This document shows, in pieces, positions 1 through 64,000 of a stretch of DNA of 64,000 nucleotides (positions are counted from its first letter, which is position 1; each line of letters opens with the position of its first letter). The stretch spans positions 5,026 through 69,025 of the forward strand of contig JALGSW010000047.1 in the NCBI GenBank assembly GCA_029821635.1, in the 5' to 3' direction. The notes under the pieces are model-generated. The model searched no databases. It was not told the origin of the DNA and was given only the letters and a program-made list of their open reading frames with translations. This DNA comes from Candidatus Zipacnadia bacterium (lineage in GTDB: Bacteria; Armatimonadota; Zipacnadia; Zipacnadales; UBA5352). The translations under genes and the position numbers were made by a program.

Positions 1-420
1 CAGGCTGACCTGGGCGGACTAGGGGCCGGAGAGGCCATGGGCCGGCTGGCCTCGACCATCGGTCTGCTCGCCGAGATCTGGGAGATGCCTCCCGATGAGC
101 GGCGCAAGCTCTGCCCGCAGATCGAGGAGTTCGCGGTCCGGTTGCTCGAGGCGTTCTACATGCGCGAGGAGGACATCGACGCGCATATCGAGCGACTGGC
201 ACGCGACTGGACCCTCGAACGCATGCCCGCCACAGATCGCAACGTGCTGCGCGTGGCGGCGGCGGAGCTGCTCGGCATGCCCGAGACACCGGTGAGTGTG
301 GTGTTCAACGAGGCGGTCGAGCTGGCGAAGACCTACGGCACCCCGGCTTCGGGCAAGTTCGTGAACGGGGTGCTCGCCACCCTCGCGCGTGAAGAGGGCC
401 TGACATCGGAGAAGGCGTGA
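1..420 (+). CDS. nusB: Transcription antitermination factor NusB (N-terminus probably cut by window edge)
   Basis: ORF 37..420. DRNVLRVAAAELL...VVFNEAVELAKTYGTPASGKFVNGVLA is the conserved NusB C-terminal half. The frame is open back to nt 1 and the usual N-terminal helices are short after M37, so the true start may lie upstream. Confidence 0.8.
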   Translation, partial: QADLGGLGAGEAMGRLASTIGLLAEIWEMPPDERRKLCPQIEEFAVRLLEAFYMREEDIDAHIERLARDWTLERMPATDRNVLRVAAAELLGMPETPVSVVFNEAVELAKTYGTPASGKFVNGVLATLAREEGLTSEKA

Positions 421-1946
421 GCCCGATGACGGAGAGCCGCGCGTCCGGGGAGCTCTCGCTGTCGGTCTCGGAGTTGACCGCGTACGTCAAGCGGCTGATC
501 GACCGCGACGAGGTGCTCAATCAGGTCTCGGTGCGCGGCGAGATCTCCAACTTCACCGCCCATCGCTCGGGGCATCTCTACTTCTCCCTCAAGGACGAGG
601 GCAGCCAGCTCAGTTGCGTCTGCTTCCGCGGCGACGCCTGCCGGCTGGGCTTCGAGCCAGAGCACGGGCAGCGGGTCATCGCGCACGGGAACGTGACGGT
701 GTACGAGGCGCGCGGTCAGTACCAGCTCATCGTGCGCGCGATGCGCCCTGACGGCGCGGGCGAGCTGGCGGCGGCGATCGCGAAGCTGCGGGCGAAGCTC
801 GAGGCGGAGGGCCTCTTCGAGCCATCGCGCAAGCGCCCTCTCCCCCGCTTCCCCAGGCGCATCGCACTGGTGACGTCGCCCACCGGAGCGGCCGTGCGCG
901 ATCTGATCAGCGTGATCTCGCGGCGCTTCCCGCCCGCGCACGTGATCGTCGTGCCGACGGTGGTGCAGGGCGAGGCCGCGCCCGACGCAGTCGTGCGCTC
1001 AATCGGCCTCGCGACCAGCGCATGCCGGGCGGACCTCGTGATCGTCGCGCGCGGCGGAGGATCACTGGAGGACCTCTGGGCGTTCTATGATGAGAGGGTC
1101 GTGCGCGCGGTCTTCGCCTGCCCGGTTCCGGTGATCAGCGCGGTCGGGCATGAGACCGACGTGAGCCTCTGCGACGAGGTAGCCGACCTGCGTGCCCCCA
1201 CACCATCGGCGGCGGGCGAGTTGGCAGTGCCGGATGTGCACGACCTCGCGGCAACGCTGGACCGGCTTGGCGGGCGGGCGCTGAGCGCGCTGGAGCGCGT
1301 GCTGACGATCGGCGGCTCCCGGCTGGGCGCGATCTGCACCCGGCCGATGATCGAGCGGCCGCTGAGCGTCGTTGAGCCACGCTGGCAGCGCCTCGATGAG
1401 GCGGCAGTGCGCGTGGTGCGCGCGCTGGGCGTGGCGACGGAGCGGCTGCACGAGCGCCTCGCCCGGACCGATCTGACGCTGCGGGCCCGTGACGCGCGGC
1501 TGCGCAGGCGGCTGCTGGGGCTCGAGGAGCGGCGGTTCGTGGTTGCGGAGGCAGGGCGCAGGAGCCAAACGGCGCTGGAGCGCGCGGTCGAGCGGCGGGA
1601 GGCGCGGGTGGCGGCTGCCGGAGGGAAGCTCACGCCACGCGTGACGGGCATGGACACGCTCTCGCTGGGCATCGACCGGCTCGACCAGCGCGGGAGGACG
1701 GCCGTCGCGCGGGGAGCCGAGCGGCTCGGGGCGCGGATGCACGCGGCCCAGGCGTCGCTGCGGGCGCTTGATCCGACGAAGGTGCTTGAGCGAGGCTACG
1801 CGCTGGTCTGGCGGCAGAGCGACCAGCGGCTGGTGCGCAGCGTCGAGCAGGTTCAGCCCGACGAGGGCATACACGTCTCAGTCGCCGATGGCAGGATCGA
1901 CGCGCAGGTGACCGGGACAGTCACGGAGAGCGCCGACGATGTCTGA
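417..1946 (+). CDS. xseA: Exodeoxyribonuclease VII large subunit
   Basis: 509-aa ORF. N-terminal OB-fold signature LSVSELTAYVKRLIDRDEVLNQVSVRGEISNF..GHLYFSLKD. GTG start overlaps nusB stop (GTGA). Confidence 0.9.
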   Translation: MSPMTESRASGELSLSVSELTAYVKRLIDRDEVLNQVSVRGEISNFTAHRSGHLYFSLKDEGSQLSCVCFRGDACRLGFEPEHGQRVIAHGNVTVYEARGQYQLIVRAMRPDGAGELAAAIAKLRAKLEAEGLFEPSRKRPLPRFPRRIALVTSPTGAAVRDLISVISRRFPPAHVIVVPTVVQGEAAPDAVVRSIGLATSACRADLVIVARGGGSLEDLWAFYDERVVRAVFACPVPVISAVGHETDVSLCDEVADLRAPTPSAAGELAVPDVHDLAATLDRLGGRALSALERVLTIGGSRLGAICTRPMIERPLSVVEPRWQRLDEAAVRVVRALGVATERLHERLARTDLTLRARDARLRRRLLGLEERRFVVAEAGRRSQTALERAVERREARVAAAGGKLTPRVTGMDTLSLGIDRLDQRGRTAVARGAERLGARMHAAQASLRALDPTKVLERGYALVWRQSDQRLVRSVEQVQPDEGIHVSVADGRIDAQVTGTVTESADDV

Positions 1947-2208
1947 GAATGACAGGCCGGTTGAGGAACTCGGGTTCGAAGAGGCGCTCGGCGAGCTGGA
2001 GCAGATCGTCGAGGAGCTTGAGGGTGGGCAGGTCGAGCTGGAGCGTATGCTCGATCGTTTCGAGCGCGCGATGGCGCTGCGCAAGCGCTGTGCGGCGCTG
2101 CTCGCGGACGCCGAAACGCGGATAGAGCAGCTTGTGAATGAGGAGGGAGCCACCGCGCCCTTCTCCACGCGCGCGAGCGCCGGTGATAGTAATGCCGATC
2201 AGACTTGA
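1939..2208 (+). CDS. xseB: Exodeoxyribonuclease VII small subunit
   Basis: 89-aa ORF with FEEALGELEQIVEELEGG..ELE motif. Start overlaps xseA stop by 8 nt. Confidence 0.9.
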   Translation: MSENDRPVEELGFEEALGELEQIVEELEGGQVELERMLDRFERAMALRKRCAALLADAETRIEQLVNEEGATAPFSTRASAGDSNADQT

Positions 2209-4066
2209 AGACATACATTCGCCCGCCGATCTGAAGGGTCTGAGCATCTCCGAGCTGGAGGCGCTGGCCGCACAGATCCGCGAGCGCATCATCACGACCG
2301 TCGCCGGGACAGGGGGCCACCTGGCCTCGAACCTCGGCGTGGTTGAACTGACGCTGGCGCTGCACGCGGTGCTCAACTCGCCCGTGGACAAGATCGTGTG
2401 GGACGTCAGCCACCAGTGCTACACGCACAAGCTCCTGACCGGGCGCCAGGATGAGTTCGCCACGCTGCGGCAGTACGAGGGGCTGGCGGGCTTCACCAAG
2501 CGCAGCGAGAGCGAGCACGATCCGTTCGGCGCCGGGCATGGTAGCACGTCGATCTCGGCGGCGCTGGGCTTCGCGAAGGCGCGCGACCTGCGTCACTCGC
2601 CCGAGCACATCGTCGCGATCATCGGCGACGGCGCGCTCACCGGCGGGCTGGCCTTCGAGGGCCTCAACGCCGCCGGGCACCTGGGCGCGGACATCACGGT
2701 ATTGCTCAATGACAATGAGATGTCGATCGCGAAGAACGTCGGCGCGCTTTCGTCGCACCTGGCGATGCTGCGGGCGAACGTGACTCCGGCGATCCGGCGG
2801 GCCCGCGAGGACCTCGCGCGGATGCTCGAACGGCTGCCGATGGGGCAGTCGATGGTGCTGGCGATGGACCGCTTCCGCGACGGCGTCAAGGGCATGATCA
2901 TTCCGGGGATGCTGTTCGAGACGCTCGGCTTCACCTACCTCGGGCCGATCGACGGGCACGACATCGCGGAGATGACGGAGATGCTCGGGCAGGCCGTTCG
3001 GCTGCCCGGACCGGTGCTGGTGCACGCCTTCACGCAGAAGGGCCGCGGCTACAAGCCCGCGGAGGAGGACCCGCGCAGCTTCCACTCGACCGGCGGGTTC
3101 GACGTGAAGACGGGCAAGTCCGAGAAGAAGCGCAAGGCGCGCACCTACAGCGCCGTCTTCGGCGACACGCTCTGCCGGGCGGCGGAGAGTGATGAGCGGA
3201 TCGTGGCGATCACCGCCGCGATGCTGGACGGGACGGGCGTGGAGTGCTTCAACCGGCGCTACCCCGAGCGGACCTTCGACGTGGGGCTGGCGGAGGAGCA
3301 CGCGGTGACCTTCGCGGCGGGCCTCGCGGCGGCAGGGATGAAGCCTGTCGTAGCGGTCTATTCGACCTTCCTGCAGCGCTCGTACGATCAGGTCATCCAC
3401 GACGTGGCGCTGCAGAACCTGCCTGTGGTCTTCGCACTGGACCGAGCCGGGCTGGTCGGCGATGACGGCCCGACGCATCACGGTGTCTTCGACCTGGCGT
3501 ACATGCGGCAGGTGCCGGAGATGACGGTGATGGCGCCGGCGGACGAGGCGGACATGCAGGACATGCTCGTGACCGCGCTGGCGCTGGAGGGCCCCTCGAG
3601 CGTGCGCTACCCGCGCGGCGAGGGCGAGGGGGTCGAGGTGGCGCGCGAGCCGGAGGCGCTGCCGGTGGGCAAGGCGAAGGTCCTGCGCGAGGGCGCGGAC
3701 GTGGCGATTCTCGCGGTCGGACCGCTGGCGCACCGCGCCGTGGAGGCGGCGGAGGTGCTGGCGGAGGAGGGGATCGAGGCCGCCGTGGTCAACGTTCGTT
3801 TTGTGAAGCCGATGGACGAGGAGCTTTTCCGCACATTGGCGCAGCAGACGGGTGCGCTGGTGACGGTGGAGGAGGGCATCCTCGCCGGCGGCTTCGGCTC
3901 CGCCGTGGCCGAGATGCTTGCCGACGCGGGGATGCACGAGGTGCGGCTGCGGCGGCTGGGGATCGGCGACGAGTTCGTTCAGGCGGGCGGGAACGATCTG
4001 CTGCTGGCGCAGTGGAACCTGAACGCGGATGGAATCGCCGAATCAGTGCGCGGCCTGCTCGGCTGA
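2192..4066 (+). CDS. dxs: 1-deoxy-D-xylulose-5-phosphate synthase
   Basis: MPIRLEDIHSPADLKGLSISELEALAAQIRERII, GHGSTSISAALG and IGDGALTGG (TPP motif) with full-length similarity to Dxs. ORF-track start 2138 trimmed to ATG at 2192. Confidence 0.95.
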   Translation: MPIRLEDIHSPADLKGLSISELEALAAQIRERIITTVAGTGGHLASNLGVVELTLALHAVLNSPVDKIVWDVSHQCYTHKLLTGRQDEFATLRQYEGLAGFTKRSESEHDPFGAGHGSTSISAALGFAKARDLRHSPEHIVAIIGDGALTGGLAFEGLNAAGHLGADITVLLNDNEMSIAKNVGALSSHLAMLRANVTPAIRRAREDLARMLERLPMGQSMVLAMDRFRDGVKGMIIPGMLFETLGFTYLGPIDGHDIAEMTEMLGQAVRLPGPVLVHAFTQKGRGYKPAEEDPRSFHSTGGFDVKTGKSEKKRKARTYSAVFGDTLCRAAESDERIVAITAAMLDGTGVECFNRRYPERTFDVGLAEEHAVTFAAGLAAAGMKPVVAVYSTFLQRSYDQVIHDVALQNLPVVFALDRAGLVGDDGPTHHGVFDLAYMRQVPEMTVMAPADEADMQDMLVTALALEGPSSVRYPRGEGEGVEVAREPEALPVGKAKVLREGADVAILAVGPLAHRAVEAAEVLAEEGIEAAVVNVRFVKPMDEELFRTLAQQTGALVTVEEGILAGGFGSAVAEMLADAGMHEVRLRRLGIGDEFVQAGGNDLLLAQWNLNADGIAESVRGLLG

Positions 4067-4166
4067 CGCGCGTTTGGCGCAAGTTGCGGCGTGCGCGCGC
4101 GCCGGGAGGCGCATGCGCCGCCGGGGGCAGCAGGTGACAACCAGGCTCACAAGGAGTGGTCGCGAG

Positions 4167-5654
4167 ATGGCACATGGCAACATGGGGCGCTGGAGCGTTG
4201 CGCTGATGGTCGTGGCGATCTTGGGGACCGGCTGCTGTTGCGCATGGGCACAGGACGAGGACCCGGGGCTGACGAGTTTCAACCAGGGCGTTGCGGACTA
4301 CGAGGCCGGCCAGCTCGAGCAGGCGCGCGACGCCTTCGCGGCGGCGCTGCAGGCTCGGCCGGATGACCCGACGATCCTGGTCTGGCTCGGCTCCGTCTCC
4401 CTGCAACTGGGTGACACCGAGGCGGCCATCGCGAACCTGCGCAAGGCGATTGAACAGGACCCCGACTACGCGGTCAGCTACAACAACCTCGGAAACGCCT
4501 ACCTCGCGACGGGGGACCTCACGCGAGCCGAGGAGCAGTATGTGAGAGCCATGGAGTTGGACCCGCAGTACTTCGATGCGGAGTACAACCTCGCCAACCT
4601 CTACGCGCGGCAGAGCCAGTTCGAGAAGGCGTACAACGCCTACAACCGAGCATTGGAGATCGACCCCAACGACTTCGAAGCGCACGTCTCCTTCGGCCAC
4701 GCACTGCGCAAGGCGAGCGATCCGAAGGCCCTGCGCGAGTTCGAAGCCGCGCGTGACCTCAACCCACAGGACGCCCCGGTGCAGACGGTCCTCGGCACGC
4801 TCTACGTCAAGGCGGGCCAGTGGGATGACGCGATCGCGGCCTACGAAGCGGCGCTGGCGGTCGATCAGGAGATCGTCGAGGCGCACGTGGGCATCGGGCT
4901 CGCGCTCTACAACACCGGCGAGTACCAGGCAGCGGCGCAGCACTGGTCCACGGCCGCGGCCCTCGACTCGACGAGCTTCGCCGCGCGCTACAACATGGGC
5001 CTGGCCTACGAGGCGCTGAAGGACTACGGGCAGGCCGCGAGCGCGTATGAGGCCGCGCTGCAGATCCGCCCCGATGACGCCAATACGCTCAACAACCTCG
5101 GCTCCGCGCTGCACGAGCAGGGCAAGTCCGAGGAGGCCGCGGGGTACTTCCGTCAGGCGATTGCGGCGAACCCCGACCTGCAGGTGGCGCACCTGAACCT
5201 GGCGCTGGCGCTGGAGGCGGCGGGCAATACGCAGGAGGCGCTCGCGCAGTGGCAGCAGGCCACCACGCGCTTCCCGGACGTGGCGGCGGCGCACTGCGGA
5301 CTGGCGAACCGCTACTACGGGCAGAAGGACTACGACCGGGCGCTCCCCGCCTACCTGCGCACGCTGGAACTGCAGCCGGACAACCTCGAGGCGCACAACA
5401 ACCTGGGGCTGATCTACTACCGCAAGGGCGAGCTTGCCGAGGCGGTCGTGCACTTCCGCGACGCGCTGCGCGTGAATCCGAACTACGTCTATGCGCTGAA
5501 CAACCTCGGGGTCGCGCTGGAGAAGCAGGACAAGCTGACTGAGGCGCTGGACCAGTACCGCAAGGCGCTGGAGATCGACCCGAGCTACGCGCCTGCGAAG
5601 AGCAACTTCGACCGCCTGGAGAAGAAGCTGGGCACAGGCGCGGCGACGGGCTAG
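4167..5654 (+). CDS. Secreted/lipoprotein-like tetratricopeptide (TPR) repeat protein
   Basis: Start moved to ATG 4167 (AAGGAG 10 nt upstream). Signal-like MAHGNMGRWSVALMVVAILGTGCCC, followed by about 13 tandem 34-aa TPR units (..A...Y..AL.L.P....A..NLG..). Confidence 0.8.
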   Translation: MAHGNMGRWSVALMVVAILGTGCCCAWAQDEDPGLTSFNQGVADYEAGQLEQARDAFAAALQARPDDPTILVWLGSVSLQLGDTEAAIANLRKAIEQDPDYAVSYNNLGNAYLATGDLTRAEEQYVRAMELDPQYFDAEYNLANLYARQSQFEKAYNAYNRALEIDPNDFEAHVSFGHALRKASDPKALREFEAARDLNPQDAPVQTVLGTLYVKAGQWDDAIAAYEAALAVDQEIVEAHVGIGLALYNTGEYQAAAQHWSTAAALDSTSFAARYNMGLAYEALKDYGQAASAYEAALQIRPDDANTLNNLGSALHEQGKSEEAAGYFRQAIAANPDLQVAHLNLALALEAAGNTQEALAQWQQATTRFPDVAAAHCGLANRYYGQKDYDRALPAYLRTLELQPDNLEAHNNLGLIYYRKGELAEAVVHFRDALRVNPNYVYALNNLGVALEKQDKLTEALDQYRKALEIDPSYAPAKSNFDRLEKKLGTGAATG

Positions 5655-5804
5655 CCGGGAGCTGCAGGCCGGTGCCGTTGGAGGGGCCGCCCCGACGCGA
5701 AGCGGAGGGGTCAGACGGCGCCAGCCGGCTGAGCCGCTGTGCCGGCCCGCCGTTGTGACGAGCGAAGCGGGACGCAGACGAGGACGCAACCGGAAGGGAC
5801 TTTC

Positions 5805-6683
5805 ATGCCGGAGCCGATCAAGAGCGTCGGGATCGTCACCGCGCTGCACAAGCCGCGGGCGCAGGAGGCCACACGCAGGGCCGTGGAGCTGCTCGAGCAA
5901 GCGGGGGCCGAGGTGGTGTTCAGCGAGGCGCTGGCTGAGGCCTGCGGCCTCGGAGGCACGCCTTGCACCGACGTGGTGGAGGCGCGTCCGGACCTGATGC
6001 TGGTGATGGGCGGCGACGGAACGTTCCTCTCCGCCGCGCGCATGATGGCGCCGATCGCCACGCCGCTGCTGGGCGTGGACCTCGGCGGCTTCGGCTTCCT
6101 CGCGGAGGAGGAGCCGTCGTGGGTGCTCGATGAGATCGAGCGCATCCTCTCCGGCGAGTTCACGATCGACGAGCGCATCATGCTGGCCGTGAAGCTGCAC
6201 CGCGATGGTGAGACGGTCGCGGAGCTGCTGGGCCTCAATGACGCGGTGATGGCGACCGGCAGCTTCCGGCGCCTCGTGACGCTGACGCTGCGCGTGAACG
6301 AGACCGGGCCGACGCGCTTCGGCGCGGACGGGCTGATCGTCTCGACGCCGACCGGCTCCACCGCTTACTCGCTCTCGGCGGGCGGCGCGATCGTCCACCC
6401 GAACGTGCAGGCGATCCTGATCACCGCGATCTGCCCGCACACGCTCTCGATGCGGCCGCTGGTGATCGACGCGGGCAGCACCGTGAGCGTGACCATCGAG
6501 CCCTCGCGCGAGCCGCAGGAGGGCCTGGCACTGACGATCGACGGGCAGGAGACGGTGGGCCTCGAGCCAGACGACGAGGTGGTGGTAACGCGCGCGGAAT
6601 GCCGGGCGCGCGTGGTGCGCCTCGGGCGCAGGACGTTCTACGACCGGCTGCGGACGAAACTTCGTTGGGGGGACACGCGCTAG
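5805..6683 (+). CDS. nadK: NAD kinase
   Basis: GGDGTFL motif, NDAV, GLIVSTPTGSTAYSLSAGG. Start set to ATG 5805 with GGAAGGGA RBS. Confidence 0.9.
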   Translation: MPEPIKSVGIVTALHKPRAQEATRRAVELLEQAGAEVVFSEALAEACGLGGTPCTDVVEARPDLMLVMGGDGTFLSAARMMAPIATPLLGVDLGGFGFLAEEEPSWVLDEIERILSGEFTIDERIMLAVKLHRDGETVAELLGLNDAVMATGSFRRLVTLTLRVNETGPTRFGADGLIVSTPTGSTAYSLSAGGAIVHPNVQAILITAICPHTLSMRPLVIDAGSTVSVTIEPSREPQEGLALTIDGQETVGLEPDDEVVVTRAECRARVVRLGRRTFYDRLRTKLRWGDTR

Positions 6684-6734
6684 GCCAGCGCCCCTTCCCC
6701 GGCGGTCCATCGGAAACGGCAGGGCACCGCACAG

Positions 6735-8504
6735 ATGCTTCGGACCCTTCGGATTGCGAACTTCGCGCTGATCGACGAGTTGGAGATCGACTTTGCGCCC
6801 GGCCTGATCGCGCTCACCGGCGAGACGGGCGCGGGCAAGTCGATCATCGTCGATGCGCTCAACGCCGCCCTCGGCGAGCGCGTGACCTCCGACGCGATCC
6901 GCGGCGGGGCCGACCGCGCCAACGTCGAGGCGGTCTTCGACCTCGCCGATGCGCCGGCGGCTCACGCGGCGGCCGAGGGCGCGGGCATCGCCGCCGGCGA
7001 CGGGCGCATCTCGCTGACGCGCACGATCGCGTCGGGGCGCAGCTACTACCGCATCTGCGGTGAGCCGTCCACGATGGCCGACCTGCGCGCGATCGGCGAG
7101 CACCTGGCGGACATCCACGGCCAGCACGAGCATCAGTCGCTGATCCACGAGCGCAGCCACCGGCACTTCCTCGACGCATTCGGCGGCCCGGAGCACCTGG
7201 CGCTGCTGGAGCATTTCGGCGAGACGTGGGGCGAGCTGCGCGAGGCGCGTCGGAGGCGGGAGAAACTCGCCACCGACGAGCGCACGCGCGCCCAGCGCCT
7301 CGACCTGCTCCGCTACCAGGTGCAGGAACTTGACGACGCCGGCCTCTCGCCCGACGAGGACGACGAGCTGGCAGCAGAGCGCGAGCGCCTGATGCACTAC
7401 GAGAAGCTCCGCGACGGGCTGATCGCGGCGTGGGACGCGCTGCACGGCGAGGACGAGTCGGGCGGCGCGGTCGAGCAGCTCCGCGTGGCGCAGAACAGCG
7501 TCGATGAGCTGGCGAAGATCGACGCGAAGCTCGCGCCGGCGGCCGAGGCGCTGCTCGACGCGGTCTCGCAGGCCGACGACGCCGCGCGCGCGGTCCGGGC
7601 GTACCTGGAGACGCTGGAGGAAGATCCGGAGCGGATCAACGAGGTCGAAGCGCGGCTGAACCTGATCGCGGGCCTGAAGCGCAAGTACGGCGACAGCGTG
7701 CGCCACATGCTGCAGTTCCGCGAGCAGGCTCAGGCGGAGACCGACGAACTGGAGGGCGCGGAGCAGTCGGCCGGGGAGCTTGGCGGGCGCATCGAGGCGC
7801 TGGAGCAGGAGGCCGGGCGGCGCGCCGAGGCGCTCTCGCAGGTGCGCCGCGAGCTCGGCGAACAGCTCGCGCAGCGCGTCGAGGAGGAGCTGCGGCCGCT
7901 CGGGATGGACCGCGCGCGCTTCGAGGTGGCCGTCGAGGCCGACGCGGATGAGCAGGGCCTGCCGGACGCCGAGGGCCGGCGCTGGGCCGCCGACTCGGGC
8001 GGGATCGACCGCGTGCGCTTCATGCTCAGCGCGAACCCGGGCGAGGCGCTCAAGCCGCTCGCGAGCGTGGCGTCGGGCGGGGAGCTCTCGCGCGTGATGC
8101 TGGTCTTCAAGTCGATCTGCGCGGCCGGGAGCGCGGTGCCGACAATCGTTTTCGACGAGGTGGACGCAAACATCGGAGGCCACACCGCGCTGGCGGTGGC
8201 GGAGAAGCTCGTGGCGGTGTCGGGCTGGGCGCAGGTGCTGTGCATCACGCACCTGCCGCAGATCGCCTGCCACGCCGATACGCACCTGCAGGTGAGTAAG
8301 TCCGTGGAGGGCGACCGCACGTTCGTGGCAGTGGCCGAACTGACCGGTGAGGAGCGCGTCTCAGAGATTGCGCGGATGATGGGCCAAAGCGACACGGCCA
8401 CCACCGCGCGGAGCAACGCCGCGGAGATGCTGGCCGAGGCCACGCGGACCCGCGAGCGCGTACGAGGCGCGTCAGGACAGCAGCTCAGACTGACTGAGAG
8501 ATGA
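6735..8504 (+). CDS. recN: DNA repair protein RecN
   Basis: MLRTLRIANFALIDELEIDF..LTGETGAGKSIIVDAL (Walker A), long coiled-coil middle, C-terminal SGGELSRVMLV...VFDEVDANIGG. Confidence 0.95.
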   Translation: MLRTLRIANFALIDELEIDFAPGLIALTGETGAGKSIIVDALNAALGERVTSDAIRGGADRANVEAVFDLADAPAAHAAAEGAGIAAGDGRISLTRTIASGRSYYRICGEPSTMADLRAIGEHLADIHGQHEHQSLIHERSHRHFLDAFGGPEHLALLEHFGETWGELREARRRREKLATDERTRAQRLDLLRYQVQELDDAGLSPDEDDELAAERERLMHYEKLRDGLIAAWDALHGEDESGGAVEQLRVAQNSVDELAKIDAKLAPAAEALLDAVSQADDAARAVRAYLETLEEDPERINEVEARLNLIAGLKRKYGDSVRHMLQFREQAQAETDELEGAEQSAGELGGRIEALEQEAGRRAEALSQVRRELGEQLAQRVEEELRPLGMDRARFEVAVEADADEQGLPDAEGRRWAADSGGIDRVRFMLSANPGEALKPLASVASGGELSRVMLVFKSICAAGSAVPTIVFDEVDANIGGHTALAVAEKLVAVSGWAQVLCITHLPQIACHADTHLQVSKSVEGDRTFVAVAELTGEERVSEIARMMGQSDTATTARSNAAEMLAEATRTRERVRGASGQQLRLTER

Positions 8505-8713
8505 TCGCGATGCCGAAGGCCAAGGTCGATGCGGAGCGCTGCAGACAGTGCATGCTCTGCGTCGAATTCTGCCCGCGCGGGGTGCTGGTCGTGAGCGACC
8601 AGACGAACTCGCGCGGCTTCTATCCGGTCGTGATGCGCGACGAGGAGAAGTGCACGGGGTGCGGGATCTGCGCCCTCGTCTGCCCGAGCGTATGCATCGA
8701 GGTGTACCGATGA
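8501..8713 (+). CDS. 4Fe-4S dicluster ferredoxin, delta subunit of 2-oxoacid:ferredoxin oxidoreductase
   Basis: 70 aa with two CxxCxxCxxxCP motifs (CRQCMLCVEFCP, CTGCGICALVCP). ATGA overlap with the recN stop and with the alpha subunit start. Confidence 0.85.
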   Translation: MIAMPKAKVDAERCRQCMLCVEFCPRGVLVVSDQTNSRGFYPVVMRDEEKCTGCGICALVCPSVCIEVYR

Positions 8714-9795
8714 ACGAGGAACGCAGGCGCGTGTTCATCAGCGGCAACGAGGCGACCGCCGAAGGCGGGATCGCCGGGGGCTGCCGACATTTCTTCGGCT
8801 ACCCGATAACGCCGCAGAACAAGATCCCTGAGTACATGGCCGAGCACCTGCCGCCGATCGGCGGCGTGTATCTGCAGGCCGAGTCGGAGGTTGCGGCGAT
8901 CAACATGGTCTACGGCGCGTCCTCCGCGGGCGCGCGGGTCATGACGACCTCCTCCTCCCCCGGCATCGCGCTGATGCAGGAGGGGCTGTCTTACATGCTC
9001 GGCTCCGAGCTCCCCGCGGTCATCGTCAACATGGTGCGGGGCGGACCGGGCCTGGGCAACGTCGCGGTCGCGCAGTCGGACTACTGGCTCTCCACGCGCG
9101 GCGCGGGCCATGGCGACGGCCGCTGCATCACCCTCACGCCTTACTCGGTGCAGGAGCTGCACAACTTCACCGCCGGGGCGTTTGAGATCGCCGATCGCTA
9201 CCAGAACATCGTGATGGTCCTCGGTGACGCGATCCTCGCCACGATGATGGAGCCGTGCGAGCTGATCCCGCGGCGGGAGATGGAGCCGCCGGGCCGGCCG
9301 TACGCGGTCGGGCCGCACGAGGCGGGCGAGCGCGAGCGCAACATCGTCAACTCGCTGTGGGTGGATTTCGACGCGATGGAAGCAGTCAACATCCGCAACG
9401 AGGAGCGCTACGCGCGCGCCGCCGCGGAGATCACCGACTGGGAGGAGTTCGGCTCCGACGATCCGCAGGTGCTGCTGTGCGCCTATGGCATCTCCGCCCG
9501 GCTGTGCGAGGGCGCGGTCATGCGCGCGGAGGAGGCGGGCGTGCGGCTGCGGCTGCTGCGGCCGAAGACGGTCTTCCCGTTCCCCACCGTGCCGATCCGC
9601 GAGTGGTCGGAGCGCGTGGACGCAATGCTGGTCGTCGAGCTGTCGATGGGGCAGTTCGTCGAAGACGTGCGGCTGGCCGTCGAGGGCCGCTGCCCGGTCG
9701 ATCTGCTCAGCAGGGCGGGCGGGAACATGCCCACCGTCAGCGAGGTGCTGGCGAAGGTGCGGGAGGTCGCGGCGAAGGCAGGCGTGGCGGTCTGA
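8710..9795 (+). CDS. 2-oxoacid:ferredoxin oxidoreductase alpha subunit (Oor/Kor-type D-A-B-C gene order)
   Basis: MNEERRRVFISGNEATAEGGIAGGCRHFFGYPITPQN..., typical KorA/OorA N-terminus. Start at 8710 overlaps the ferredoxin stop. Confidence 0.9.
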   Translation: MNEERRRVFISGNEATAEGGIAGGCRHFFGYPITPQNKIPEYMAEHLPPIGGVYLQAESEVAAINMVYGASSAGARVMTTSSSPGIALMQEGLSYMLGSELPAVIVNMVRGGPGLGNVAVAQSDYWLSTRGAGHGDGRCITLTPYSVQELHNFTAGAFEIADRYQNIVMVLGDAILATMMEPCELIPRREMEPPGRPYAVGPHEAGERERNIVNSLWVDFDAMEAVNIRNEERYARAAAEITDWEEFGSDDPQVLLCAYGISARLCEGAVMRAEEAGVRLRLLRPKTVFPFPTVPIREWSERVDAMLVVELSMGQFVEDVRLAVEGRCPVDLLSRAGGNMPTVSEVLAKVREVAAKAGVAV

Positions 9796-9821
9796 CGCCG
9801 CGCAGGAAGGCACGGACAATC

Positions 9822-10590
9822 ATGGCTGAAGCGAAGCTGATCAACCCCTATCCGGACGCGCTGACCGAGGTGGAGATGCGCTACTGCCCCGGCTGCACGC
9901 ACGGCACCGCGCACCGGCTGGTGGCCGAGGACCGTCGCGATCGCCACCGTCGGCTGCTCGGTCTACGCGTACGAGTACTTCAACACCGACTCGGTGCAGG
10001 CCGCGCACGGTCGCGGACCGGCGGTCGCCACCGGCATCAAGCGCGTGCATCCCGACTCGGTGGTCTTCACCTACCAGGGCGACGGCGACCTCGCGTCGAT
10101 CGGCATGGCGGAGATCGTCCACGCCGCGTCGCGCGGTGAGAACTTCACCGTCATCTTCATCAACAACGCGGTCTTCGGCATGACGCAGGGGCAGATGGCC
10201 CCAACCACGCTCATCGGGCAGAAGACCACCACCTCGCCGCGCGGGCGCACCGCCGCCGAGGCCGGCTGGCCGATCCGCATCTGCGAGCTACTGGACACGC
10301 TCGAGGGCCCGGCATACATCGCACGGGAGGCGCTCACGACGCCGCCGCGCATCCGCAGCGCAAAGAAGTCGATCCGGCGGGCGTTCGAGGCGCAGCTTGC
10401 GGGCGAGGGCTTCGGCATCGTGGAGCTGCTGAGCACCTGCCCGACGTGGTGGGGCATGGACCCGCTGGAGGCGATCAGACACATTGACGACACGATGGTC
10501 GAGCACTACCCGCTGCGCGTCTTCCGCGACCGGCCGGCCGCACACGACCGGCCCGCCGGGCAGCAGGAGGAGGCCGGTTCCGATGCGTGA
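9822..10590 (+). pseudogene. 2-oxoacid:ferredoxin oxidoreductase beta (TPP-binding) subunit, disrupted by frameshift/internal deletion near 9930
   Basis: N-terminus MAEAKLINPYPDALTEVEMRYCPGCTHGTAHRLVAE reads in the frame of 9822 (RBS AGGAAGG). The rest, TVAIATVGCSVYAYEYFNTDSVQAAHGRGPAVATGIKR...GDGD...FINNAVFGMTQGQ, reads in frame +1 from 9931. See finding. This could also be an assembly error. Confidence 0.6.
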
Positions 10591-11128
10591 GGAGCTCTTC
10601 ATGGCGGGCCTCGGCGGTCAGGGCGTCAACCTCGCGGGGCAGCTCGTTGGCCGCGCGGGGATGGACGCCGGGCTGAACGTCTCGTGGTTCCCGATCTACT
10701 CGCCCGAGGTGCGCGGCGGCAGTTCGACCTGCACGATCGTGCTCAGCGACGGGCGCGTGGGCAGCCCGACCTCCGAGCACCCCAGTTCGATGGTGCTCAT
10801 GGACACCAGTTCGGCGGAGTGCTTCGCGGGCAACCTGGCGGAGGGCGGACTGCTGATCGTCAACAGCTCGCTGATCCGCCACGTGCCGGTGAGTGAGGGC
10901 TGCCGGCTGATCGAGATCCCGGCGAATCAGATCGCCGCGGAGATCGGGAATGACCGCACGGTCAACATGGCGTTGATCGGCGCCTGGGCGGCCGGGACGG
11001 GCGCGTTGACGGTTGATGACGTGGCGCGGTCGCTGCGGGAGATGCTGCCCGAGCGCCATCACGTGCACATGCCGGACAACCAGTTGGCACTCGAGCGCGG
11101 CGCACAGATCGCCCGCGAGGCCGACTGA
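10583..11128 (+). CDS. 2-oxoacid:ferredoxin oxidoreductase gamma subunit
   Basis: MREELFMAGLGGQGVNLAGQLVGRAGMDAGLNVSWFPIYSPEVRGG, typical gamma subunit. ATG 10583 overlaps the beta stop, with AGGAGGAGG RBS. Confidence 0.9.
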   Translation: MREELFMAGLGGQGVNLAGQLVGRAGMDAGLNVSWFPIYSPEVRGGSSTCTIVLSDGRVGSPTSEHPSSMVLMDTSSAECFAGNLAEGGLLIVNSSLIRHVPVSEGCRLIEIPANQIAAEIGNDRTVNMALIGAWAAGTGALTVDDVARSLREMLPERHHVHMPDNQLALERGAQIAREAD

Positions 11129-11160
11129 GGGACACTTGCCGCAGGAGGGAGAACTCCGTA

Positions 11161-11802
11161 ATGCTCGGAAAGATCGATCAGTTCGCAGACGAGGCGCGCG
11201 AGCGCCTGGCGTCAATCCACGTCGACCGCGAGAAGGCGTACACGACCTCGCGGGAGGTGGTGCAGTCGTCATCCACGACGATCAAGGCCGTGCACCGCGG
11301 CGAGTTCGAGGCGGCGCGCGAGCAGGTGCAGAAGACGCGTGAGTTGCGCGACCAGATGATGGCGGCGGTGGAGGCGAGCCCGGAGATCGGCTACTCCGGC
11401 TTCGTGGGCGACGCCTCGCGGGAGTACGCCGAGGCGGCGCTGGTGCTGGCGCTGATCGCCGAGGGCGAGCTGCCCGGGGCGAAGGAGATCGGCGTGGACT
11501 ACGCAGACTGGCTCAACGGCCTCGGAGACACGGTGGGCGAGTTGCGCCGGCACGTGCTGGATCTGATCCGCGCGGACCGCGTGGACGAGGCGGAAAAGTT
11601 CCTGCACATGATGGACGAGATCTTCCAGATGCTGATGAGCTTCGACTACCCGCAGGCGGTGACGAAGGGCCTGCGGACGCGCTCGGACCAGGCACGCGGG
11701 GCGGTGGAGCGCACGCGCGGGGATCTGACCAACGCCCTGCGCCAGTCGCGGCTCGAGGCGCGCATGAGGCAGCTCCAGGAGGCGCTGGAGGCCGGAGAGT
11801 GA
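11161..11802 (+). CDS. Translin-family protein
   Basis: 213 aa. Pattern AVHRGEFEAA...YSGFVGDASREYAEA...YADWLNGLGDTVGELRR matches the translin/TRAX family signature (Y..GL.D..GEL.R). Confidence 0.65.
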   Translation: MLGKIDQFADEARERLASIHVDREKAYTTSREVVQSSSTTIKAVHRGEFEAAREQVQKTRELRDQMMAAVEASPEIGYSGFVGDASREYAEAALVLALIAEGELPGAKEIGVDYADWLNGLGDTVGELRRHVLDLIRADRVDEAEKFLHMMDEIFQMLMSFDYPQAVTKGLRTRSDQARGAVERTRGDLTNALRQSRLEARMRQLQEALEAGE

Positions 11803-11841
11803 CCGCGAGCACGCTCCCCGGTTGATTCAGGCCGATTGGCC

Positions 11842-11870
11842 TTGACGCCTGTGGACGCATCAGATACAAT
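11842..11870 (+). promoter_or_regulatory. Sigma-70-type promoter of the rplU-rpmA operon
   Basis: TTGACG (11842-11847), 17-nt spacer, TACAAT (11865-11870). Followed by an approximately 90-nt leader with two hairpins (GGCGCGGGtgagGCCCGCGCC; TTGTCGT...ACGACAA). Confidence 0.7.
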
Positions 11871-11963
11871 ACTTGTCCGCCGGTCGATGGCGCGGGTGAG
11901 GCCCGCGCCGTTGACTGTTTGTCGTTGTCCGGGTCTGAGTAGTACGACAAGAGGAGCAGCGCC

Positions 11964-12278
11964 ATGTACGCGATAGTTGAGATAGGCGGGCGGCAGCACA
12001 TCATCGAGCCCGAGAAGATCGTCAAGGTGGACCGGCAGGCCGAGGAGACCGGCGAGCAGGTCACGCTGGGTAAGGTCCTGGCGATCAAGGACGACGACGG
12101 CGAACTGCGCGTCGGGCGGCCCTACATCGAGGGAGCCAGCGTTACCGCGCGGGTCATGCAGCAGGGCCGCGACCGCAAAATCACGGTCGTGAAGTACAAG
12201 GCGAAGAAGCACTATCGCCGCAAGGTCGGGCACCGGCAGCACTTCACCCAGCTCGAGATCCTCGCGATCGAGGGCTGA
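11964..12278 (+). CDS. rplU: 50S ribosomal protein L21
   Basis: [24 protein letters not shown]...[23 protein letters not shown]. Confidence 0.95.
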
Positions 12279-12328
12279 GCGCCCGGACCGCTACACATTC
12301 GATTCCTCCGTGACGGGAGTTGACGCAG

Positions 12329-12598
12329 ATGGCGCACAAGAAGGGTATGGGCAGTACTCGGAACGGTCGGGACAGCCGCTCCAAGCGGCTGGGCCCGAAG
12401 CAGTTCGGAGGCCAGAAAGTGAAGGCCGGCAACATCATCGTGCGCCAGCGCGGGACGAAGTTCCGCCCCGGGCGCAACGTGGGCATCGGCAGGGATCACA
12501 CGATCTTCGCGAAGGCCGACGGCGTCGTGCAGTACGAGCAGAGCGGCGCCAACAAGGTCATCAGCGTCTGGCCCGAAGAGGCGCCGGTGGCGTCGTAG
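12329..12598 (+). CDS. rpmA: 50S ribosomal protein L27
   Basis: [55 protein letters not shown] 12329 has GGGAG 9 nt upstream. The ORF track begins at a TTG 9 nt earlier. Confidence 0.93.
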
Positions 12599-12628
12599 CG
12601 ACCGCTCCCATCCATTAGCGACTTAAGG

Positions 12629-12663
12629 CTGCCGGCACACTTTGTGCCGGCAGTCTGCGTTTC
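12629..12663 (+). terminator. Rho-independent terminator/attenuator hairpin after rpmA
   Basis: CTGCCGGCAC-acttt-GTGCCGGCAG (perfect 10-bp stem) followed by tctgcgtttc. Confidence 0.6.
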
Positions 12664-12686
12664 ATGGGACGATCACAGGAGAAATC

Positions 12687-13994
12687 ATGAACACCTTCAT
12701 TGACGAGGCGGAGATCACCGTGCGCGCCGGTGACGGTGGCGACGGCATCGTGAGCTTCCGGCGAGAGTCGTACGAGCCGCACGGTGGCCCCAGCGGCGGC
12801 GACGGTGGCGACGGCGGCGACGTGTACCTTGAGGTCAAGGACGACATGCGTACGCTGCTTGACTTCAAGTACCGGAACCTCTTCAAGGCCGAACACGGGA
12901 AGACGGGCACCTCGAAGAAGCACCGAGGGCGCAACGGCGAGACGCTGGTCATCCCCGTTCCGCCGGGCACGACCGTGCACGACCTCGACCTGAAGCAGCA
13001 GGTGGCCGACCTCGTATACCCCGGCCAGCGGATGCTCGTGGCACACGGCGGCAAGGGCGGGCGCGGCAACGCACAGTTCGCCACGCCCAGCCGCCAGGCC
13101 CCGCGCTTCTGCCAGCTCGGCGCACCTGCTGAGGAGCGGCGCCTGCGCCTGGAACTCAAGCTCCTTGCGGACGTGGGCATCATCGGCTACCCGAACGTCG
13201 GCAAGTCCAGCTTCATCTCCGTGGTCTCGGCGGCGAAGCCCGAGGTGGCTGCGTACCCGTTCACGACGCTGCAGCCGAACCTGGGCGTGGTGCAGTTCGA
13301 GGACTTCAGCACGATCGTGGTCGCGGACCTGCCCGGCCTGATTGTCGGCGCGCACGAGGGCGTCGGTCTGGGCGATCAGTTCCTCCGGCACGTCGAGCGC
13401 ACGAAGCTGCTGGTGCACATGCTCGACGCCAGCGCGCTGGAGGGCCGCGACCCGCTGCAGGACTTCCGCGAGATCAACCACGAGCTGGAGATGTACGACG
13501 AGTCGCTGGCGGAGCTTGAGCAGGTCGTGGCGCTCAACAAGATGGACCTGCCGCAGGCGCGCGAGAACGAGCCCGAGCTGCGCGCGACACTCGAGTCGGA
13601 GGGCTACCGGGTCTTCGCGATCTCCGCAGCGACCTCCCAGGGGACCGAGCCGCTGGTGGACTATCTGCGCGAGCGGCTGTTCGCGTACGGGTATGAGGTC
13701 GAGCCGGAGGCGCCGAGCGAGGATCAGATGGAGCTGCAGATCCTGCCGCTGCCGTGGCGCAAGCAGGCGGTGCGGCGGTTGGATGAGGACACGATGGAGG
13801 TCAGCGGCTCGCGGATCGAGCGGCTGGCTGCTACCGTGGACATGGACGCCGACGAGGCCGTCGCGTGGTTCCAGGAGCAGCTCGACGAGCAGGGCGTGCT
13901 CAAGGCCCTACGCCGGGAGGGCGTGGAGGAGGGCGACACGATCGCTATCGGCCGCGTCGAGTTCGTCTACACCACGCAGTTGCCGACGAAGTAG
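12687..13994 (+). CDS. obg: GTPase Obg/CgtA
   Basis: MNTFIDEAEITVRAGDGGDGIVSFRRE (Obg fold, Gly-rich), G-domain GYPNVGKSS / DLPGLI / NKMD, C-terminal OCT-like domain. Start ATG 12687 after AGGAG. Confidence 0.95.
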   Translation: MNTFIDEAEITVRAGDGGDGIVSFRRESYEPHGGPSGGDGGDGGDVYLEVKDDMRTLLDFKYRNLFKAEHGKTGTSKKHRGRNGETLVIPVPPGTTVHDLDLKQQVADLVYPGQRMLVAHGGKGGRGNAQFATPSRQAPRFCQLGAPAEERRLRLELKLLADVGIIGYPNVGKSSFISVVSAAKPEVAAYPFTTLQPNLGVVQFEDFSTIVVADLPGLIVGAHEGVGLGDQFLRHVERTKLLVHMLDASALEGRDPLQDFREINHELEMYDESLAELEQVVALNKMDLPQARENEPELRATLESEGYRVFAISAATSQGTEPLVDYLRERLFAYGYEVEPEAPSEDQMELQILPLPWRKQAVRRLDEDTMEVSGSRIERLAATVDMDADEAVAWFQEQLDEQGVLKALRREGVEEGDTIAIGRVEFVYTTQLPTK

Positions 13995-14072
13995 CGGGGC
14001 GCGCCCGCGTTGCCGCGAGCGGGGGCATCTGGTATGCTTGGGGCGCGCCAGCGAGATTCGTGGAAGGTGAGG

Positions 14073-14315
14073 ATGATGGGAGACTGGCAGGGACATATCA
14101 GCATTGACCCCGATGTGATGGTTGGCAAGCCATGCATCATGGGCACGCGGGTTCCTGTTGAGGACATTCTCCAGAAGCTAGCGGCGGACATACCCATCCC
14201 GGACATACTGCGCGACTACCCGAGAGTCACGCGCGAGGACGTGCTGGCGGCATTGGCGTTTGCTGCCGCGTCGATGGGCGCCGAAGAGATCATTGTGACG
14301 GAGCGCACGGCGTGA
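14073..14315 (+). CDS. DUF433-domain putative antitoxin
   Basis: GHISIDPDVMVGKPCIMGTRVPVEDILQKLA...ILRDYPRVTREDVLAALAF is the DUF433 signature. Overlaps the downstream gene by 4 nt. Confidence 0.8.
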   Translation: MMGDWQGHISIDPDVMVGKPCIMGTRVPVEDILQKLAADIPIPDILRDYPRVTREDVLAALAFAAASMGAEEIIVTERTA

Positions 14316-14671
14316 AGTGGTTCGCTGACGAGAGCGTAGAGATGCCGGTGGTCGATGCGCTGCGAGCGGAGGGCCACGATGTGGTCGCCGTGAGCGAGGT
14401 GTCGCCAAGCATCAGGGACGAGGACGTGCTGCTCGACGCAACAAGGCGCGGCCGCGTGTTGATCGCCAACGACAAGGACTTCGGTCAGCTCGTGTTCAGC
14501 CGCGGCTTATCGGCGGCAGGTGTCGTCCTGCTTCGCTTGAGCAATCCAGACGCAGTTGCGAAAGCGGAGCGGCTGACGGACTTACTGCCCGCCATTCTGG
14601 GCAAAGTCAGAGGCCACTTCGTGGTCGTGGGTGACGCCACAATCAGGATACGGCCGCTGGGGCTGAGTTGA
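14312..14671 (+). CDS. DUF5615 / PIN-like (Mut7-C-like) putative toxin
   Basis: MKWFADESVEMPVVDALRAEGHDVVAV....DEDVL..A...GRVLIANDKDFGQLVF is typical of DUF5615 proteins paired with DUF433. Confidence 0.75.
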   Translation: MKWFADESVEMPVVDALRAEGHDVVAVSEVSPSIRDEDVLLDATRRGRVLIANDKDFGQLVFSRGLSAAGVVLLRLSNPDAVAKAERLTDLLPAILGKVRGHFVVVGDATIRIRPLGLS

Positions 14672-14712
14672 CCTCATAGACTGAGCAACGAACTGCAGGA
14701 GGGACGGAACGC

Positions 14713-15651
14713 GTGCCTGAGGTCAGGGAACACGAACTGGTGATTGTCGGAGGCGGGGCGGCGGGGCTTACCGCCGGGATGTACGCGATGCGCTACGGTC
14801 TTGAGCTGGTGCTGCTGGCGATCGGTGGGCCGGGCGGGCAGACCGCCACCGCAACGATCATCGAGAACTTCCCCGGATTCCCCGACGGAATCACCGGGGC
14901 AGAGCTCATCATGCGCCTGAGCCAGCAGGCGCAGAACTTCGGCGTGACCTTCGAGAGCGCGGAGGTCCAGCGGATCGAGCCCGCGGACAGCCGCTGGCGT
15001 CTGGACTGCGGGTCCACGCAGATCGTGGCCAACGCGGTCATCCTCGCGGTAGGCGCGAGCCCGCGGAGGCTAAATATCCCCGGCGAGCGCGACCTGTTCG
15101 GTAAGGGCGTCTCGTACTGCGCGACCTGCGACGGCTTCTTCTACCGCGGCAAGACCGTTGCGGTGATCGGCGGCGGGAACACCGCGGTCGAGGAGGCGCT
15201 GTACCTCTCGGACATCGCTGAGAAGGTCTACGTGGTGCACCGGCGCGATGAGCTACGGGCGGAGCTGATCCTGGCGGAGCGCGCGCTCAAGGTGGCGAAT
15301 CTCGAGTTCGTGTGGGATACGGTCCCGGCGCAGGTTCTCGGCGATGATTCCGGTGTAACCGGAATCGCCCTGCACAACAAGAAGACCAATGAGGACAGCG
15401 AGATCGCCGTGGATGGTGTGTTCGTGGCGATCGGCTACGCGCCGAACACAGGCTTCCTCGAGGGCCTGGTCGAACTCAAGGACGGTTTCGTCGTCACAGA
15501 TCAGAGGATGCGCACCTCACAGCCGGGCATCTTCGCGGCCGGTGATGTGCGCGACACGCCGCTTCGTCAGGTCACGACGGCCGTGGGCGATGCCGCGATC
15601 GCCGCGGACAGCGCGTACCGCTACGTCTCCGAACGGCGGAGCGAGCGCTGA
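14713..15651 (+). CDS. trxB: Thioredoxin-disulfide reductase
   Basis: GGGAAGLTAGMY (FAD), redox-active CATCDG, GGGNTAVEEALYL (NADPH), GIFAAGDV. GTG start with AGGAGGGA RBS. Confidence 0.93.
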   Translation: MPEVREHELVIVGGGAAGLTAGMYAMRYGLELVLLAIGGPGGQTATATIIENFPGFPDGITGAELIMRLSQQAQNFGVTFESAEVQRIEPADSRWRLDCGSTQIVANAVILAVGASPRRLNIPGERDLFGKGVSYCATCDGFFYRGKTVAVIGGGNTAVEEALYLSDIAEKVYVVHRRDELRAELILAERALKVANLEFVWDTVPAQVLGDDSGVTGIALHNKKTNEDSEIAVDGVFVAIGYAPNTGFLEGLVELKDGFVVTDQRMRTSQPGIFAAGDVRDTPLRQVTTAVGDAAIAADSAYRYVSERRSER

Positions 15652-15704
15652 GGGCGCGGCACGGTGACGGGACGCGATCACATCAGTGCATGGAGGTGGG
15701 CCAC

Positions 15705-17690
15705 GTGGTGTGCATGCCGCGTACGCTGAGGCTCCTGGTGGTCGGGACGGCTCTGGCCGCCCTGGTCATCGCAGGCACGGGCTGTGATGAGGGCGACGTC
15801 GAGCAGGTCCTCGGCGACATGTCCGCGGCCTCGATCGAGTCGGCCTACGAGGTGGACCGCGACCCGCTCATCAACGAGTGGCTCACCAATCGCGGACACA
15901 CGATCGTCAGTCACACTACCCGTCAGAACATCCCCTACGAGTTCACTGCGATCGAGACCGACCTCGTCAACGCCTTCGCAGCGCCCTATGGGCATGTCTA
16001 CGTCACCACCGGCTTCCTCGACTTCGTCGATACCGAGGACGAGGTCGCGGTGGTGCTGGCTCATGAGGTCGGGCACATCGTCCATCGCGACTCGATCCAC
16101 TCATTCAAGAACAGCCTCCTGTGGGGCGTGGTGACGCAGATCATCAGCGGGAAGTCGGAGACCGCCGGCCAGGTCGCCGGCATCGGCCTCGGGCTGCTGT
16201 CGCTGCAGTACTCGCGCGATGCGGAGTACGCCGCCGATGACGCGGGCACCGAGTTCGCCTACGCGGTGGGCTACGACCCGCACCGGGGCCTGGACTTCTT
16301 CGACCGGCTGAGGACCGACATCGAGAAGCGGCGACCGAGCCGCTGGGAGGTCTACTTCAGCACCCACCCGCGCACCGAGGACCGGATCAACCGGCAGCTC
16401 AAGCGCGCGGAGCTGAGCGACGACAACTCCGAGTCGCTGCTGCGCATCGCGCGCGGGTACATCCTGCGCGGGCAGCCCTCCCTCGCGGCGGAACTGCTGG
16501 AGAAGGGCATCAAGCTGGAGCCCAATCTTCCCGAGGCGCAGACGCTGCTTGGTGACGCGCTGGCGATGCGCGGCGATGTGACGCAGGCCCGCGACGCCTA
16601 CCGCTCCGCGCTGGAGCTCAACTCGAACATCCGCTACGCGCAGGCGCGGCTGGCGACGCTGCCGGAGAGGCCCACGCTCACGCTCGCGGGCATCGCACAG
16701 CAGGGCCGCCAGCAGGCCGCGGCGCTGCTGACGGAGCTGCCGGAGGTGCACACGACCGCGCAGACGACCGGCGAGAGCGTGCGGCGCTTCGAGGTGCAGA
16801 CGAATGCACAGCTCTCCGGGATCGCCGGCATGGTCCGGGGCATCAACGAGCGGCTGCTGGACCTCGCGGGCGATGACACGGAGGTCAGCGACGACACGCG
16901 CGACCTGGTCTCGCTCGGCAACTCCGCCATCGCGCGCGCGACCGAGTCGGTCTACGTGCTCGAGCGCGTGAACGAAAACCTGCACGAATCTTCGCTGGAT
17001 ATCCAGGCGCTGGTCGAGGAGACGCGCGGGGCGCTGCAGCAGGCGCAGGCGGGCGAGGGCAATCCGCAGGACGTGCCGGCGCTGCAGACTGCGCTGGGCG
17101 AGCTGAGGCGCGGGGTCGCGACGCTGGACCTAGCGATGGCCGAGGCGCCGAAGACGATGGGCGAGGTGGAAGGCGCGCAGCAATCCGCGCGTGAGGTGAC
17201 GGGGCTGATCGAGCTGGTGGTGCGACTGAACGATCCTGCGGACCTCAGCGCCGATCAGCTCAGAGCGGCGGCCGGGCGCACGGAGGGGCTGGCGTCGAAC
17301 GCGCTGGCGTCGGTCAATCGCGCGAAGCGGCAGAGCGTGAAGGCGAGCGGGCACGCGCTGGTGGCGCGGCTGAACCTGCTGGGCCTGCGCACCACGCCGG
17401 CGCAGCAGGAGGTCTACGACGCGCAGATCGCTCACATGATGCTGGTGCCGCAGGCGGCGGTGCGGTCGCTGCGGACGCAGGGCATGGGCTACGGTGAGAC
17501 GGCGCTGGCACTCGCGGCGTCGAAGAGCCTCTCCGCCGAGCCGGGGCGGTTCATCTCGTCCGTAACGGGAGCACTCGGCCCGATCGGCGCGGCGGTGGAG
17601 CAGGGCGCTGCGGTGGACAACGCCAACGTGCTGCTCAAGTTCCTCGCAGCCTCGATGCAGTCCGAGCGGGACGCGCGGACGCAGAGCTGA
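15705..17690 (+). CDS. M48-family zinc metalloprotease with TPR region and long helical C-terminal extension (lipoprotein-like)
   Basis: VLAHEVGHIVHRD (HExxH) and STHPRTEDR. Signal/lipobox-like LVIAGTGC. TPR-like segment, then about 330 aa of uncharacterised helical sequence. Start is ambiguous: GTG 15705 has the better GGAGG spacing, ATG 15714 is the alternative. Confidence 0.75.
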   Translation: MVCMPRTLRLLVVGTALAALVIAGTGCDEGDVEQVLGDMSAASIESAYEVDRDPLINEWLTNRGHTIVSHTTRQNIPYEFTAIETDLVNAFAAPYGHVYVTTGFLDFVDTEDEVAVVLAHEVGHIVHRDSIHSFKNSLLWGVVTQIISGKSETAGQVAGIGLGLLSLQYSRDAEYAADDAGTEFAYAVGYDPHRGLDFFDRLRTDIEKRRPSRWEVYFSTHPRTEDRINRQLKRAELSDDNSESLLRIARGYILRGQPSLAAELLEKGIKLEPNLPEAQTLLGDALAMRGDVTQARDAYRSALELNSNIRYAQARLATLPERPTLTLAGIAQQGRQQAAALLTELPEVHTTAQTTGESVRRFEVQTNAQLSGIAGMVRGINERLLDLAGDDTEVSDDTRDLVSLGNSAIARATESVYVLERVNENLHESSLDIQALVEETRGALQQAQAGEGNPQDVPALQTALGELRRGVATLDLAMAEAPKTMGEVEGAQQSAREVTGLIELVVRLNDPADLSADQLRAAAGRTEGLASNALASVNRAKRQSVKASGHALVARLNLLGLRTTPAQQEVYDAQIAHMMLVPQAAVRSLRTQGMGYGETALALAASKSLSAEPGRFISSVTGALGPIGAAVEQGAAVDNANVLLKFLAASMQSERDARTQS

Positions 17691-17713
17691 GCCCGACCGC
17701 CCACCCGAATACC

Positions 17714-17746
17714 ACCGGCCCGCGGCCAATGACGCCGCGGGTCGGT
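17714..17746 (+). terminator. Terminator-like hairpin after the M48 gene
   Basis: ACCGGCCCGCGGC-caatgac-GCCGCGGGTCGGT (13-bp stem with one G-U pair). Confidence 0.45.
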
Positions 17747-17842
17747 TCATGTACGCACGCGCGGCGAACAGGAGTCGGGGCCTCCGGCGCGGAAGTTCCC
17801 GCGCACAGAGAGCCCACCCGCTGCAGTGAAAGGGTGAGACGC

Positions 17843-18955
17843 ATGGCGGAGATGACCGGAGTTGAGCGCTGTATGACCGCGCTGCGCCTCGGGCAGCCCG
17901 ATCGCGTTCCCGTCTGGGAGCTGATCGTGAATGACCCGGTGGTGCACGCGCTGATGGGCCCCGACGCGACCTACGCGGACCTCGTGGACGCGGAGCTGGA
18001 TGGCATCACGGTGGTGGAGGACCAGCGGATGGAGGACATCGACGCGACGCACAAACGCGATGAGTGGGGCATCGTGTGGGGCTACGGGGACGATGGTATC
18101 CCCTACCCCGCCGGGCACCCGCTGGAGAGCTGGGACGACCTCGCCGGCTGGCGGCCGCCCGATCCGGAGGCCGACTACCGGCTGGATGGGCTGGCGGAGA
18201 TCATCGAGCGCTTCAAGGGCCGCAAGGCGATCGTCTTCCTCGGCCACGACAGCTTCGAGTTCACGCACTACCTGCGCGGCATGGACCGACTCTTCATGGA
18301 CTACGTGCTGGAGCCGGAGAGGGTGCACGAACTGTCGCGCATGGTCATCGATTACAAGAAACGCGTGATGGAGCGGGCGCTTGAGATGGGCGCGGACATC
18401 GGCCTGACCGGCGATGACTACTGCCATCGCCAGGCGCCGATGATGTCGCCCACGCACTTCGATCAGTTCATCCAGCCCTACCTCGCGGAGATGGTCGAGG
18501 TGACGCACGCGGCGGGCGCGCCGTTCGTGAAGCACACGGACGGGAACATCTGGCCCCTCTTCGACTCGATGATCGACGCGGGCATCGACGCCATCGACCC
18601 GCTGGAGCCGATCGCGCACATGGACATCGGCGAGGTCAAGGAGGCATACGGTGACCGCGTCGCGCTGTGCGGGAACGTGGACTGCGGCGAGCTGCTCTCG
18701 CGCGGCACGCCCGAGCAGGTGGTCGAGGCGGTCAAAGAGACCATCGCGAAGGGCTCACCGGGCGGCGGGCACATCCTCGCGTCGAGCAACTCCATCCACC
18801 CGGCGGTGAAGCCGGAGAACTACCGCGCGATGCTCGACACGGCGCGCGAGTTCGGCCGCTATCCGCTCGACGAAGCCATGGTCGAGGAATACCGGCAGAA
18901 GAGTTACATCGAGCGCATCAGCGGCGAAGAGTACACGACGTTCAGTCGCGTCTGA
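17843..18955 (+). CDS. Uroporphyrinogen decarboxylase (URO-D) family protein, function unknown (paralog 1)
   Basis: 370 aa. MAEMTGVERCMTALRLGQPDRVPVWE..., ...FVKHTDGNIWPLFDSMIDAGIDAIDPLEP... are typical URO-D/MtaA-like TIM barrel features. ATG 17843 after AAGGGTGAG. Confidence 0.75.
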   Translation: MAEMTGVERCMTALRLGQPDRVPVWELIVNDPVVHALMGPDATYADLVDAELDGITVVEDQRMEDIDATHKRDEWGIVWGYGDDGIPYPAGHPLESWDDLAGWRPPDPEADYRLDGLAEIIERFKGRKAIVFLGHDSFEFTHYLRGMDRLFMDYVLEPERVHELSRMVIDYKKRVMERALEMGADIGLTGDDYCHRQAPMMSPTHFDQFIQPYLAEMVEVTHAAGAPFVKHTDGNIWPLFDSMIDAGIDAIDPLEPIAHMDIGEVKEAYGDRVALCGNVDCGELLSRGTPEQVVEAVKETIAKGSPGGGHILASSNSIHPAVKPENYRAMLDTAREFGRYPLDEAMVEEYRQKSYIERISGEEYTTFSRV

Positions 18956-18966
18956 AGGGGTCCGAC

Positions 18967-20781
18967 ATGAACGAGGCAGTTGCCGCTCAAAGAGACCGCG
19001 AGATCCGGCTGCAGCACCGCCTGAAGACGCTCGGGCATCGTTTCTACGACCCGCCCGAGGCTCTGCTGAAGCAGTGGAACGAGTTCTTCCTGCGCTTCAA
19101 CGGCTACACGATCGGGCAGCACTCGGTGGAGTACGCGCTCCTGCTGCTCGCGGGCGACGACAACGTGTATGTGATCGACGACGCGATCGAGGCGAACCGG
19201 ATCATCCGGCGAGTGCTCGAGCACCAGGTGCTGGACCCGGAGGACGAGCGCTTCGGCAACTTCCGCTGGATGACGCACTGGGACCGGGTGAAGGACCGCA
19301 ACGCGGTCTCGTTCCTCGCGCCGGGCCTGGCACACGCCTACATGGCCTTCGGGGAGAAGCTGGAGGACGAGACGCGCGACGCGCTGGAGCGGGCCTTCGA
19401 GCCGATGCTGGCGGGCGCGTTCGGCCACGGGGCGACGTGGAGCTACACGAACATCTGGGCGCTGAACCTCGGGGCGACGGTCGCCCTCGCGCGCATCCTC
19501 GACGATGCCGAGGCGCACGAGCGCGCGGTCGCGAGCTTCGACGAGTGGGTCGAGCACACCAGCGCGGGCGGCATGCACGAGTTCAACAGCCCCACGTACA
19601 CTTCGGTCACGATGAGCGGAATCGAGCACGCCTGGGCACACACGCCCGACGAGGCCTTCCGGGCGCGTCTGGAGCGCGCGCTGGACTACTTCAGCTACCA
19701 GCTCGCGGTCAACCTCTTCTCGACCGGCTTCCCGGCCGGGGCTGCATCACGGGCGTACTCACGCGACCTGCTCCGCGGCAACGGCCTCGGAACGTACTGG
19801 GCGCACGTGAAGTTCGGCACGCCGCTGCGCGACTGCCCCGAGGACGAGCAGCACCAGGCGCGGCTGACGCCGATCAACTACACGCTGCACGGCTACGTGC
19901 CGCCGCGGGCGGCTCGGGGGCTGGCGACGAGCAATCGCGAAGACACGATCCTCGACCGCACGGTTCCGCTGAACTCGCGGCGCACGCACATGATGCGGCC
20001 GGGCTGGTCGCTGGCGTCGCAGACCGTGCCGAGGGTGGGCGGGCACTCGCCCTCGCCCTACCTGCTCTTGGTGCGCGACTCGCATGACAACCGCGCCAGC
20101 GTCGTGATCGCACCCGACGAGACCTTCACGCACCGGCCCTGCGCGGGCTTCGACAGCGTACAGGAGGGCGGGCGGGTGCTCGGGCGGCTGCACTGCGAGC
20201 CGACCGATGAGGAGCGCACGAAGGCCGCCGCCGACCCCGAGTACATCTGCGAGCCACGCGTGCTGTTCGGCCGCCGCGAGGCGATCGAGCAGGTGCGCGT
20301 CGGCAACGTGGACTGGGGTGGCGCGCCGGTCGCGGTGGAGCCGGGGCAGGCCCTGGCGGTGCAGTACGCCGGGCTGCAGATCGGGCTCATCGCGCTGCCG
20401 CTGGCGCAGGACGGCACACTGGTCGAGGGCCGCATGACGCTCGCGTTCGGCGAGGATGATGAGCTGCGTCTGAACGTGCTGATGTTCGGCGACGACGCCG
20501 AACCGGTGGACGTGCTGGTGCTCGTGGATGCGCGCGATCCCGACGGCGACCTCGGCGACTACGCCGCGTGGCTGCGCGGATGGGAACTTGTGCGCGAGGG
20601 CGCGGGCGAGCACCCGAGCCTGTCCGCCATGCACCCCGATGCGCCTGCGCTGCGCTGGCCGATGCAGGACGACCCGCTCGGCGACGCGCTGCACAGTTCC
20701 TCGGCGCTGACGATCATGCCCGGCGACCTGAAGGCGTGGATCGACGGCGAGCTGCAGATCGAGGCCCTCAGCGCGAAGTGA
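18967..20781 (+). CDS. Hypothetical cytoplasmic protein, possibly alpha/alpha-toroid glycan-active fold
   Basis: 604-aa ORF from ATG 18967 with no signal peptide and high third-position GC. Helical-repeat-like N-half (EFNSPTYTSV, WALNLG) and beta-rich C-half. No family recognised with confidence. Confidence 0.6.
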   Translation: MNEAVAAQRDREIRLQHRLKTLGHRFYDPPEALLKQWNEFFLRFNGYTIGQHSVEYALLLLAGDDNVYVIDDAIEANRIIRRVLEHQVLDPEDERFGNFRWMTHWDRVKDRNAVSFLAPGLAHAYMAFGEKLEDETRDALERAFEPMLAGAFGHGATWSYTNIWALNLGATVALARILDDAEAHERAVASFDEWVEHTSAGGMHEFNSPTYTSVTMSGIEHAWAHTPDEAFRARLERALDYFSYQLAVNLFSTGFPAGAASRAYSRDLLRGNGLGTYWAHVKFGTPLRDCPEDEQHQARLTPINYTLHGYVPPRAARGLATSNREDTILDRTVPLNSRRTHMMRPGWSLASQTVPRVGGHSPSPYLLLVRDSHDNRASVVIAPDETFTHRPCAGFDSVQEGGRVLGRLHCEPTDEERTKAAADPEYICEPRVLFGRREAIEQVRVGNVDWGGAPVAVEPGQALAVQYAGLQIGLIALPLAQDGTLVEGRMTLAFGEDDELRLNVLMFGDDAEPVDVLVLVDARDPDGDLGDYAAWLRGWELVREGAGEHPSLSAMHPDAPALRWPMQDDPLGDALHSSSALTIMPGDLKAWIDGELQIEALSAK

Positions 20782-20811
20782 CGCCCACGCGAACTGATGG
20801 GAGTGCATGAG

Positions 20812-23685
20812 ATGCGCCAAGCCCTCCGCATATTGCTCTCTACGGCGGCGATCATTGCGGCGTCCGTGGCGGCATTCGCAGAGGCGCCGGTTGACGACCA
20901 CACGCTGCTGATGGCGCGCTTCGACGAAGGTCTCACGGCCGATCCGGGCCCCGGCGAGGCAACCGGCGAGGGCTGGTCGCTCGTGCCCGGCCGCTTCGGG
21001 CAGGGGCTGCGCGTGGACGCCGATCAGACGCTCACGTGGCCGGTGGAGGGGCTGATCGGCACCGAGCAGGGGACGATCGAGCTGTGGATGAAGCGCTGGT
21101 GGTCGGCCGACGAGGAAGTCAAGACCCGCATCGTCGGCTGGAAGACGCCCGCGAACAACTACCTGCGGGTGAACTTCGTCAACGCGCACCGGCTGGGCGT
21201 CTCGATGAGCGGCGGGCCGAAGGGCGCGACCGTCTGGCACCGCGTGGACTACGACCCGGCCGCGTGGGCGGATGACGTGTGGCATCACGTCGCCGCCACG
21301 TGGCAGGGCGGCACGATCCGCTTCTACGTGGACGGCGAGCCCATCCGCACGTCGGCGAAGGACACGCCGATGGTCGAGGCGCCGACGGAGCTGGAGATCG
21401 GGCCCGGGCCGCTGCTGATCGACGATCTGCGCATCTCTGACACGGTGCGCACGGGACAGGAGATCGCGCAGGGCTTCACCGGACGCAGACTCAGCGAGGT
21501 CACGCTGCTGACGGACTGCGAGGCGACGGACTCGGCCCAGGCGTTGGGCGAGGTCGGGATCGACGCCCAGCGCGGCATCGACGAGCGCACGATGCCGCTG
21601 ATGGTGGGCAGGCGCCTCTACGAGCGCGGCGTCGGACTGCGCGCGCCGGGGCGCGTGACGTTCAGCGTGCCGGCGGGCTTCGCGCGGCTGACCGGGGAGG
21701 CCGGCGCCTGCAGCTTCGCCGACGCGCCGCCCGCGGAGATCGCGATCAGCGTGGATGGCGCGGAGGCGTTCGTCACGACCGTCGAGGCCAGCGGGAGCGC
21801 CACTGCGTTCGATATTCCGCTGCCGGGCGCGTGCGAGGTGCGCATCGAGGCTCGGCTCGTGGACGTCGAGGGCCGCGCGCAAGCGCCCATGATTGTGGTC
21901 GGCGATCCGGTGCTCACGCCCGCGGGGCAGGAGCCGCCGGAAGTGCTGGCGCGCCCGATCAGCGACGCTACGGTCGAGATCCAGCGTATGCGCATGGACG
22001 CGACGCGCTTCGGCTTCGACCTGCCCGCCGGGACCGTCGTCTATGCGCTGTTCCCGGACCACCCCGTCGATGCAATCGATCCGGCGGTGCAGCCGCGCGC
22101 GCAGCTCGAGGAGCTTGACATCCAGGCCGCTCCGGGGGAGTTCGAGGCCGCGCAGTTCATGCTGTGCACGGGCCTCGACCTGACCGGCGTGCGCGTATCC
22201 TGCAGCGACCTGAACGGCCCTGGCGAGGCGAGCATCCCGGCATCCGCGGTGGACGTGCGACTCATACGCCGGGTGCTGCAGCGTGAGGACTACCGCATCG
22301 GGCGAGCGCCCGGCAACTACACCGCGGTCTCGCGCTTCGTCTTCCCCAACCGGGCGTTCTGGCTGCCCGCGGGCAACCTCAAGCAGCTCCACCTGATCGC
22401 GCACGTGCCCGCGGACGCAACTCCCGGCGACTACGCCGGCACGGTGACGGTCCGCGCAGACGGCGTGCCGGAGACGCAGGTCCCGTTGCGGTTGAGGGTG
22501 CTGCCGATCGAGCTGGTCGAGCACCCGGATCACGGTTACTCGATGTACTACAACGCTCGCTCGGAGGCCGCGTCGCGGCCCGAACTGTTCCGCAACGAGC
22601 TGCGCAACATCCGCGAGCACGGCTGCGGGATGCTCAAGCCGCGCGGCACCGGGATCGTCTTCGAGCAAGACGAGGCCGGTGAGATTACGTGGAGCCTCGA
22701 GGGCATCCGCACTGTGCTCGACGTGCTGCGCGAGGAGGGCTTTGGCGGGCCGATCCCGCTGGCCGATAGCGCACGCAAGCTCGGGGGGCTGCTCGACGTC
22801 GCGGGACTGACGGCGGGCGACGCCTCCGACGCGCTGCATGAGAGCGCCGAGGCAAACCGCCTGATGGCCGGTGCGCTGGCGGAGCTGGAGGCGCTGAGCG
22901 CGAAGTACCCGGAGTTCGAGTTCCTGACGCAGCATGGCGACGAGGTCCTGGGCGATGCGAAGCGCTACCCGTTCATCGACCACTCGAAGCTGGTGCGGCC
23001 GCACACGGCCCTGCGCAACTACATGACCGTGCACATGATCCCGGGGGCATGGGAGGAGCCGACCGCGGAGATCGATCAGTTCGTGGACATCCGCTGCCTC
23101 AACGGGCACTCGGTGGAGGCGTGGCTGCACGATGGGCACGACTTCGCGGAGTTGGCGCAGCTCGCGGAGGCGTCGGGCGACGAACTGTGGATCTACCACA
23201 ACATGCGCGGCGCGCACTTCATGCCCGAGTGGAACCGCATTCTGCAGGGCCTCTACATGTGGCAGTCGCCGCTGAGGGTGCACGTCCCGTGGATGTGGAA
23301 CTCTTACGGGGGCGACCCGTTCGATGACACGGACGCCGAGCGCTACGATTTCGGCTATGCATTCCCGCTGGACGATCGGGGCGAGCAGATCGTCTCGACG
23401 CTGCACTGGGAGGCGTGCCGTGAAGGAGTTGACGACATTCGTTACGTCGCGACCCTCGAAGCGGCGGTTGAGCGGGCAGATGAGCGGGGTATTGATACAG
23501 CCGGGGCACAGGCGGCCCTCGACGCGGCCGCCGGGATGCTGCCGAAGCTGCCGGACGAGATCGAGCAGGTCGAGGGCGAGAGCCCGCTGCTGATCGTCGC
23601 GGCTGCGCGGCACACCGGAGCGGACCGGGACCGGATGCGTGCGGAGCTGGCGCGGCAGATCATCGCGCTGAATGCGAAACTCTGA
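20812..23685 (+). CDS. Secreted LamG/concanavalin-like + NPCBM-like + DUF4091-like (putative glycoside hydrolase) protein
   Basis: Signal MRQALRILLSTAAIIAASVAAFA. LamG-like WHHVAATWQGGTIRFYVDGEPI...LIDDLRISD. NPCBM-like MVGRRLYERGVGLRAPGRVTFSVP. C-terminal WIYHNMRG...LYMWQSPLRVHVPWMWNSYGGDPFDD resembles DUF4091. Confidence 0.7.
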   Translation: MRQALRILLSTAAIIAASVAAFAEAPVDDHTLLMARFDEGLTADPGPGEATGEGWSLVPGRFGQGLRVDADQTLTWPVEGLIGTEQGTIELWMKRWWSADEEVKTRIVGWKTPANNYLRVNFVNAHRLGVSMSGGPKGATVWHRVDYDPAAWADDVWHHVAATWQGGTIRFYVDGEPIRTSAKDTPMVEAPTELEIGPGPLLIDDLRISDTVRTGQEIAQGFTGRRLSEVTLLTDCEATDSAQALGEVGIDAQRGIDERTMPLMVGRRLYERGVGLRAPGRVTFSVPAGFARLTGEAGACSFADAPPAEIAISVDGAEAFVTTVEASGSATAFDIPLPGACEVRIEARLVDVEGRAQAPMIVVGDPVLTPAGQEPPEVLARPISDATVEIQRMRMDATRFGFDLPAGTVVYALFPDHPVDAIDPAVQPRAQLEELDIQAAPGEFEAAQFMLCTGLDLTGVRVSCSDLNGPGEASIPASAVDVRLIRRVLQREDYRIGRAPGNYTAVSRFVFPNRAFWLPAGNLKQLHLIAHVPADATPGDYAGTVTVRADGVPETQVPLRLRVLPIELVEHPDHGYSMYYNARSEAASRPELFRNELRNIREHGCGMLKPRGTGIVFEQDEAGEITWSLEGIRTVLDVLREEGFGGPIPLADSARKLGGLLDVAGLTAGDASDALHESAEANRLMAGALAELEALSAKYPEFEFLTQHGDEVLGDAKRYPFIDHSKLVRPHTALRNYMTVHMIPGAWEEPTAEIDQFVDIRCLNGHSVEAWLHDGHDFAELAQLAEASGDELWIYHNMRGAHFMPEWNRILQGLYMWQSPLRVHVPWMWNSYGGDPFDDTDAERYDFGYAFPLDDRGEQIVSTLHWEACREGVDDIRYVATLEAAVERADERGIDTAGAQAALDAAAGMLPKLPDEIEQVEGESPLLIVAAARHTGADRDRMRAELARQIIALNAKL

Positions 23686-23733
23686 GGCCCGCCCGCACGT
23701 CAAACCGGTCAGGACGCTCAGGAGGAGACACTC

Positions 23734-26700
23734 ATGGGACGGCGCCGCCGCCCGTTGACGATGATCACGCTCGCGCTCGCCGTGGCGCTGACCGCATGCG
23801 CGCCCGCGATGGCCGCCGACACGTATGAGCCGGACAACAGCCCCGGACAGGCCCGGAAGATCACCACGGACGGCGTCGCGCAGACACACGAGATCCAGCC
23901 CGCATCCGACGTGGACTACGTGCGCTTCAGCGTGGTCGCCGGGACGCAGTGCAGCATCGAGACGAGTGCGACCGCCAGCGCGGCCGTCAACGACACAGTC
24001 ATCACGCTCTTTGGGACGGACGGGCTGTCCGTGCTGGGCGAAGATGACGACAGCGGCGACGGACTCTACTCGCTCCTGACGCACACATTCGCCGCGAGCG
24101 GGACGTACTACGTGCGCGTGCGCTCCTACGGCGCGCAGCACACCGGCGGCTACCGGCTCTCGGTGCGCGCCGCCATCTCCACGGGCCTCCAGGGCACGGT
24201 CACGCGCGACGGCCAACCCGCGTCGGGCGTGGTGATCTGGGTGCGGCCGGCGGGTAGCGGCTTCGATCGCCCGACGCACATCACCACAACGGAGGCCGGC
24301 GGAAGCTACGCGCTGTCGGTGGCGCCCGGCGCATACGCGGTCAGCGCGCACCTCGCGGGCACGGTCGCGAGCCCTGCCGAGCAGCAGATCGCGGTGCCGG
24401 GTGGCGGTGCGGCAGACTTCACCCTCACGTCAGCGGCGCCGACGCCCGGCGACGGTGTGCAGACCTGCCGCGCGGTGCTGGTGGGCATCGCCGACTACGC
24501 CGGCAGCGGCATGGACCTGACGTACTGCGACGACGACGCGCTTGAGTTCGGCGCAGCGCTTTCGGGCGCGGGGAACTGGCGGCAGGAGAACATCACGATC
24601 ATCGTGGACCGCCAGGCGAACCGCGCGGCTATCTGGGGCGCGCTGCAGCGCATGGCGACCCTCTCTGACGCCGACGACCTCTGCCTGTTCTTCTTCAGCG
24701 GCCACGGCGCCCGCGGACCGGACGTCGCGCCCTTCGACGAGGGGGGCGGGCAGGATGAGTTCCTCGTCGAGAGCGACGATGAGCAGAACATCCGCGACGA
24801 CGAACTCGGGCAGTGGATCGCGGACCTGCCGACGACCAAGTTCGTCGGCATCATCGCGGCGTGCTACTCCGGGGGCATGATCAAGGCCGCAAGCGCGGGA
24901 ACGCACGCAAGCATGACGGCGAAGGGCCTGGGCACGCCTGAGCCCGCGGCGATCGCCGACGGCTTCGCGGACGACCTGCGCCGCGCGATCGAGCGCAAAC
25001 GGCAGATGACCCCGCTGGACCTTGATGACAACGGTTTCGGCGTGGTCATCACCGCCGCCGATGACGACGAGACCTGTCAGGAATCCGAGCAGCTCGAACA
25101 CGACGTGTTCGTCTACTACGTGCTCGAGGGCATGGGCGGGCCGGCCGATGCGAACAGCGACGGCTGGTTCTCGGCCGAGGAGATCTACGCCTACGGCAAC
25201 CCGCGCGCGACCGCGTTCAACTCCGGCCAGCACGCGCAGCTCTACGACGCGCTGCCGGGCGTGCCGCTGAACTTCTTCGACCGCAACCCCGCGCCGCAGC
25301 GCACCGTGACGATCACAGGCGGCCCGTCCGGCACGCCCGCGGTGGTGCAGCCGGGCGGTGAGGCCGCGTGCACCGTGACCGCCGTGGACAGCTACGGCGG
25401 CGGGCTCGGCTACGCGTGGACCGCGACCGCGGGGAGCTTCGACGACGACGCATCGCCCACGCCCACCTGGACCGCGCCCGCCAACACCACCGGCGCCGAC
25501 CTCGCGGTCACGATCGCCGTCACCGCGCGCTCGCTGGCGGAGCCGGCCGTGACCGACGACGGCTCGTTCGCGGTCACCGTGCTGCCCGGCCAGCAGGGCG
25601 ACGTGCGCATCACCGACGGCCCGAGCGCCGATCCGGCGCCGGTGGCACCCGGCGAGGCGGTGCAGTGCTCGGTCGAAGCGACCGATGGCGCCGGTGGAGC
25701 GCTCGACTACGCTTGGCAGGCGCGCGACCCGTCAGGCGACCCGATCGGCGGCTTCGACGACGCCTCCGCGCGCGAGCCGGCGTGGACACCGCCCGCGGGG
25801 GCGAACGGCACATACACGCTCTCCGTGACGGTCAGCTCGCAGGCCGCGCCGGAGCAGACCGACGCGGGCGTGGTCGAGGTGCGCGTGGCGACTCGTCTCG
25901 CGCACAGCTTCCCCGCAGGCGTGCGGATGGTCGCGCTCCCCGGCACGGCGGCGAGCATGACGCTCGGGCAGGCGCTCGGCGCGTCGGCGGTCGCGAGCTG
26001 GGACGCGGCCACGCAGGCCTACTCCGACGCCGACCCCACTGCCGACGCGGGCGCGGGTTGCTGGGCGCGCTTCGATGCCGCCACGAACGCGGCGGTGCTG
26101 TGCGAAGCGTGGCCGCAGGATGCGTTCACCTGGGAGCTCGCCACGGGATGGAACATGATCGCGCTGCCGTGGAACGCGCGGGTGTCCCTCAGCGGCCTGA
26201 CGACGGCCCCGTCCGGAGCCGTGCCGCAGCTTGCGTGGACCTGCACCGGCGGCGGATACGACCTCGTCTCGGGGTTGGGCATCCCGATCGGAGCCGAGGA
26301 CGAGCTTGGCCCGTGGCAGTCGTACTGGCTCTACGCAAGCGAGGCCTGCACGGCCACGCTCAGCCGCACCGTCGCGTCCGCGGCTGCCGTGGACGCCGCG
26401 ACGCGGGCGGATGGCTGGGCAGTGCGGCTGGAGGCGCGCACGGCATCGGGAAGCGACTCGGCGGCGCTCTGCGGCATGAGCGAGCGAGGGCTGCGCGTGC
26501 CGGACCTCCCCCCCATCGCGGGCGCGCCGGAGCTGGCCCTCGAGGCGGCGTCGGGCGAGCTGCTGGCGGTCGATCTGCGCTCTGACACGGGCGCGGCGCA
26601 GCAGTGGCCGCTGCGTGTGAGCGCGGCCGCGGGCGAGGAGGTCACGGTGCTCTGCCCGGACCTGTCCGCGGTGCCGAACGGGATGCGCGTGGTGCTGGAG

Positions 26701-27102
26701 GATCGTGACGCGGGCCGCGCGGTCTCTCTACGCACGAGCGCAGGCTATCAGTTCACCGCGGCCGAGGGGCCGCGCCGACTCGTGCTGCGCATCGAGCCGG
26801 GCGGGAGCATGCTCGCGCTGAGCGGCGTCAGCGCGCAGCAGGCCCCGGGGGGCGCCTCGATCTGCTTCACGCTGTCGGCGCCGGCGCAGGTGAGCGCGGA
26901 GGTGCTGAACATCGCCGGGCGCGTTGTGCGCCGCGTGGTGACGGACAGACCGGCCTCGGAGGGCGCGCAGGCGCTGGCGTGGGACCTGCGCTCAGACGGC
27001 GGCTCAGCGGTTCCGGCCGGGCGCTACATCGTGCGGCTGACCGCGCGCGCCGAGGACGGCGCAGCGGTCTCGGCACTCGCCCCGCTGGATGTCCGGCGGT
27101 AG
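23734..27102 (+). CDS. Secreted multidomain caspase-family (peptidase C14, orthocaspase) protein
   Basis: Signal peptide. PPC-like pre-peptidase domain (YEPDN...DVDYVRF...YYVRVRSY). CarboxypepD_reg-like segment. C14 domain with His (FFFSGHGARG) and Cys (IIAACYSGGM). Two approximately 95-aa Ig-like internal repeats. C-terminal FlgD-Ig/T9SS-like tail (VLNIAGRVVRR...WDLRSDGGSAVPAGRYIVRL). Confidence 0.8.
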   Translation: MGRRRRPLTMITLALAVALTACAPAMAADTYEPDNSPGQARKITTDGVAQTHEIQPASDVDYVRFSVVAGTQCSIETSATASAAVNDTVITLFGTDGLSVLGEDDDSGDGLYSLLTHTFAASGTYYVRVRSYGAQHTGGYRLSVRAAISTGLQGTVTRDGQPASGVVIWVRPAGSGFDRPTHITTTEAGGSYALSVAPGAYAVSAHLAGTVASPAEQQIAVPGGGAADFTLTSAAPTPGDGVQTCRAVLVGIADYAGSGMDLTYCDDDALEFGAALSGAGNWRQENITIIVDRQANRAAIWGALQRMATLSDADDLCLFFFSGHGARGPDVAPFDEGGGQDEFLVESDDEQNIRDDELGQWIADLPTTKFVGIIAACYSGGMIKAASAGTHASMTAKGLGTPEPAAIADGFADDLRRAIERKRQMTPLDLDDNGFGVVITAADDDETCQESEQLEHDVFVYYVLEGMGGPADANSDGWFSAEEIYAYGNPRATAFNSGQHAQLYDALPGVPLNFFDRNPAPQRTVTITGGPSGTPAVVQPGGEAACTVTAVDSYGGGLGYAWTATAGSFDDDASPTPTWTAPANTTGADLAVTIAVTARSLAEPAVTDDGSFAVTVLPGQQGDVRITDGPSADPAPVAPGEAVQCSVEATDGAGGALDYAWQARDPSGDPIGGFDDASAREPAWTPPAGANGTYTLSVTVSSQAAPEQTDAGVVEVRVATRLAHSFPAGVRMVALPGTAASMTLGQALGASAVASWDAATQAYSDADPTADAGAGCWARFDAATNAAVLCEAWPQDAFTWELATGWNMIALPWNARVSLSGLTTAPSGAVPQLAWTCTGGGYDLVSGLGIPIGAEDELGPWQSYWLYASEACTATLSRTVASAAAVDAATRADGWAVRLEARTASGSDSAALCGMSERGLRVPDLPPIAGAPELALEAASGELLAVDLRSDTGAAQQWPLRVSAAAGEEVTVLCPDLSAVPNGMRVVLEDRDAGRAVSLRTSAGYQFTAAEGPRRLVLRIEPGGSMLALSGVSAQQAPGGASICFTLSAPAQVSAEVLNIAGRVVRRVVTDRPASEGAQALAWDLRSDGGSAVPAGRYIVRLTARAEDGAAVSALAPLDVRR

Positions 27103-27123
27103 CTTGTGGACCGCAGAACTGAC

Positions 27124-27150
27124 GGCGGGCCCGGGGATGCCGGGCCCGCC
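27124..27150. terminator. Bidirectional terminator-like hairpin between convergent genes
   Basis: GGCGGGCCCGG-ggatg-CCGGGCCCGCC, a perfect 11-bp stem. No clear U-tract. Confidence 0.5.
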
Positions 27151-27175
27151 GCGAACGCTTCCGTGTCGAGTGCGC

Positions 27176-27484
27176 TTACGACTGCTCGATCTGCGCCTCG
27201 ACCTCCTGCGCCGTCTCCTCGGTCGCCTCACCGGCGCCCTTCGCATGCTCCTTGAGGTGATCCTCGACCCGCGAGCGCAGACCGTCGTACTTCGTGGCCA
27301 CCTGCGTCTTCATGTCCTCGGCGCGCTCCTTGGCGCGCGTGGCGGCGTCGCCGATCTCACCGCGCAGTTCCTGGCCGGACTTGGGAGCGAGCAGCAGGGC
27401 TACGATCCCGCCGAGCAGCAGTCCCAGGATCATCGCCCCGAATACCGCCAGGACGTCCTTGCCGCCGTCATCACCGTTCGCCAT
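27176..27484 (-). CDS. YtxH-domain general-stress-like membrane protein
   Basis: 102 aa. TM helix then LLAPKSGQELRGEIGD...AKERAEDMK (YtxH signature). GAGGAGG RBS. Confidence 0.8.
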   Translation of the reverse strand: MANGDDGGKDVLAVFGAMILGLLLGGIVALLLAPKSGQELRGEIGDAATRAKERAEDMKTQVATKYDGLRSRVEDHLKEHAKGAGEATEETAQEVEAQIEQS

Positions 27485-27524
27485 CGTCTTCCGCCTCCTC
27501 AGTCACTGCCGAACATGTCCCCGC

Positions 27525-28733
27525 TCAGGTCAGTACAACCTTCGCGAAGGTGCGCTTGCCCACCTGCAGGATATCTCCATCGGACACCTCTACGTTCGCG
27601 CCCTCGTCCTCGATCTTCTCGTCATTGAGCCGCACTGCGCCGCCGTGGATCAGCCGTCGCGCCTCGGAATTCGACGACGCGCCACCGCACGCGCGGACGA
27701 GCTTCACGACCCAGACGCGCCCGTCCTCCATGTCGCACGCCGCCACCGGTAGGTCGGGCATCTCCGACGGCTTCTCCCCGCGACTGAAGACTTGCTCAAA
27801 CTCGGCCTGCGCGGCATCGGCAGCCGCCTGGTCGTGGTAGCGCGCGATGATGCGCCGCGCAAGCTCCTTCTTCACTTCCATCGGGTGCCGCTCGCCCGCC
27901 TGCATTGCCCGGTCGATCCGCTCGGCGCCGTCGAAGCCCTCGTCGGTGAGCAGCGCGAAGTAGTGCGGCAGCACCTCGTCGGGGATCGACATGAGCTTGC
28001 CGAACATCTCCTGCGGCGGCTCGGTCACGCCGACGTAGTTACCCAGCGACTTGCTCATCTTCTCGGTGCCATCGGTGCCGACGAGCAGCGTCCACGTGGC
28101 GGCCACCTGCGGCGCCATCCCGTAGGCGCGCATGATGTCGCGGCCGACCAGCAGGTTGAAGAGCTGGTCGGTGCCGCCGACCTCGACGTCGGCCTTGACG
28201 GCCACCGAATCGTAGGCCTGCACGAGCGGGTAGAGCAGCTCGCGGATCGAGATCGGCTCCTCGGCGTCGTAGCGCTTGCGGAAGTCATCGCGCTCGAGCA
28301 TGCGCGCGAGCGTGTAGTGCGAGGCCAGGCGGATCATCCCGTCGCTGCCGAGGTCCTCGAGCCACTCGGAGTTGTAGCGCAGCTCGCAGGCGTCGATGTC
28401 GAGGATCTTCGCGGCCTGCTGGGCGAAGGTCCGGGCGTTGCTGTCGATCTCCTCGCGCGAGAGCATCGGGCGGGTCTTCGAGCGCCCGGACGGGTCGCCG
28501 ATGCGGGCGGTGAAGTCGCCGATGATGAAGACGACCTTGTGCCCGGCGTCCTGGAAGCGGCGCAGGCGCATCATCGGGACGGAGTGCCCGAGGTGCAGAT
28601 CGGGCGCGGTCGGGTCGGCGCCGTACTTGATGCGCAGCGGGCGTCCGAGCTTGAGCTTCTCCAGCAGCTCCTCGCGGGAGTGCACTTCCGACGCATCGCC
28701 GATGAGGTGCTCGAGTTGCTGTTCGGGGGTCAT
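27525..28733 (-). CDS. tyrS: Tyrosine--tRNA ligase (type 2, with C-terminal S4 domain)
   Basis: HLGH motif (PDLHLGHSVPM), KMSKS (KMSKSLGNYV), C-terminal S4-like RRLIHGGAVRLNDEKI. Confidence 0.93.
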   Translation of the reverse strand: MTPEQQLEHLIGDASEVHSREELLEKLKLGRPLRIKYGADPTAPDLHLGHSVPMMRLRRFQDAGHKVVFIIGDFTARIGDPSGRSKTRPMLSREEIDSNARTFAQQAAKILDIDACELRYNSEWLEDLGSDGMIRLASHYTLARMLERDDFRKRYDAEEPISIRELLYPLVQAYDSVAVKADVEVGGTDQLFNLLVGRDIMRAYGMAPQVAATWTLLVGTDGTEKMSKSLGNYVGVTEPPQEMFGKLMSIPDEVLPHYFALLTDEGFDGAERIDRAMQAGERHPMEVKKELARRIIARYHDQAAADAAQAEFEQVFSRGEKPSEMPDLPVAACDMEDGRVWVVKLVRACGGASSNSEARRLIHGGAVRLNDEKIEDEGANVEVSDGDILQVGKRTFAKVVLT

Positions 28734-28787
28734 GATCGGGTGGTCCTTCCTGTTGGTGTTGCTCGGCGGGCGCGGGGGCGCGCGGGC

Positions 28788-30170
28788 CTACTCCATCCGC
28801 TCCAGAGCCGCGACGGCCTCCTTGTGCATCTCGTCCGACGGGTCGGTCAGGTTCGCGGTTGCGGTGAACTCCGCTACCGCCTTCTGAGGCTGCTCCAGGC
28901 CGACCCACGTCCACGCCAGCAGGTAGTGCGCCTCCGCGTTCTCCACGTCAATCGCCAGCAGGTCCTGCAGCACCCGCAGTGCCTTATCGTACTCCTCGCG
29001 CTCCTTGTGCATCCGCGCCAGCTCAAGCATTCCCTGCGCCGCGTCCGCGCCGACCATCGCCCCCGCGGGCGCCTCGGCCTCAGGCACGGTCGCGGGCGCC
29101 ATCTCCGGGTCGAAGCTCTCAACCGGCGCGAACGACTGCACGGTGGTGCGCGGCGCCTCCGGAGGCGCGCCAGCGATCAGTGTCAGCCAGATCGCGATCG
29201 GCGTGAGCCACAGGCCGGCGATCATGCCGGTCGCGACGTGCGGCAACACGCCCGACGACGCCGGATCGGGCCGGCGGTCGATGCTCGGCAGGTTCAGGTC
29301 GCCGATGATCGCGAGGCAGACCGTGAACTTCGCCGAGGTCGCGAAGCGCGCCAGCTCGATGATCCTGCGCGCGACGAGCGGCGCGATGACGTGCAGGTCC
29401 TCCTCGGCCAGCTCCCAGACGGTCTCCTGCGCGCCGTCGGCCAGGTAGCGATGCAGGTTCACGTCGCGCGCGTCGAGTTCGTCGTGGCCGATGGCCGCCG
29501 AGAGCCAGTGCGCCACCGGCTCCGGGCCACCCGCGGCGATGGCCGCTCCCCGGTCGGCGCTCAGCTCGGCCACGGAGGCCCACCAGCGCAGCGCCAGCCA
29601 GGCCAGCGCGAAGGGCGCGAGCAGGAGCGTCGGCGCGAGCCGCGCGGTCAGAGGCAGGCGCACGAGCGTGAGCAGGCGCGCGTGGTGGCCCTTGAGGTGC
29701 GCGAGCTCGTGCGCAAGTGCGGCGCGCAGCTCGAGGTCGCCCAGCCCGCGGATCATGCCCTCAGTCACGAAGATGTCGGGCACGCTCCCCCACGCTATGC
29801 TGAAGCTGTCCACCTCGCCGACCGGGATGACGTAGATCGGCGGGGTGCCCGGAGCGGCGAGGCGCCTGGCGGCGTCCTCCGCGGCCTGATCGACGCGCCC
29901 GTGCCGGGACGGGCCCGCGCGTCGCCCGGCCCTGCGCAGGCCATCGGCGTGCCCTCGAATGCCGACGATCCCCCACACGAGGCCGGCGTGGAACGCCAGC
30001 AGCAGCACGATCCCCAGCGCCATCGAGGCGGGGGCGTAGAGCGGCCGGGCCAGCACCAGCCAGACCATCAGCGCCTCCGCCAGCATCAGCAGCGTGATCG
30101 CAAGCCACGCTGAGGCCACGAAGGTAGGCAGTTCGGCCGGATGTCGGTAGTCGCTCGTGCGTAGCCTCAT
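28788..30170 (-). CDS. Membrane M48-family metalloprotease with C-terminal TPR-like domain
   Basis: Multiple TM helices, ALAHELAHLKGHH (HExxH), C-terminal ALRVLQDLLAIDVENAEAHYLLAWTWVGLEQPQKAVAEF. Confidence 0.75.
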   Translation of the reverse strand: MRLRTSDYRHPAELPTFVASAWLAITLLMLAEALMVWLVLARPLYAPASMALGIVLLLAFHAGLVWGIVGIRGHADGLRRAGRRAGPSRHGRVDQAAEDAARRLAAPGTPPIYVIPVGEVDSFSIAWGSVPDIFVTEGMIRGLGDLELRAALAHELAHLKGHHARLLTLVRLPLTARLAPTLLLAPFALAWLALRWWASVAELSADRGAAIAAGGPEPVAHWLSAAIGHDELDARDVNLHRYLADGAQETVWELAEEDLHVIAPLVARRIIELARFATSAKFTVCLAIIGDLNLPSIDRRPDPASSGVLPHVATGMIAGLWLTPIAIWLTLIAGAPPEAPRTTVQSFAPVESFDPEMAPATVPEAEAPAGAMVGADAAQGMLELARMHKEREEYDKALRVLQDLLAIDVENAEAHYLLAWTWVGLEQPQKAVAEFTATANLTDPSDEMHKEAVAALERME

Positions 30171-30195
30171 CGATGCAGCGCTCTCCAGGTGCGGC

Positions 30196-30921
30196 TCAGG
30201 CGGTGTTGAGTTTGGCGATCAGTTCCGGCAGTTCGGCGAGGCTCGTGGCGATCAACTCGGGCGGCTCGGCCTCGGTATCCCAGAGCCTGCTCTCGCGATT
30301 GAGCCAGACGCCCGTCCATCCCGCGTCTCGCGCGCCGACCACGTCGCAGATGCAGTTGTCGCCCACCAGCAGGCACTCTTCGGGCGCCGCTCCCGCAAGC
30401 GACATGGCGTGCTCGAAGATAGCCGGTTCAGGCTTCGACAGCCCCGTATCGTGCGCGTAGACGCGGTGTCTGAAGAAGTCACCGATCTCGAGTTCCTCGA
30501 CCAGTGACATGCCGTCCGACAGGATGCCCAGTACATAGCCCCGCGCGGTCAGCTCACGGAGACAGCCCGGGGTGTCCGGGAACGGCCAGATCTGCCCGCG
30601 AAGGGTCTCGTAGTACGTCGTGACCAGCAGGTCGTCCAGTCTGCGGTCATGGCGCGCGTAGCGCAGTAGCGTCTCCCGGAACGCTTCCCTCCGGGTCTGC
30701 ACCAAGTCCAGCCCTGCCCGCTCGGCGCGTTCGGAGATGTCCGTGCGCACCTGGACCATCTCGGCGACGCCCAGCGTCTCACGCGTCTGCGGGAAGTGTT
30801 CGTGGATGATGGGCAGGCACGTGCTCAGGGCGCGGTGCATGGTGTCGCGGAAGCTGTAGAGTGTGTCGTCCTGGTCGAACCAGACGTAGCGAATCTCGCG
30901 CAAGGTAGCGGACGCGGCCAT
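30196..30921 (-). CDS. HAD-superfamily hydrolase
   Basis: Motif I FDQDDTLY, later ILSDG and VGDNCICDVVGARDAG. Confidence 0.8.
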   Translation of the reverse strand: MAASATLREIRYVWFDQDDTLYSFRDTMHRALSTCLPIIHEHFPQTRETLGVAEMVQVRTDISERAERAGLDLVQTRREAFRETLLRYARHDRRLDDLLVTTYYETLRGQIWPFPDTPGCLRELTARGYVLGILSDGMSLVEELEIGDFFRHRVYAHDTGLSKPEPAIFEHAMSLAGAAPEECLLVGDNCICDVVGARDAGWTGVWLNRESRLWDTEAEPPELIATSLAELPELIAKLNTA

Positions 30922-31020
30922 GCCACCACCACCTCAGGACCAACATTCAGGCATGGCGCGGCGGGCGACTGTAAGACCCGTCGCCCGCCGCGAAAGTACT
31001 TCCGCCCGCTCTCGTGCGGC

Positions 31021-31881
31021 CTACTGCGCGGGCAGCGGGACGATCAGGAAGCGAACCTGCATCGGCTCGCCGGTCGCCGGGTTGATCACCTCGAAGGTGA
31101 TCACCGCGGGCTGGCCGGTCGCGAAGACGGAGCCCTCGGGCACCGGCTCGATGATCGGCTGACCGATGCCGATGCCGACTGTGGGCCCCGGCTCGACGGT
31201 GATGACGTCGCCGCCGGCGATCGGAACTCCGGTAGCGGGTTCGCCGGTCCCGGTCTCGCCCGCGGGCGGCATCTCAACGGGCGTGATGATCGGGCCGGTC
31301 GTGCCGGTGTCGGGCTGGGTGGCAGGCTCCTCGCCCGTTCCAGGCTCGGCGGTGGCCGGCTCGCCGGTATCGGGCGCCGGACCGGTGAGGCTGATCGACG
31401 CCATCAGGTTGTCCGGCGAGAAGTTGCTGCCGGCCATCGGGAACGCGTAGATCTTCTTCTGCGTCCCGTCCGGGGTCTCGACGATCAGCGACGTGGCGTG
31501 CACCAACCACGCGGGCTGGCCGGTGATGGCCTCGCCCGAACGGGTGCTGACGCTCAGCGACGTGATCTTCCACTTCGGGTCCTCGGCGGTGCCGGTCTGC
31601 GACCAGTCCACGTTGATCGCGGCGATGTCGGTGGCGTTCACGCGGCGCTCATCGCCATCGACCTTGACCGCGATGTAGCCCCCATCGCGCAGACGCGAGC
31701 CGATCTCGGCGCCGTCAACGATTCCGAGCTGCGCGGTCAGGATGACGCCGGCGATCTGCTGGCCACCGCGGAGGGTCACGGTGCCCTCCAGCTTCGGGCC
31801 CATGAAGTCCTGGGCCAGCGCTCCGGTGGCGATCAGGCAGATCAGCAGGATGACCGCCGGCAGCGTGCTCGTGGTGCGCAT
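31021..31881 (-). CDS. Secreted hypothetical protein with Gly/Thr/Pro/Glu-rich linker
   Basis: MRTTSTLPAVILLICLIATGALAQD signal. ATG 31881 with GAGGTGA RBS (ORF track starts at GTG 31890). No recognisable domain. Confidence 0.6.
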   Translation of the reverse strand: MRTTSTLPAVILLICLIATGALAQDFMGPKLEGTVTLRGGQQIAGVILTAQLGIVDGAEIGSRLRDGGYIAVKVDGDERRVNATDIAAINVDWSQTGTAEDPKWKITSLSVSTRSGEAITGQPAWLVHATSLIVETPDGTQKKIYAFPMAGSNFSPDNLMASISLTGPAPDTGEPATAEPGTGEEPATQPDTGTTGPIITPVEMPPAGETGTGEPATGVPIAGGDVITVEPGPTVGIGIGQPIIEPVPEGSVFATGQPAVITFEVINPATGEPMQVRFLIVPLPAQ

Positions 31882-31962
31882 CTGACTCACCTCACTTGAC
31901 TTGCCTTGCTGCGTTCTGATGCTGCGTTCAAGGCGCGGGCGACCGTGCGGCCCGCCCCGCCG

Positions 31963-32952
31963 TCAGTGCCTCTTCCGCGCGACAAGCGTCTCTACGAAGG
32001 CCTCCAGGCGCAGCCGCGTGCGCGCATCCAGCCGCGCCGGACCCTCGCCCTCGATCGTGAGCACCGGCAGGTCGAGGTGCCTCTTGAGCAGCAGGTCCTG
32101 GATCTGCCGGAAGCAGAAGGCCTGCGTGTAGTGGATCAGCCCGTCGATCCCACGTAGATCGATCTGCCGCCGGATGTCCGCCAGCCGCCCGGCGAGCTGG
32201 TAGGGGTACGTGTAGCGCCGGTACTGCTCGAGCAGCCCGCAGTCGACCCAGTCGGCCATCGTGAACTGCCGCTGGATCTCGTTGAGCACCACGCGGGCGT
32301 CGAGGCCCTCGATGAACTCGTAAAGGTCGCTGTAGATGGTCGGCACGCCCGCGATCCCGATGCGGACGCTTGACTCACGAGGCGTACGCCCCCGCGTGGT
32401 GGCGAGGAACTCGTCCAGTTCGGCCTCGAATCGCTCCGGGCTACCGTTGAAATCGCTGCAACTGACCTGATGATAGTGGTTTTCCCGCCCGTTGACAAGG
32501 CCGTCGCGCCAGGTGAGGCGATCGAGCTCGGCGACCTTCGCGCGCAGCGGGCGCAGGCGTTCGCGCTGCGTCTCGGCCTCCGCCCAGCTCACGCCGAGGT
32601 GGTCGCAGAGGCGCTCGATCTGCACCCGCAGCAGCTCCTCATCGCGGTCGTAGGGGTAGGCGAAGGGGATGATGCGCACGTTTTCTTCGCTGAGCGTCTC
32701 GATCATCGCATGGGTCTGCGCGCAGTCGCCCTGAGTGACCGCGATCACGGTCGGGATACCCTCGCGCAGCGTGGCGGCGTAGATGCCCTTGATCCACGCG
32801 CAGGCGGTGCGCGGGTAGCCATCCACCTCGGCCTGCGCGACCATCCCGGCTGCGTCGGGGCTGGTGATGAAGATGTTGTTGAGGTCCACCGGCTCATGCC
32901 CGGCGGCGAGTATCACCTCAACAGGAATTGTGGTGGTCATCCCGATTCTCAT
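31963..32952 (-). CDS. 2-hydroxyacyl-CoA dehydratase family protein (HgdB/BcrC/BadD-like, single subunit)
   Basis: 330 aa from MRIGMTTTIPVEVILAAGHEPVDL.., with ..CAWIKG...TQGDCAQ.. and ..IHYTQAFCFRQIQ.. as in PF06050-type proteins. The 213-aa N-terminal extension in the ORF track is read-through of the repeat array and is rejected. Confidence 0.75.
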   Translation of the reverse strand: MRIGMTTTIPVEVILAAGHEPVDLNNIFITSPDAAGMVAQAEVDGYPRTACAWIKGIYAATLREGIPTVIAVTQGDCAQTHAMIETLSEENVRIIPFAYPYDRDEELLRVQIERLCDHLGVSWAEAETQRERLRPLRAKVAELDRLTWRDGLVNGRENHYHQVSCSDFNGSPERFEAELDEFLATTRGRTPRESSVRIGIAGVPTIYSDLYEFIEGLDARVVLNEIQRQFTMADWVDCGLLEQYRRYTYPYQLAGRLADIRRQIDLRGIDGLIHYTQAFCFRQIQDLLLKRHLDLPVLTIEGEGPARLDARTRLRLEAFVETLVARKRH

Positions 32953-32974
32953 GTGTGTGGTGTCTGTGACGATG

Positions 32975-33560
32975 ACAGCGCCTCCCCGGCCCTCGACGGC
33001 CCAACGGCGCCTCCCCCGCCCTCGTAAACGACACTCGGGCACCCCCTCCGTTCCGGAGGAGGGGACGTTTGCGGCTCGGACTTTCGATGCCCCACCGGCT
33101 TCCGTCTCCCCTCTCCGGCACGGAGAGGGGTGGCGACCGACGAGCCCCTGGCGAGGAGGTCGCCGGGGTGAGGCGTCGTGCGCCCAACAGCGCCTCGTAA
33201 ACGACACTTCGGGCACCCCCTCCGTTCCGGAGGGGGGGACGTTTGCGGCTCGGATTTTCGATGCCCCACCGGCTTCCGTCTCCCCTCTCCGGCACGGAGA
33301 GGGGTGGCGACCGACGAGCCCCTGGCGAGGAGGTCGCCGGGGTGAGGCGTCGTGCGCCCAACAGCGCCTCCCCTCTCCGGCACGGAGAGGGGTGGCGACC
33401 GACGAGCCCCTGGCGAGGAGGTCGCCGGGGTGAGGCGTCGTGCGCCCAACAGCGCCTCCCCCGCGGGCAACGCCGTCGTCGTTCTCCCCCTCTCCCGCTT
33501 TCGGCGCGCCGTTTGCGCCGACAGGGAGAGGGGGCCGGGGGGTGAGGCGAGCCGTGTCTG
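32975..33560. repeat. Tandem array of GC-rich palindromic repeats: two approximately 174-nt units (33023-33196, 33197-33370), an extra 89-nt subunit (33370-33458) and a terminal hairpin element (33459-33560)
   Basis: The 89-nt subunit CCCCTCTCCggcacGGAGAGGGGtGGCGACC...GGTCGCCggggtgaggcgtcgtgcgcccaacagcgcctc occurs 3 times, at 33108, 33282 and 33370. The two full units differ by about 3 substitutions/indels. Each subunit is built of perfect stems. Confidence 0.9.
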
Positions 33561-33587
33561 GCGCCGCTTCTCCATTCCCCGCCGTCC

Positions 33588-34472
33588 TCACTTCAGCCCC
33601 AGCACCTTGTGTATCTGCGGCATGACGCGCACGTCGCGCAGGCGCTTCATCGCGAGCGCGCGGAAGCGGATCAGCTCCAGCCCGCCGGGCGGTCGAGCGC
33701 CGCCGGAGGGCGTCACCGGCTGTATGAACACCGGGCAGGCGGGATCGACCGACGCGATCTGCGCGTAGACCTCCTCCAACTCCTCCTCGGTCGCCTGGTC
33801 GGTCACCACGATCTTCACGAAGGCGCGCTTGTACTGCGCCAGGCGCAGGAACTCGCGCCGGGCGTCGTCATCGAGCGGCCGGCCCATGGAGCTGTCGAGC
33901 TTGTAGTCGGCAGCCACCCAGTCGATCATCCCGAGGACCTTCTGCAAGTCGTCGGGGCGCTGACCGTTGGTCTCGAGCATGATCGGCAGGTCGAGCGGCC
34001 GGAGCGTCGCGGCGAGGGCGGAGACGTAGTCGGCATGCATGAGCGGCTCGCCGCCGGTGAGGGCGATCGAGTGGATCGCGCCCTCCTCGTCATGCTTGAG
34101 GATGCGCTTCACCGCACCCAGCACCTCATCGATTCCTGCGGGGTTCGCGATGCTGAAGCCGCGCACTCCGGGGCGCGCCTGGCACCAGACCTCCGCCGGC
34201 GGGTCATGCTGCGCCTCGGGCGTGTCGCACCACGGGCAACCGAGGTCGCAGCCGCAGAAGCGGATGAATATCTGCTGGAAGCCGGCGAACAGCGCCTCGC
34301 CCTGGATCGAGGTGAAGATCTCATACAGCGGCGCGCGCAGGCTCGTGTCAGCCTCGGCGGCGATACGGGCCTCCTCGCGCTCCTGCGCCGCGATCGCCTC
34401 GCGAGCGGCGCCGTAGGCGTTGGGGCCCTCTTCGGTGTTCGCCCCCGCAACCGACCTGTCTTCCTGTGTCAT
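33588..34472 (-). CDS. Radical SAM protein of the QueE (7-carboxy-7-deazaguanine synthase-like) family
   Basis: PLYEIFTSIQGEALFAGFQQIFIRFCGCDLGCPWCDT (CX3CX2C), TGGEPL, C-terminal VRVMPQIHKVLGLK as in QueE. Start trimmed to ATG 34472. Confidence 0.8.
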   Translation of the reverse strand: MTQEDRSVAGANTEEGPNAYGAAREAIAAQEREEARIAAEADTSLRAPLYEIFTSIQGEALFAGFQQIFIRFCGCDLGCPWCDTPEAQHDPPAEVWCQARPGVRGFSIANPAGIDEVLGAVKRILKHDEEGAIHSIALTGGEPLMHADYVSALAATLRPLDLPIMLETNGQRPDDLQKVLGMIDWVAADYKLDSSMGRPLDDDARREFLRLAQYKRAFVKIVVTDQATEEELEEVYAQIASVDPACPVFIQPVTPSGGARPPGGLELIRFRALAMKRLRDVRVMPQIHKVLGLK

Positions 34473-34476
34473 CGGG

Positions 34477-35043
34477 TCACTGAACCCCTCGGACTTTGCA
34501 GGTCGCAAGGTAGATGTCCTCGGCTTCCTCGGCGTATGCACCGAGCAACTCCTGTGCCAGCGCGTCCACGTCGATCCCCCACTCGCCCAGCCCGACCGCG
34601 GCCACCGGCGCTCCGCTCGCGTCCACGTTGATCCCGACATGGATCAGCGTCGAGACTGGCGATGCGGTCGCGATGGAGACGGTGAGCTTGCGCTCGTCCA
34701 CGTACAGGTCGTCGCCATCGCGCCGCAGGACCGGCACCCCCGGCGTCCGCTGGAGGCGCTCGGCGATCGTGCAGATCAGCAGCCGCTGGCGCAGGACCGC
34801 GCGGATCAGGTCGCGGTCGAAGTGCTCCGCGATCAGGTGCAGCATCTCCGCCGCGCGAATGTCCTTGCCGGCGAGCACGTCCTCGCGGTCCACCATCTCG
34901 CTGAGCTCAACGCGGCATGGCCCACGGAAGGCCACGATCACGTCGCCCTGGATGCCGAAGGTCTCGTAGATCCAGTGCGAGCGGAGTTGGTGGCCGGTGT
35001 AGCCGAGTTGCTCTGAGTGGAAGACGGTGCGCATGGCTCGCAT
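34477..35043 (-). CDS. DUF366-family protein
   Basis: 188 aa. MRAMRTVFHSEQLGYTGHQLRSHWIYETFGIQGDVIVAFRGPCRV... resembles the DUF366 (PF04017) family as I recall it. Stop lies 4 nt before the radical SAM start. Confidence 0.6.
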   Translation of the reverse strand: MRAMRTVFHSEQLGYTGHQLRSHWIYETFGIQGDVIVAFRGPCRVELSEMVDREDVLAGKDIRAAEMLHLIAEHFDRDLIRAVLRQRLLICTIAERLQRTPGVPVLRRDGDDLYVDERKLTVSIATASPVSTLIHVGINVDASGAPVAAVGLGEWGIDVDALAQELLGAYAEEAEDIYLATCKVRGVQ

Positions 35044-35096
35044 GTTCCCCGTGAGCGCGACGTGCTGCCATGATAGGCGGGAGGCGGCGTGGCGTC

Positions 35097-35200
35097 AACC
35101 GTGACGGCGCCTCACCCCCCCGCCCCCCCTCTCCCTGGCTCGCTGCGCTCGCAAGGGGGAGAGGGGGGAGAACGGCACGGCGGCGTGTTGGCGGAGGTCC
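35097..35200. repeat. Single REP-like hairpin element, related to and inverted relative to 33459-33560
   Basis: gcgcctcaccccc + CCCCCCTCTCCC (35124-35135) / GGGAGAGGGGGG (35157-35168) + gagaacggcacggcggcgtgttg. The reverse complement of 33459-33560 has the same flanks and stem with a different loop. Confidence 0.8.
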
Positions 35201-35261
35201 GGGCGTTCGTGAGGCGGAACAGGCCCGGCAGGACCGCACCGTGACCGACGGGAGGACGTTC

Positions 35262-37670
35262 ATGAAGCTCGACGCGCGGTGGATCTGGATCGAGGAGGAA
35301 TACGCGAACTCATACTGCCACCTCCGCCGCACCTTCGAGGTCGGCGAGGTGGCGATGAAGGCGACGCTGCGCATCAGCGCGGATACCAGCTACGCGGTGT
35401 GGGTGAACGGACGCTACGTGGGCCGCGGTCCGGGTCCCTACGTCTACGAGACTCGGCCGGTGGACGCCTACGACCTGACCGACCTGCTGCAGCCCGGCGC
35501 GAACGTCGTCTGCGTGCTCGGACACTGGTGGGGCGTGAAGTCGCACTCGCGGCCGCTGGGCAGCCCCGGCGTCATTGCCGAGCTGCGGTGGGAGGACGCC
35601 GACGGCGCGGCGCACTCGGTCGGCACCGACGAGAGTTGGCGCGCGCTGCCGTCCGAGGCATGGGCGCGCGAGGTGCCACGCCGCAGCGGCGCGGTCGCGT
35701 GGACTGAGTACTTCGACGCGCGCAAGGAGCCGCCGGGCTGGCTGGCGCCGGACTTCGACGACTCGGCCTGGGAGGCCGCGCGAGCGATCGATCTGCCGGA
35801 TCGGAAGCTCTTCGCACGACGCCGGCCGCTGCTGGCGGAGTGGCACGTGGGGCCTGTGTCGATCGCCGGCGCGTGGTGGGCGGGCGCGGAGAGCCCGGAG
35901 CTGGGGGACGAGCCTGAGCTGACCGAGTTCCTCGACGAAGAGCCGCTGGAGCCCGTGGACGAGGCGCTGCACGCGGAACTCGCGACGGGACTTATCGGCG
36001 AGGGCCCGCTGACGCTGGAGCTGCCCGCCGACCGGGGGCTCGCGGTGACGCTTGATCTCGGGCGGGAGATCGTCGGCCACCTCGCGCTCGACGTGGACGT
36101 CCCGGCGGGCGCGACGATCGAGCTGTCCCCCGCGGAGCTGATGCGCGACGGCCGCCCGTGGTGCTTCCGCAAGGGCTGCAGGTACGGGCAGCGCTACATC
36201 ACCCGCGAGGGCCGGCAGACGTGGCGGACCTACGCCTGGCACGGGCTGCGCTACGTTCACGTGGTGTTGCGCGGCTTCGACGGCCCGCGGGCACGCCCGG
36301 TGACGATCCACCGCCTTGGCGCGGTGCGGCGCGAAGCGGACCTCGACTGGCGCGCAAGCCTGGTGACCACCGATGAGGAGCTGCAGCAGGCCTGGGACAT
36401 CACCGTGCACACGCTGCGCGTGGGGACGCAGGAGGTGCACGTGGACTGCCCCACGCGCGAGCAGGCGGCGTACTGGGGGGACGCAACCTGGATCGGCCTC
36501 TGGACGCTGGCGATGACCGGCGACTGTACCCACCTGCGACACCTGCTGCTCTCCGCCGAACCGGCGCAGTATGAGAATGGGCAGCTTCCGGCCTCAATCT
36601 TCTCCAGCCTCGATCAGATTCTGCTTGACTACACGCTGATCATGCCGTGGGCGCTGCGCGACTGGTGGTGGCAGACGGGCGACCTCGCGGTGCCGCAGAG
36701 GCTGGGCGGCGTGGTGCAGCGGCTGCTCGACTGGTACCGCGAGCGCATGGGCGCGACGGGCCTGCTGGAGATCGACGCGATCGCGATGCGCGCGAGCGGC
36801 GAGGCGACGCTGTTCATCGACCACCCCGGGCTGGGCTGGCACAACTTCCCGCACCCGGGCCTCGATCGGCGCGGGATCAGCGCGGGCCTGAACCTGTTCA
36901 TGCTGCGCGCGCTCCAGTGCGATGCGGAGCTGGCCGAGGCGCTCGGCGACAACGCTCGCGCGCATCACGTGCGCGGCGAGGCGGAGGCGCTGGCGCTGAA
37001 CATCGAGCGCACGTTCTTCGACGTGCAGCGCGGCGTCTACGCGGACGCGCTCGTGGAGGGCGAGCTGTCGTCGCAGGTGAGCCAGCAGATCAACGCGCTG
37101 GCGGTGGTGACGGGGGTCTGCCCGCCGGAGCGGCGCAGGCGGCTGCTCGAGACGGTGCTCTCCGACGACCCGGAGTTGTGCCGCTGCAGCCCCTACGCGT
37201 GGGTGTACCTCTTCCGGGCGCTGTCGCTGGCGGGGATGGAGGCGGAGATGCTCGGCGCCATCCGCACGCTCTGGGGCGGGATGGCGCGGGCGGGCGCGAC
37301 GACGTGGTGGGAGACCTTCGGCGGCGATGAGCTCGACAGCCTCTGCCACGCGTGGTCCGCCGTTCCGGGCGCGATCCTGCAGGATCACCTGCTGGGCGTG
37401 CGCGCGGCTGCGCCGGGCTTCACGCGGGCGCTGATCGCTCCACGGCCGGACCTCGTGGCGCAGGCGTCCGGCACCGTGCAGACGGTGCGCGGGGAGGTCG
37501 CGGTGGGCTGGCAGGCGGATGGTGAGGGCGGCGTGGAGGTGGCGGTGGGGCTGCCCGAGGGCGTCGCAGGGGAGCTGCAGCCGCCGCCGGGTTGGCGGAT
37601 GGATGGCGCAGCGGGTGCGCTTGAGATGCTCGAAGGCACGTCCGCGCGCGTGCGCTTCGTACGTGTGTGA
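35262..37670 (+). CDS. GH78-like alpha-L-rhamnosidase family protein (six-hairpin glycosidase)
   Basis: MKLDARWIWIEE..., VWVNGRYVGRGP, TQEVHVDCPTREQAAYWGDA, WWETF...SLCHAWSA are characteristic of bacterial alpha-L-rhamnosidase-like proteins. ATG 35262 after GGGAGGA. Confidence 0.75.
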   Translation: MKLDARWIWIEEEYANSYCHLRRTFEVGEVAMKATLRISADTSYAVWVNGRYVGRGPGPYVYETRPVDAYDLTDLLQPGANVVCVLGHWWGVKSHSRPLGSPGVIAELRWEDADGAAHSVGTDESWRALPSEAWAREVPRRSGAVAWTEYFDARKEPPGWLAPDFDDSAWEAARAIDLPDRKLFARRRPLLAEWHVGPVSIAGAWWAGAESPELGDEPELTEFLDEEPLEPVDEALHAELATGLIGEGPLTLELPADRGLAVTLDLGREIVGHLALDVDVPAGATIELSPAELMRDGRPWCFRKGCRYGQRYITREGRQTWRTYAWHGLRYVHVVLRGFDGPRARPVTIHRLGAVRREADLDWRASLVTTDEELQQAWDITVHTLRVGTQEVHVDCPTREQAAYWGDATWIGLWTLAMTGDCTHLRHLLLSAEPAQYENGQLPASIFSSLDQILLDYTLIMPWALRDWWWQTGDLAVPQRLGGVVQRLLDWYRERMGATGLLEIDAIAMRASGEATLFIDHPGLGWHNFPHPGLDRRGISAGLNLFMLRALQCDAELAEALGDNARAHHVRGEAEALALNIERTFFDVQRGVYADALVEGELSSQVSQQINALAVVTGVCPPERRRRLLETVLSDDPELCRCSPYAWVYLFRALSLAGMEAEMLGAIRTLWGGMARAGATTWWETFGGDELDSLCHAWSAVPGAILQDHLLGVRAAAPGFTRALIAPRPDLVAQASGTVQTVRGEVAVGWQADGEGGVEVAVGLPEGVAGELQPPPGWRMDGAAGALEMLEGTSARVRFVRV

Positions 37671-37729
37671 GGCGCGCTGCGGCGCGCCAGGAGGCCGTGG
37701 GGCGCGCGTGGAGGGCGGCTTCGTGGAAC

Positions 37730-37759
37730 TTGACGGGCGCGGAAGCAGTCAAGTATGAT
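37730..37759 (+). promoter_or_regulatory. Sigma-70-type promoter upstream of 37839 gene
   Basis: TTGACG (37730-37735), 18-nt spacer, TATGAT (37754-37759). Confidence 0.5.
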
Positions 37760-37838
37760 GCGAAGGGGCTGGTGTGAGGGACGTACGCCGGCCACCAAAC
37801 AAGCAGGCTGCAGTGAAGTCGTGAGGAGGGTGGGCTCC

Positions 37839-39149
37839 ATGCTCCGAGGCCGATCCATCGTATTGGCACTCGCGTTCCTCGGCGCGATGAGTATCTGCGC
37901 TGCCCAGGAGACGGCTGAAATAATCGTCGGGGGCCAGACCGTCGCGCGGGTCCGCGAGGCGGGGACGTATGAGTCCGTGCAGCATCGCGCGGCAGCGGTG
38001 GATGAGCGGGTCAACCAGTTGCTTGCCACCACGGACGATCCGGGATCGCTCGAGGTCAGCCTGGAGCAAATGGATGGCCGCTGGACGGTCATGATCGCGG
38101 GAGAGGCGATCGTGGCGGTGTACCCGGCTGAGGCCGAGGCCAACGTCATGACGCCGGAGATGCTCGGCGCGATGTGGGTGCGCAAGTTCAAGGACGCGCT
38201 GCCCACCGCGACCTGCGCTCCGGTGACCGTGATCGGTGAGCCGACCGAGACGACCACGACGCCGACGACGACTGCGACGCCCCCCGACCAGCCCATCATG
38301 ATCGCCGACGAGCCGGTGCTCTCCAGCCCGACGACGGGCGATGAGACCGTGACGACGCCGACGACGACTACCGCCGCGCCTCCGGCCACGACGACCGTTG
38401 TCCCGACGACCGCTGCTCCGCCGCCCGGCGGCTCGACGGTGGAGATCCTCGAGGTGCCGGAGGAGGTCACCAACGAGCCGGAGGTGGTCGTAGCCGGTCA
38501 GGGCGCGCGGCTGCTGATCCTCGAAGCATTCAACAACTCCCGCGATCTGACCGAGGATGACTACCTCGTACGGCGCGAGACGATGGCGAACGACCTCTTC
38601 GACAACCTCGTGCAGATGATGACCGGCGGCAGGGCCACCGGGCGCATCGAGACCAGCGGCGCGATCTCCCTCCCGACGCCCCCGCGCCCGCCCGTGACGG
38701 TCCCGACCACGCCGCCTCCGACCACCACGGCGACGACGACGACCGCGCAGCCGCCCACCACGCACACCGTGGACACGGGGCCGATGTCGCCGGAGACGCT
38801 GCCGACGGCCACGATGACCACGGGCGCGGCTCCGTCGCTCGCAATGAGCGCCGCGTCGCTCGCGAAGATAAACGCAGAGATACCCGCGAACGACCCGAGC
38901 TACGCGAACGTGGTGAAGAAGGTCGCGATCAAGGCGAAGTTCCGCGCGGCCTCCGAGGCCCTCCGGACCACTGATCCGGCGACGAAGGCGCAGGCGATGG
39001 AGGTGCTGACCGCGGCCCGCCGGGCGAACACCGACCAGGACTGGGACGCCGCGGAGCAGCACGTTGACACCGGTCTGGGCATCCTCGGCGTGACGGAGTG
39101 GGAGCAGCACATCGGCGCCGCGATGCGCGACCTCGGGCTCGTGCAGTAG
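37839..39149 (+). CDS. Secreted hypothetical protein with Thr/Pro-rich linkers
   Basis: Signal MLRGRSIVLALAFLGAMSICAAQE with GAGGAGG RBS. Three PT-rich low-complexity linkers separate small globular segments. No family recognised. Confidence 0.6.
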   Translation: MLRGRSIVLALAFLGAMSICAAQETAEIIVGGQTVARVREAGTYESVQHRAAAVDERVNQLLATTDDPGSLEVSLEQMDGRWTVMIAGEAIVAVYPAEAEANVMTPEMLGAMWVRKFKDALPTATCAPVTVIGEPTETTTTPTTTATPPDQPIMIADEPVLSSPTTGDETVTTPTTTTAAPPATTTVVPTTAAPPPGGSTVEILEVPEEVTNEPEVVVAGQGARLLILEAFNNSRDLTEDDYLVRRETMANDLFDNLVQMMTGGRATGRIETSGAISLPTPPRPPVTVPTTPPPTTTATTTTAQPPTTHTVDTGPMSPETLPTATMTTGAAPSLAMSAASLAKINAEIPANDPSYANVVKKVAIKAKFRAASEALRTTDPATKAQAMEVLTAARRANTDQDWDAAEQHVDTGLGILGVTEWEQHIGAAMRDLGLVQ

Positions 39150-39176
39150 CCACGGGCCGCGGCGAAACTGAGCGAA

Positions 39177-39211
39177 CAAGGGCGGGCGCCAGGTGCGCCC
39201 GCCCTTTGCGT
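39177..39211 (+). terminator. Rho-independent terminator
   Basis: AAGGGCGGGCGC-caggt-GCGCCCGCCCTT followed by tgcgtt. Confidence 0.75.
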
Positions 39212-39256
39212 TGAGCGCACAGGCGAGCGAGGGCGACCTTGCGCGGTGAGGAATTG

Positions 39257-39895
39257 ATGGACGGGATCGACGTCATCCTCTTCGACCTGGACAACACGCT
39301 TTACCACCCGGAGTCGGGGCTGCTGGAGGCCGGCGACCGCACGATCACGCACTTCATCTCCCAGCGGCTTGACATGCCCTGGGAGGAGGCCGATCGCCTG
39401 CGCGTGCGGACGTGGCGCGAGTACGGCGCAACCGCCCGCGGGCTGGAGATCGAACTCGGCATCCCCCAACGCGAGTTCTTCGCCGGGTCGATCGAGCGCG
39501 TTCCCGTCGAGGAGTACCTCCGCCCGCGACCCGAGCTGCGCGCGATGCTCGCGGCGCTCCCCCAGCGGCTCTACGTCTTCACGAACGCCCCGTCGGTCTA
39601 CGCCGAGCGGACGCTCACGGCCCTCGGAGTCGCCGACCTGATCGCGGATGTCTTCGACATCGAGACGACCGGCGGCATGCCCAAGCCCGAGTGTCGCAGC
39701 TACGATCACGTGATCGAGGCGGTCGGGGTGCCGGCGGAGCGGATCGCACTGCTGGAGGACACCGAGGACAACCTGCTGCCCGCGGCGGAACTGGGGATGG
39801 TGACGATCAAGGTCGGCCCCCCGCCACCTGAGGGCGCGCACCTCTACCTGCCGGAGCTCCTGGAACTGCCGGCGCTGCTTGCCGCGAACTGCTGA
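39257..39895 (+). CDS. HAD-superfamily hydrolase (pyrimidine 5'-nucleotidase-like)
   Basis: ILFDLDNTLY motif I, VFTNAP, LLEDTEDNL. ATG 39257. Confidence 0.75.
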   Translation: MDGIDVILFDLDNTLYHPESGLLEAGDRTITHFISQRLDMPWEEADRLRVRTWREYGATARGLEIELGIPQREFFAGSIERVPVEEYLRPRPELRAMLAALPQRLYVFTNAPSVYAERTLTALGVADLIADVFDIETTGGMPKPECRSYDHVIEAVGVPAERIALLEDTEDNLLPAAELGMVTIKVGPPPPEGAHLYLPELLELPALLAANC

Positions 39896-39907
39896 CGCCC
39901 CCCCCCG

Positions 39908-40462
39908 CTACTCCTCTCCCTGCCCATCGTTGGAGACCAGCTCAACCTGCGAGTTGCGGATGACCAGCTCCCGGCCGTCGCGCGTGCGCACGGTCGTTGT
40001 CCGCAGGGACAGCTCGACCACCGTGCCGCGGTGCTCGCCGATGCTGACGCGATCGCCGGGAGCGTAGAGGTTCTCCCAGGTGATCAGCCAGCCGCTGAGG
40101 CTGTCGCGCAGAGCGGGCAGGCCGATCACGATCGCCGCGACGGCCGCAAGGCCCAGCACGGGCAGCAGCTCCGCGCCGGTCGGCAGGCCGAAGATGCGCA
40201 GGATCATCAGCAGCGCGATCGAGTACCAGACGGCGCGGTTGGCCGCGAGCGGCAGGCCGAGGACGATCTTCCGGCGCCTGACGCGTTCGGAGGGGTCGCG
40301 GCCGGCGTCCTGGCGCAGGGCGGGGGCGACGGCGCGACGGATCATGCGGCTGGTCAACAGGTAGATCAGCTCGAAGCCACCCGCCGCGAAGATCGCGTAA
40401 AGCAGCTTCAGCGGCAGTGGTCCCAGCCAGACAGTGCGAACGTATTCAATGAAGCCCTGCAC
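39908..40462 (-). CDS. Small MscS-like mechanosensitive channel family protein
   Basis: Three TM helices, then LYAPGDRVSIGEHRGTVVELSLRTTTVRTRDGRELVIRNSQV (MscS beta domain). Lacks the usual C-terminal domain. Confidence 0.7.
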   Translation of the reverse strand: MQGFIEYVRTVWLGPLPLKLLYAIFAAGGFELIYLLTSRMIRRAVAPALRQDAGRDPSERVRRRKIVLGLPLAANRAVWYSIALLMILRIFGLPTGAELLPVLGLAAVAAIVIGLPALRDSLSGWLITWENLYAPGDRVSIGEHRGTVVELSLRTTTVRTRDGRELVIRNSQVELVSNDGQGEE

Positions 40463-40477
40463 CCTGTCAGCCTCCCG

Positions 40478-41470
40478 TCACTCGATCGTCGGCTCGTCAT
40501 CGCCGTCCGGGCTCGGCGCTCCGTACGGCGGCAGGACCGTGTAGGGCCCCGGCGGAAGCCATCGCAGCGCCTCGCGCATCTGCTCCTCACGCAACATTCG
40601 CTCCCGGATGCGCGCGGACCTGCGGCGGATCACCAGCCACGCGATCAGGAACGCCACGACGAAGAGCGCGCCGATCAGCGCCTCGGACAGCGGCGGGGCC
40701 ACGTCGCGCAGGTAGGCGGTGTGCAGGCTCTCCAGCCACTGAGCCTCCATCTCCGGCACCGGCCGGTGGAAAGCGAGGCCCAGCGCCAGGCGCATGTCGC
40801 GCCCCTGCGCGAGCTGATCCAGCAGCGGGCTGATCCCCCGCCCCGGCGTGATCTCGCTCAGGTACGCCACCAGCGTGTAGCTCTGCGCGTACGCCAGGTC
40901 CACCTGCTCGCGCTTGCCGGCGAAGGCCCCCTCAAGCTGATCGATCGTGAGCAGCTCGTCGGCGAGAGCCGCGCGGCCGATCACCTGCCGCTCGGCCTCA
41001 TCGAAGTCGTCGGCGGCGTACTTCGCGATGCCCTCATGCAGCCAGCGGGGCAGCACGTCCGCTCTCTCCCCCATCCGCAGGTCGAGCATCACGTGCGCCA
41101 GTTCGTGCGCGATGAGCTTGGGCAGCCGCTGCGGCCCCATCGGCTTCACCACCACGCGCATCATCCCCGGTAGCGCGCGGCCGATCGTCCACGGCTTGTT
41201 TCTGCCGCCGGTCAGCTCATCGAACTCCGCTGCCGAGCGCACGATGTACACGTCGATGCGCTCGTCAAGCTCGATGTCCAGCATCTTCTCCAGGCGCACG
41301 AGGGCCTCGTTGCCGGCGTCGCGCGCGATCTCCCCCAGCTCGACCTGCTCCGGCCAGTGCAGCACACGCAGGTGCTCGCTGGTGAGGATGTGCCGCTGCT
41401 CGGGCGCCGCCGGAGCGCTCGCGAGGAGCACCGGCACACACACGACCACCCACGCTGCGTAGCGCCTCAT
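40478..41470 (-). CDS. Peptidase MA-family (gluzincin-like) protein with C-terminal TM anchor
   Basis: Signal peptide, LIAHELAHVMLD (HExxH) and downstream WLHEGIAKY, TM helix LIGALFVVAFLIAWLVI. Confidence 0.7.
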   Translation of the reverse strand: MRRYAAWVVVCVPVLLASAPAAPEQRHILTSEHLRVLHWPEQVELGEIARDAGNEALVRLEKMLDIELDERIDVYIVRSAAEFDELTGGRNKPWTIGRALPGMMRVVVKPMGPQRLPKLIAHELAHVMLDLRMGERADVLPRWLHEGIAKYAADDFDEAERQVIGRAALADELLTIDQLEGAFAGKREQVDLAYAQSYTLVAYLSEITPGRGISPLLDQLAQGRDMRLALGLAFHRPVPEMEAQWLESLHTAYLRDVAPPLSEALIGALFVVAFLIAWLVIRRRSARIRERMLREEQMREALRWLPPGPYTVLPPYGAPSPDGDDEPTIE

Positions 41471-41476
41471 CGCCGA

Positions 41477-42262
41477 TCACCCAAGCGCGGGGCACCTGCT
41501 TCGCGCGCGGCACCATCGGCAGTGCATGTCGGGCTTCGGCGGGAACTCCGTGGCGACGCGGATACGGTCGGCCACGCGCGTGGCGCGCCGCGCGAGCGCC
41601 TCCAGCTCCGCGTCGGTGAAGCGTGCGCGGTGCCCGCCGCCGCGCCGCAGGGAGTACATCGTGACGGACACGTCCTCGTCGGGAAACTGCTCCCTCATGC
41701 AGGCGAAGAACAGCCCCCAGCCGGTGCTGTCGAAGATGTCCTCGGCCGACGGCGGCTTGCGCGCGGAGAGCCAGCGCAGGCCGTTCACGCTACCGTCCGG
41801 CTCGCGGAGGACCACGTCGGCCACCGAGACGAAGCGGTGGCCGCCCAGCTCCACCTCCATGCGCAGGTCCACCTCGATCACTTCGGCGGAGCGGCCGACG
41901 TCGCCGGCGTGGTAGTCGCGCAGGAGCTTGAGGCCCTGGGCGTGCAGCCGCTCCTCTTCGAGGCTGTCGGCGCAGACCGAGCCGTCCCAGGCGTCGTCGA
42001 AAACTGCCGCAAGCCGCGCGGGATCGACCTGAGCCGGACCGCCGAGGCGGTGGCAATCAACCAGCGCCTCGCGCAGCGCCTGATGGAGCATTGCGGGCCC
42101 GCCGAGGAAGCGCTGCGTCTCCTCCCGCGGCACGAACCACGACAGCAGGAACTTCTGCGGACACTGATGGTAGTCCGCCAGGTTCCGCGCGGTGAAGGGC
42201 CGATCCGGGAGGTCGATCGGCTCCACAATCTCAGGCACGTCATCACTCCGGTCGGGCATCAT
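41477..42262 (-). CDS. PD-(D/E)XK (Cas4/AddB-like) nuclease family protein with Cys cluster
   Basis: N-terminal YHQCPQKF and C-terminal CRWCRARSRCP match the Cas4/AddB-type Fe-S cysteines. The core is RecB-like, but the canonical D...(D/E)xK is not obvious by eye. Confidence 0.65.
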   Translation of the reverse strand: MMPDRSDDVPEIVEPIDLPDRPFTARNLADYHQCPQKFLLSWFVPREETQRFLGGPAMLHQALREALVDCHRLGGPAQVDPARLAAVFDDAWDGSVCADSLEEERLHAQGLKLLRDYHAGDVGRSAEVIEVDLRMEVELGGHRFVSVADVVLREPDGSVNGLRWLSARKPPSAEDIFDSTGWGLFFACMREQFPDEDVSVTMYSLRRGGGHRARFTDAELEALARRATRVADRIRVATEFPPKPDMHCRWCRARSRCPALG

Positions 42263-42380
42263 CTCACCTCACAGGCAGCTTCGTCGGGGGCCTCGTCGCG
42301 ACCTGCAGCCGACGAGCGAGTGCCGCGTCGCGAGGAGGTCCGGCGGCTGCCCCTGGCGCATACACGCGCGGGGGTCATGC

Positions 42381-44399
42381 ATGCGTCCCGATCACTCGCT
42401 CGACGACATCATGCGCCAACGCTTCCCGCGGCGGGAACTCACTCCCGCCGCGCGCGGCGTCATCGAGGCGCTCCTCGGCGGCGGCCACGCGCTCCTCGTG
42501 TCCCCGGACTGGCGTGAGCGCGAGCTTCCGTGGCGGCTCGCGGCCGAGGCGGGACTGCGGCCACTGCTGGTGGTCGCGGACTCCGAGCGCGACCTGCAGA
42601 GCCGTGCCGAGGCCCTCGCGGGGGAGCTCGACCTCGTCGCCTGCGCCCTGCACGCCCGCCTCGAAGACGAACACCTGCGCGGCCTCGCGGAGCAGCTCGC
42701 CGGGGGCAAGTGGGACGCGGCGTTCGTCTCAGGCCGCAGCCTTGCCGACCCGCGGCTGATGGCTGCCGCGCGCGCGCTGGCCCCGCGCCTGCTCGTCATC
42801 GAGGACGCGCACCGGGCGAGCATGCACGGGCATCGCTACGACCTCGCCTGGCTGCACGCGGCGGGCCTCGTGCCGGAGGCGGGGAGCGTGCTGGCGCTCG
42901 CGGACGTCGCCAATTTGACCGCCCGCGAAGACCTGATCGCCCGCCTCGGCCTCGACGGCTGCCACGTTGCGCTGGGCCAACTCGACCGCCCCGGTCTTCG
43001 CATCGAGGCCCGGCGCGTGGGCAGCCAGCCGGAAGCGGACCGGAACCTGCTGGGCCTGCTGGCCGACTCCCCCGAGCGCGCGGTCATCCATGCGAGCGAG
43101 CGCGTGGAGGCGGAGCGGCTCGCGGCGCTGGTGCGCGACGAGCGCGGCTTCGACGCGCTGGACATGACGAACCTCAACGCGCGGGAGTTCGGCGCGGCGC
43201 TCAGGCGCTTCCGCGAGGGCGGTCTGCGCGCCATCACCACCACCGGCGCGCTCGAACCCGGACCCGGCTGGCCGCCGATCCCGGTCAGCGCGATCGTCGG
43301 GATGCCCGCGAGCCTCGAGCTACTGCACCGGCAGATGCACGTCGCGAGCGGAGAAGGCGCCATCGCGGTGCTCGTCCACGAGCGGGATGAGACGCCTCGT
43401 CTGGAACGTGCCGCGATGCGATCGGCGTTCGACGCCGGCCATCTGCTGGGCCTCTATGAGGCGCTGATCAGCGGCGAGGAACTCCGCTTCAACGCGCTGT
43501 CCGCCCGCACCGGCCTGCGCCCGGAGGAGGTCAACCTCGGCGTCGAGGCGCTGATCCACGCGGGTGCGGTGACGGTGCTCGCGCGCGGCGATGCCTGGCT
43601 GCGAGCCGAGCCGCACGGCTCTCTTAGCACCGAGACGCTGGAGCGCTGGGGCCGGGAGGCGGACGCGATCCGCCGCGTGCGTCTGCAGCAGGTCGCGCAG
43701 GTCGAGGACTTCGTGGCGAGCCGGCGCTGCCTGCGCGCGATTCTCTCCGAGGCGCTCGGCTACCCCCTCGCTGAGGGGCGCTGCGAGTGCGGGCGCTGCC
43801 GGCCGCGGGAGGCGGTGCTCGTCCCGCGGCGCGTGCCGGGCGGCTACCCGATCGAGGCCGGGCAGTTCCGTGGCTGGGCGCTCGGGCTCTACCGCCGCCC
43901 CGGTGAGGAGACGCCGGGCGGGGTGCCGGGCAAGCTCATCGAGCAGCTCAAGTACCTTGACAGCGAGCCCGCCGGGCGCAGACTCGCGGGTCTGATGGCC
44001 AGGCGCGTGATGGAGTCGCGCACCTACCGCGACTGCGAGGTGCTCGTGCCCGTGCCGCCGTCGGACCCCGAGGCGACCGACTCGGCCGCGCTCTTCCTGG
44101 CGCGGGCGATCGGCTCGCAGGCCGAGCTGCCGGTGGCTGAGGCGCTGATCTCCGCGCAGGATCGCGTTCCTCAGAAGGAACTGACCTTCGTCAGCGCGAA
44201 ACGGGACAACATCGCACAGGCGTTCGCAGTCGCATCCCCCGACGAAGTGGCGGGCCTGCGGGTGCTGCTCGTGGATGACATCTTCGACTCGGGCGCGACG
44301 ATGCAGGAGGCCGGGAAGATGCTCCTGCACGCGGGGGCGGCCGACGTTCGGCTGCTCGCGGCGGTGCGCACGAGCTTCGGTTGGCGACGGGACGTGTGA
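42381..44399 (+). CDS. Fusion protein: degenerate RecQ-like helicase fold + winged-helix/Zn-finger-like region + ComF-type phosphoribosyltransferase domain
   Basis: 672 aa from ATG 42381. Collinear with RecQ, but PTGGGKS is PDWRERE, DEAH is EDAH and GRAGRDG is HVASGEG. The C-terminal approximately 210 aa are ComF/ComFC-like (VLVPVPPS, VLLVDDIFDSGATMQEA). Confidence 0.7.
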   Translation: MRPDHSLDDIMRQRFPRRELTPAARGVIEALLGGGHALLVSPDWRERELPWRLAAEAGLRPLLVVADSERDLQSRAEALAGELDLVACALHARLEDEHLRGLAEQLAGGKWDAAFVSGRSLADPRLMAAARALAPRLLVIEDAHRASMHGHRYDLAWLHAAGLVPEAGSVLALADVANLTAREDLIARLGLDGCHVALGQLDRPGLRIEARRVGSQPEADRNLLGLLADSPERAVIHASERVEAERLAALVRDERGFDALDMTNLNAREFGAALRRFREGGLRAITTTGALEPGPGWPPIPVSAIVGMPASLELLHRQMHVASGEGAIAVLVHERDETPRLERAAMRSAFDAGHLLGLYEALISGEELRFNALSARTGLRPEEVNLGVEALIHAGAVTVLARGDAWLRAEPHGSLSTETLERWGREADAIRRVRLQQVAQVEDFVASRRCLRAILSEALGYPLAEGRCECGRCRPREAVLVPRRVPGGYPIEAGQFRGWALGLYRRPGEETPGGVPGKLIEQLKYLDSEPAGRRLAGLMARRVMESRTYRDCEVLVPVPPSDPEATDSAALFLARAIGSQAELPVAEALISAQDRVPQKELTFVSAKRDNIAQAFAVASPDEVAGLRVLLVDDIFDSGATMQEAGKMLLHAGAADVRLLAAVRTSFGWRRDV

Positions 44400-44402
44400 G
44401 AG

Positions 44403-45353
44403 ATGCGCATCAGCAGCCCGCAACCGGACGAGCAGGACCGCCTCGCTTGGACCGCGCTGGCGTGGTCGGGTCGCATCGGGCCGGCGGGCTTCATGCGCCT
44501 GCTCGCGCGCTTCGGCTCAGCGGCGGCGGTGCTGGCGGCGCCTGAGGGCGAGCTGGCGGCGCCGAGCCTGCGACTGAAGCCCGGTCAGATCGAGGCCATC
44601 ACCACCGACGCCCGCGCCCACCGCGACCGCATCGAGGCCGAACTGGGAACGCTCGCGGACGACGGCGTGGTGGTCGTGTGCGCCTTCGAGCCTGCCTACC
44701 CCGACGCGCTGCGCGACGCGCGCACCCCTCCGCCGGTGATCTGCGTACGCGGCGAGCTGGCGCCCGACGACACGCTGGGCCTCGCCATCGTCGGCACGCG
44801 CGAGCCGACCGCCGAGGGCCGCCGCGTCGCTACGGACGTCGCGGCCGCCTGCGCGCAGCACGGGCTGACCGTCGTCTCCGGGCTGGCGATCGGCATTGAC
44901 ACGTGCGCGCATCGCGGCGCATTGCGAGCCGGCGGGCGCACGGTGGCGGTGCTCGGCTCGGGCATCCGGCAGATCCACCCTCGGCGCAACACGCGCCTGG
45001 CAGGGCGGATCGCGGCAAGTGGCGCGATTGTCTCGGAGTTCCCGCCCGACGCCCACCCCTCAGCGGCGAGGCTGATGGCGCGCAACCGCCTCACCAGCGC
45101 CTTCGCGCGCGGCGTGCTGGCGGTGGAGTCCACGCTCACCGGCGGCACACTCAAGACCGCCCGGGAGGCCCGGGCTCAGGGCCGCGTGGTCCTCGCCTGC
45201 GACTGGCACTGTGACCGGCCGCAGGCGGAAGGGACGCGGCTGCTGATCGCGGAGGGCGCCGAGCCGATCCTCGGTGCGGGCGCGATCGACACGATCGTTC
45301 ACCTGCTGGCGACGCACCGCCCTCCCCCGCCCGACCAGCCCGCACTTCTGTGA
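44403..45353 (+). CDS. dprA: DNA processing protein DprA
   Basis: VICVRGEL...LAIVGTREPT..G......A......GLTVVSGLAIGIDTCAHRGAL..GGRTVAVLGSGI. Starts 3 nt after the upstream stop. Confidence 0.9.
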   Translation: MRISSPQPDEQDRLAWTALAWSGRIGPAGFMRLLARFGSAAAVLAAPEGELAAPSLRLKPGQIEAITTDARAHRDRIEAELGTLADDGVVVVCAFEPAYPDALRDARTPPPVICVRGELAPDDTLGLAIVGTREPTAEGRRVATDVAAACAQHGLTVVSGLAIGIDTCAHRGALRAGGRTVAVLGSGIRQIHPRRNTRLAGRIAASGAIVSEFPPDAHPSAARLMARNRLTSAFARGVLAVESTLTGGTLKTAREARAQGRVVLACDWHCDRPQAEGTRLLIAEGAEPILGAGAIDTIVHLLATHRPPPPDQPALL

Positions 45354-45429
45354 GCGGCGGCAGGTCCGCGCGGTTCCGGGGAGGAAGCAGCCCGAGACGC
45401 GTGAAGACGCCTCCGAGAGGACTGCCGCG

Positions 45430-46554
45430 ATGATTGATCCGCACGCGATGGCACAGGAGTTCTGCGAACTCGTACGCGTTGACAGCCCGTCGCTGCGTGA
45501 GTCCGAGGTCAACGCGTTAATCCATGACCGGCTCGCGGAGATGGGCATTGAGGCCCGCGCCGATGACGCCGCCGCGACCGTCGGGGGCAACGCGAGCAAC
45601 CTGATCGCCCGTGTGCCGGGCGTCTCCGGCGCGCCGACGGTGCTGCTCAACGCGCACACGGACACCGTCGAGCCCGGCTGCGGGATCTGCCCGCAGATCG
45701 AGGATACGGTCATCCGCAGCTCCGGCACGACGGTGCTCGGGGCCGATGACAAGGCCGGCTGCGCGATCATCCTCGCCACGCTGCGCCACCTGCTGGATAA
45801 GGGCCTGCCGCACCCACCGCTGGAGGTCATCTTCACGGTCGCCGAGGAGATCGGCCTGTGCGGCGCGCAGGCGCTCGACTACGGCGCGCTCGAGGCGAGC
45901 ATGGGCTACGTGCTCGACGGCGGCCGGACGATGGGGGTCATCACCCACGCGGCACCGTCCGCGTACAAGTTCGAGTGGTCGGTGCGCGGCATCGCCGCGC
46001 ACGCAGGCGTCTGCCCCGAGCGCGGCCTCAACTCCATCAAGGTCGCGGCGGAGGCGATCGCGGAGCTCCCGCTGGGGCGGCTGGACTTCGAAACGACCGC
46101 GAACATCGGCGTGATCCGCGGCGGCGAGGCTACCAACATCGTCCCTGAGCTGACCGTGGTCCGCGGCGAGGCGCGCAGTCACAGCGACGAGAAGCTCGAG
46201 GCCCAGCGGGAGCTGATGGTCCGGGCGTTCGAGGAGGCGGCGGCGCGTCACGAGACGACCGCCGAGGCGAGCGTCACAAGCACCTACCGCAGCTTCGACG
46301 TCGCGCGTGATGAGCAGGTGCTCGACTACGCCTGGCGGGCCTGCGAGCGCCTTGGCTTCGACCCGCAGATGGAGCGCGGCGGCGGTGGCAGCGACGCGAA
46401 CGTCTTCAACGAACACGGGATCCCGAGCATCATCCTCGCCACCGGACCCGCCGAAGTGCACACCGTCAACGAGTGGGTCGATGCGCAGCGCATGGCGGAG
46501 AGCGCACGCTGGCTGACGGAGACGCTCGTGCTGATCGCCGAGGAGGCGCAGTGA
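45430..46554 (+). CDS. M20/M25/M40-family metallopeptidase (PepT-like)
   Basis: LLNAHTDTVEPG, GADDKAGCA, FTVAEEIGLCGA, GGGSDANVF. Confidence 0.8.
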   Translation: MIDPHAMAQEFCELVRVDSPSLRESEVNALIHDRLAEMGIEARADDAAATVGGNASNLIARVPGVSGAPTVLLNAHTDTVEPGCGICPQIEDTVIRSSGTTVLGADDKAGCAIILATLRHLLDKGLPHPPLEVIFTVAEEIGLCGAQALDYGALEASMGYVLDGGRTMGVITHAAPSAYKFEWSVRGIAAHAGVCPERGLNSIKVAAEAIAELPLGRLDFETTANIGVIRGGEATNIVPELTVVRGEARSHSDEKLEAQRELMVRAFEEAAARHETTAEASVTSTYRSFDVARDEQVLDYAWRACERLGFDPQMERGGGGSDANVFNEHGIPSIILATGPAEVHTVNEWVDAQRMAESARWLTETLVLIAEEAQ

Positions 46555-47873
46555 TGCCGCAGCTTTATGCCGGGACCGCCACGATCGATATCACGCCTCC
46601 GCTCGGGACGTTCATGGGCGGCTACGCCAGCCGCGATCACGGAGCTGAAGGCGTCCACGATGCGCTGCACGCGAAGGCGCTCGCGTTGCGTGCGGGTGAG
46701 ACCTGCGTGCTGCTCATCACCTGCGACGTGATCAGCTTCAACTACGACTTCGTCGATCCGGTCCGCGAGCGCATCGAGGCTGCGACGGGCGTCCCCGCCG
46801 CGAACGTGCTGATCAGCAACTCGCACACGCACTCCGGGCCGCTCACGCACGGCGTCCTCGGCGAGGACCTCGTGAACGAGCAGTACCTGAGCGTGCTGGC
46901 GAGCAAGCTCGTCTCCATCGCGCAGATCGCCGCGGGAGAGATGCGGCCGGCAACCGTCGGCTTCGCTCGGCGCGACGTGAACGTTGGCTACAACCGCCGC
47001 GCGATGGCGCACGAGGAGCCGCAGCTCGGAGTGCCGCTGCGCGGGCCGATGGCACCGTGGGTGGACGTGATGGCGGTCCGCGACGAGGCGGGCGACGTCC
47101 TCGCCGCCTGGTTCTCCCACGCGGCGCACGCGGTGGTGCTCGGCGGCGACAACTACCTCCTCTCCGCCGACTGGCCGGGCGCCGCGCAGGCCGCGATCGA
47201 GGCCGTGCACCCGGGCTGCGCAGCGATGTACGCCCAGGGCTGCTGCGGCGACATCAACGCCGTACGCGGCCGGCCTGGCACCTTCGAGGAGGTGCGCAGC
47301 CACGGCTGCAAGGTCGGTGGCGCGGTCATCTCCGCGCTCGAGGACGCTGAGGCGCTGGGCGACGTGACGCTCGCCGCGGCCTCGCACACGATCGAGATGC
47401 CCCTGCAAGACCCGCCGTCAGTCGCGCGGATCGAGGCGGAGATCGCTGAGTTCCGCGAGCAGCACGCACAGGCCGAGGCCGCCGGCGACGCGGTGCAGGA
47501 GCAGGTCCTCCGGTGGCGAATCAAGCGCCGCGAGCAGTTCCTGACGCTCGCTCAAGAGGGCGCGACGGGCCTGACGCGACCCCTCAAGGCCGCCGCGCTG
47601 CGCATCGGCCCCGGCGTGATCGTCGGGCTGCCGGGCGAGGTGCTGGTGGAGTACGCCCTGTGGATCGACCGCGACTCACCTTTCGAGCACACGATCGTGC
47701 CCGCCTACACGAACGGGATGGTCGGCTACGTCGCGACCGCCAGCGCCATCGCGCGCGGCGGCTACGAAGTGCAGACGTCATTCGACTACTACGGTGGCCT
47801 GCCACTGCGCGGGGAGACCGAGCCGATCGTGCTCGCGGGTGTGGCGGAGCTGCTTGAGGCGCTGAGGGAGTGA
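46554..47873 (+). CDS. Neutral/alkaline ceramidase-like N-terminal domain protein
   Basis: MPQLYAGTATIDITPPLGTFMGGY......GVHDALHAKAL, NSHTHSGP. ATG overlaps the upstream TGA. Confidence 0.65.
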   Translation: MPQLYAGTATIDITPPLGTFMGGYASRDHGAEGVHDALHAKALALRAGETCVLLITCDVISFNYDFVDPVRERIEAATGVPAANVLISNSHTHSGPLTHGVLGEDLVNEQYLSVLASKLVSIAQIAAGEMRPATVGFARRDVNVGYNRRAMAHEEPQLGVPLRGPMAPWVDVMAVRDEAGDVLAAWFSHAAHAVVLGGDNYLLSADWPGAAQAAIEAVHPGCAAMYAQGCCGDINAVRGRPGTFEEVRSHGCKVGGAVISALEDAEALGDVTLAAASHTIEMPLQDPPSVARIEAEIAEFREQHAQAEAAGDAVQEQVLRWRIKRREQFLTLAQEGATGLTRPLKAAALRIGPGVIVGLPGEVLVEYALWIDRDSPFEHTIVPAYTNGMVGYVATASAIARGGYEVQTSFDYYGGLPLRGETEPIVLAGVAELLEALRE

Positions 47874-47914
47874 CCGGGGGCCGCGAGCAACCCACGCAGC
47901 GGGAGTGACCGACG

Positions 47915-48949
47915 ATGCGGCACCTCACCGGCTGCCTGTTGGGCATCGCCGCCGTGACACTTGCCATCGGCGCCGCGCTGCACTTCGCGCCCCAGCCGCA
48001 GATCGTCTTCGCCAGCGGCGTCGGCGCGCTGCTGCTCGTGCTGCTCGTCAATGCCATCGCGCATGGATACAGCATCAACTCCGCGCGCAGGCGGCGGCTC
48101 GAAGCCCGGATGGGGACGGCGCCCTCAGGTGCGCCTGATCTGCCTCGCGAGCGCCCCGCGCCGGACATGGCCATCGGCCCCGAGGACTTCCCCGACTTTG
48201 CCGAACATCCCCGCCGCGAGGAGATCGAGCAGCACTGGGCGGACGGCCGCAAGGGCCGGGCGGTCGAGCTGCTGCGCGCGGGAACCGACATCGACGCCAT
48301 CGCGGCCGCAGAACAACTCGTCGCCGGCGAGCGCTGGCGCGAGCGTGAGCGCCGACCTCGCGGCGCGCGAGTCTGCCTCGACTGCCACGCGAGCAACGCC
48401 CCGGACGCCGTCGCATGTGAGACCTGCGGGAGCCATCGGCTGGAGTCGGTCGGTCCGGGCGCGATGGACTTCCGCCTGCCGCTCGAGGGCACGACGCCGA
48501 GCGGCGGCGAGGATACGCGTCGCTGCGCCGAGTGCGGTCAGTACAACTGGCCGGACGCCGAGGAGTGCTCGTACTGCTGCGGGCAGCAGCTCGGGCCGGT
48601 CCACCCGCGCCCGTCGCAGTTCTGGGCGCCGACTTCGTTCGGAGGAGTGTTCATCTACCTCGCGATGCTCGGCCTCGCGTGGCTCGGCGCGATGAAGCTG
48701 CTGACCGTGGTGCCCGGCCTGTTCTCCCAGGCAGCCGAAGCGCCGTCCTTTGAGGCGCTGGGGCAAGTGGGCGTCGGCGTAGCGTTCGCGGTGGGGATCG
48801 GGGGCATCATGATGATCCCGTTCACGGGCGCGCTCTGGCGGCCGGTGTACGCGGTCTTCCCGAGGCATGAGGACCTCGTGCAGGTCCTCGGCGGCGCCTT
48901 CATCGCCATGCTCATCGGCGTTGCGGTCGGCTGGTTCTTCGTCACCTGA
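47915..48949 (+). CDS. Membrane protein with two cytoplasmic zinc-ribbon motifs
   Basis: Two N-terminal and about four C-terminal TM helices flank CLDCHASNAPDAVACETCGS and CAECGQYNWPDAEECSYCCGQ. Confidence 0.6.
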   Translation: MRHLTGCLLGIAAVTLAIGAALHFAPQPQIVFASGVGALLLVLLVNAIAHGYSINSARRRRLEARMGTAPSGAPDLPRERPAPDMAIGPEDFPDFAEHPRREEIEQHWADGRKGRAVELLRAGTDIDAIAAAEQLVAGERWRERERRPRGARVCLDCHASNAPDAVACETCGSHRLESVGPGAMDFRLPLEGTTPSGGEDTRRCAECGQYNWPDAEECSYCCGQQLGPVHPRPSQFWAPTSFGGVFIYLAMLGLAWLGAMKLLTVVPGLFSQAAEAPSFEALGQVGVGVAFAVGIGGIMMIPFTGALWRPVYAVFPRHEDLVQVLGGAFIAMLIGVAVGWFFVT

Positions 48950-48957
48950 GCCCCGGC

Positions 48958-49488
48958 TCACTTCCGGTCGACGAAGAGGTTCTTCCCCTTCGCGCTGAGC
49001 GGGATGCCCCAGGCGATCTTCACGTCTTCGCCCAGCAGGCCCAGCTCGATCGCGGCGCTCCCGGCGGTGTACATGATCCGGTTGTCCACGCGATGGTCGG
49101 CCGCCACGCCGACCGCTGAGCCGGTGGCGATGCCGAGGTCGCCGGCGTTGTAGGCGCAGCGCGCTCCAGCTTCCTCGGCGGCAGCACAGCCGGGGTGGCC
49201 GCAGAAGCTGCAGCCGGGGATGCGCAGTCGCCGGGTGCCGGTGCCGATGAGCACGAGCATCTGCGCGTCCAGCAGGTTCTGCGCGTCGCGGGAGAAGAAC
49301 GGGGCCTCGCAGCGCTGCCCGATCTCCCTCATGCGCTGCGCGATCTCCCCGCGCTCATCGGCGCTCTCGACGATCGCGGTGACGATCTGATCGATCCCGC
49401 AGGCCTTCGGAGCGGTGCGCGCGGCCACGCACATCAGCTCCGCCACGCATCGCACGCCATCAAGTTCAGCGTCTTCGTTCATGCGCAT
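48958..49488 (-). CDS. DUF2148-family ferredoxin-domain protein
   Basis: AARTAPKACGID..., CSFCGHPGCAAAEEAGARCAYNAGDLGIATGSAV. ATG 49488 lies 9 nt after AGGAGG (ORF track begins at TTG 49497). Confidence 0.7.
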   Translation of the reverse strand: MRMNEDAELDGVRCVAELMCVAARTAPKACGIDQIVTAIVESADERGEIAQRMREIGQRCEAPFFSRDAQNLLDAQMLVLIGTGTRRLRIPGCSFCGHPGCAAAEEAGARCAYNAGDLGIATGSAVGVAADHRVDNRIMYTAGSAAIELGLLGEDVKIAWGIPLSAKGKNLFVDRK

Positions 49489-49585
49489 GAGCGTCAACCT
49501 CCTGATTGACAGACTCTAAGTCATATCCCACAAACTGCCGAGGCATCAACGGGAATCGATCGCAGTGAGTCGTGTGGAGGGGCTG

Positions 49586-49762
49586 CTTTTCCCGACGCCG
49601 CCCCCGGCGGCGGGAAAAGTGACGCCCGAGTGCCGTCTACGAGGGCGGCAGCTTCCTTGCCAGCCCGTCGTTCGTCCTCCGAGAGCAAACGGCGGGCGGG
49701 CAAGGAAGCTTCGGCGCCTGGCGGCGCCTCACCCTCGCGCGGCAAACGGCGCAGCGCGAGGG
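49586..49762. repeat. Stack of three GC-rich hairpins (REP-like) between mutS2 and the DUF2148 gene
   Basis: 49586-49619 is a 15-bp stem. 49650-49710 is a 23-bp stem with 2 mismatches. 49732-49762 is CCCTCGCGC/GCGCGAGGG preceded by ggcgcctcaccc. Confidence 0.8.
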
Positions 49763-49794
49763 CCGCCCCTCCATAACGACATTCGCCAGCGCGA

Positions 49795-52242
49795 CTACAG
49801 CCGGACCTCCGTTGCGCCCGTCCCGCCTTCGCGCAGGTCCGCCAGCGTAAAGTCGCTCACGTAGCGTTGCTTGCGCAGGTAGTCGTGGATGCCCTCGCGC
49901 AACGCGCCGGTGCCCTTGCCGTGGATGATGCGCAGGTGCGTGGCGCCCGCGAGCATCGCGTCGTCGAGCCACTTGGAGAGGTCGCCGATCGCCTCGTCCA
50001 CGGTCATTCCGCGCACGTCGATCTCCTCCTCCAGGTCCATCGACTTGCGCGTCTGCATCCGCTTGTGTATCTCCTGCGCCTCCGAGCTGACCTGCTCCCG
50101 AGCGGGCGCGAGGTCCGCCGCAGTGGTCTCAACGGTCATGTTCCCCACACGCACCTCGACCGTGCCGCTGTCGAGCGCGCGCAGCACCTCGCCATCGCGC
50201 CCGAGCGAGGTCACGTGCACGCGATCGCCCGCGTGGATCTGCGCGACCTCCGGCTCGGTGGCTGCCTCGGCGGCTGCTTCGGCAGACTCCTCCGCGGCCT
50301 GCGCGCGCCGTTTCTCGCGCTCAACGCGCTCCTGCCGCACCTCCTGCAGCCGCTCCTTGGCCTTCTGGCGCATCTCAGAGAGGCGCTTGCGGCCATCCTC
50401 GGTGATCTTCGACTGCTTCGGCTGGCGCTGCAGTTCGGCGATGATCGCCCGCGCCTCATCCTCCGCTTCGCGCGCAATGTCCAGCGCCTCGCTGAAGCCC
50501 TGCTCCAGCGCCTCCTCGCGCCGCCGCTCAAGGTCCTCGATCTGCTCCTCGCGCTGCACCTGCAACCGTTCGGCCTCGACGCGCGCCTTGTACGCCTCGG
50601 TCTGCTGGCGGTCCATCGCGCGGCGCGAGCTCTCCACGCGCCTGATCAGGTCCTCGAACGCGACCTGGTCCGGGTCGATGAACTCCCCCGCCCGGCGCGT
50701 GATCTCCCCCGGCAGCCCCAGCCGCTGAGCGATCTGCAACGCGTTCGAAGCGCCCGGCTCGCCGATGCGCAGGTGGTAGGTCGGCCGCAGCGTGCGCACG
50801 TCGAACTCCACCGAAGCGTTCTCGATCCCCTCGGTCGAGTACGCGAAGCCCTTGAGGTCGTTGTAGTGCGTGGTGACGATCGTGATCGCGCCGCTGGCGT
50901 GGAGGCGCTCGATGATCGCCTGCGCCAGCGCCGCGCCCTCGGTCGGGTCGGTGCCCGCGCCGACCTCGTCAAGCAGCACGAGCGCGTTGACCGGCGCGTC
51001 CACCTTCTTCTGCTTGTGCCGGCGCTCGTGGGCGGCGAGGCGGTGGATGACCTTCACGATCTGCGTCATGTGCGAGCTGAAGGTCGAGAGCGACTGCTCG
51101 ATCGACTGCTCGTCGCCGATGTCGGCGAAGATCTCCTCGAAGACCGCCACTTCGCTGCCGGGGTTCGCGGGGATGTGCAGGCCCGACTGCGCCATCACGC
51201 TCAGCAGCCCGACGGTCTTGATCGCGACGGTCTTCCCACCGGTGTTCGGCCCGGTGATGATCATCGTGGTGAACGCGTCGCCGATGCGCAGGTCGATCGG
51301 CACGACGTCGCCGGTGAGCATCGGGTGCCGCGCGCCCTTGAGGTGCACTATGCGGTCGGTGCGCACGGCCGGCTGCGTGGCGCTCATCTGCTGCGCCAGC
51401 TTGGCCTTGGCGACGATGAAGTCCAGCACCGAGAGTGCTTCGAGGTCGGCCTCCAGCGCCACCGAGAGCGCGCCAATGAGGTGCGAAAGCTCGCGCAGGA
51501 TCCGGCGGATCTCCTCACCGATCGCGAGCTCGGTCTCGCGCAGCCGGTTGCCGCGTGCGACCACCTCCTGCGGCTCGATGAAGACCGTTGCGCCCGAGTC
51601 CGAGCGATCGTGCACGATCCCCGGCACGCGCGACTGGTGCGACGAGGCCACGGGGATGCAGTAGCGCCCGGTGCGCTGCACGATGATGCGCTCGCGCGCC
51701 GCACCCGAGCGCGCCGCATGGTCGAGGACGCTCTCCATCCGATCCTGCATCTCCGCGCGCAGATCCTCTTCGCTGCGGCGCAGGCGCACCAGCTCGTGGG
51801 AGGCGTCGTCGCGAACCGCGCCGTGGTCGTCGATCGCGCGCTCGACCCACTCCTCCAGCTCCTGGTACACGCCGAGGCGGTCGGCGAACTCCGCGAGCAG
51901 TGGCGCATCGCGCCTGGCCTGCGCGAAGTAGCTGCCGACCATCCGCGCGCCGCGGGCGTTGGCGTTCACGCGCAGGATCTCCGTGCCCTCCAGCACGCGC
52001 CCGGCGCGGGCCTGCTTGAGTAGCTCGGTGGTGTCACCGACGCCGCCGAAGGGCGGGCGCCCAAACTCCTGCAGGACGATGCGCGCCTGGCCGGTTTCGG
52101 CCAGGCGCTCGACGACCCAGTCGGCGTCGTTCCGCGGCCTCAGCCGCTCGGCCCCGAGCCTGCCCAGCGAGCAGGCGCAGCAGTCGGCGAGACGCGCGAT
52201 GATCCTGGGATACTCCAACACTTCGAGGGTATGCGAGTCCAT
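49795..52242 (-). CDS. mutS2: Endonuclease MutS2 (MutS domain + C-terminal Smr)
   Basis: ITGPNTGGKTV Walker A, DEVGAGTDP, coiled-coil, C-terminal Smr (IDVRGMTVDEA...LRIIHGKGTGALR). Confidence 0.93.
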   Translation of the reverse strand: MDSHTLEVLEYPRIIARLADCCACSLGRLGAERLRPRNDADWVVERLAETGQARIVLQEFGRPPFGGVGDTTELLKQARAGRVLEGTEILRVNANARGARMVGSYFAQARRDAPLLAEFADRLGVYQELEEWVERAIDDHGAVRDDASHELVRLRRSEEDLRAEMQDRMESVLDHAARSGAARERIIVQRTGRYCIPVASSHQSRVPGIVHDRSDSGATVFIEPQEVVARGNRLRETELAIGEEIRRILRELSHLIGALSVALEADLEALSVLDFIVAKAKLAQQMSATQPAVRTDRIVHLKGARHPMLTGDVVPIDLRIGDAFTTMIITGPNTGGKTVAIKTVGLLSVMAQSGLHIPANPGSEVAVFEEIFADIGDEQSIEQSLSTFSSHMTQIVKVIHRLAAHERRHKQKKVDAPVNALVLLDEVGAGTDPTEGAALAQAIIERLHASGAITIVTTHYNDLKGFAYSTEGIENASVEFDVRTLRPTYHLRIGEPGASNALQIAQRLGLPGEITRRAGEFIDPDQVAFEDLIRRVESSRRAMDRQQTEAYKARVEAERLQVQREEQIEDLERRREEALEQGFSEALDIAREAEDEARAIIAELQRQPKQSKITEDGRKRLSEMRQKAKERLQEVRQERVEREKRRAQAAEESAEAAAEAATEPEVAQIHAGDRVHVTSLGRDGEVLRALDSGTVEVRVGNMTVETTAADLAPAREQVSSEAQEIHKRMQTRKSMDLEEEIDVRGMTVDEAIGDLSKWLDDAMLAGATHLRIIHGKGTGALREGIHDYLRKQRYVSDFTLADLREGGTGATEVRL

Positions 52243-52275
52243 CGGCGCTCAGGAGCCGGCCTGGTGCGCCCCGGC

Positions 52276-53334
52276 TCAGCCCAGCCTTTCACGGTGCGTG
52301 GCGATGATCGCGTCAACCACCTCGGAGACCCGGGCGGTCTGTTCGGGATGCGGCTGCGGCTCCAGCGGGCTCCAGTCAGCCTCCGGCTTGCGCATCAGCG
52401 CGCGCACGGTGGCATCGACCGACTCGGGCAGGCCGACCTGCAGGTCGTAGCCGCCCTCCAGCGCCATCATCAGCCGCCCGTCGCACAGCTCGCGGGCGGC
52501 GGTGAGCAGCCCGACGGTCATCAGGAAGAAGCCGCGTGCGGTGAGGCCGAGCTGCACGAGCGTGTCGCGGAAGTGCGCGTCGAAGCCAGCGGAGACGAGG
52601 ATCATCTCCGGCTCATACGCGGCCAGCAGCGGCAGGATCAGCTCGTCGAAGGCCCGCAGGTAGTGAATGTCCTGGGCGTAGCGCGGGACAGGCAGGTTGA
52701 CGTTGAGCCCCATCCCCTCGTCCACGCCGACCTCGTCCTCGGTGCCCGTGCCGGGGAACAGCGGTGACTGGTGCAGGGAGACGTAGAGCACGTCGCCGCG
52801 GTGGTAGAACATCTCCTGCGTCCCGTTCCCGTGATGGCCGTCGAAGTCGATGATCGCCACGCGCTCGTGGCCGTCCTGGATCAGCGCCTCGGCGGCCAGC
52901 GCCACGTTGTTGAAGAAGCAGAAGCCCATGCCGGTGCTCGGTCGGGCGTGATGTCCCGGCGGCCGGACGAGGCAGATTGCGTTGTCCAGGTCGCGATCGT
53001 AGACGGCGCGCGCGGAGTCGATGCACACGCCCACGGCCGCGCAGGCGGCGTCCCAGGTGCCCTCTGTGGCGCGCGTGTCGAGGTCGATGTCCCCGCCGCC
53101 GGATTCCGAGAGCAGGCGCACCTCATCCACGTAGCTCGGATCGTGCAGCGCCGCGAGCTCCTCGACGGTTGCGGCGCGCACGGGCATGCGCAGCATCTCA
53201 TCGAGCAGCCCGGTCTCCTCGAGCCGCTGCATGATGACGCGCAGCCGCTCCGGGCGCTCGGGGTGCTCGGAGACGCCGTGTGTCAGGAAGATGTCGTCGT
53301 AGCCGATTCCGGTCACGATGCCTCTCCGCCTCAT
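52276..53334 (-). CDS. Histone deacetylase-family (AcuC/arginase-fold) deacetylase
   Basis: RPPGHHA, DFDGHHGNGTQ, GGYD. An alternative GTG start at 53316 is possible. Confidence 0.85.
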   Translation of the reverse strand: MRRRGIVTGIGYDDIFLTHGVSEHPERPERLRVIMQRLEETGLLDEMLRMPVRAATVEELAALHDPSYVDEVRLLSESGGGDIDLDTRATEGTWDAACAAVGVCIDSARAVYDRDLDNAICLVRPPGHHARPSTGMGFCFFNNVALAAEALIQDGHERVAIIDFDGHHGNGTQEMFYHRGDVLYVSLHQSPLFPGTGTEDEVGVDEGMGLNVNLPVPRYAQDIHYLRAFDELILPLLAAYEPEMILVSAGFDAHFRDTLVQLGLTARGFFLMTVGLLTAARELCDGRLMMALEGGYDLQVGLPESVDATVRALMRKPEADWSPLEPQPHPEQTARVSEVVDAIIATHRERLG

Positions 53335-53355
53335 CGGGTGAGCTCACGCATGGGT

Positions 53356-53394
53356 GGCGCCTCCCATGCGGATGTGCGTCGCACGGGAGGCGCC
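53356..53394. repeat. GC-rich hairpin
   Basis: GGCGCCTCCC...GGGAGGCGCC, a perfect 10-bp stem with a 19-nt loop. Confidence 0.7.
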
Positions 53395-53470
53395 GGCACT
53401 GCATCGGGGGACGCTCCGCGCCTTCTGACGCTCGACCCATCGTTCAGGTTCGGTAGACCACCAAACGACC

Positions 53471-53597
53471 GCAGGCTGGAAGCCTGCGCCACGAGTGATT
53501 CTGTGAGTTGTGGGGCAGGCTCTTAGCCCGCGCCACCTGTGGGGCAGGCTCGCAGCCCACGCTCACCTGTGGGGCAGGCTTCCAGCCTGCCGACCGT
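53471..53597. repeat. Hairpin GCAGGCTggaAGCCTGC plus three tandem approximately 30-nt units TGTGGGGCAGGCTnnnAGCCnnC...CACC
   Basis: Units at 53509-53537, 53538-53567 and 53568-53597. The last contains a perfect GGCAGGCTtccAGCCTGCC, which is the reverse complement of the 53471-53487 hairpin. Confidence 0.85.
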
Positions 53598-54421
53598 CAG
53601 CTCACATCCGCGAGCGCCTGCTTGAGCGTCTCCAGGCCCTTGCGCGAGTGCTCGATCGGGTCCGGGTCGAAGTCGAAGACCTCGATCGAGGCGTAGCCCT
53701 GATAGTCGATGTCCACCAGCGCCTTCATGAAGGGGCGGAAGTCCACATCGCCCCAGCCCGGCGCGCGCTTGTTCAGGTCGTTGCAGTGGTAGTGCATGAG
53801 CAGGTCGCCGGTCTCGCGGATCGCCTCGGGCAGGTCGCTCTCGGTCTGCAGGCCCGAGTAGGTGTCGAGGATCACGCCAACGTTCGGCAGGTCGATCTCC
53901 CGGCACATCTTCACGACTTCGAGGTGGTTGAACAGGAAGTTGTTGTTGGTGTCCGGCGCGAGCGGCTCGATGCAGACCTTGAAGTCCTCAGCGCCCTCGA
54001 CCTGCGCCGACGCGGCCATGGCCTCCTTGAACCACTCCCAGCAGTCGTGGTAGGTGACGCCATCCATGCGCGCGCGCTGGCCCGGTGAGCCGACGACCTC
54101 GTAGGTCGCGCCGATCTCCAGCCCGAAGCGCACGAGGTCCTGGCAGTACGCGGTGGTCTTCGCGCGCACCGCCGGGTCAGGGTCGGTGATGTGCAGGCCG
54201 GTCGGGCCGACGAGCAGCCAGTGGATTCCCGCCGCGGCGACGCCGCTATCTGCCGAGGCCTTGCGGATGCGCGCCTTCTGATCCTCGGTGATCTCCTGCA
54301 CCCAGTCGTTGAGCGTAAAGGGCGCGATCTCCAGCGCATCGAAGCCCAGCTCGGCGGCGATCTCGAACTGCTTCTCTATCTCGAACTCCTTCACGATCTC
54401 GTTGCACAGAGCCCACTTCAC
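53597..54421 (-). CDS. Sugar phosphate isomerase/epimerase (xylose isomerase-like TIM barrel)
   Basis: VKWALCNEIV...AAELGFDALEIAP..., ...CIEPL... GTG start 54421 after GGGAGGA. The ORF-track upstream extension is rejected. Confidence 0.75.
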   Translation of the reverse strand: MKWALCNEIVKEFEIEKQFEIAAELGFDALEIAPFTLNDWVQEITEDQKARIRKASADSGVAAAGIHWLLVGPTGLHITDPDPAVRAKTTAYCQDLVRFGLEIGATYEVVGSPGQRARMDGVTYHDCWEWFKEAMAASAQVEGAEDFKVCIEPLAPDTNNNFLFNHLEVVKMCREIDLPNVGVILDTYSGLQTESDLPEAIRETGDLLMHYHCNDLNKRAPGWGDVDFRPFMKALVDIDYQGYASIEVFDFDPDPIEHSRKGLETLKQALADVS

Positions 54422-54615
54422 AGCTATCGTCCTCCCGGATCGGGTGTCTCGCGGTGTCAGGTGATGATTCGGCGCCGAGGCGCGCAGACCTCCCCTGACG
54501 AACAGGCCCGCCTTCGCTGCACGGGTCGTTCGTCGTACGGGGGGGGCCGTGCGCGGAGGTCTCCACTCCCCCCACGCCGAACCCCACGCCAACCAGCCGT
54601 GAGGAGGCGTAGCGC

Positions 54616-55884
54616 ATGGCGTCGAATGCCGACACGCTCGCGACCGATGGTGGCACGCCCGTCCGCACCGAGCCATTCCCGGCCCGCGCGCCGTTCGGGC
54701 CCGCGGACCTCGAACAGCTCCGCGCCGTCATCGAGCAGCAGACCGCATTCTTCCCCACCGGCAGCAAGGTCTACGAGTTCGAACGCCGCTTCCGGGACCT
54801 CTACGGCGTCGGCCACGCGACCGCCTCGACCTCCGGCACCTCCGCGATCCACGTCGCGCTCGGCGCGCTCAACCTCGAGCCCGGCGACGAGATCATCACC
54901 ACCCCGCTCTCGGACATGGGCACCGTCGCGCCGATCGTCCTGTGCGGTGCGGTGCCGGTCTTCGCGGACCTCAAACTCGACACGTTCAACCTTGACCCGG
55001 CCAGCGTCCGCGAGCGCATCACCGACCGCACCCGGGCGCTGGTGATCGTGCACTGCTGGGGGCAACCCGCGGAGATGGACGAGCTGATGGCCATCGCGCG
55101 CGAGCACGACCTGCGCGTGATCGAGGACTGCGCGCAGGCGCACCTGACGCACTACCGCGGGCAACTCGTAGGTACGATCGGCGACCTCGGCGCCTTCAGC
55201 CTGCAGGACTCCAAGCACCTGCAGTGCGGCGATGGCGGCGTGACGATTACGGGCGACGAGGCCCTCGGCGCCCGCGCGGCCGTCTACGTGGACAAGGGCT
55301 GCGACTGGACCGAGGACCGCGCATACCGCCTGCGCTACGCATTCATCGCGCCATGCTACCGCATGACGGAGTGGCAGGGCGCGATCCTGTGCAGCCAGCT
55401 CGACCGCCTGGAGTGGATCGTCCAGACGCGCCAGCGCCTCGGCGATCGGCTGGTCGGACTGCTGCAGGACCTCCCCGGCGTGCATCCGCCGGAGCGCACC
55501 GAGGGCGCCGAGCACAGCTACTGGCACTTCCCGCTGCGCGTGGACAGCGACGTGCTGGGCGTCTCGCGCGAGCGCTTCTACCAACTGGTGCAGGCCGAGG
55601 GCGTGCCTCTCTCCGGCGGCTGGATCGGCAAGCTCCTCTATGAGTTCGACTCGCTGCGCGATAGGATCGCGTTCGGCAGCACAAACTTCCCGTGGGACGT
55701 CGGGCGCGAGGAGCCGGTCGCGTATCACACCGGCCTGTGCCCGAACGCCGAGCAGGGCGTCGCGCAACTCTGCGTGCTGGCGTTCAACGAGCGCTGGAGC
55801 GAAGACGACATCGACGACGCGGCCGAGGCGATCGTGAAGGTCGCCCGGGCCTGCGCCGCGCGAGCTTCCGGAGGTGCGCAATGA
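54616..55884 (+). CDS. DegT/DnrJ/EryC1/StrS-family PLP-dependent aminotransferase
   Basis: ATASTSGTSAIHVAL, VIEDCAQAH, FSLQDSKHLQCGDGG (PLP Lys). GAGGAGG RBS. Confidence 0.85.
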   Translation: MASNADTLATDGGTPVRTEPFPARAPFGPADLEQLRAVIEQQTAFFPTGSKVYEFERRFRDLYGVGHATASTSGTSAIHVALGALNLEPGDEIITTPLSDMGTVAPIVLCGAVPVFADLKLDTFNLDPASVRERITDRTRALVIVHCWGQPAEMDELMAIAREHDLRVIEDCAQAHLTHYRGQLVGTIGDLGAFSLQDSKHLQCGDGGVTITGDEALGARAAVYVDKGCDWTEDRAYRLRYAFIAPCYRMTEWQGAILCSQLDRLEWIVQTRQRLGDRLVGLLQDLPGVHPPERTEGAEHSYWHFPLRVDSDVLGVSRERFYQLVQAEGVPLSGGWIGKLLYEFDSLRDRIAFGSTNFPWDVGREEPVAYHTGLCPNAEQGVAQLCVLAFNERWSEDDIDDAAEAIVKVARACAARASGGAQ

Positions 55885-56993
55885 CCCGCAAAGAGGCGTT
55901 CCTGACCGCCCTGCGCCTGGAGACGCCCGACCGGGTGCCCGTCGCGCCGCTGATCCACGGCCGCTATGCCCATGAGCGTCTCGGCCGCAGCGACTGGCGC
56001 GCGGTCTTTGAGGTGCACCAGGAGCTCGGCTCCACGCACTTCCGCGGACCGATCGGTGTGAGCTACGCGACCGCCGGCGAGAGCGCCTACAGCAGCGAGT
56101 CGCGGCTGCTGGAGGAGGAGGGCACGCGCACCGTCACCGAGACGATCTACCGCGGCCCGGAGGGCGAGCTGCGTGCGATCGACGTGACCGGGATGATCCC
56201 GCACGATCCGCTCACGCACAAGCGCACCGAGTACCCCGTCAAGCGCATCGAGGACTGGGCGTTCATCCGCGGCTACTACGAGGACCAGATCGCGCGCGCG
56301 ACCGGCCCGGCGTTCGGCACGGCCGCCGAGGCCCACGAACTGATGGGCGGCGACGGCATCGCGAGCGTCGCGGTCTCGTCGGTCTACGGGATGCTCGGGC
56401 ACTGGCGCGGGATGCAGGAGTTGCTCTACGATCTGTACGACGCGCCGGAGGTCATCGACTCGGTGCGCGAGGTCTTCCGCGAGCACGCGATGCTCTGCAC
56501 GGAGGCATTTCTGGCCTCTCCCTGCGAGGTCGGCTGGTACGACATCTGCTGGGCGACCGGCTCGCACATGGGCCCTGAGATGTTCGAGCGCTTCGTGGCG
56601 CCGGACGTGGCGGCGGTGTGCGAGCGCGTGCGCGAGGTGCCCGGCAAGTTCATGGGGCTCTACACGCTGGGACGCATCCGCAAGCTGCTGCCCGCGATGG
56701 TCGATGCGGGCGCGCACTTCGTCGAGACTTTCGAGCCGAACGAGGGCGACATTGGCCTGCGCGAGGCGAAGCAGCTCTACGGGCGCGACATCTGCGTGAT
56801 GGGCAACTTCGACGCCATACCGATCGCGTTGGGGACGCCGGATCAATGCCGCAAGGAGGCCCTGCGCTGCCTGGATGAGGCGATGGCGGGCGGCGGTTAC
56901 ATCATGGTCTCCGGCGACGAGGTCCCGGCGGACGCGAAGTGGGAGAACCTGGTCGCATGGGTCGAGACGGTCGACGAATACGGGAAGTACTGA
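55881..56993 (+). CDS. URO-D family protein, function unknown (paralog 2)
   Basis: MTRKEAFLTALRLETPDRVPVAPLI... Same architecture as 17843..18955. ATGA overlap with the aminotransferase stop. Confidence 0.75.
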   Translation: MTRKEAFLTALRLETPDRVPVAPLIHGRYAHERLGRSDWRAVFEVHQELGSTHFRGPIGVSYATAGESAYSSESRLLEEEGTRTVTETIYRGPEGELRAIDVTGMIPHDPLTHKRTEYPVKRIEDWAFIRGYYEDQIARATGPAFGTAAEAHELMGGDGIASVAVSSVYGMLGHWRGMQELLYDLYDAPEVIDSVREVFREHAMLCTEAFLASPCEVGWYDICWATGSHMGPEMFERFVAPDVAAVCERVREVPGKFMGLYTLGRIRKLLPAMVDAGAHFVETFEPNEGDIGLREAKQLYGRDICVMGNFDAIPIALGTPDQCRKEALRCLDEAMAGGGYIMVSGDEVPADAKWENLVAWVETVDEYGKY

Positions 56994-57044
56994 GCGGGAC
57001 TCCCGAGCTGCTCAGACCAGGGCACATGCATAGGGGGCATTGTC

Positions 57045-58688
57045 ATGACAGAGGCAACGCCATTGGCGGTTCCGAGCGAGAGCCCACAACGCCACTCGCG
57101 TGTCACATGGTACGTGGTAGCACTTCTCGCGCTGGGCTTCGGCCTGCGTTTGGGCGTGTTCCTGCTGCACGATTACGTGGGGAATGCGGATCAGGTGGGC
57201 TACACCCTCGCAGCGACGAGGCTCATAGAGGGGGAGATGCCTGACCGACGGCCAGGATTGACCGCCCTGATAGCGGCAGCACTGGCACTGGGCATCCCAG
57301 AAGACAGAGCAGCTCGGACAGTGTCTGTTCTGACGGGCACTCTCATGCTCTTACTTATCTGGATCTTGGTGCGCCGACTTTACGGCGCTCCAGCCGGTGT
57401 CGCCGCACTCACCCTCGCTGTCGTCAACCAACATCTGATACTCACGTCGACGGACGGCATGAAAGAAGCCCCTACTCTGTGCGCTCTCATTGGCGCACTG
57501 ATCTGCCTCTCCGTAGCACTTCGGCGTGATCACGCTCTCGGCTGGCATGCTAGCGCTGGCCTCCTTTTCGGGATTGCCTACAGCGTGCGGACAGAGGCGG
57601 CCGTCTATCTGGCTGGCGTTCTCGGTGCATTGGCGGTGATCCTGGTACTCAACCCACCGGTCCGACGGCGGCTGTTCGCGGCAGCAGCCATTATGGCCGC
57701 AGGATTCGCCACGATAGCGGTTCCGACGACCCTAATGCGCGGGGCGGTGCACGATACCAGTGCTCCCAGCGCCCTCCTCCAGTATGACCCCATGTTCTCG
57801 GGCGAGGCCGAGGAGTTGCGCGAGGTCACTAGCGGACGCCTGCCTGACGAGTGGGTCGAGGACATCGGTGTCGAACCGCCGCGCCTGACGTGGAAGGTCC
57901 AGGCCAAGCGCTACGTTCATAACCTCTACGAACAGGTCGCCGTGGTGCTGCCAGAGACTATTGACATCGGACTGTGGCTGCTGATTGGGCTCGGGTTGTT
58001 CGGAGAGCGGTGGCGAACCGGGCGATGGAAGATCGAGATCATCTTCGCCGGCATGTGGCTATTCTTCTTCACAGCCGCCCCACTGGCCCAACTCGTTCAT
58101 CCTCGGCATCTATTGCCCTATCTTGTGATCGGCATATGCTGGGCTGGCGCGGGGGCGACGAGCTTCGGTCGGTGGTACAGCCGGACTACTCGCGACGGGG
58201 AAGTCACGCGCGATGGATTCCGCAGAGGCATCATCATCGCGGTCGTGTTCGTGGCACTGTTCCAGCTCAAGCCCGACCTCGACTTCGTCCAGGCAGCATT
58301 CAACGGGGAGGTCGAGACCGAGGAGAAGGCTGCTGGCCTCTGGCTGGCGGAACATGCGCAACCAGGAGATGTTGCCCTCGAGCGCAAGACCGTCGTCGCG
58401 TTCTACGCTGACATCGGCCACGATGAACTGCCCCACGTCAGCCTTGAGCGCGTCATTGAGTACGCCCGGATGCATGGTGCCGACTACATAATCGTCAGTT
58501 CCCGCCACCTCGACAAGTACCGTCCTCAGCTGCTGCCATTGCTCGGCGACGAGCTAACCTGCGAGCCGGACCTGATCCCGCTCAACGAATTCCACAACAG
58601 GCACAATCCGGACATGTTCGTCCGCATCTTCAAGGTCATGCCCGAAGCCGGACTGCCCACCGAAGAGACCGAAGGGAGCCCGCAATGA
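57045..58688 (+). CDS. Polytopic membrane glycosyltransferase-like protein (ArnT/PMT_2, GT39/GT83-like)
   Basis: About 10 TM helices in the N-terminal 370 aa, with an early periplasmic loop after helix 1, plus a soluble C-terminal domain. Noticeably lower GC than its neighbours. Confidence 0.6.
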   Translation: MTEATPLAVPSESPQRHSRVTWYVVALLALGFGLRLGVFLLHDYVGNADQVGYTLAATRLIEGEMPDRRPGLTALIAAALALGIPEDRAARTVSVLTGTLMLLLIWILVRRLYGAPAGVAALTLAVVNQHLILTSTDGMKEAPTLCALIGALICLSVALRRDHALGWHASAGLLFGIAYSVRTEAAVYLAGVLGALAVILVLNPPVRRRLFAAAAIMAAGFATIAVPTTLMRGAVHDTSAPSALLQYDPMFSGEAEELREVTSGRLPDEWVEDIGVEPPRLTWKVQAKRYVHNLYEQVAVVLPETIDIGLWLLIGLGLFGERWRTGRWKIEIIFAGMWLFFFTAAPLAQLVHPRHLLPYLVIGICWAGAGATSFGRWYSRTTRDGEVTRDGFRRGIIIAVVFVALFQLKPDLDFVQAAFNGEVETEEKAAGLWLAEHAQPGDVALERKTVVAFYADIGHDELPHVSLERVIEYARMHGADYIIVSSRHLDKYRPQLLPLLGDELTCEPDLIPLNEFHNRHNPDMFVRIFKVMPEAGLPTEETEGSPQ

Positions 58689-59689
58689 ACCACCAAGTCA
58701 TCTTCACTGATGTCCGCAAGGTTGAGGTCCAGGCCGCTGAGATGCCTACGCCGGGGCCGGGGCAGGTGCTCATCCGCACCTCCAAGACCGCCATCTCCAC
58801 CGGCACCGAGCTGACCATGCTCATGGCCGACTTCCCCGAGGGCTCCAAGTGGGATCAGATCACCAGCTACCCCTGCAGCCCGGGCTACTGCAACGTCGGC
58901 CGCATCGTTGAGGTCGGCGAGGGCGTTGAGGGCTTCGCGGTCGGCGATCGCGTCGCCACCGGTGCCGGCCACGCCGCGTGGGCGGTCATGCCGACGAGCC
59001 AGCTCTTCCCTATCCCCGATGCCATCGCCGATGAGGTCGCCACGCTCTGGATGCTCGGGCGCATCGCCTTCAACGGCGTGCGCCGCGGCCAAGTCCAGAC
59101 CGGCGAGTCCGTCGCGGTCTACGGCCTCGGGCTGATCGGCCTGTTCGCCGGGCAGCTCGCGCGCATCAGCGGCGCGCGGCCGGTCATCGGCATCGATCTC
59201 TCGCCTCTGCGCAGGGGCTTCGCTCAGCAGTGCGGCTTCGACCTCGTGCTCGATGGCGCGGCGGAGGACCTGCGCAAGCGCGTCGAGGCGGCGACGCGCG
59301 GGCGGATGCTCGACTGTGTGCTGGAGGTCACGGGAGTGCCGTCGGTGATCCCGCGGGAGATGGAGCTGCTGCACAAGCAGGGGCGGATCGTCATCGTCTC
59401 CAGCCCGCGCGGGAAGACGCAGTTCGACTTCCACGACTTCGTGAACTCGCCGAGCCTGACCATCATCGGCGCCCACAACGGCTCGCACCCGCCGGTGGAG
59501 ACGTGGTACAACCAGTGGACGCCGCATCGCAACACGGAGCTGCTCTTCGACTTCATGGCTGCTGGCGAGGTGCGCGCGCGGCACCTCATCACGCATCGCT
59601 TCGCCTGGCAGGACGCCCCCGCGGCCTACGCGATGCTCATGGAGGACCGCACGCAGGCGGGCGCGGTCATCCTCGACTGGACCGACTGA
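58685..59689 (+). CDS. Zinc-type medium-chain alcohol/sugar dehydrogenase (MDR family)
   Basis: GroES-like N-domain (GYCNVGRIVEVGEGV), Rossmann VAVYGLGLIGL. ATGA overlap with the upstream stop. Confidence 0.8.
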   Translation: MNHQVIFTDVRKVEVQAAEMPTPGPGQVLIRTSKTAISTGTELTMLMADFPEGSKWDQITSYPCSPGYCNVGRIVEVGEGVEGFAVGDRVATGAGHAAWAVMPTSQLFPIPDAIADEVATLWMLGRIAFNGVRRGQVQTGESVAVYGLGLIGLFAGQLARISGARPVIGIDLSPLRRGFAQQCGFDLVLDGAAEDLRKRVEAATRGRMLDCVLEVTGVPSVIPREMELLHKQGRIVIVSSPRGKTQFDFHDFVNSPSLTIIGAHNGSHPPVETWYNQWTPHRNTELLFDFMAAGEVRARHLITHRFAWQDAPAAYAMLMEDRTQAGAVILDWTD

Positions 59690-59711
59690 GCGCCGTCGTC
59701 CGCAGACGCAA

Positions 59712-59739
59712 GCGGCGCCGCCATCGCCGGCGGCGCCGC
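59712..59739. terminator. Bidirectional terminator-like hairpin between convergent genes
   Basis: GCGGCGCCGCC-atcgcc-GGCGGCGCCGC, a perfect 11-bp stem. Confidence 0.5.
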
Positions 59740-59771
59740 TGCAGTTCTGTCCGGTTGGTGCGCCTCGATCG

Positions 59772-60458
59772 CTACGGCCACGCCGGGTCCATGCGGAAGT
59801 CGCGCTGCGCGTAGGGGCCGTAGGCTCCGTAGGTGTGCGGGACGACCTCGCCGCTGATCCACTTGGAGTGGCCGTCGCACAGCGTGTAGTTCGCGCCGCC
59901 GTTGTGCTGGTCGTAGCGCCAGGGGTAGTTGCTGCTGCCCGTGTCGGCCACGTTGAACCAGCGGCCGTAGCCCAGCTGCCCCTCCTGCTCGACCACGCAG
60001 ATCGTGCTGGCGGGCTCAGGGATGCTGGCCAGCTTCACCGGCTGAACATAGACGAAGTTGTAGTTCCACCCGTAGTCCACATCAACGTCGATACGCGTCG
60101 AGCTGCTCGCGCCCGCGGGCTGGGCGTAGATGTAGGTGAGGCGGCCGCTCGGGCAGATCAGGATATCGTCGTTCTTCAGGTAGGGCTGGAGCCGCACCCA
60201 CCAGAAGCTGTTGCCCTCCGGGCGGATGAGCTCAAGCGCATCAGAAGACTGCGCTACGTGCTGCTGCATCGGCAGGCGCTCGTCGTAGTCCTGCGCATAC
60301 ATCAGCACCGCAAGGCCGATCTGCTTCGTGTTGCTCAGACAGGACGTTTGGCGTGCCTTCTCACGCGCCTTCGCGAAGACCGGGAAGAGGATCGCCGCCA
60401 GGATGGCGATGATCGCGATCACGACCAACAGCTCGATCAGCGTGAAACCTCGCTTCAT
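59772..60458 (-). CDS. Prepilin-type N-terminal cleavage/methylation domain protein with DUF1559 (H-X9-DG) domain
   Basis: [57 protein letters not shown] and C-terminal [13 protein letters not shown]. Confidence 0.88.
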
Positions 60459-60757
60459 GATGCAGCCCCCTCGGCAGTAGAATGGCACGTCACAGATCGC
60501 GGAGTGTTCCGTTCTGGGAACTCACCTGATTGCTGTTTCTACGCCGACTACCGTCACACCTCCTTGCGATTCAGCCACTCTCCCGTCTCGGCCGCCGCGA
60601 CGTAGCCCGCATCCACCTGCAGTTCGCGCAGGCCGTCGAGGCCGGTCGCGAGCGGCACCGCCACGCCGTCGCACGAAAAGGCCGGCAGGTCCTCGCGCTC
60701 CGGTGGCGAAAGAACGCGAGCCACGCGTCGATCACTCAGACCGCGGGAGGCACAACC

Positions 60758-61228
60758 ATGCTTGAGATGGACAGCGGCCAGGCGGCCGAACTCTACGATG
60801 AGATGGATCGAGTCCTCGTTGGCGCGATCCTCGAGTCGAAGAAGGCCGGCGGCTCGCGCATCGATCAACTCATCGACCTCGCGCACCGGATGGGCGTCAT
60901 TAACATAGGCATCGCCTACTGTGTGGGCTTCGCAGAGCAGGCGGAGAAGCTCGCCGAGCGGCTCGGGAAGAACTTCGAGATCACTGCCGTTGACTGCAAG
61001 GTGCATGGCCTGCAGGCGGAGGATCTCGTTCCCGGCGCCACCGGCGCGCTGTGCAACCCCGCCGGGCAGGCGGATGTACTCAACATGGCCGGGACCGACC
61101 TGAACATCGCCATCGGCCTGTGCCTCGGCTGTGACATGATCTTCCAGAAGCACTCGATCGCACCTGTTACCGTGCTGGCGGTCAAGGACCGCGCGACCGA
61201 TCACAACCCGCTGGCGGCGCTGGAGTAG
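60758..61228 (+). CDS. DUF1847-family putative metal-binding protein (short form)
   Basis: IGIAYCVGFAEQA..., ALCNPAGQA, IAIGLCLGCDMIF are typical DUF1847 features. ATG 60758 after GGGAGG. Lacks an N-terminal Cys-rich segment. Confidence 0.65.
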   Translation: MLEMDSGQAAELYDEMDRVLVGAILESKKAGGSRIDQLIDLAHRMGVINIGIAYCVGFAEQAEKLAERLGKNFEITAVDCKVHGLQAEDLVPGATGALCNPAGQADVLNMAGTDLNIAIGLCLGCDMIFQKHSIAPVTVLAVKDRATDHNPLAALE

Positions 61229-61278
61229 GCGAGCGAGGACGGTATCGTCAGGCCCGACACTGCGAGGAGGCCTTCATC

Positions 61279-62292
61279 ATGAGCGACCGCATCAAGTGGC
61301 TCCGAACGGTCTACGAGGACGGGCGGCACAACGCGTTCACCGACATCCGCCTGTTCCGCGGCAGCTACTACGTCTGCTTCCGCAGCGCCACCTCACACGG
61401 GAGCCTCGACGGTGAGATCCGCGTGATGGCATCGGCCGACCTGCAGAGCTGGGAGCAGGTTGCGCTGCTGTCCAGCGTGCTGGACGATCGCGACCCGAAG
61501 CTCGCGGAGTTCGGTGGGCGGCTCTGGGTCCTCGGGCCCACGCGCACGCCGGACTTCCCCGACGAGCTGCGCAGCGCCACGCGGGGCTATCACTTCCAGA
61601 GCGTCGCGTGGAGCACCGCAGATGGCGAAGACTGGTCGCCGGGGACGGTCCTCGACCCGATCCACAACCGCTTCTGGCGCCCGCGCGAGCATGACGGGGC
61701 AATGTGGGTCGCCACGCACATGACCAACCCGCAGGACGGTCATGAAACCAACCCGCAGGACGGTCATGAAGACTACGTGCCGCTGCTGCGCTCGACGGAC
61801 ATGGTGCGCTGGGAAGAAATCTCGGTGATCCATGAGGGCGAGCGCGCGAACGAGACGGACATCGAGTTCCTCGCCGACGGCACGCTCGTGGCGTTCGTGC
61901 GGCGCGAAGCAGCGGGTGGCGCGGGCACGCCCCTCAAGACCGCCCGGCCGCCCTACACGCAGTGGGAGCAGCACGAGCAGCCGCTGGACATCCGTGGGCC
62001 GATGCTTACGCAGGCCGAGGGGACGCTCTACGTGGTGGGCCGCTACATGGAGCCGAAGCCCGAGGCCGATGGCGGCGGGAGTTGGCGCGACACGCGCCTC
62101 TACCGCGTGGGCAATGACCGGCAGCTCGAGGAACTGGCGGTGCTGCCCGCGCCCGACTACGCGCCGCATCGCGCGGGCGACAACTCCTACGCCGGGGCGC
62201 ACTACCTCGGCGGTGGGGAGATGGTGCTGAGCTTCTACTCCGGCACCGCCGACCGCGCGGAGGTCTTCGTGGCGGGGGTGGATGTGGGGTAG
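61279..62292 (+). CDS. Hypothetical protein, possibly beta-propeller (sialidase/BNR-like) fold
   Basis: 337 aa with GAGGAGG RBS. Repeated W/aromatic-rich beta-strand patterns. Contains a perfect in-frame 24-nt tandem duplication. Confidence 0.6.
   Translation: MSDRIKWLRTVYEDGRHNAFTDIRLFRGSYYVCFRSATSHGSLDGEIRVMASADLQSWEQVALLSSVLDDRDPKLAEFGGRLWVLGPTRTPDFPDELRSATRGYHFQSVAWSTADGEDWSPGTVLDPIHNRFWRPREHDGAMWVATHMTNPQDGHETNPQDGHEDYVPLLRSTDMVRWEEISVIHEGERANETDIEFLADGTLVAFVRREAAGGAGTPLKTARPPYTQWEQHEQPLDIRGPMLTQAEGTLYVVGRYMEPKPEADGGGSWRDTRLYRVGNDRQLEELAVLPAPDYAPHRAGDNSYAGAHYLGGGEMVLSFYSGTADRAEVFVAGVDVG
61723..61770 (+). repeat. Perfect 24-nt tandem duplication inside the CDS
   Basis: ACCAACCCGCAGGACGGTCATGAA twice, encoding TNPQDGHE-TNPQDGHE. 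Confidence 0.95.
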
Positions 62293-62298
62293 TTGGAG

Positions 62299-62320
62299 AG
62301 GCCGGCCCCCGCGCCGGCCT
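62299..62320 (+). terminator. Terminator-like hairpin
   Basis: AGGCCGGC-ccccgc-GCCGGCCT followed by gtgtcgtt. Confidence 0.45.
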
Positions 62321-62428
62321 GTGTCGTTGCCGTCGCGAATGGACCGCTGGGCCGACGTCGCGAACGACCGGGGCACCGGCCCGAGAACAGCACAGGTCGG
62401 CACGGGGGCCGACCTCCCCGACGACAGC

Positions 62429-63742
62429 TCAGCGGAGTCTGCGCACCCGTACGCTCCAGTCGATGATGTCCACCGAGGCCTTGTCCTGCTCGGAGGCGGG
62501 GCCCTGCAGCGTCGGGTCGCCGGCCTCCTCATCGGCGAGCAGGTCGCCGTCCTGCACCATCTGATCCTCGTCGGTCACCAGCGTGATGTAGTCGTTGCCC
62601 AGCCGCCCGAGCGCGTCGTAGGTGTGCTCGTCGGGGTTGACCACCGTCGGGTCGAAGATCAGCTCGGTGGTGGCGATGAAGTTCACGCTGATGTCGTCGA
62701 TGTTCGCCCCCAGCCGGCTCAGGTCCACCGTCGCGCGCAGCGTCGATCCGCCCTGCGGCAGCGTCGAATCATACGGGAAGCCCAGCGACTGCCCGATCGG
62801 GTTGGGCTCCAGGAGGATCTTCGCCGTCTGCCCCGCGATCAGGTCTCCCGTCACGATCGTCATGCCCGGAATCGGCCCGTCGGCGAGCACAGCGTTGTTG
62901 TTCGCGGGCAGCACGGACTGCGCCGTGACGGTCGGCCCGAGGCCCTCGGGGACGAAGCGGTCGGTCACAGTCGCGGTCGCCTGCGCCACGTCGATGCTCT
63001 GCGTGCCGGACAGGTCCGGGCCCGCAGCGATCGTCAGCGCCAGGCCCAGCGCGTCGAGCGAGTCCGCCGCCAGCGCGACGCCGCCGGCGTTGAGCGCGTC
63101 GACCGCGGCCTGCTCGGTCGCGGTCAGCGCGCGGCCGCCCGTGGCAGCCGGCGTCCAGGTGACCGAGTCCGCGACGACCTGCCCTGCGGCGTTGGTGCTC
63201 AGTGCAAGCGTCCCCGCAGCCTGGAAGCCATTGTTGGTGACGGTCGCGATCGCGCCGTCGCCGGTGAGCGTGGTGGCGCCAGGGCTTAGCGCGTCGATGG
63301 TGATGGAGTGCGCCCCTGCGTCGGTGCTCTCTGGCGTGCCGGCGACGCCCGTGACGCCCCCGCTCGCCTGCTCCAGGCTCGGCTGCAGCGTGGCCCGGAA
63401 CAGCTCGTAGCGGCCCTGGTGATACTCGATGTAGTGCGTCAGCGATCCGGTGCCCCAGCCGTTGCCCCAGTTGGGGCCCGCGGCGACAGGCAGCGGACCG
63501 TCGGCGCCGAAGTCGTTGTCGGCGTCGAGCGCGATGTAGTAGTAGAAGGCGTCCTGGATCGGCCCGGCAAAGGTCACGACGAACTCGAGCACCCACTCGG
63601 GCACGATCGGCTGCTCCTCCCCCCCACGCGCGCAGCCGGGGAGTAGCATCGCACCGACCAACGCGCACACCACCAGCCCCGCCGTCATCCGGCGGGTGAG
63701 GACCTTCTGCATGGACGCTCTCGCCATCGTGCCCCTGTTCAC
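62429..63742 (-). CDS. Hypothetical lipoprotein
   Basis: Lipobox-like ...GAMLLPGC. Several in-frame Met/GTG start candidates between 63688 and 63742. No recognised domain; Thr/Ala/Gly-rich beta-like sequence. Confidence 0.6.
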   Translation of the reverse strand: MNRGTMARASMQKVLTRRMTAGLVVCALVGAMLLPGCARGGEEQPIVPEWVLEFVVTFAGPIQDAFYYYIALDADNDFGADGPLPVAAGPNWGNGWGTGSLTHYIEYHQGRYELFRATLQPSLEQASGGVTGVAGTPESTDAGAHSITIDALSPGATTLTGDGAIATVTNNGFQAAGTLALSTNAAGQVVADSVTWTPAATGGRALTATEQAAVDALNAGGVALAADSLDALGLALTIAAGPDLSGTQSIDVAQATATVTDRFVPEGLGPTVTAQSVLPANNNAVLADGPIPGMTIVTGDLIAGQTAKILLEPNPIGQSLGFPYDSTLPQGGSTLRATVDLSRLGANIDDISVNFIATTELIFDPTVVNPDEHTYDALGRLGNDYITLVTDEDQMVQDGDLLADEEAGDPTLQGPASEQDKASVDIIDWSVRVRRLR

Positions 63743-63762
63743 TATTCCCTCTTCACTCTTCC

Positions 63763-64000
63763 CTAGTCCATCCGCGCCTGAATCCGCGCCACGAGTTCCT
63801 CAGCGTTGGCGACGATCACCTGCTCGACCTCACGCGGCGAGAGTCCCGCCAGTCGCGCGATCTTCCGCGCACTCTCCTCGGTGAGGAGTTGGGAGGGCGT
63901 GTGTCCGTCGGAGTTGACCAGCAGCGTCGCCCCTGCCGCGATCGCCAGCCGCGCCACACGGCCGTTAGCCAGCGAGTGGCCGTCCTTGCCGGTGATCTCG
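63763..64000 (-). CDS. PHP-domain (histidinol-phosphatase-like) protein, C-terminal part only (continues beyond window)
   Basis: ...LAIAAGATLLVNSDGHTPSQL... is typical of PHP-domain C-termini. The frame is open to the window edge. Confidence 0.55.
   Translation of the reverse strand, partial: EITGKDGHSLANGRVARLAIAAGATLLVNSDGHTPSQLLTEESARKIARLAGLSPREVEQVIVANAEELVARIQARMD

Follow-up and report, generated by a model that had tools for sequence, protein, structure and literature searches.

We favor the reading that the operon described here encodes three components of preQ1 synthesis, and that its short HGD-D family protein is a candidate ATP-activated preQ0 reductase that replaces QueF. The operon lies in a 64,000-nucleotide stretch of DNA from an Armatimonadota metagenome-assembled genome (the whole stretch is referred to as the window). 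The link of the short HGD-D protein to the queuosine pathway is well supported; its reaction, preQ0 to preQ1, we infer from the phyletic gap and the chemistry of the family.

Gene layout and conservation of the locus

All three genes of the trio are real, and the minus-strand gene calls and family assignments of the initial annotation agreed with the ORF coordinates and Pfam matches. The features of the locus are as follows.

35070..35098, minus strand: promoter-like TTGACG-17-TATCAT, 27 nt upstream of the DUF366 start (pattern match only)
34477..35043, minus strand: DUF366 gene (PF04017, 222.6 bits; 188 aa, or 185 aa from the gene callers' start Met4)
33588..34472, minus strand: QueE-type radical SAM gene (PF04055; 294 aa)
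32953..33587, no strand: spacer of a dispersed G+C-rich hairpin repeat (TRF and blastn)
31963..32952, minus strand: short single-subunit HGD-D family Fe-S gene (PF06050, 108.5 bits; 329 aa)
31021..31890, minus strand: secreted-protein gene without a Pfam match, a conserved downstream neighbor

The radical SAM gene starts 4 nt after the DUF366 stop, as had been annotated. The gap between queE and the HGD-D gene is 635 nt in the window and is occupied by the dispersed repeat, which TRF resolved into a 174-bp unit (∼2.5 copies) and an 88-bp sub-unit (∼4 copies); blastn detected copies of it on at least 22 contigs of the genome. In relatives, the same spacer measures 8–300 nt, mostly 8–70 nt. Since the 635-nt repeat parts the HGD-D gene from queE, co-transcription of the trio in the window is only putative. 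A consensus promoter scan gave three sites in the region vs. 0.1 expected, which are pattern matches only and not evidence of function.

The three genes had been proposed to form one unit, with their recurrence in other genomes as the check. Conservation of the trio goes well beyond chance. Each of the 45 genomes sampled from the window's order had the HGD-D gene, DUF366 adjoined it in all 12 genomes of the order checked for both, and the trio was kept in relatives even where the flanking genes differ. The downstream secreted protein combines a conserved N-terminal domain of 170 aa with a tail rich in Pro, Thr, Gly, and Glu. Its gene comes after the HGD-D gene in close relatives and eight metagenome loci; other families lack it at their queD-queE-HGD-D loci. 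The protein is probably outside the pathway.

QueE, DUF366 and the other queuosine genes

The middle gene had been described as encoding a QueE-like radical SAM protein with a CX3CX2C motif, and this was borne out. In addition to the Radical_SAM domain (PF04055, 45.2 bits), the translation contains the cluster motif FCGCDLGCPWCDT (CDLGCPWC) and the GGE SAM-binding motif LTGGEP (TGGEP). The segment YEIFTSIQGEA, in which the last Gly is replaced by Ala, aligns with E. coli and B. multivorans QueE; the N-terminal E-I-F-x-S-x-Q-G-E-G is the substrate-binding motif of QueE structures. The protein also carries a low-complexity N-terminal extension of ∼45 aa. Its only significant PDB relatives were QueE structures (6NHL, 4NJG, and 5TGS), and its best NCBIfam matches were five QueE models (39–69 bits vs. 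cut-offs of 200–300). None of these subfamily-specific models reached its equivalog cut-off (the best was TIGR03963 at 69.3 bits vs. 260). The gene is the sole QueE-like gene in the genome, and its orthologues belong to queD-queE and queD-queC-DUF366-queE-folE operons. On grounds of sequence and gene context, the assignment as QueE (7-carboxy-7-deazaguanine synthase) is solid, and the enzyme would turn 6-carboxy-tetrahydropterin (CPH4) into 7-carboxy-7-deazaguanine (CDG).

The absence of queC, queD, and folE from the window, noted earlier, extends to the whole contig. The genome search that had been recommended located queD-queC on contig C93; queA-tgt was found on contig C105, where Tgt has the canonical bacterial preQ1-type motifs, and queH on contig C53. 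No QueF (PF14489) was found anywhere in the genome. The que genes are spread over at least five loci, and we regard the trio as part of the ordinary queuosine pathway, the other genes of which are scattered in the genome. The canonical Tgt would then insert preQ1, and QueA and QueH would complete its maturation.

DUF366 matched PF04017 far above the cut-off of 29.9 bits, over profile positions 1–184 of 184, and matched PDB 2DDZ with E = 6e-39. The AF2 model (pLDDT 95) has the biotin/lipoate-ligase core fold: in Foldseek it matched BirA and LplA with E = 1e-7 to 1e-5, a probability of 1.00, and TM scores of 0.5–0.64. PF04017 was the only Pfam match, with none to PF03099, and there is no glycine-rich loop among the conserved columns, i.e., the GRGRxGR biotin/ATP loop is missing. 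In an alignment with the BirA of this genome, the invariant K119 falls on the lysine of RK(V)AG, at an hhalign probability of only 21% (E = 0.001).

DUF366 adjoins queC and/or queE in Bacillota, Armatimonadota, and Bdellovibrionota (for example, in the order queD-queC-DUF366-queE-folE). In a first survey, 24 of 24 DUF366-positive genomes had a low-scoring QueC (161–191 bits), and the QueC of every DUF366-negative genome scored at least 196 bits. Aligned QueC sequences were split by motif into 10 with FPDN (all with DUF366) vs. seven with YPDCR; in the surveyed genomes, DUF366 was found only alongside the variant QueC in which FPDN replaces YPDCR. Membership of DUF366 in the preQ0 pathway is well supported, and in preQ0 synthesis the protein probably pairs with the variant QueC. 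It would work with this QueC from CDG through the 7-amido intermediate ADG to preQ0; a role in binding the carboxylate CDG or adenylating it is a guess.

The short HGD-D protein and the preQ0 reduction step

The short HGD-D protein matched PF06050 at profile positions 2–342 (108.5 bits vs. a cut-off of 28.4). Only C51, C77, and C280 are invariant. Foldseek neighbors of its AF2 model (pLDDT 90) were exclusively family members (DCCP, HadBC, BzdNO, and MbdON; TM 0.68–0.76). The genome has no other HGD-D gene, and in each of the 80 metagenome loci one gene encodes the protein. The protein is 51–63% identical across phyla, with a mean column identity of 66%.

The initial annotation had pointed out that an HgdC-type activator was missing. 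This holds for the window and its contig, but an orphan activase gene with both cluster Cys motifs is present at positions 10615–11430 of contig C76. An activase was found in all 20 genomes with the short HGD-D gene (carriers) that were examined. In 19 of them it stands alone, with no HGD-D gene adjacent; the one in carrier G092 is flanked by long HGD-D genes. Activases of this kind in non-carriers are always neighbors of another HGD-type gene. In ∼35 of the 80 metagenome loci, the activase gene is directly downstream of the short HGD-D gene.

Queuosine genes neighbor the short HGD-D gene in several lineages. Two Armatimonadota families, f25 and f10, have the order queD-queE-HGD-D, and f6 has queD-HGD-D; all three lack DUF366. 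Among the 80 metagenome loci, que genes were beside it in 17: directly upstream were queD-queE, DUF366-queE, or queE alone in 16 loci and queE-queC in one more. Elsewhere the HGD-D/activase pair lies beside RtcA or a DUF2229-like gene. No CoA-transferase, acyl-CoA, or fermentation genes were seen in the ∼110 HGD-D loci inspected, and a literature search returned no paper tying this protein family to queuosine.

In other bacteria, preQ0 is reduced to preQ1 by the NADPH-dependent QueF. The 20 carriers studied in detail all possess QueC, QueA, and an epoxyqueuosine reductase (QueG in f25 and f10, QueH in the window's order) and no QueF, so that preQ0 to preQ1 is the only unfilled step. Among 401 Armatimonadota genomes, the short HGD-D protein was found in 80, QueF in 176, and both in none (Fisher p = 6e-24), an anti-correlation within a single phylum in which related genomes are not independent observations. 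At the family level, 13 HGD-D and 18 QueF families had none in common, i.e., there were zero exceptions in 256 genomes of 31 families. Eight of 43 QueC-positive panel genomes (family f27, G020, and G021) have neither QueF nor the short HGD-D protein, and their queC neighborhoods offer no alternative. The absence of QueF alone, therefore, does not demand a short HGD-D protein.

The proposed enzyme would be a homomeric protein whose [4Fe-4S] cluster is held by three Cys, one iron being left open. The HgdC-type ATPase, here the orphan on C76, would hand it a low-potential electron, as happens in the related 2-hydroxyacyl-CoA dehydratases, benzoyl-CoA reductases, and DCCP, and the nitrile of preQ0 would be reduced to the aminomethyl group of preQ1. 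A relative in the family, DCCP, reduces acetylene together with its ATPase, and it also binds cyanide (PMC7317905).

Two other roles for the short HGD-D protein were considered. It could serve the queuosine pathway differently, as an ATP-driven donor to the cluster of QueE, QueH, or QueG, or by reducing preQ0 after Tgt has placed preQ0 in tRNA. The family is known for electron injection, the gene clusters with queD/queE and not with tgt or queA, and its RNA-related neighbors elsewhere include RNase PH, RtcA, TyrRS, and TrpRS. We consider such a role unlikely, however: QueE and QueG/QueH are also present in all QueF-positive genomes, which lack the short HGD-D protein, and a helper for these enzymes would not anti-correlate with QueF specifically. 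The use of either QueG or QueH by carriers leaves no tie to one epoxyqueuosine reductase, and Tgt has preQ1-type motifs; a reduction of preQ0 already placed in tRNA may still occur. Alternatively, the HGD-D/activase pair may be anaerobe housekeeping unrelated to queuosine, with the que adjacency and the QueF anti-correlation being lineage accidents. In Sporomusaceae, no que gene is close to the pair, which is found near murI/rph in the company of CofE-like, hydantoinase-like, and HDAC-like genes; in many metagenome loci it is likewise found by murI, rph, rdgB, CofE-like, hydantoinase-like, or RtcA genes away from que genes. The eight QueC-positive genomes do without both QueF and the pair, and no preQ1 riboswitch was found in the window, six related or comparison loci, and 33 metagenome loci. 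Accidents of lineage are improbable, on the other hand, given several independent que gene orders (DUF366-queE-X, queD-queE-X, queD-X, and queE-queC-X, where X is the short HGD-D gene) with different flanking genes, and given the lack of any overlap with QueF; the unusually high conservation of the protein fits one fixed substrate.

The initial annotation had read the trio as a self-contained radical pathway with an unknown product distinct from preQ0 and preQ1. DUF366 and the lone HgdB-like protein, two of the three products, are indeed uncharacterised, the QueE equivalog cut-offs of NCBIfam were missed, and the other que genes lie outside the window. Yet queD-queC, queA-tgt, and queH are present in this genome, which has no other QueE; DUF366 and the HGD-D gene each occur separately inside ordinary preQ0 operons in other lineages; and DUF366 is found without the short HGD-D protein and vice versa. 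The annotation itself had held that a true QueE, in a genome with queC/queD elsewhere, would speak against a non-canonical route. The radical SAM protein is QueE-type and the sole QueE candidate, so that the non-canonical reading fails, and a separate pathway is very improbable.

With the short HGD-D protein as preQ0 reductase, many anaerobes and microaerobes would reduce preQ0 via a minimal homomeric 3-Cys [4Fe-4S] enzyme that an ATP-hydrolysing activase supplies with electrons. Such an enzyme would be the first nitrile reductase of the Fe-S type, and the QueF reaction would then be carried out by two unrelated kinds of protein. More tentatively, the operon may fill two gaps of the textbook queuosine pathway at once, with an Fe-S preQ0 reductase and a QueC/DUF366 preQ0 synthase. 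Archaeal and many bacterial preQ0 synthases would then consist of two proteins, a variant QueC and DUF366, the latter a stripped-down biotin-ligase-fold subunit activating the CDG carboxylate.

Comparison with known systems

The closest known relative of the DUF366 protein is PH0223 of Pyrococcus horikoshii (PDB 2DDZ), a member of the same family with 41–42% identity and a TM score of 0.93, for which we know of no function. DUF366 shares the core fold and, putatively, the ...DD(L/V)...RK(L/V)... lysine motif with BirA and LplA, and differs from them in having no PF03099 match, GRGRxGR loop, or acceptor-protein domain.

The 2-hydroxyacyl-CoA dehydratases (HadBC/HadI and HgdAB/HgdC) and class I benzoyl-CoA reductases (BzdNO and MbdON) have the same fold (TM 0.68–0.76) and PF06050 domain as the short HGD-D protein, together with a 3-Cys [4Fe-4S] motif with one free iron and an HgdC-type ATPase partner. 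In HadBC, the 3-Cys motif leaves one iron of the [4Fe-4S] cluster free (PMC7317905). These enzymes are alpha/beta pairs of 373–438 aa, whereas the short HGD-D protein is encoded by one gene of 329 aa in the context of 7-deazaguanine synthesis. We rejected its identity as a 2-hydroxyacyl-CoA dehydratase proper: the activator is present, but a paralogous heterodimer and a CoA/fermentation context are not.

DCCP with DCCP-R of Carboxydothermus hydrogenoformans (PDB 6ENO and 7YYL) is the best structural match (E = 7.5e-12), and DCCP the only sequence-level PDB match. It is homomeric and has a dedicated ATPase, as proposed for the short HGD-D protein, and it reduces a triple bond, that of acetylene. 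DCCP contains a 7-Cys motif, six residues of which are ligands of an [8Fe-9S] cluster (PMC7317905). With three invariant Cys and an NF040772 score of 33.4 bits vs. a cut-off of 350, the short HGD-D protein was not identified as DCCP.

At the pathway level, the canonical preQ1 route (FolE, QueD, QueE, QueC, and QueF, as in Bacillus subtilis queCDEF) has QueD, QueE, and QueC, followed by Tgt, QueA, and QueH, in common with this genome, and leads to the same end product. Differences here are the lack of QueF, a variant QueC that comes with DUF366 in every case, the dispersal over at least five loci, and the preQ1 riboswitch, not found in the loci searched. QueF (EC 1.7.1.13, PF14489), which is often encoded in que operons, is a cofactor-free T-fold enzyme that forms a covalent thioimide and consumes two NADPH. 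The short HGD-D protein has an HGD-D fold, is of the Fe-S type, and presumably depends on an ATPase activator together with a low-potential donor. The two have no sequence or fold relation; the proposed reaction and pathway slot are the same, and we propose the short HGD-D protein as a functional analogue of QueF and not as a member of its family.

Organization and conservation of the putative three-gene operon

The genome under study (G000) is an Armatimonadota MAG of 5.0 Mb with ~70% G+C and 87.5% completeness, and the window lies on its contig C87. The three minus-strand ORFs agree exactly with the coordinates of the initial annotation, and the Pfam searches that it had proposed matched all three families (PF04017, PF04055 and PF06050):

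34477-35043, minus strand, DUF366 (PF04017, 222.6 bits, whole length covered)
33588-34472, minus strand, radical SAM protein of 294 aa (PF04055 match)
31963-32952, minus strand, short HGD-D protein of 329 aa (PF06050 HGD-D, 108.5 bits)

The junction between the DUF366 and radical SAM genes is 4 nt. The gap between the radical SAM and HGD-D genes measures 635 nt (32953-33587) and is occupied by a tandem G+C-rich hairpin repeat; the same gap is only 8-300 nt (mostly 8-70 nt) in related genomes, and the spacer is therefore regarded as a recent insertion. A 542-aa ORF at 31963-33591 was rejected as spurious, an open frame running through the repeat spacer in a genome of 70% G+C. Repeat copies were located at 32953-33587 and 35044-35330, with the hairpins CCCCTCTCCG-TGC-CGGAGAGGGG and CCCCCTCCGGAACGGAGGGGG. 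The tandem portion (33020-33461) has a 174-bp unit, and related copies are spread over at least 22 contigs. The dispersed repeat looks like a REP/MITE-like element that expanded within the operon spacer. Pattern matching alone gave a sigma-70-like promoter just upstream of DUF366. Neither a preQ1 riboswitch nor any other Rfam element was detected near the operon at gathering score in 40 sources (the window, 6 related or comparison loci and 33 metagenome loci).

Recurrence of the trio across genomes, a check suggested earlier, was borne out: the order DUF366-radical SAM-HGD-D is kept in all relatives down to ~55% protein identity and survives at loci with rearranged flanking genes. The HGD-D gene was present in 45/45 sampled genomes of the same order, and DUF366 adjoins it in all 12 order genomes checked for both. 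The next gene, at 31021-31890 (minus strand), encodes a secreted protein with a signal peptide, a conserved 170-aa N-terminal domain and a Pro/Thr/Gly/Glu-rich tail (no Pfam hit); it is found behind the HGD-D gene in every close relative inspected and at 8 metagenome loci. Tyrosyl-tRNA synthetase (27525-28733, minus strand) is encoded 1-3 genes downstream of the trio throughout the order; in genome G032 its gene is the immediate neighbour of the HGD-D gene, and a TrpRS-like gene is near the HGD-D gene in G144. tRNA-Tyr is a queuosine-bearing tRNA; the proximity of its synthetase may be plain synteny.

QueE, DUF366 and a variant QueC

The radical SAM protein is QueE. Among solved structures only three, all of them QueE, match it significantly, and the alignments take in the EIFxSxQGE motif near the N-terminus as well as the cluster motif. 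Its score falls under the cut-off for all five NCBIfam QueE subfamily models. Orthologues are found in the gene order queD-queC-DUF366-queE-folE in Pelotomaculum and in Armatimonadota other than G000, and the Heliomicrobium order is DUF366-queE-folE. No second QueE was detected in G000 by tblastn with six QueE-type queries; a weak match on contig C146 was rejected as an AmmeMemoRadiSam/PflA-like radical SAM protein. The initial annotation had read the trio as a non-canonical radical pathway with an unknown product and had called for a search of the rest of the genome for queC and queD. That search located queD-queC on C93, queA and, after it, a canonical tgt on C105, and queH on C53, an outcome that the initial annotation had itself named as a refutation of its reading. 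With the radical SAM protein as the sole QueE, the unknown pathway is replaced by queuosine-precursor synthesis, comprising QueE and two uncharacterised non-canonical components. A tblastn search of G000 with FolE sequences from Armatimonadota and Firmicutes revealed no type I GTP cyclohydrolase (FolE); FolE2 may be used instead, or the gene may lie within the absent 12% of the MAG.

The AlphaFold model of DUF366 (pLDDT 95) superposes on PDB 2DDZ with a TM-score of 0.93, and the next-best matches are biotin and lipoate protein ligases (E = 1e-7 to 1e-5). In a profile comparison with weak statistics, the invariant GDDLYxxxRKLSVS aligns with PNDVLLAGRKVAGV of the G000 BirA, lysine on lysine. DUF366 was detected in 24/151 Armatimonadota genomes. 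At the Armatimonadota loci inspected it adjoins queC and/or queE or lies within ~2 kb of queE; in G032 alone, no que gene was seen next to it. The QueC proteins of all 24 DUF366-positive genomes scored 161-191 bits against PF06508, and those of every DUF366-free genome scored at least 196 bits. In the alignment, the QueC motif is GFNxEEAxTFPDNS where DUF366 is present and DYSGYPDCR where it is absent. From this gene context and the split in QueC type we conclude that DUF366 is a preQ0-synthesis component tied to the variant QueC. The preQ0 pathway is thought to need just four enzymes, and DUF366 would be a possible fifth component. Its fold suggests that it may adenylate or hold the carboxylate of CDG. 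A role as QueF replacement was rejected because family f21 has DUF366 and QueF together. Full-text searches on DUF366 gave only a self-interaction entry for PH0223.

Three DUF366 loci showed lineage-specific additions: a PaaK-like AMP-forming ligase between DUF366 and queE in G133 (L041, 4713-6020), a GATase1/Peptidase_C26-DUF488 fusion after queE in family f21 (L042, G030, 4104-5216), and a 200-aa N-terminal extension of DUF366 in G032 (L040, 5292-6491).

Distribution of the short HGD-D gene and QueF

The HGD-D gene is also linked to preQ0 genes in Armatimonadota families without DUF366, in the order queD-queE-HGD-D (families f25 and f10) or queD-HGD-D (f6). In 16 of 80 metagenome loci the immediate upstream neighbours of the HGD-D gene are queD-queE, DUF366-queE or a lone queE, and 1 further locus has queE-queC upstream. 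These gene orders indicate that DUF366 and the HGD-D protein are each linked to preQ0 genes, neither depending on the other.

In a 55-genome Armatimonadota panel, QueA was present in 54 and QueC in 43 genomes, and every QueA-positive genome also had QueG or QueH. All 20 panel genomes carrying the short HGD-D protein (carriers) have QueC and QueA; QueF was found in 0/20, compared with 15/23 of the other QueC-positive genomes (p = 3e-6). Across 401 Armatimonadota genomes, 80 have the short HGD-D protein (nearly all called at ≥400 bits against A2, the detection profile), 176 have QueF and none has both (Fisher p = 6e-24). At the family level, 13 families with HGD-D and 18 with QueF share no member (p = 0.0016). 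The statistics for the panel, the larger sample and the families all come from this one phylum. Eight QueC-positive panel genomes have neither QueF nor short HGD-D (family f27, G020 and G021), and nothing recurrent was seen beside queD-queC in genomes missing both.

The best-supported reading, to which we give somewhat better than even chances, is that the short HGD-D protein substitutes for QueF in converting preQ0 to preQ1. Since QueA requires the preQ1 amine and Tgt in G000 is of the canonical bacterial type, this conversion is the only step left without an enzyme in carriers. A divergent Tgt accepting preQ0 was rejected, as the Tgt motifs are canonical. Replacement of epoxyqueuosine reductase by the HGD-D protein is at odds with QueG or QueH in every carrier, and replacement of QueC is at odds with the presence of QueC in 20/20 carriers; both were rejected. 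Caveats on the QueF-substitute reading are the eight panel genomes with neither protein, the absence of a preQ1 riboswitch from the 40 sources, and the gene contexts of the HGD-D gene in Sporomusa, Propionispora and the lineages with RtcA or DUF2229-like neighbours.

To our knowledge, QueF is the sole biological nitrile reductase and is taken as the universal route to preQ1. The literature searched contained no paper coupling QueF or preQ0 to HGD-type proteins, and by that measure the QueF-substitute reading is new. If true, an unrelated ATP-driven Fe-S enzyme would explain queuosine synthesis in many QueF-less bacteria, a large orphan HGD-D branch would gain its first physiological substrate, and archerase-dependent enzyme chemistry would reach C-N triple bonds. 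A systematic mis-annotation would also be corrected and queuosine autotrophy better predicted from genomes.

The HGD-D protein and its activase

G000 has one HGD-D gene, the short one. The activator ATPase, for which a search of the rest of the genome had been advised, was found as an HgdC-type activase of 271 aa with both cluster cysteines, alone on contig C76. A stand-alone activase with no HGD-D neighbour occurs in 19/20 carriers examined, the exception being G092, whose activase is flanked by long HGD-D genes; the stand-alone activases of non-carriers always adjoin another HGD-type gene. The activase gene directly follows the short HGD-D gene in ~35/80 metagenome loci (37-70% G+C; 51-80% identity, 51-63% in all but one). 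The branch comprises >500 metagenome loci and >7,900 database proteins annotated '2-hydroxyacyl-CoA dehydratase family protein'. The pair is also present in the cultured Sporomusa and Propionispora, between CofE-like and hydantoinase/HDAC-like genes and next to murI and rph, and the QueF-substitute idea is therefore directly testable.

The Sporomusaceae block is tight; it lies between murI and rph-rdgB (Sporomusa carbonis CP155570.1, 7713-13790, L136; also L137) and contains an unknown 180-aa gene, CofE-like (PF01996), short HGD-D, activase, hydantoinase-A-like and HDAC-like genes. In one lineage, represented by L071 and 10-11 metagenome loci like it, the short HGD-D gene overlaps its upstream neighbour, a 369-aa gene that looks DUF2229-like by sequence; an RtcA-like (RNA 3'-phosphate cyclase) gene is 0-21 nt behind, and no small activase is adjacent. 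On C76 (10615-11430 and 12325-13068), the orphan activase is two genes away from the true BirA of G000, and in family f3 (G122, G080, G027, G113) it lies 5-7 kb from queH. A double-activase fused to DUF2229 (C18:6513-10181, at least 1222 aa) is cut by the contig end; full-length fusions of 1355-1508 aa occur in 28/55 panel genomes. The tRNAs encoded close to the pair are those for Gly, Arg and Pro, none of which bears queuosine.

By analogy with known HGD-type systems, we infer that ferredoxin or flavodoxin would reduce the activase, which would use ATP hydrolysis to drive a low-potential electron onto the [4Fe-4S] cluster of the HGD-D protein; the latter would act as a homomer. The preQ0 nitrile nitrogen would bind the cysteine-free iron of this cluster, and four successive electron and proton transfers would yield the aminomethyl group.

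The model of the short HGD-D protein (pLDDT 90) matches only DCCP, HadB/HadC, BzdNO and MbdON (TM 0.68-0.76). Its only invariant cysteines are C51, C77 and C280 (mean column identity 66% over 17 sequences from several families), the pattern of the 3-Cys [4Fe-4S] dehydratase subunits; the protein lacks the 7-Cys pattern seen in double-cubane proteins (PMC7317905). The proposed reduction of preQ0 would resemble the chemistry of DCCP, which reduces acetylene and binds cyanide (PMC7317905).

Follow-up and report, generated by a model that had tools for sequence, protein, structure and literature searches.

The window, the whole 64,000-nucleotide stretch of DNA analysed here, carries a gene in which a RecQ-like body is fused to a ComF-type phosphoribosyltransferase (PRTase), and this gene lies between a divergently transcribed gene for a Cas4-fold protein and dprA (Table 1). 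The ATG at its start is in frame and preceded by a GGGGG run, and the N-termini of homologs agree with it. The in-frame fusion described in the original prediction was confirmed by the intact open reading frame and by its recurrence in more than 20 independent assemblies; an assembly error or frameshift is therefore ruled out as its origin.

Table 1. Features of the dprA locus in the window.
Feature	Coordinates	Strand	Basis
Cas4/AddB-fold PD-(D/E)XK-like protein, 261 aa	41477..42262	-	PF12705, AF2/Foldseek
Divergent intergenic region, putative promoter/5'-leader, 118 nt	42263..42380	.	conserved inverted repeat
Helicase-PRTase fusion gene	42381..44399	+	ORF, 672 aa
RecQ-like two-lobe SF2 core, pseudo-helicase	42381..43385 (aa 1-335)	+	structure alignments, AF2/Foldseek, motif alignment
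RqlH-specific linker, predicted winged helix	43386..43655 (aa 336-425)	+	AF2 secondary structure, alignment
RecQ-type zinc-binding module	43656..43820 (aa 426-480)	+	cysteines C450, C468, C470, C473
ComF-type phosphoribosyltransferase, then stop codon	43926..44399 (aa 516-672)	+	PF00156, TIGR00201
Canonical dprA, 316 aa, DprA_N HHH domain and Rossmann fold	44403..45353	+	TIGR00732, PF02481, PF21102

Residues 9-328 of the fusion protein are collinear with solved RecQ cores (4tmu, E 2.6e-8; 1oyw, E 6.8e-8; 4q47, E 3.1e-7). The NCBIfam recQ models match it at E of about 1e-8, far below their curated cut-offs (TIGR00614, 32 bits vs a cut-off of 219.8), and the AlphaFold2 (AF2) model (pLDDT 88.3, pTM 0.87) retrieved RecQ, RECQL5 and BLM structures in Foldseek at E of about 1e-20. 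Together these results uphold the RecQ ancestry proposed for the N-terminal part. Within the core, none of motifs 0, I, Ia, II, III, V and VI keeps its canonical sequence: the Walker A position reads PDWRERE instead of PTGxGKS (aa 42-48, nt 42504-42524), motif Ia VVADSERD instead of SPLIALM, motif II EDAH instead of DEAH, motif III ADV instead of TAT, and motif VI RQMHVASGEG instead of QxxGRAGRDG. Each replacement quoted in support of a lost ATP-handling apparatus was found in its place, and no functional Walker A or B motif lies elsewhere, as neither GK[ST] nor DExH/D occurs anywhere in the 672-aa protein. Motifs Ia and V, which contact ssDNA, are gone too, so that the RecQ-like body may no longer bind DNA. 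A core that still binds or hydrolyses ATP through non-canonical residues would fit the preserved fold and the GKS or AGRDG retained by some relatives. We nevertheless regard it as very improbable, since the window's subclade has lost the Q-motif, the P-loop lysine, motif III, both motif VI arginines and both Walker B acidic residues in DEAH order, and either K49A or D148A by itself abolishes the ATPase and helicase activity of RqlH (PMC3378886).

AF2 modelled the linker with helices over 352-394 and then a beta hairpin over 397-411. True RecQ proteins lack this segment in the alignment, and it corresponds to the 90-aa spacer of RqlH (PMC3378886). The order first proposed, a winged helix and then a zinc finger, was correct, with the RqlH-specific linker as the winged-helix-like segment. 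The RecQ-type zinc module was likewise borne out: all four cysteines are there, C450, C470 and C473 are invariant across alignments, and two relatives, P0019 and P0030, are matched by PF16124 (RecQ_Zn_bind). At the C-terminus, Pfam Pribosyltran (PF00156) scores above its cut-off (E 8.9e-8), and aa 518-661 align with the ComF family model TIGR00201 (E 7.5e-9, 35.8 bits). Its PRPP loop, VLLVDDIFDSGAT, is intact, and D632, D633, D636, S637, G638 and A639 show no variation within the clade. Judged from motif comparison, D636 (in DDIFD) is probably the counterpart of D663 in the mutated DIVD motif of E. coli RqlH, a residue of the PRPP pocket that is required for toxicity (PMC4670107).

The start of dprA follows the fusion stop codon after a gap of 3 nt, which agrees with the operon-like coupling that had been suggested. 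Its product scores 202.9 bits against the TIGR00732 equivalog model (cut-off 191.15) and matches PF02481 (E 6.2e-61) and PF21102; the assignment as canonical DprA was made from the TIGR00732 cut-off and a DprA tree. DprA orthologs from three other loci (L001, L004, L005) score 197-207 bits against TIGR00732, and PsyrA-type partners 96-102 bits. The PsyrA model matches the window DprA over positions 86-293 of 398 only, the PsyrA/RqlI-specific N- and C-terminal regions being absent, and the ShosA model gives 201 bits. The partner of the fusion gene is the lineage's syntenic canonical dprA and not a PsyrA-type antitoxin.

The product of the divergent gene matches PDDEXK_1 (PF12705, E 4.7e-12), and the best Foldseek matches of its AF2 model (pLDDT 87.6) are Cas4-family ACE1, AdnAB, Dna2, AddB and SSO0001, in line with the Cas4-type protein predicted upstream of the fusion. 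In its family alignments C33, C247, C250, C256, R162 and R167 are invariant; the four cysteines are of the Fe-S type, Arg162 occupies the acidic position of the (D/E)xK motif, making the active site non-canonical, and no D/E-x-K was found on strand beta3. The intergenic region holds a conserved inverted repeat (42288-42302/42327-42341) and the blocks CGCGACCTGC and GGAGGTC, which are kept in orthologous loci and partly in the related contig L031; no match to the sigma-70 consensus occurs within its 118 nt. The Cas4-fold gene is syntenic in all Armatimonadota loci and also in L031, which lacks the fusion gene and in which the homologous intergenic region directly precedes dprA. A specific link between nuclease and fusion gene therefore did not survive, and because L031 keeps the nuclease and dprA arrangement by itself, the nuclease gene is part of the dprA locus.

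The motif-dead clade comprises about 20 proteins from Armatimonadota assemblies, and motif loss among the relatives is graded. Helicase motifs are intact in P0030, P0034 and the L033 protein; the deep-branching P0017 retains GKS, and P0018, P0025 and P0028 retain AGRDG; the window's subclade retains none. The P0030 gene, on another contig, has the same two neighbours, the nuclease being 63% and the DprA 55-58% identical. Against an 82%-identical ortholog the dN/dS of the core is 0.27-0.36, in comparison with L029 each segment of the fusion gene gives 0.27-0.44, and the protein has clade-specific invariant patches such as RRFREGG. The motif-dead protein is thus still maintained by selection beside the organism's own dprA. 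A decaying, functionless relic bound for pseudogene status after the loss of its helicase would account for the missing catalytic motifs, for an identity lower than that of any other gene in the block and for the gene's absence from the related lineage L031. Such a relic is nonetheless largely refuted, and we give it next to no credence: the full-length frame is intact in more than 20 assemblies at 43-82% identity, every segment has a dN/dS of about 0.3, neither the PRPP loop nor the zinc cysteines vary, and the fold is confidently predicted.

A collinear ten-gene block is common to seven genome loci, and its synteny holds across records labelled as different classes. Within it the fusion gene evolves fastest. 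It is accessory or dispensable, because L031 (same block) and L032 carry dprA without it. The neighbours in the window are housekeeping genes; defence-island, mobile-element and competence genes are all absent among those annotated. Linkage to dprA was conserved in the Armatimonadota loci surveyed, and in all distant full-length relatives, from at least six phyla, a DprA-like gene lies directly downstream.

The architecture is not without a described family, as had first been thought, but is that of RqlH/PsyrT, known from M. smegmatis RqlH, E. coli RqlHI and PsyrTA. The PADLOC models for PsyrTA are PDLC03928/PDLC03927, and PsyrT is the top match of the window protein, albeit a weak one (E 8.2e-39, 131 bits); P0030 matches it end to end (positions 12-685 of 689, E 1.7e-132). 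RqlHI and PsyrTA are defined by pairing with a DprA-like gene (PMC4670107; bioRxiv 10.1101/2022.05.11.491447), and PsyrTA is a toxin-antitoxin and anti-phage system, as Sberro 2013 and Millman 2022 are relayed in the latter source. With PsyrTA as the closest characterised family, with a toxin-first, DprA-like-second order in tight coupling and with an accessory, fast-evolving gene, the locus could be a working abortive-infection or toxin-antitoxin defence that is chromosomally stable by chance, the dead helicase serving as phage sensor. This appears unlikely to us: defence-island and mobile elements are missing from the neighbourhood, synteny is conserved across class labels, and the "antitoxin" would be a syntenic housekeeping dprA that is present without the toxin in L031. 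Because the fusion gene is paired with the chromosomal, canonical dprA and is inherited vertically among housekeeping genes, we read the locus as an RqlHI-like module that has been domesticated or fixed, and not as a mobile defence cassette.

The ComF match also permits a tentative alternative in which the protein, with no toxin-antitoxin relation, is a ComFC-like ssDNA-handling factor that passes DNA to DprA/RecA in transformation or recombinational repair; intact relatives would then resemble RecQ plus a RecA loader, and the dead version would retain only binding or hand-off. The ComF model matches at 35.8 bits in the window and at 49.5 bits in P0030, whereas the classical PsyrT of L009 has no ComF match at E <= 1e-5. 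A canonical DprA partner and a vertically inherited housekeeping locus would suit such a role, and ComFC is an ssDNA-binding protein that is required once DNA has been taken up and that reportedly interacts with the DprA of S. pneumoniae and C. jejuni (PMC9005727). On the other hand, the ComFC-type N-terminal zinc finger is missing, with TIGR00201 positions 1-46 unmatched, L031 and L032 manage with dprA alone, competence genes are lacking among the annotated neighbours, and the gene is the fastest evolving of its block.

The explanation we favour, with confidence that is about evenly balanced, is a catalytically degenerate RqlH/PsyrT member with a working PRTase, a dead helicase as scaffold and DprA as partner or antagonist. 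Comparison of the loci suggests an ancestor with an intact RqlH-type helicase-PRTase between the Cas4-fold gene and its own dprA; the ATPase motifs would later have decayed stepwise in one Armatimonadota clade, while purifying selection kept the fold, zinc site, linker and PRPP-binding loop. If RqlHI and ShosTA are a guide, the PRTase, as the sole remaining catalytic or ligand-binding site, would act as effector. The RecQ-like body, presumably unable to translocate, may position or regulate the PRTase and dock the partner. The co-transcribed DprA would be that physical and functional partner and might restrain or compensate an effect on DNA metabolism that is linked to the PRTase, much as RqlI counteracts RqlH toxicity (PMC4670107). 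In E. coli this toxicity requires the PRTase and other RqlH regions as well, and the helicase-dead mutants K49A and D148A remain toxic, with a viability loss that RqlI does not rescue (PMC4670107). We infer PRTase activity, DprA binding and toxicity in the motif-dead clade from these analogies. The PRTase activity of the window protein may have changed too, because cells could hardly tolerate a dead helicase joined to a toxic PRTase of unaltered activity. Against the favoured explanation, toxin-antitoxin and defence modules are not typically inherited vertically for long within a housekeeping block, and the DprA has none of the terminal regions specific to PsyrA/RqlI.

Among known systems, M. 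smegmatis RqlH (MSMEG_5935; Ordonez, Unciuleac & Shuman 2012, PMC3378886) has the same domain order, in which a RecQ-like ATPase is followed by an RqlH-specific linker of some 90 aa, a zinc domain with four cysteines and finally a ComF-like PRTase. Its length is similar (691 aa vs 672 aa), and both proteins lack HRDC. RqlH, however, hydrolyses ATP in a DNA-dependent manner and unwinds DNA in the 3'-5' direction, whereas in the window protein the residues equivalent to K49 and D148 are replaced. ExPEC RqlHI and PsyrTA share the helicase-PRTase gene directly upstream of a DprA-fold gene, and the PRPP loop of the window protein has kept the aspartates on which RqlH toxicity depends. Their partner, PsyrA/RqlI, is a protein of about 400 aa with extra N-terminal and HTH regions, in contrast to the 316-aa canonical DprA; the window locus is inherited vertically among housekeeping genes and lies outside any defence island, and the helicase motifs of its protein are naturally dead. 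ShosTA (PMC11961720) resembles the window pair in combining ShosT, a toxic PRTase, with ShosA, a DprA-like DNA binder (SAM domain and Rossmann fold), but ShosT has an N-terminal HAD-type pyrophosphatase in place of the RecQ-like body, and its match to the PRTase domain of the window protein is weak (E 5.6e-6). ComFC and DprA (PMC9005727) likewise bring together a ComF-type PRTase with PRPP loop and a canonical DprA, although ComFC has about 200-250 aa and its own N-terminal 4-Cys zinc finger, and ComFA of Firmicutes is a different, active helicase; the ComFA/ComFC/DprA analogy is a lead only. RecQ itself (E. coli, D. radiodurans, C. sakazakii) shares the fold of two RecA-like lobes and zinc module with the window protein, which has none of the catalytic motifs, no HRDC and no RQC winged helix downstream of that module. 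What is new relative to these systems is a motif-dead Armatimonadota clade with graded decay, dN/dS of about 0.3 and an intact ortholog at the same locus elsewhere, a canonical syntenic dprA as partner, and a conserved housekeeping block, rather than a defence island, as setting.

The reading frame of the fusion gene has the marks of a real gene. Its in-frame ATG at 42381 comes 6 nt after a GGGGG run and coincides with the N-termini of all homologs, and the GC3 of the frame is 0.89. An assembly artefact or a frameshift as the origin of the fusion was rejected on account of this coding-type GC3 and of the recovery of the full-length protein from more than 20 independent assemblies.

Features of the fusion-gene locus (window coordinates) and modules of the fusion protein (amino acids)
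Feature	Position	Strand	Basis or remark
Cas4-fold gene	41477..42262	-	PF12705 match; AF2 model
Inverted repeat, 15 nt	42288-42302 / 42327-42341		In intergenic 42263-42380; 87% complementary, 24-nt spacer
Fusion gene	42381..44399	+	672-aa ORF
RecQ-like SF2 two-lobe core	aa 1-335		PDB matches; AF2/Foldseek
Linker, 90 aa	aa 336-425		Winged helix predicted (AF2)
RecQ-type zinc module	aa 426-480		Cysteines C450, C468, C470, C473
ComF-type PRTase	aa 516-672		PF00156, TIGR00201
dprA	44403..45353	+	3 nt after fusion-gene stop

The original prediction had assigned RecQ ancestry to the N-terminal part of the protein, and this was borne out at the level of both sequence and fold. Solved RecQ cores (PDB chains) are collinear with aa 9-328 at E values of 2.6e-8 to 3.1e-7, and the NCBIfam recQ models match aa 10-315 with E about 1e-8, their 32-34 bits staying far below the cut-offs of 220-640 (32.1 against 219.8 bits for TIGR00614 and 33.5 against 640.2 for TIGR01389). 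The best PDB matches of an AlphaFold2 model built from 17 family sequences (pLDDT 88.3, pTM 0.87) are RecQ, RECQL5, BLM and RECQ1, with a Foldseek E of about 1e-20. In the Pfam search PF00156 was the sole match (aa 600-663, above cut-off) and PF00270 and PF00271 did not match; neither Pfam nor NCBIfam returned HRDC or RQC. The linker is missing from true RecQ in the alignment and aligns with PsyrT proteins and with P0030, an intact-motif relative. The RecQ-type zinc segment and the in-frame ComF-type PRTase of the original prediction were also recovered: all four cysteines line up with the RecQ zinc cysteines, C450, C470 and C473 being invariant across the clade, and the PRPP-binding loop VLLVDDIFDSGAT (D632, D633, D636, S637, G638, A639) is invariant in the clade as well. 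The ComF family model TIGR00201 (NCBIfam) matches aa 518-661 with E 7.5e-9, scoring 35.8 bits where the cut-off is 233.55 and over model positions 47-188 only, so the N-terminal four-Cys zinc finger of ComFC is absent. A reading of the cysteine cluster as that finger was rejected because it aligns with the RecQ zinc module pattern CRRxxL...CxCxxC.

Every motif replacement listed in the original prediction is present. The window protein reads PDWRERE in place of PTGxGKS, VVADSERD in place of SPLIALM, EDAH in place of DEAH, ADV in place of TAT and RQMHVASGEG in place of QxxGRAGRDG, and the Q-motif and motif V are likewise lost. A functional Walker A or B elsewhere in the protein was looked for, and neither GK[ST] nor DExH/D strings occur anywhere in it. 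A 'DEVH/DEAH' string near aa 389 in some clade members was rejected as a Walker B because it sits in a helix of the winged-helix linker; the window protein reads PEEVN there. The window protein is very probably ATPase-dead, judging from these residues. Motifs Ia and V hold ssDNA in RecQ, and with both of them lost the binding of DNA by the core is uncertain.

The loss is a property of the clade. Twenty-one full-length homologs with 44-82% identity came out of a word-indexed search, the named ones all from Armatimonadota MAGs, and an exhaustive profile search added about eight further clusters (50% identity clustering); motif II is not DEAH, nor motif VI GRAGR, in any of these clade homologs. 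Remnants persist in deep branches (PEGHGKS in P0017, PEGSGRS in P0018, and AGRDG in P0018, P0025 and P0028), and no remnant is left in the window's subclade, which amounts to a graded decay of the motifs. The gene itself is not decaying and is under purifying selection. Measured against the 82%-identical ortholog at L029, a single sequence pair with unsaturated dS, the helicase-like lobes have a dN/dS of 0.27-0.36, the linker 0.34, the zinc module 0.29 and the PRTase 0.44. Clade-invariant positions include those of the zinc cysteines, the residues of the PRPP loop and patches peculiar to the clade, for example RRFREGG (aa 274-280). The fusion gene is nevertheless the fastest-evolving gene in its block, at 43-64% identity as against 65-76% for DprA and 72-85% for the M20 peptidase.

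The next-best profile match after the clade, P0030 (556 bits), has APTGSGKS, DEAH, TATAT and GRAGRDG. With 353 bits it exceeds the 219.8-bit cut-off of the RecQ-family model, and the PADLOC PsyrT model (PDLC03928) matches it end to end, over positions 12-685 of 689, with 441 bits and E 1.7e-132. On its contig it is flanked by the divergent Cas4-fold gene upstream (63% identical in the part that is present) and by dprA downstream (55-58% identity), so P0030 is an ortholog at the same locus with its helicase intact; its helicase lobes are 29-31% identical to those of the window protein and its PRT domain 45%. The window's clade, as read from these alignments, descends from an active enzyme. On the short P0030 contig (L028 2638-3148) tblastn matches dprA in two overlapping segments that lie in different frames, and the called start is late, which may reflect a frameshift or an assembly error.

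PsyrT is also the best PADLOC match of the window protein itself (131 bits, E 8.2e-39, in two stretches, the better of which spans 86-480 of the 689 model positions). Full-length relatives with 23-25% identity turned up in a scan of species-representative genomes, in Synergistaceae, Azonexus, Propionivibrio, Gallionella, Bacteroidales, Anaerolineales and Microscillaceae, and all of these distant loci have a DprA-like gene directly downstream. In the two read in detail, L009 and L012, the proteins have intact GxGKS, DEAH, TATAT and GRAGR motifs and a C-terminal PRTase, and match PsyrT with E values of 3e-291 and 3e-246. RqlH is described as having a linker of some 90 aa that joins its ATPase core to the zinc module (PMC3378886). 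The original prediction had stated that no family with this architecture was described; that statement is wrong, since the window protein shares the module order of RqlH and has PsyrT as its top PADLOC match. We assign the protein to the RqlH/PsyrT family, and place it there evolutionarily, with high confidence. The exhaustive profile search also returned a large tier of proteins of 800-1180 aa (P0036-P0080) in which the RecQ core is intact and is accompanied by the zinc module, RQC, HTH_40, HEAT repeats and a C-terminal PRTase, a longer RecQ-PRTase type distinct from RqlH.

The partner gene encodes a canonical DprA. It follows the fusion gene in an operon-like arrangement, as had been proposed, and its product passes the TIGR00732 equivalog (202.9 bits against 191.15) and matches PF21102 and PF02481, which test for the HHH/SAM-like N-domain and the Rossmann fold of DprA. 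The PADLOC ShosA and PsyrA models both match it, PsyrA over the DprA-like core only (positions 86-293 of 398). On TIGR00732 the partners at the Armatimonadota loci score 197-207 bits and the PsyrA-type partners at L009 and L012 reach 96-102 bits; a neighbour-joining tree places the Armatimonadota partners among canonical DprAs, far from the PsyrA type. The predicted linkage to dprA is conserved across homologous loci, with a DprA-fold gene downstream of the helicase-PRTase gene at L001-L007, L028, L030 and L033 and at the distant loci L008-L013 and L016. Other DprAs of the canonical type, 46-50% identical, either have an intact RqlH-like gene 5′ in different contexts (L033, L030) or stand alone (L032). 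At L030 (3-767, minus strand, and 965-4150, plus strand) the RqlH-like gene, P0034, is intact; together with a dprA of canonical type, which shares 48% identity with that of the window, it lies beside a divergent gene whose translation looks T2SSF/PilC-like by eye, with no Pfam call; a link to type IV pilus or competence genes is possible there.

Seven genome loci carry the same collinear block of ten genes as the window, in the order unknown 451-464-aa protein, HAD hydrolase, MscS-like channel, Peptidase_MA_2-like protein, Cas4-fold gene (minus strand), fusion gene, dprA, M20 peptidase and a further conserved gene, and they span two named classes, Candidatus Zipacnadia and Armatimonadia, as labelled in the MAG records. 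The first of these proteins (window 37755-39149, plus strand, 464 aa) has long Thr/Pro-rich low-complexity stretches and no Pfam match, and is found at the same position in related loci at 45-65% identity. The wider window holds housekeeping genes, for a class I (Trp/Tyr-type) tRNA synthetase, an M48 peptidase, a radical SAM protein, a rhamnosidase, MutS2, a deacetylase and an aminotransferase, and no restriction, integrase or transposase genes among its annotated neighbours; its G+C is 65-73% throughout, and no tRNA genes or Rfam families at gathering threshold were found in the 64 kb. The context at L009 (736-9277, an Azonexus MAG) is a typical defence island, unlike the window's: the PsyrTA pair (PsyrT E 3e-291, PsyrA E 8e-134) comes right after a 1263-aa DrmMI-like/type IIG methyltransferase and a 427-aa unknown protein.

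One more distant locus with the same block, L031 (4103-5948 of a 55.5-kb contig, JGI 3300033145; DprA 56% identical to the window's), has the Cas4-fold gene, then 118 nt, then dprA, without the fusion gene. Between the window and L031 there is thus a clean presence/absence polymorphism of the fusion gene: dprA is the lineage's own syntenic gene, and the fusion gene is an accessory gene that sits between promoter and dprA. The locus is inherited vertically, and where the fusion gene is present it is tightly coupled to the canonical dprA. The L031 intergenic region has conserved blocks in common with the window's. The inverted repeat in the window's intergenic region holds the blocks CGCGACCTGC and GGAGGTC and may be an operator or a 5′-leader hairpin of the divergent promoter region. 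Orthologous loci retain these blocks, L005 with one compensatory pair (CACCT...AGGTG). A promoter and terminator scan of 41300-45600 found nothing.

The divergent upstream gene is Cas4-like, as the original prediction had it, with a PF12705 match and a Cas4/AdnAB/AddB-type fold. A sequence search against the PDB gave no match and the fold search alone succeeded, returning Cas4-family ACE1, AdnAB, AddB and SSO0001. The Fe-S-type cysteines C33, C247, C250 and C256 are invariant in the family alignments. On strand beta3 (aa 158-164), in a register taken from sequence and model only rather than from residue-level structural superposition, an invariant R162 followed by x-[K/L/N/V] stands in place of (D/E)xK; R162 does not vary in any detectable family member, at identities down to 36%, and the Lys is replaced in most of them by Leu, Asn or Val. 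The protein is probably not a canonical nuclease and, if so, two 'dead-enzyme' DNA proteins flank dprA. Its proposed tie to the fusion gene did not hold up. It was rejected as the fusion gene's specific partner because L031 has it together with dprA in the absence of the fusion gene, and it therefore belongs to the dprA locus. A Rosetta-stone link through a nuclease fusion was also rejected: the PADLOC 'HEAT_CxxC_PDDEXK' match in the 1081-aa P0040 is to HEAT repeats, and the long relatives carry RecQ, Zn, RQC, HTH_40, HEAT and PRTase, with no nuclease domain. Of the earlier interpretation as a whole, the ancestry, the dead motifs and the dprA operon stand; the novelty of the architecture and the nuclease linkage do not.

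E. coli RqlH/RqlI and P. syringae PsyrT/PsyrA are toxin-antitoxin-like pairs (PMC4670107), and PsyrTA is a listed phage-defence system with a DprA-like antitoxin (bioRxiv 10.1101/2022.05.11.491447). In the M. smegmatis RqlH, K49A or D148A alone abolishes ATPase activity (PMC3378886). The toxicity of E. coli RqlH needs the PRTase, including D663 of the PRPP pocket, as well as other parts of the protein, and it remains in helicase-dead mutants; RqlI binds RqlH and counteracts its toxicity (PMC4670107). ShosT is likewise a toxic PRTase, offset by ShosA, a DprA-like DNA binder (PMC11961720). By analogy, the PRTase domain would be the effector, the dead RecQ-like body with its linker and zinc module would serve as a non-motor scaffold for partner or DNA contact, and DprA, as its partner, would restrain the effector or compensate for it. 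We tentatively favour such an antagonistic, RqlHI-like mechanism. The viability loss caused by E. coli RqlH K49A/D148A is not rescued by RqlI (PMC4670107), so the PRTase of the clade may have been tamed in a manner invisible in sequence.

The main rival is a cooperative role like that of ComFC, which binds ssDNA, acts after uptake and has a reported contact with DprA (PMC9005727); the window protein would then hand ssDNA to DprA. In line with this role, the PRT domain resembles ComF more closely than the one in classical PsyrT does, and the partner is a canonical DprA, but the ComFC zinc finger is missing and the fusion gene is dispensable in relatives, and we regard the role as rather unlikely. 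A further reading that we regard as unlikely is a domesticated toxin, that is, a motor-less PsyrT/RqlH-type helicase-PRTase that now either serves the canonical DprA-RecA pathway as a fixed, non-catalytic adaptor or regulator or forms a chromosomal addiction module with the housekeeping DprA as its antitoxin. If this were true, the locus would be a living intermediate between the competence pair ComFC/DprA and the defence pairs PsyrTA and ShosTA, and the core function of the RqlH family would need no helicase activity.

The clade is an evolutionary knock-out experiment, in which the ATPase motifs are gone and the fold, the zinc site and the PRPP loop remain under selection beside a canonical DprA. 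This speaks for at least one conserved function of the RqlH family that does not need translocation, in keeping with the PRTase-dependent damage still seen with helicase-dead RqlH in E. coli. Because the fusion gene pairs with a canonical dprA, the locus suggests that the PsyrA/ShosA antitoxins and the PRTase toxins descend from, or plug into, a ComFC-DprA ssDNA-handling relationship. The clade also touches on why a PRTase is fused to a helicase and why the partner is DprA-like. It offers a one-locus series for comparison (P0030 intact, P0017 and P0018 partly decayed, and fully decayed members) that bears on what the RqlH/PsyrT PRTase does and on the relation of PsyrTA and ShosTA to ComFC-DprA. 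The practical consequence is modest and concerns annotation labels, which pipelines give for these proteins only as 'phosphoribosyltransferase family protein' or 'helicase-related protein'.

Among known systems, true RecQ is set apart from the window protein by the latter's scores below the family cut-offs and its lack of catalytic motifs and of RQC and HRDC, and ComFC by its size of about 200-250 aa and its N-terminal four-Cys zinc finger, which the window protein does not have. The likeness to RqlH/PsyrT is in module order, with a RecQ-like core, a 90-aa linker, a zinc module and a PRTase and without HRDC; the difference is that the window protein is without the Walker A Lys, the DEAH and the motif VI arginines. 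As in PsyrTA and RqlHI, a DprA-fold gene lies immediately downstream of the helicase-PRTase gene. The partner here has 316 aa, however, whereas PsyrA and RqlI have about 400 aa with their own N-terminal region and a C-terminal HTH, and the locus sits in a housekeeping block rather than in the patchy, defence-island or mobile context that is typical of PsyrTA, though not strictly defining. The locus is thus a naturally helicase-dead RqlH/PsyrT-type protein coupled to a canonical DprA, in an architecture that is itself already known.
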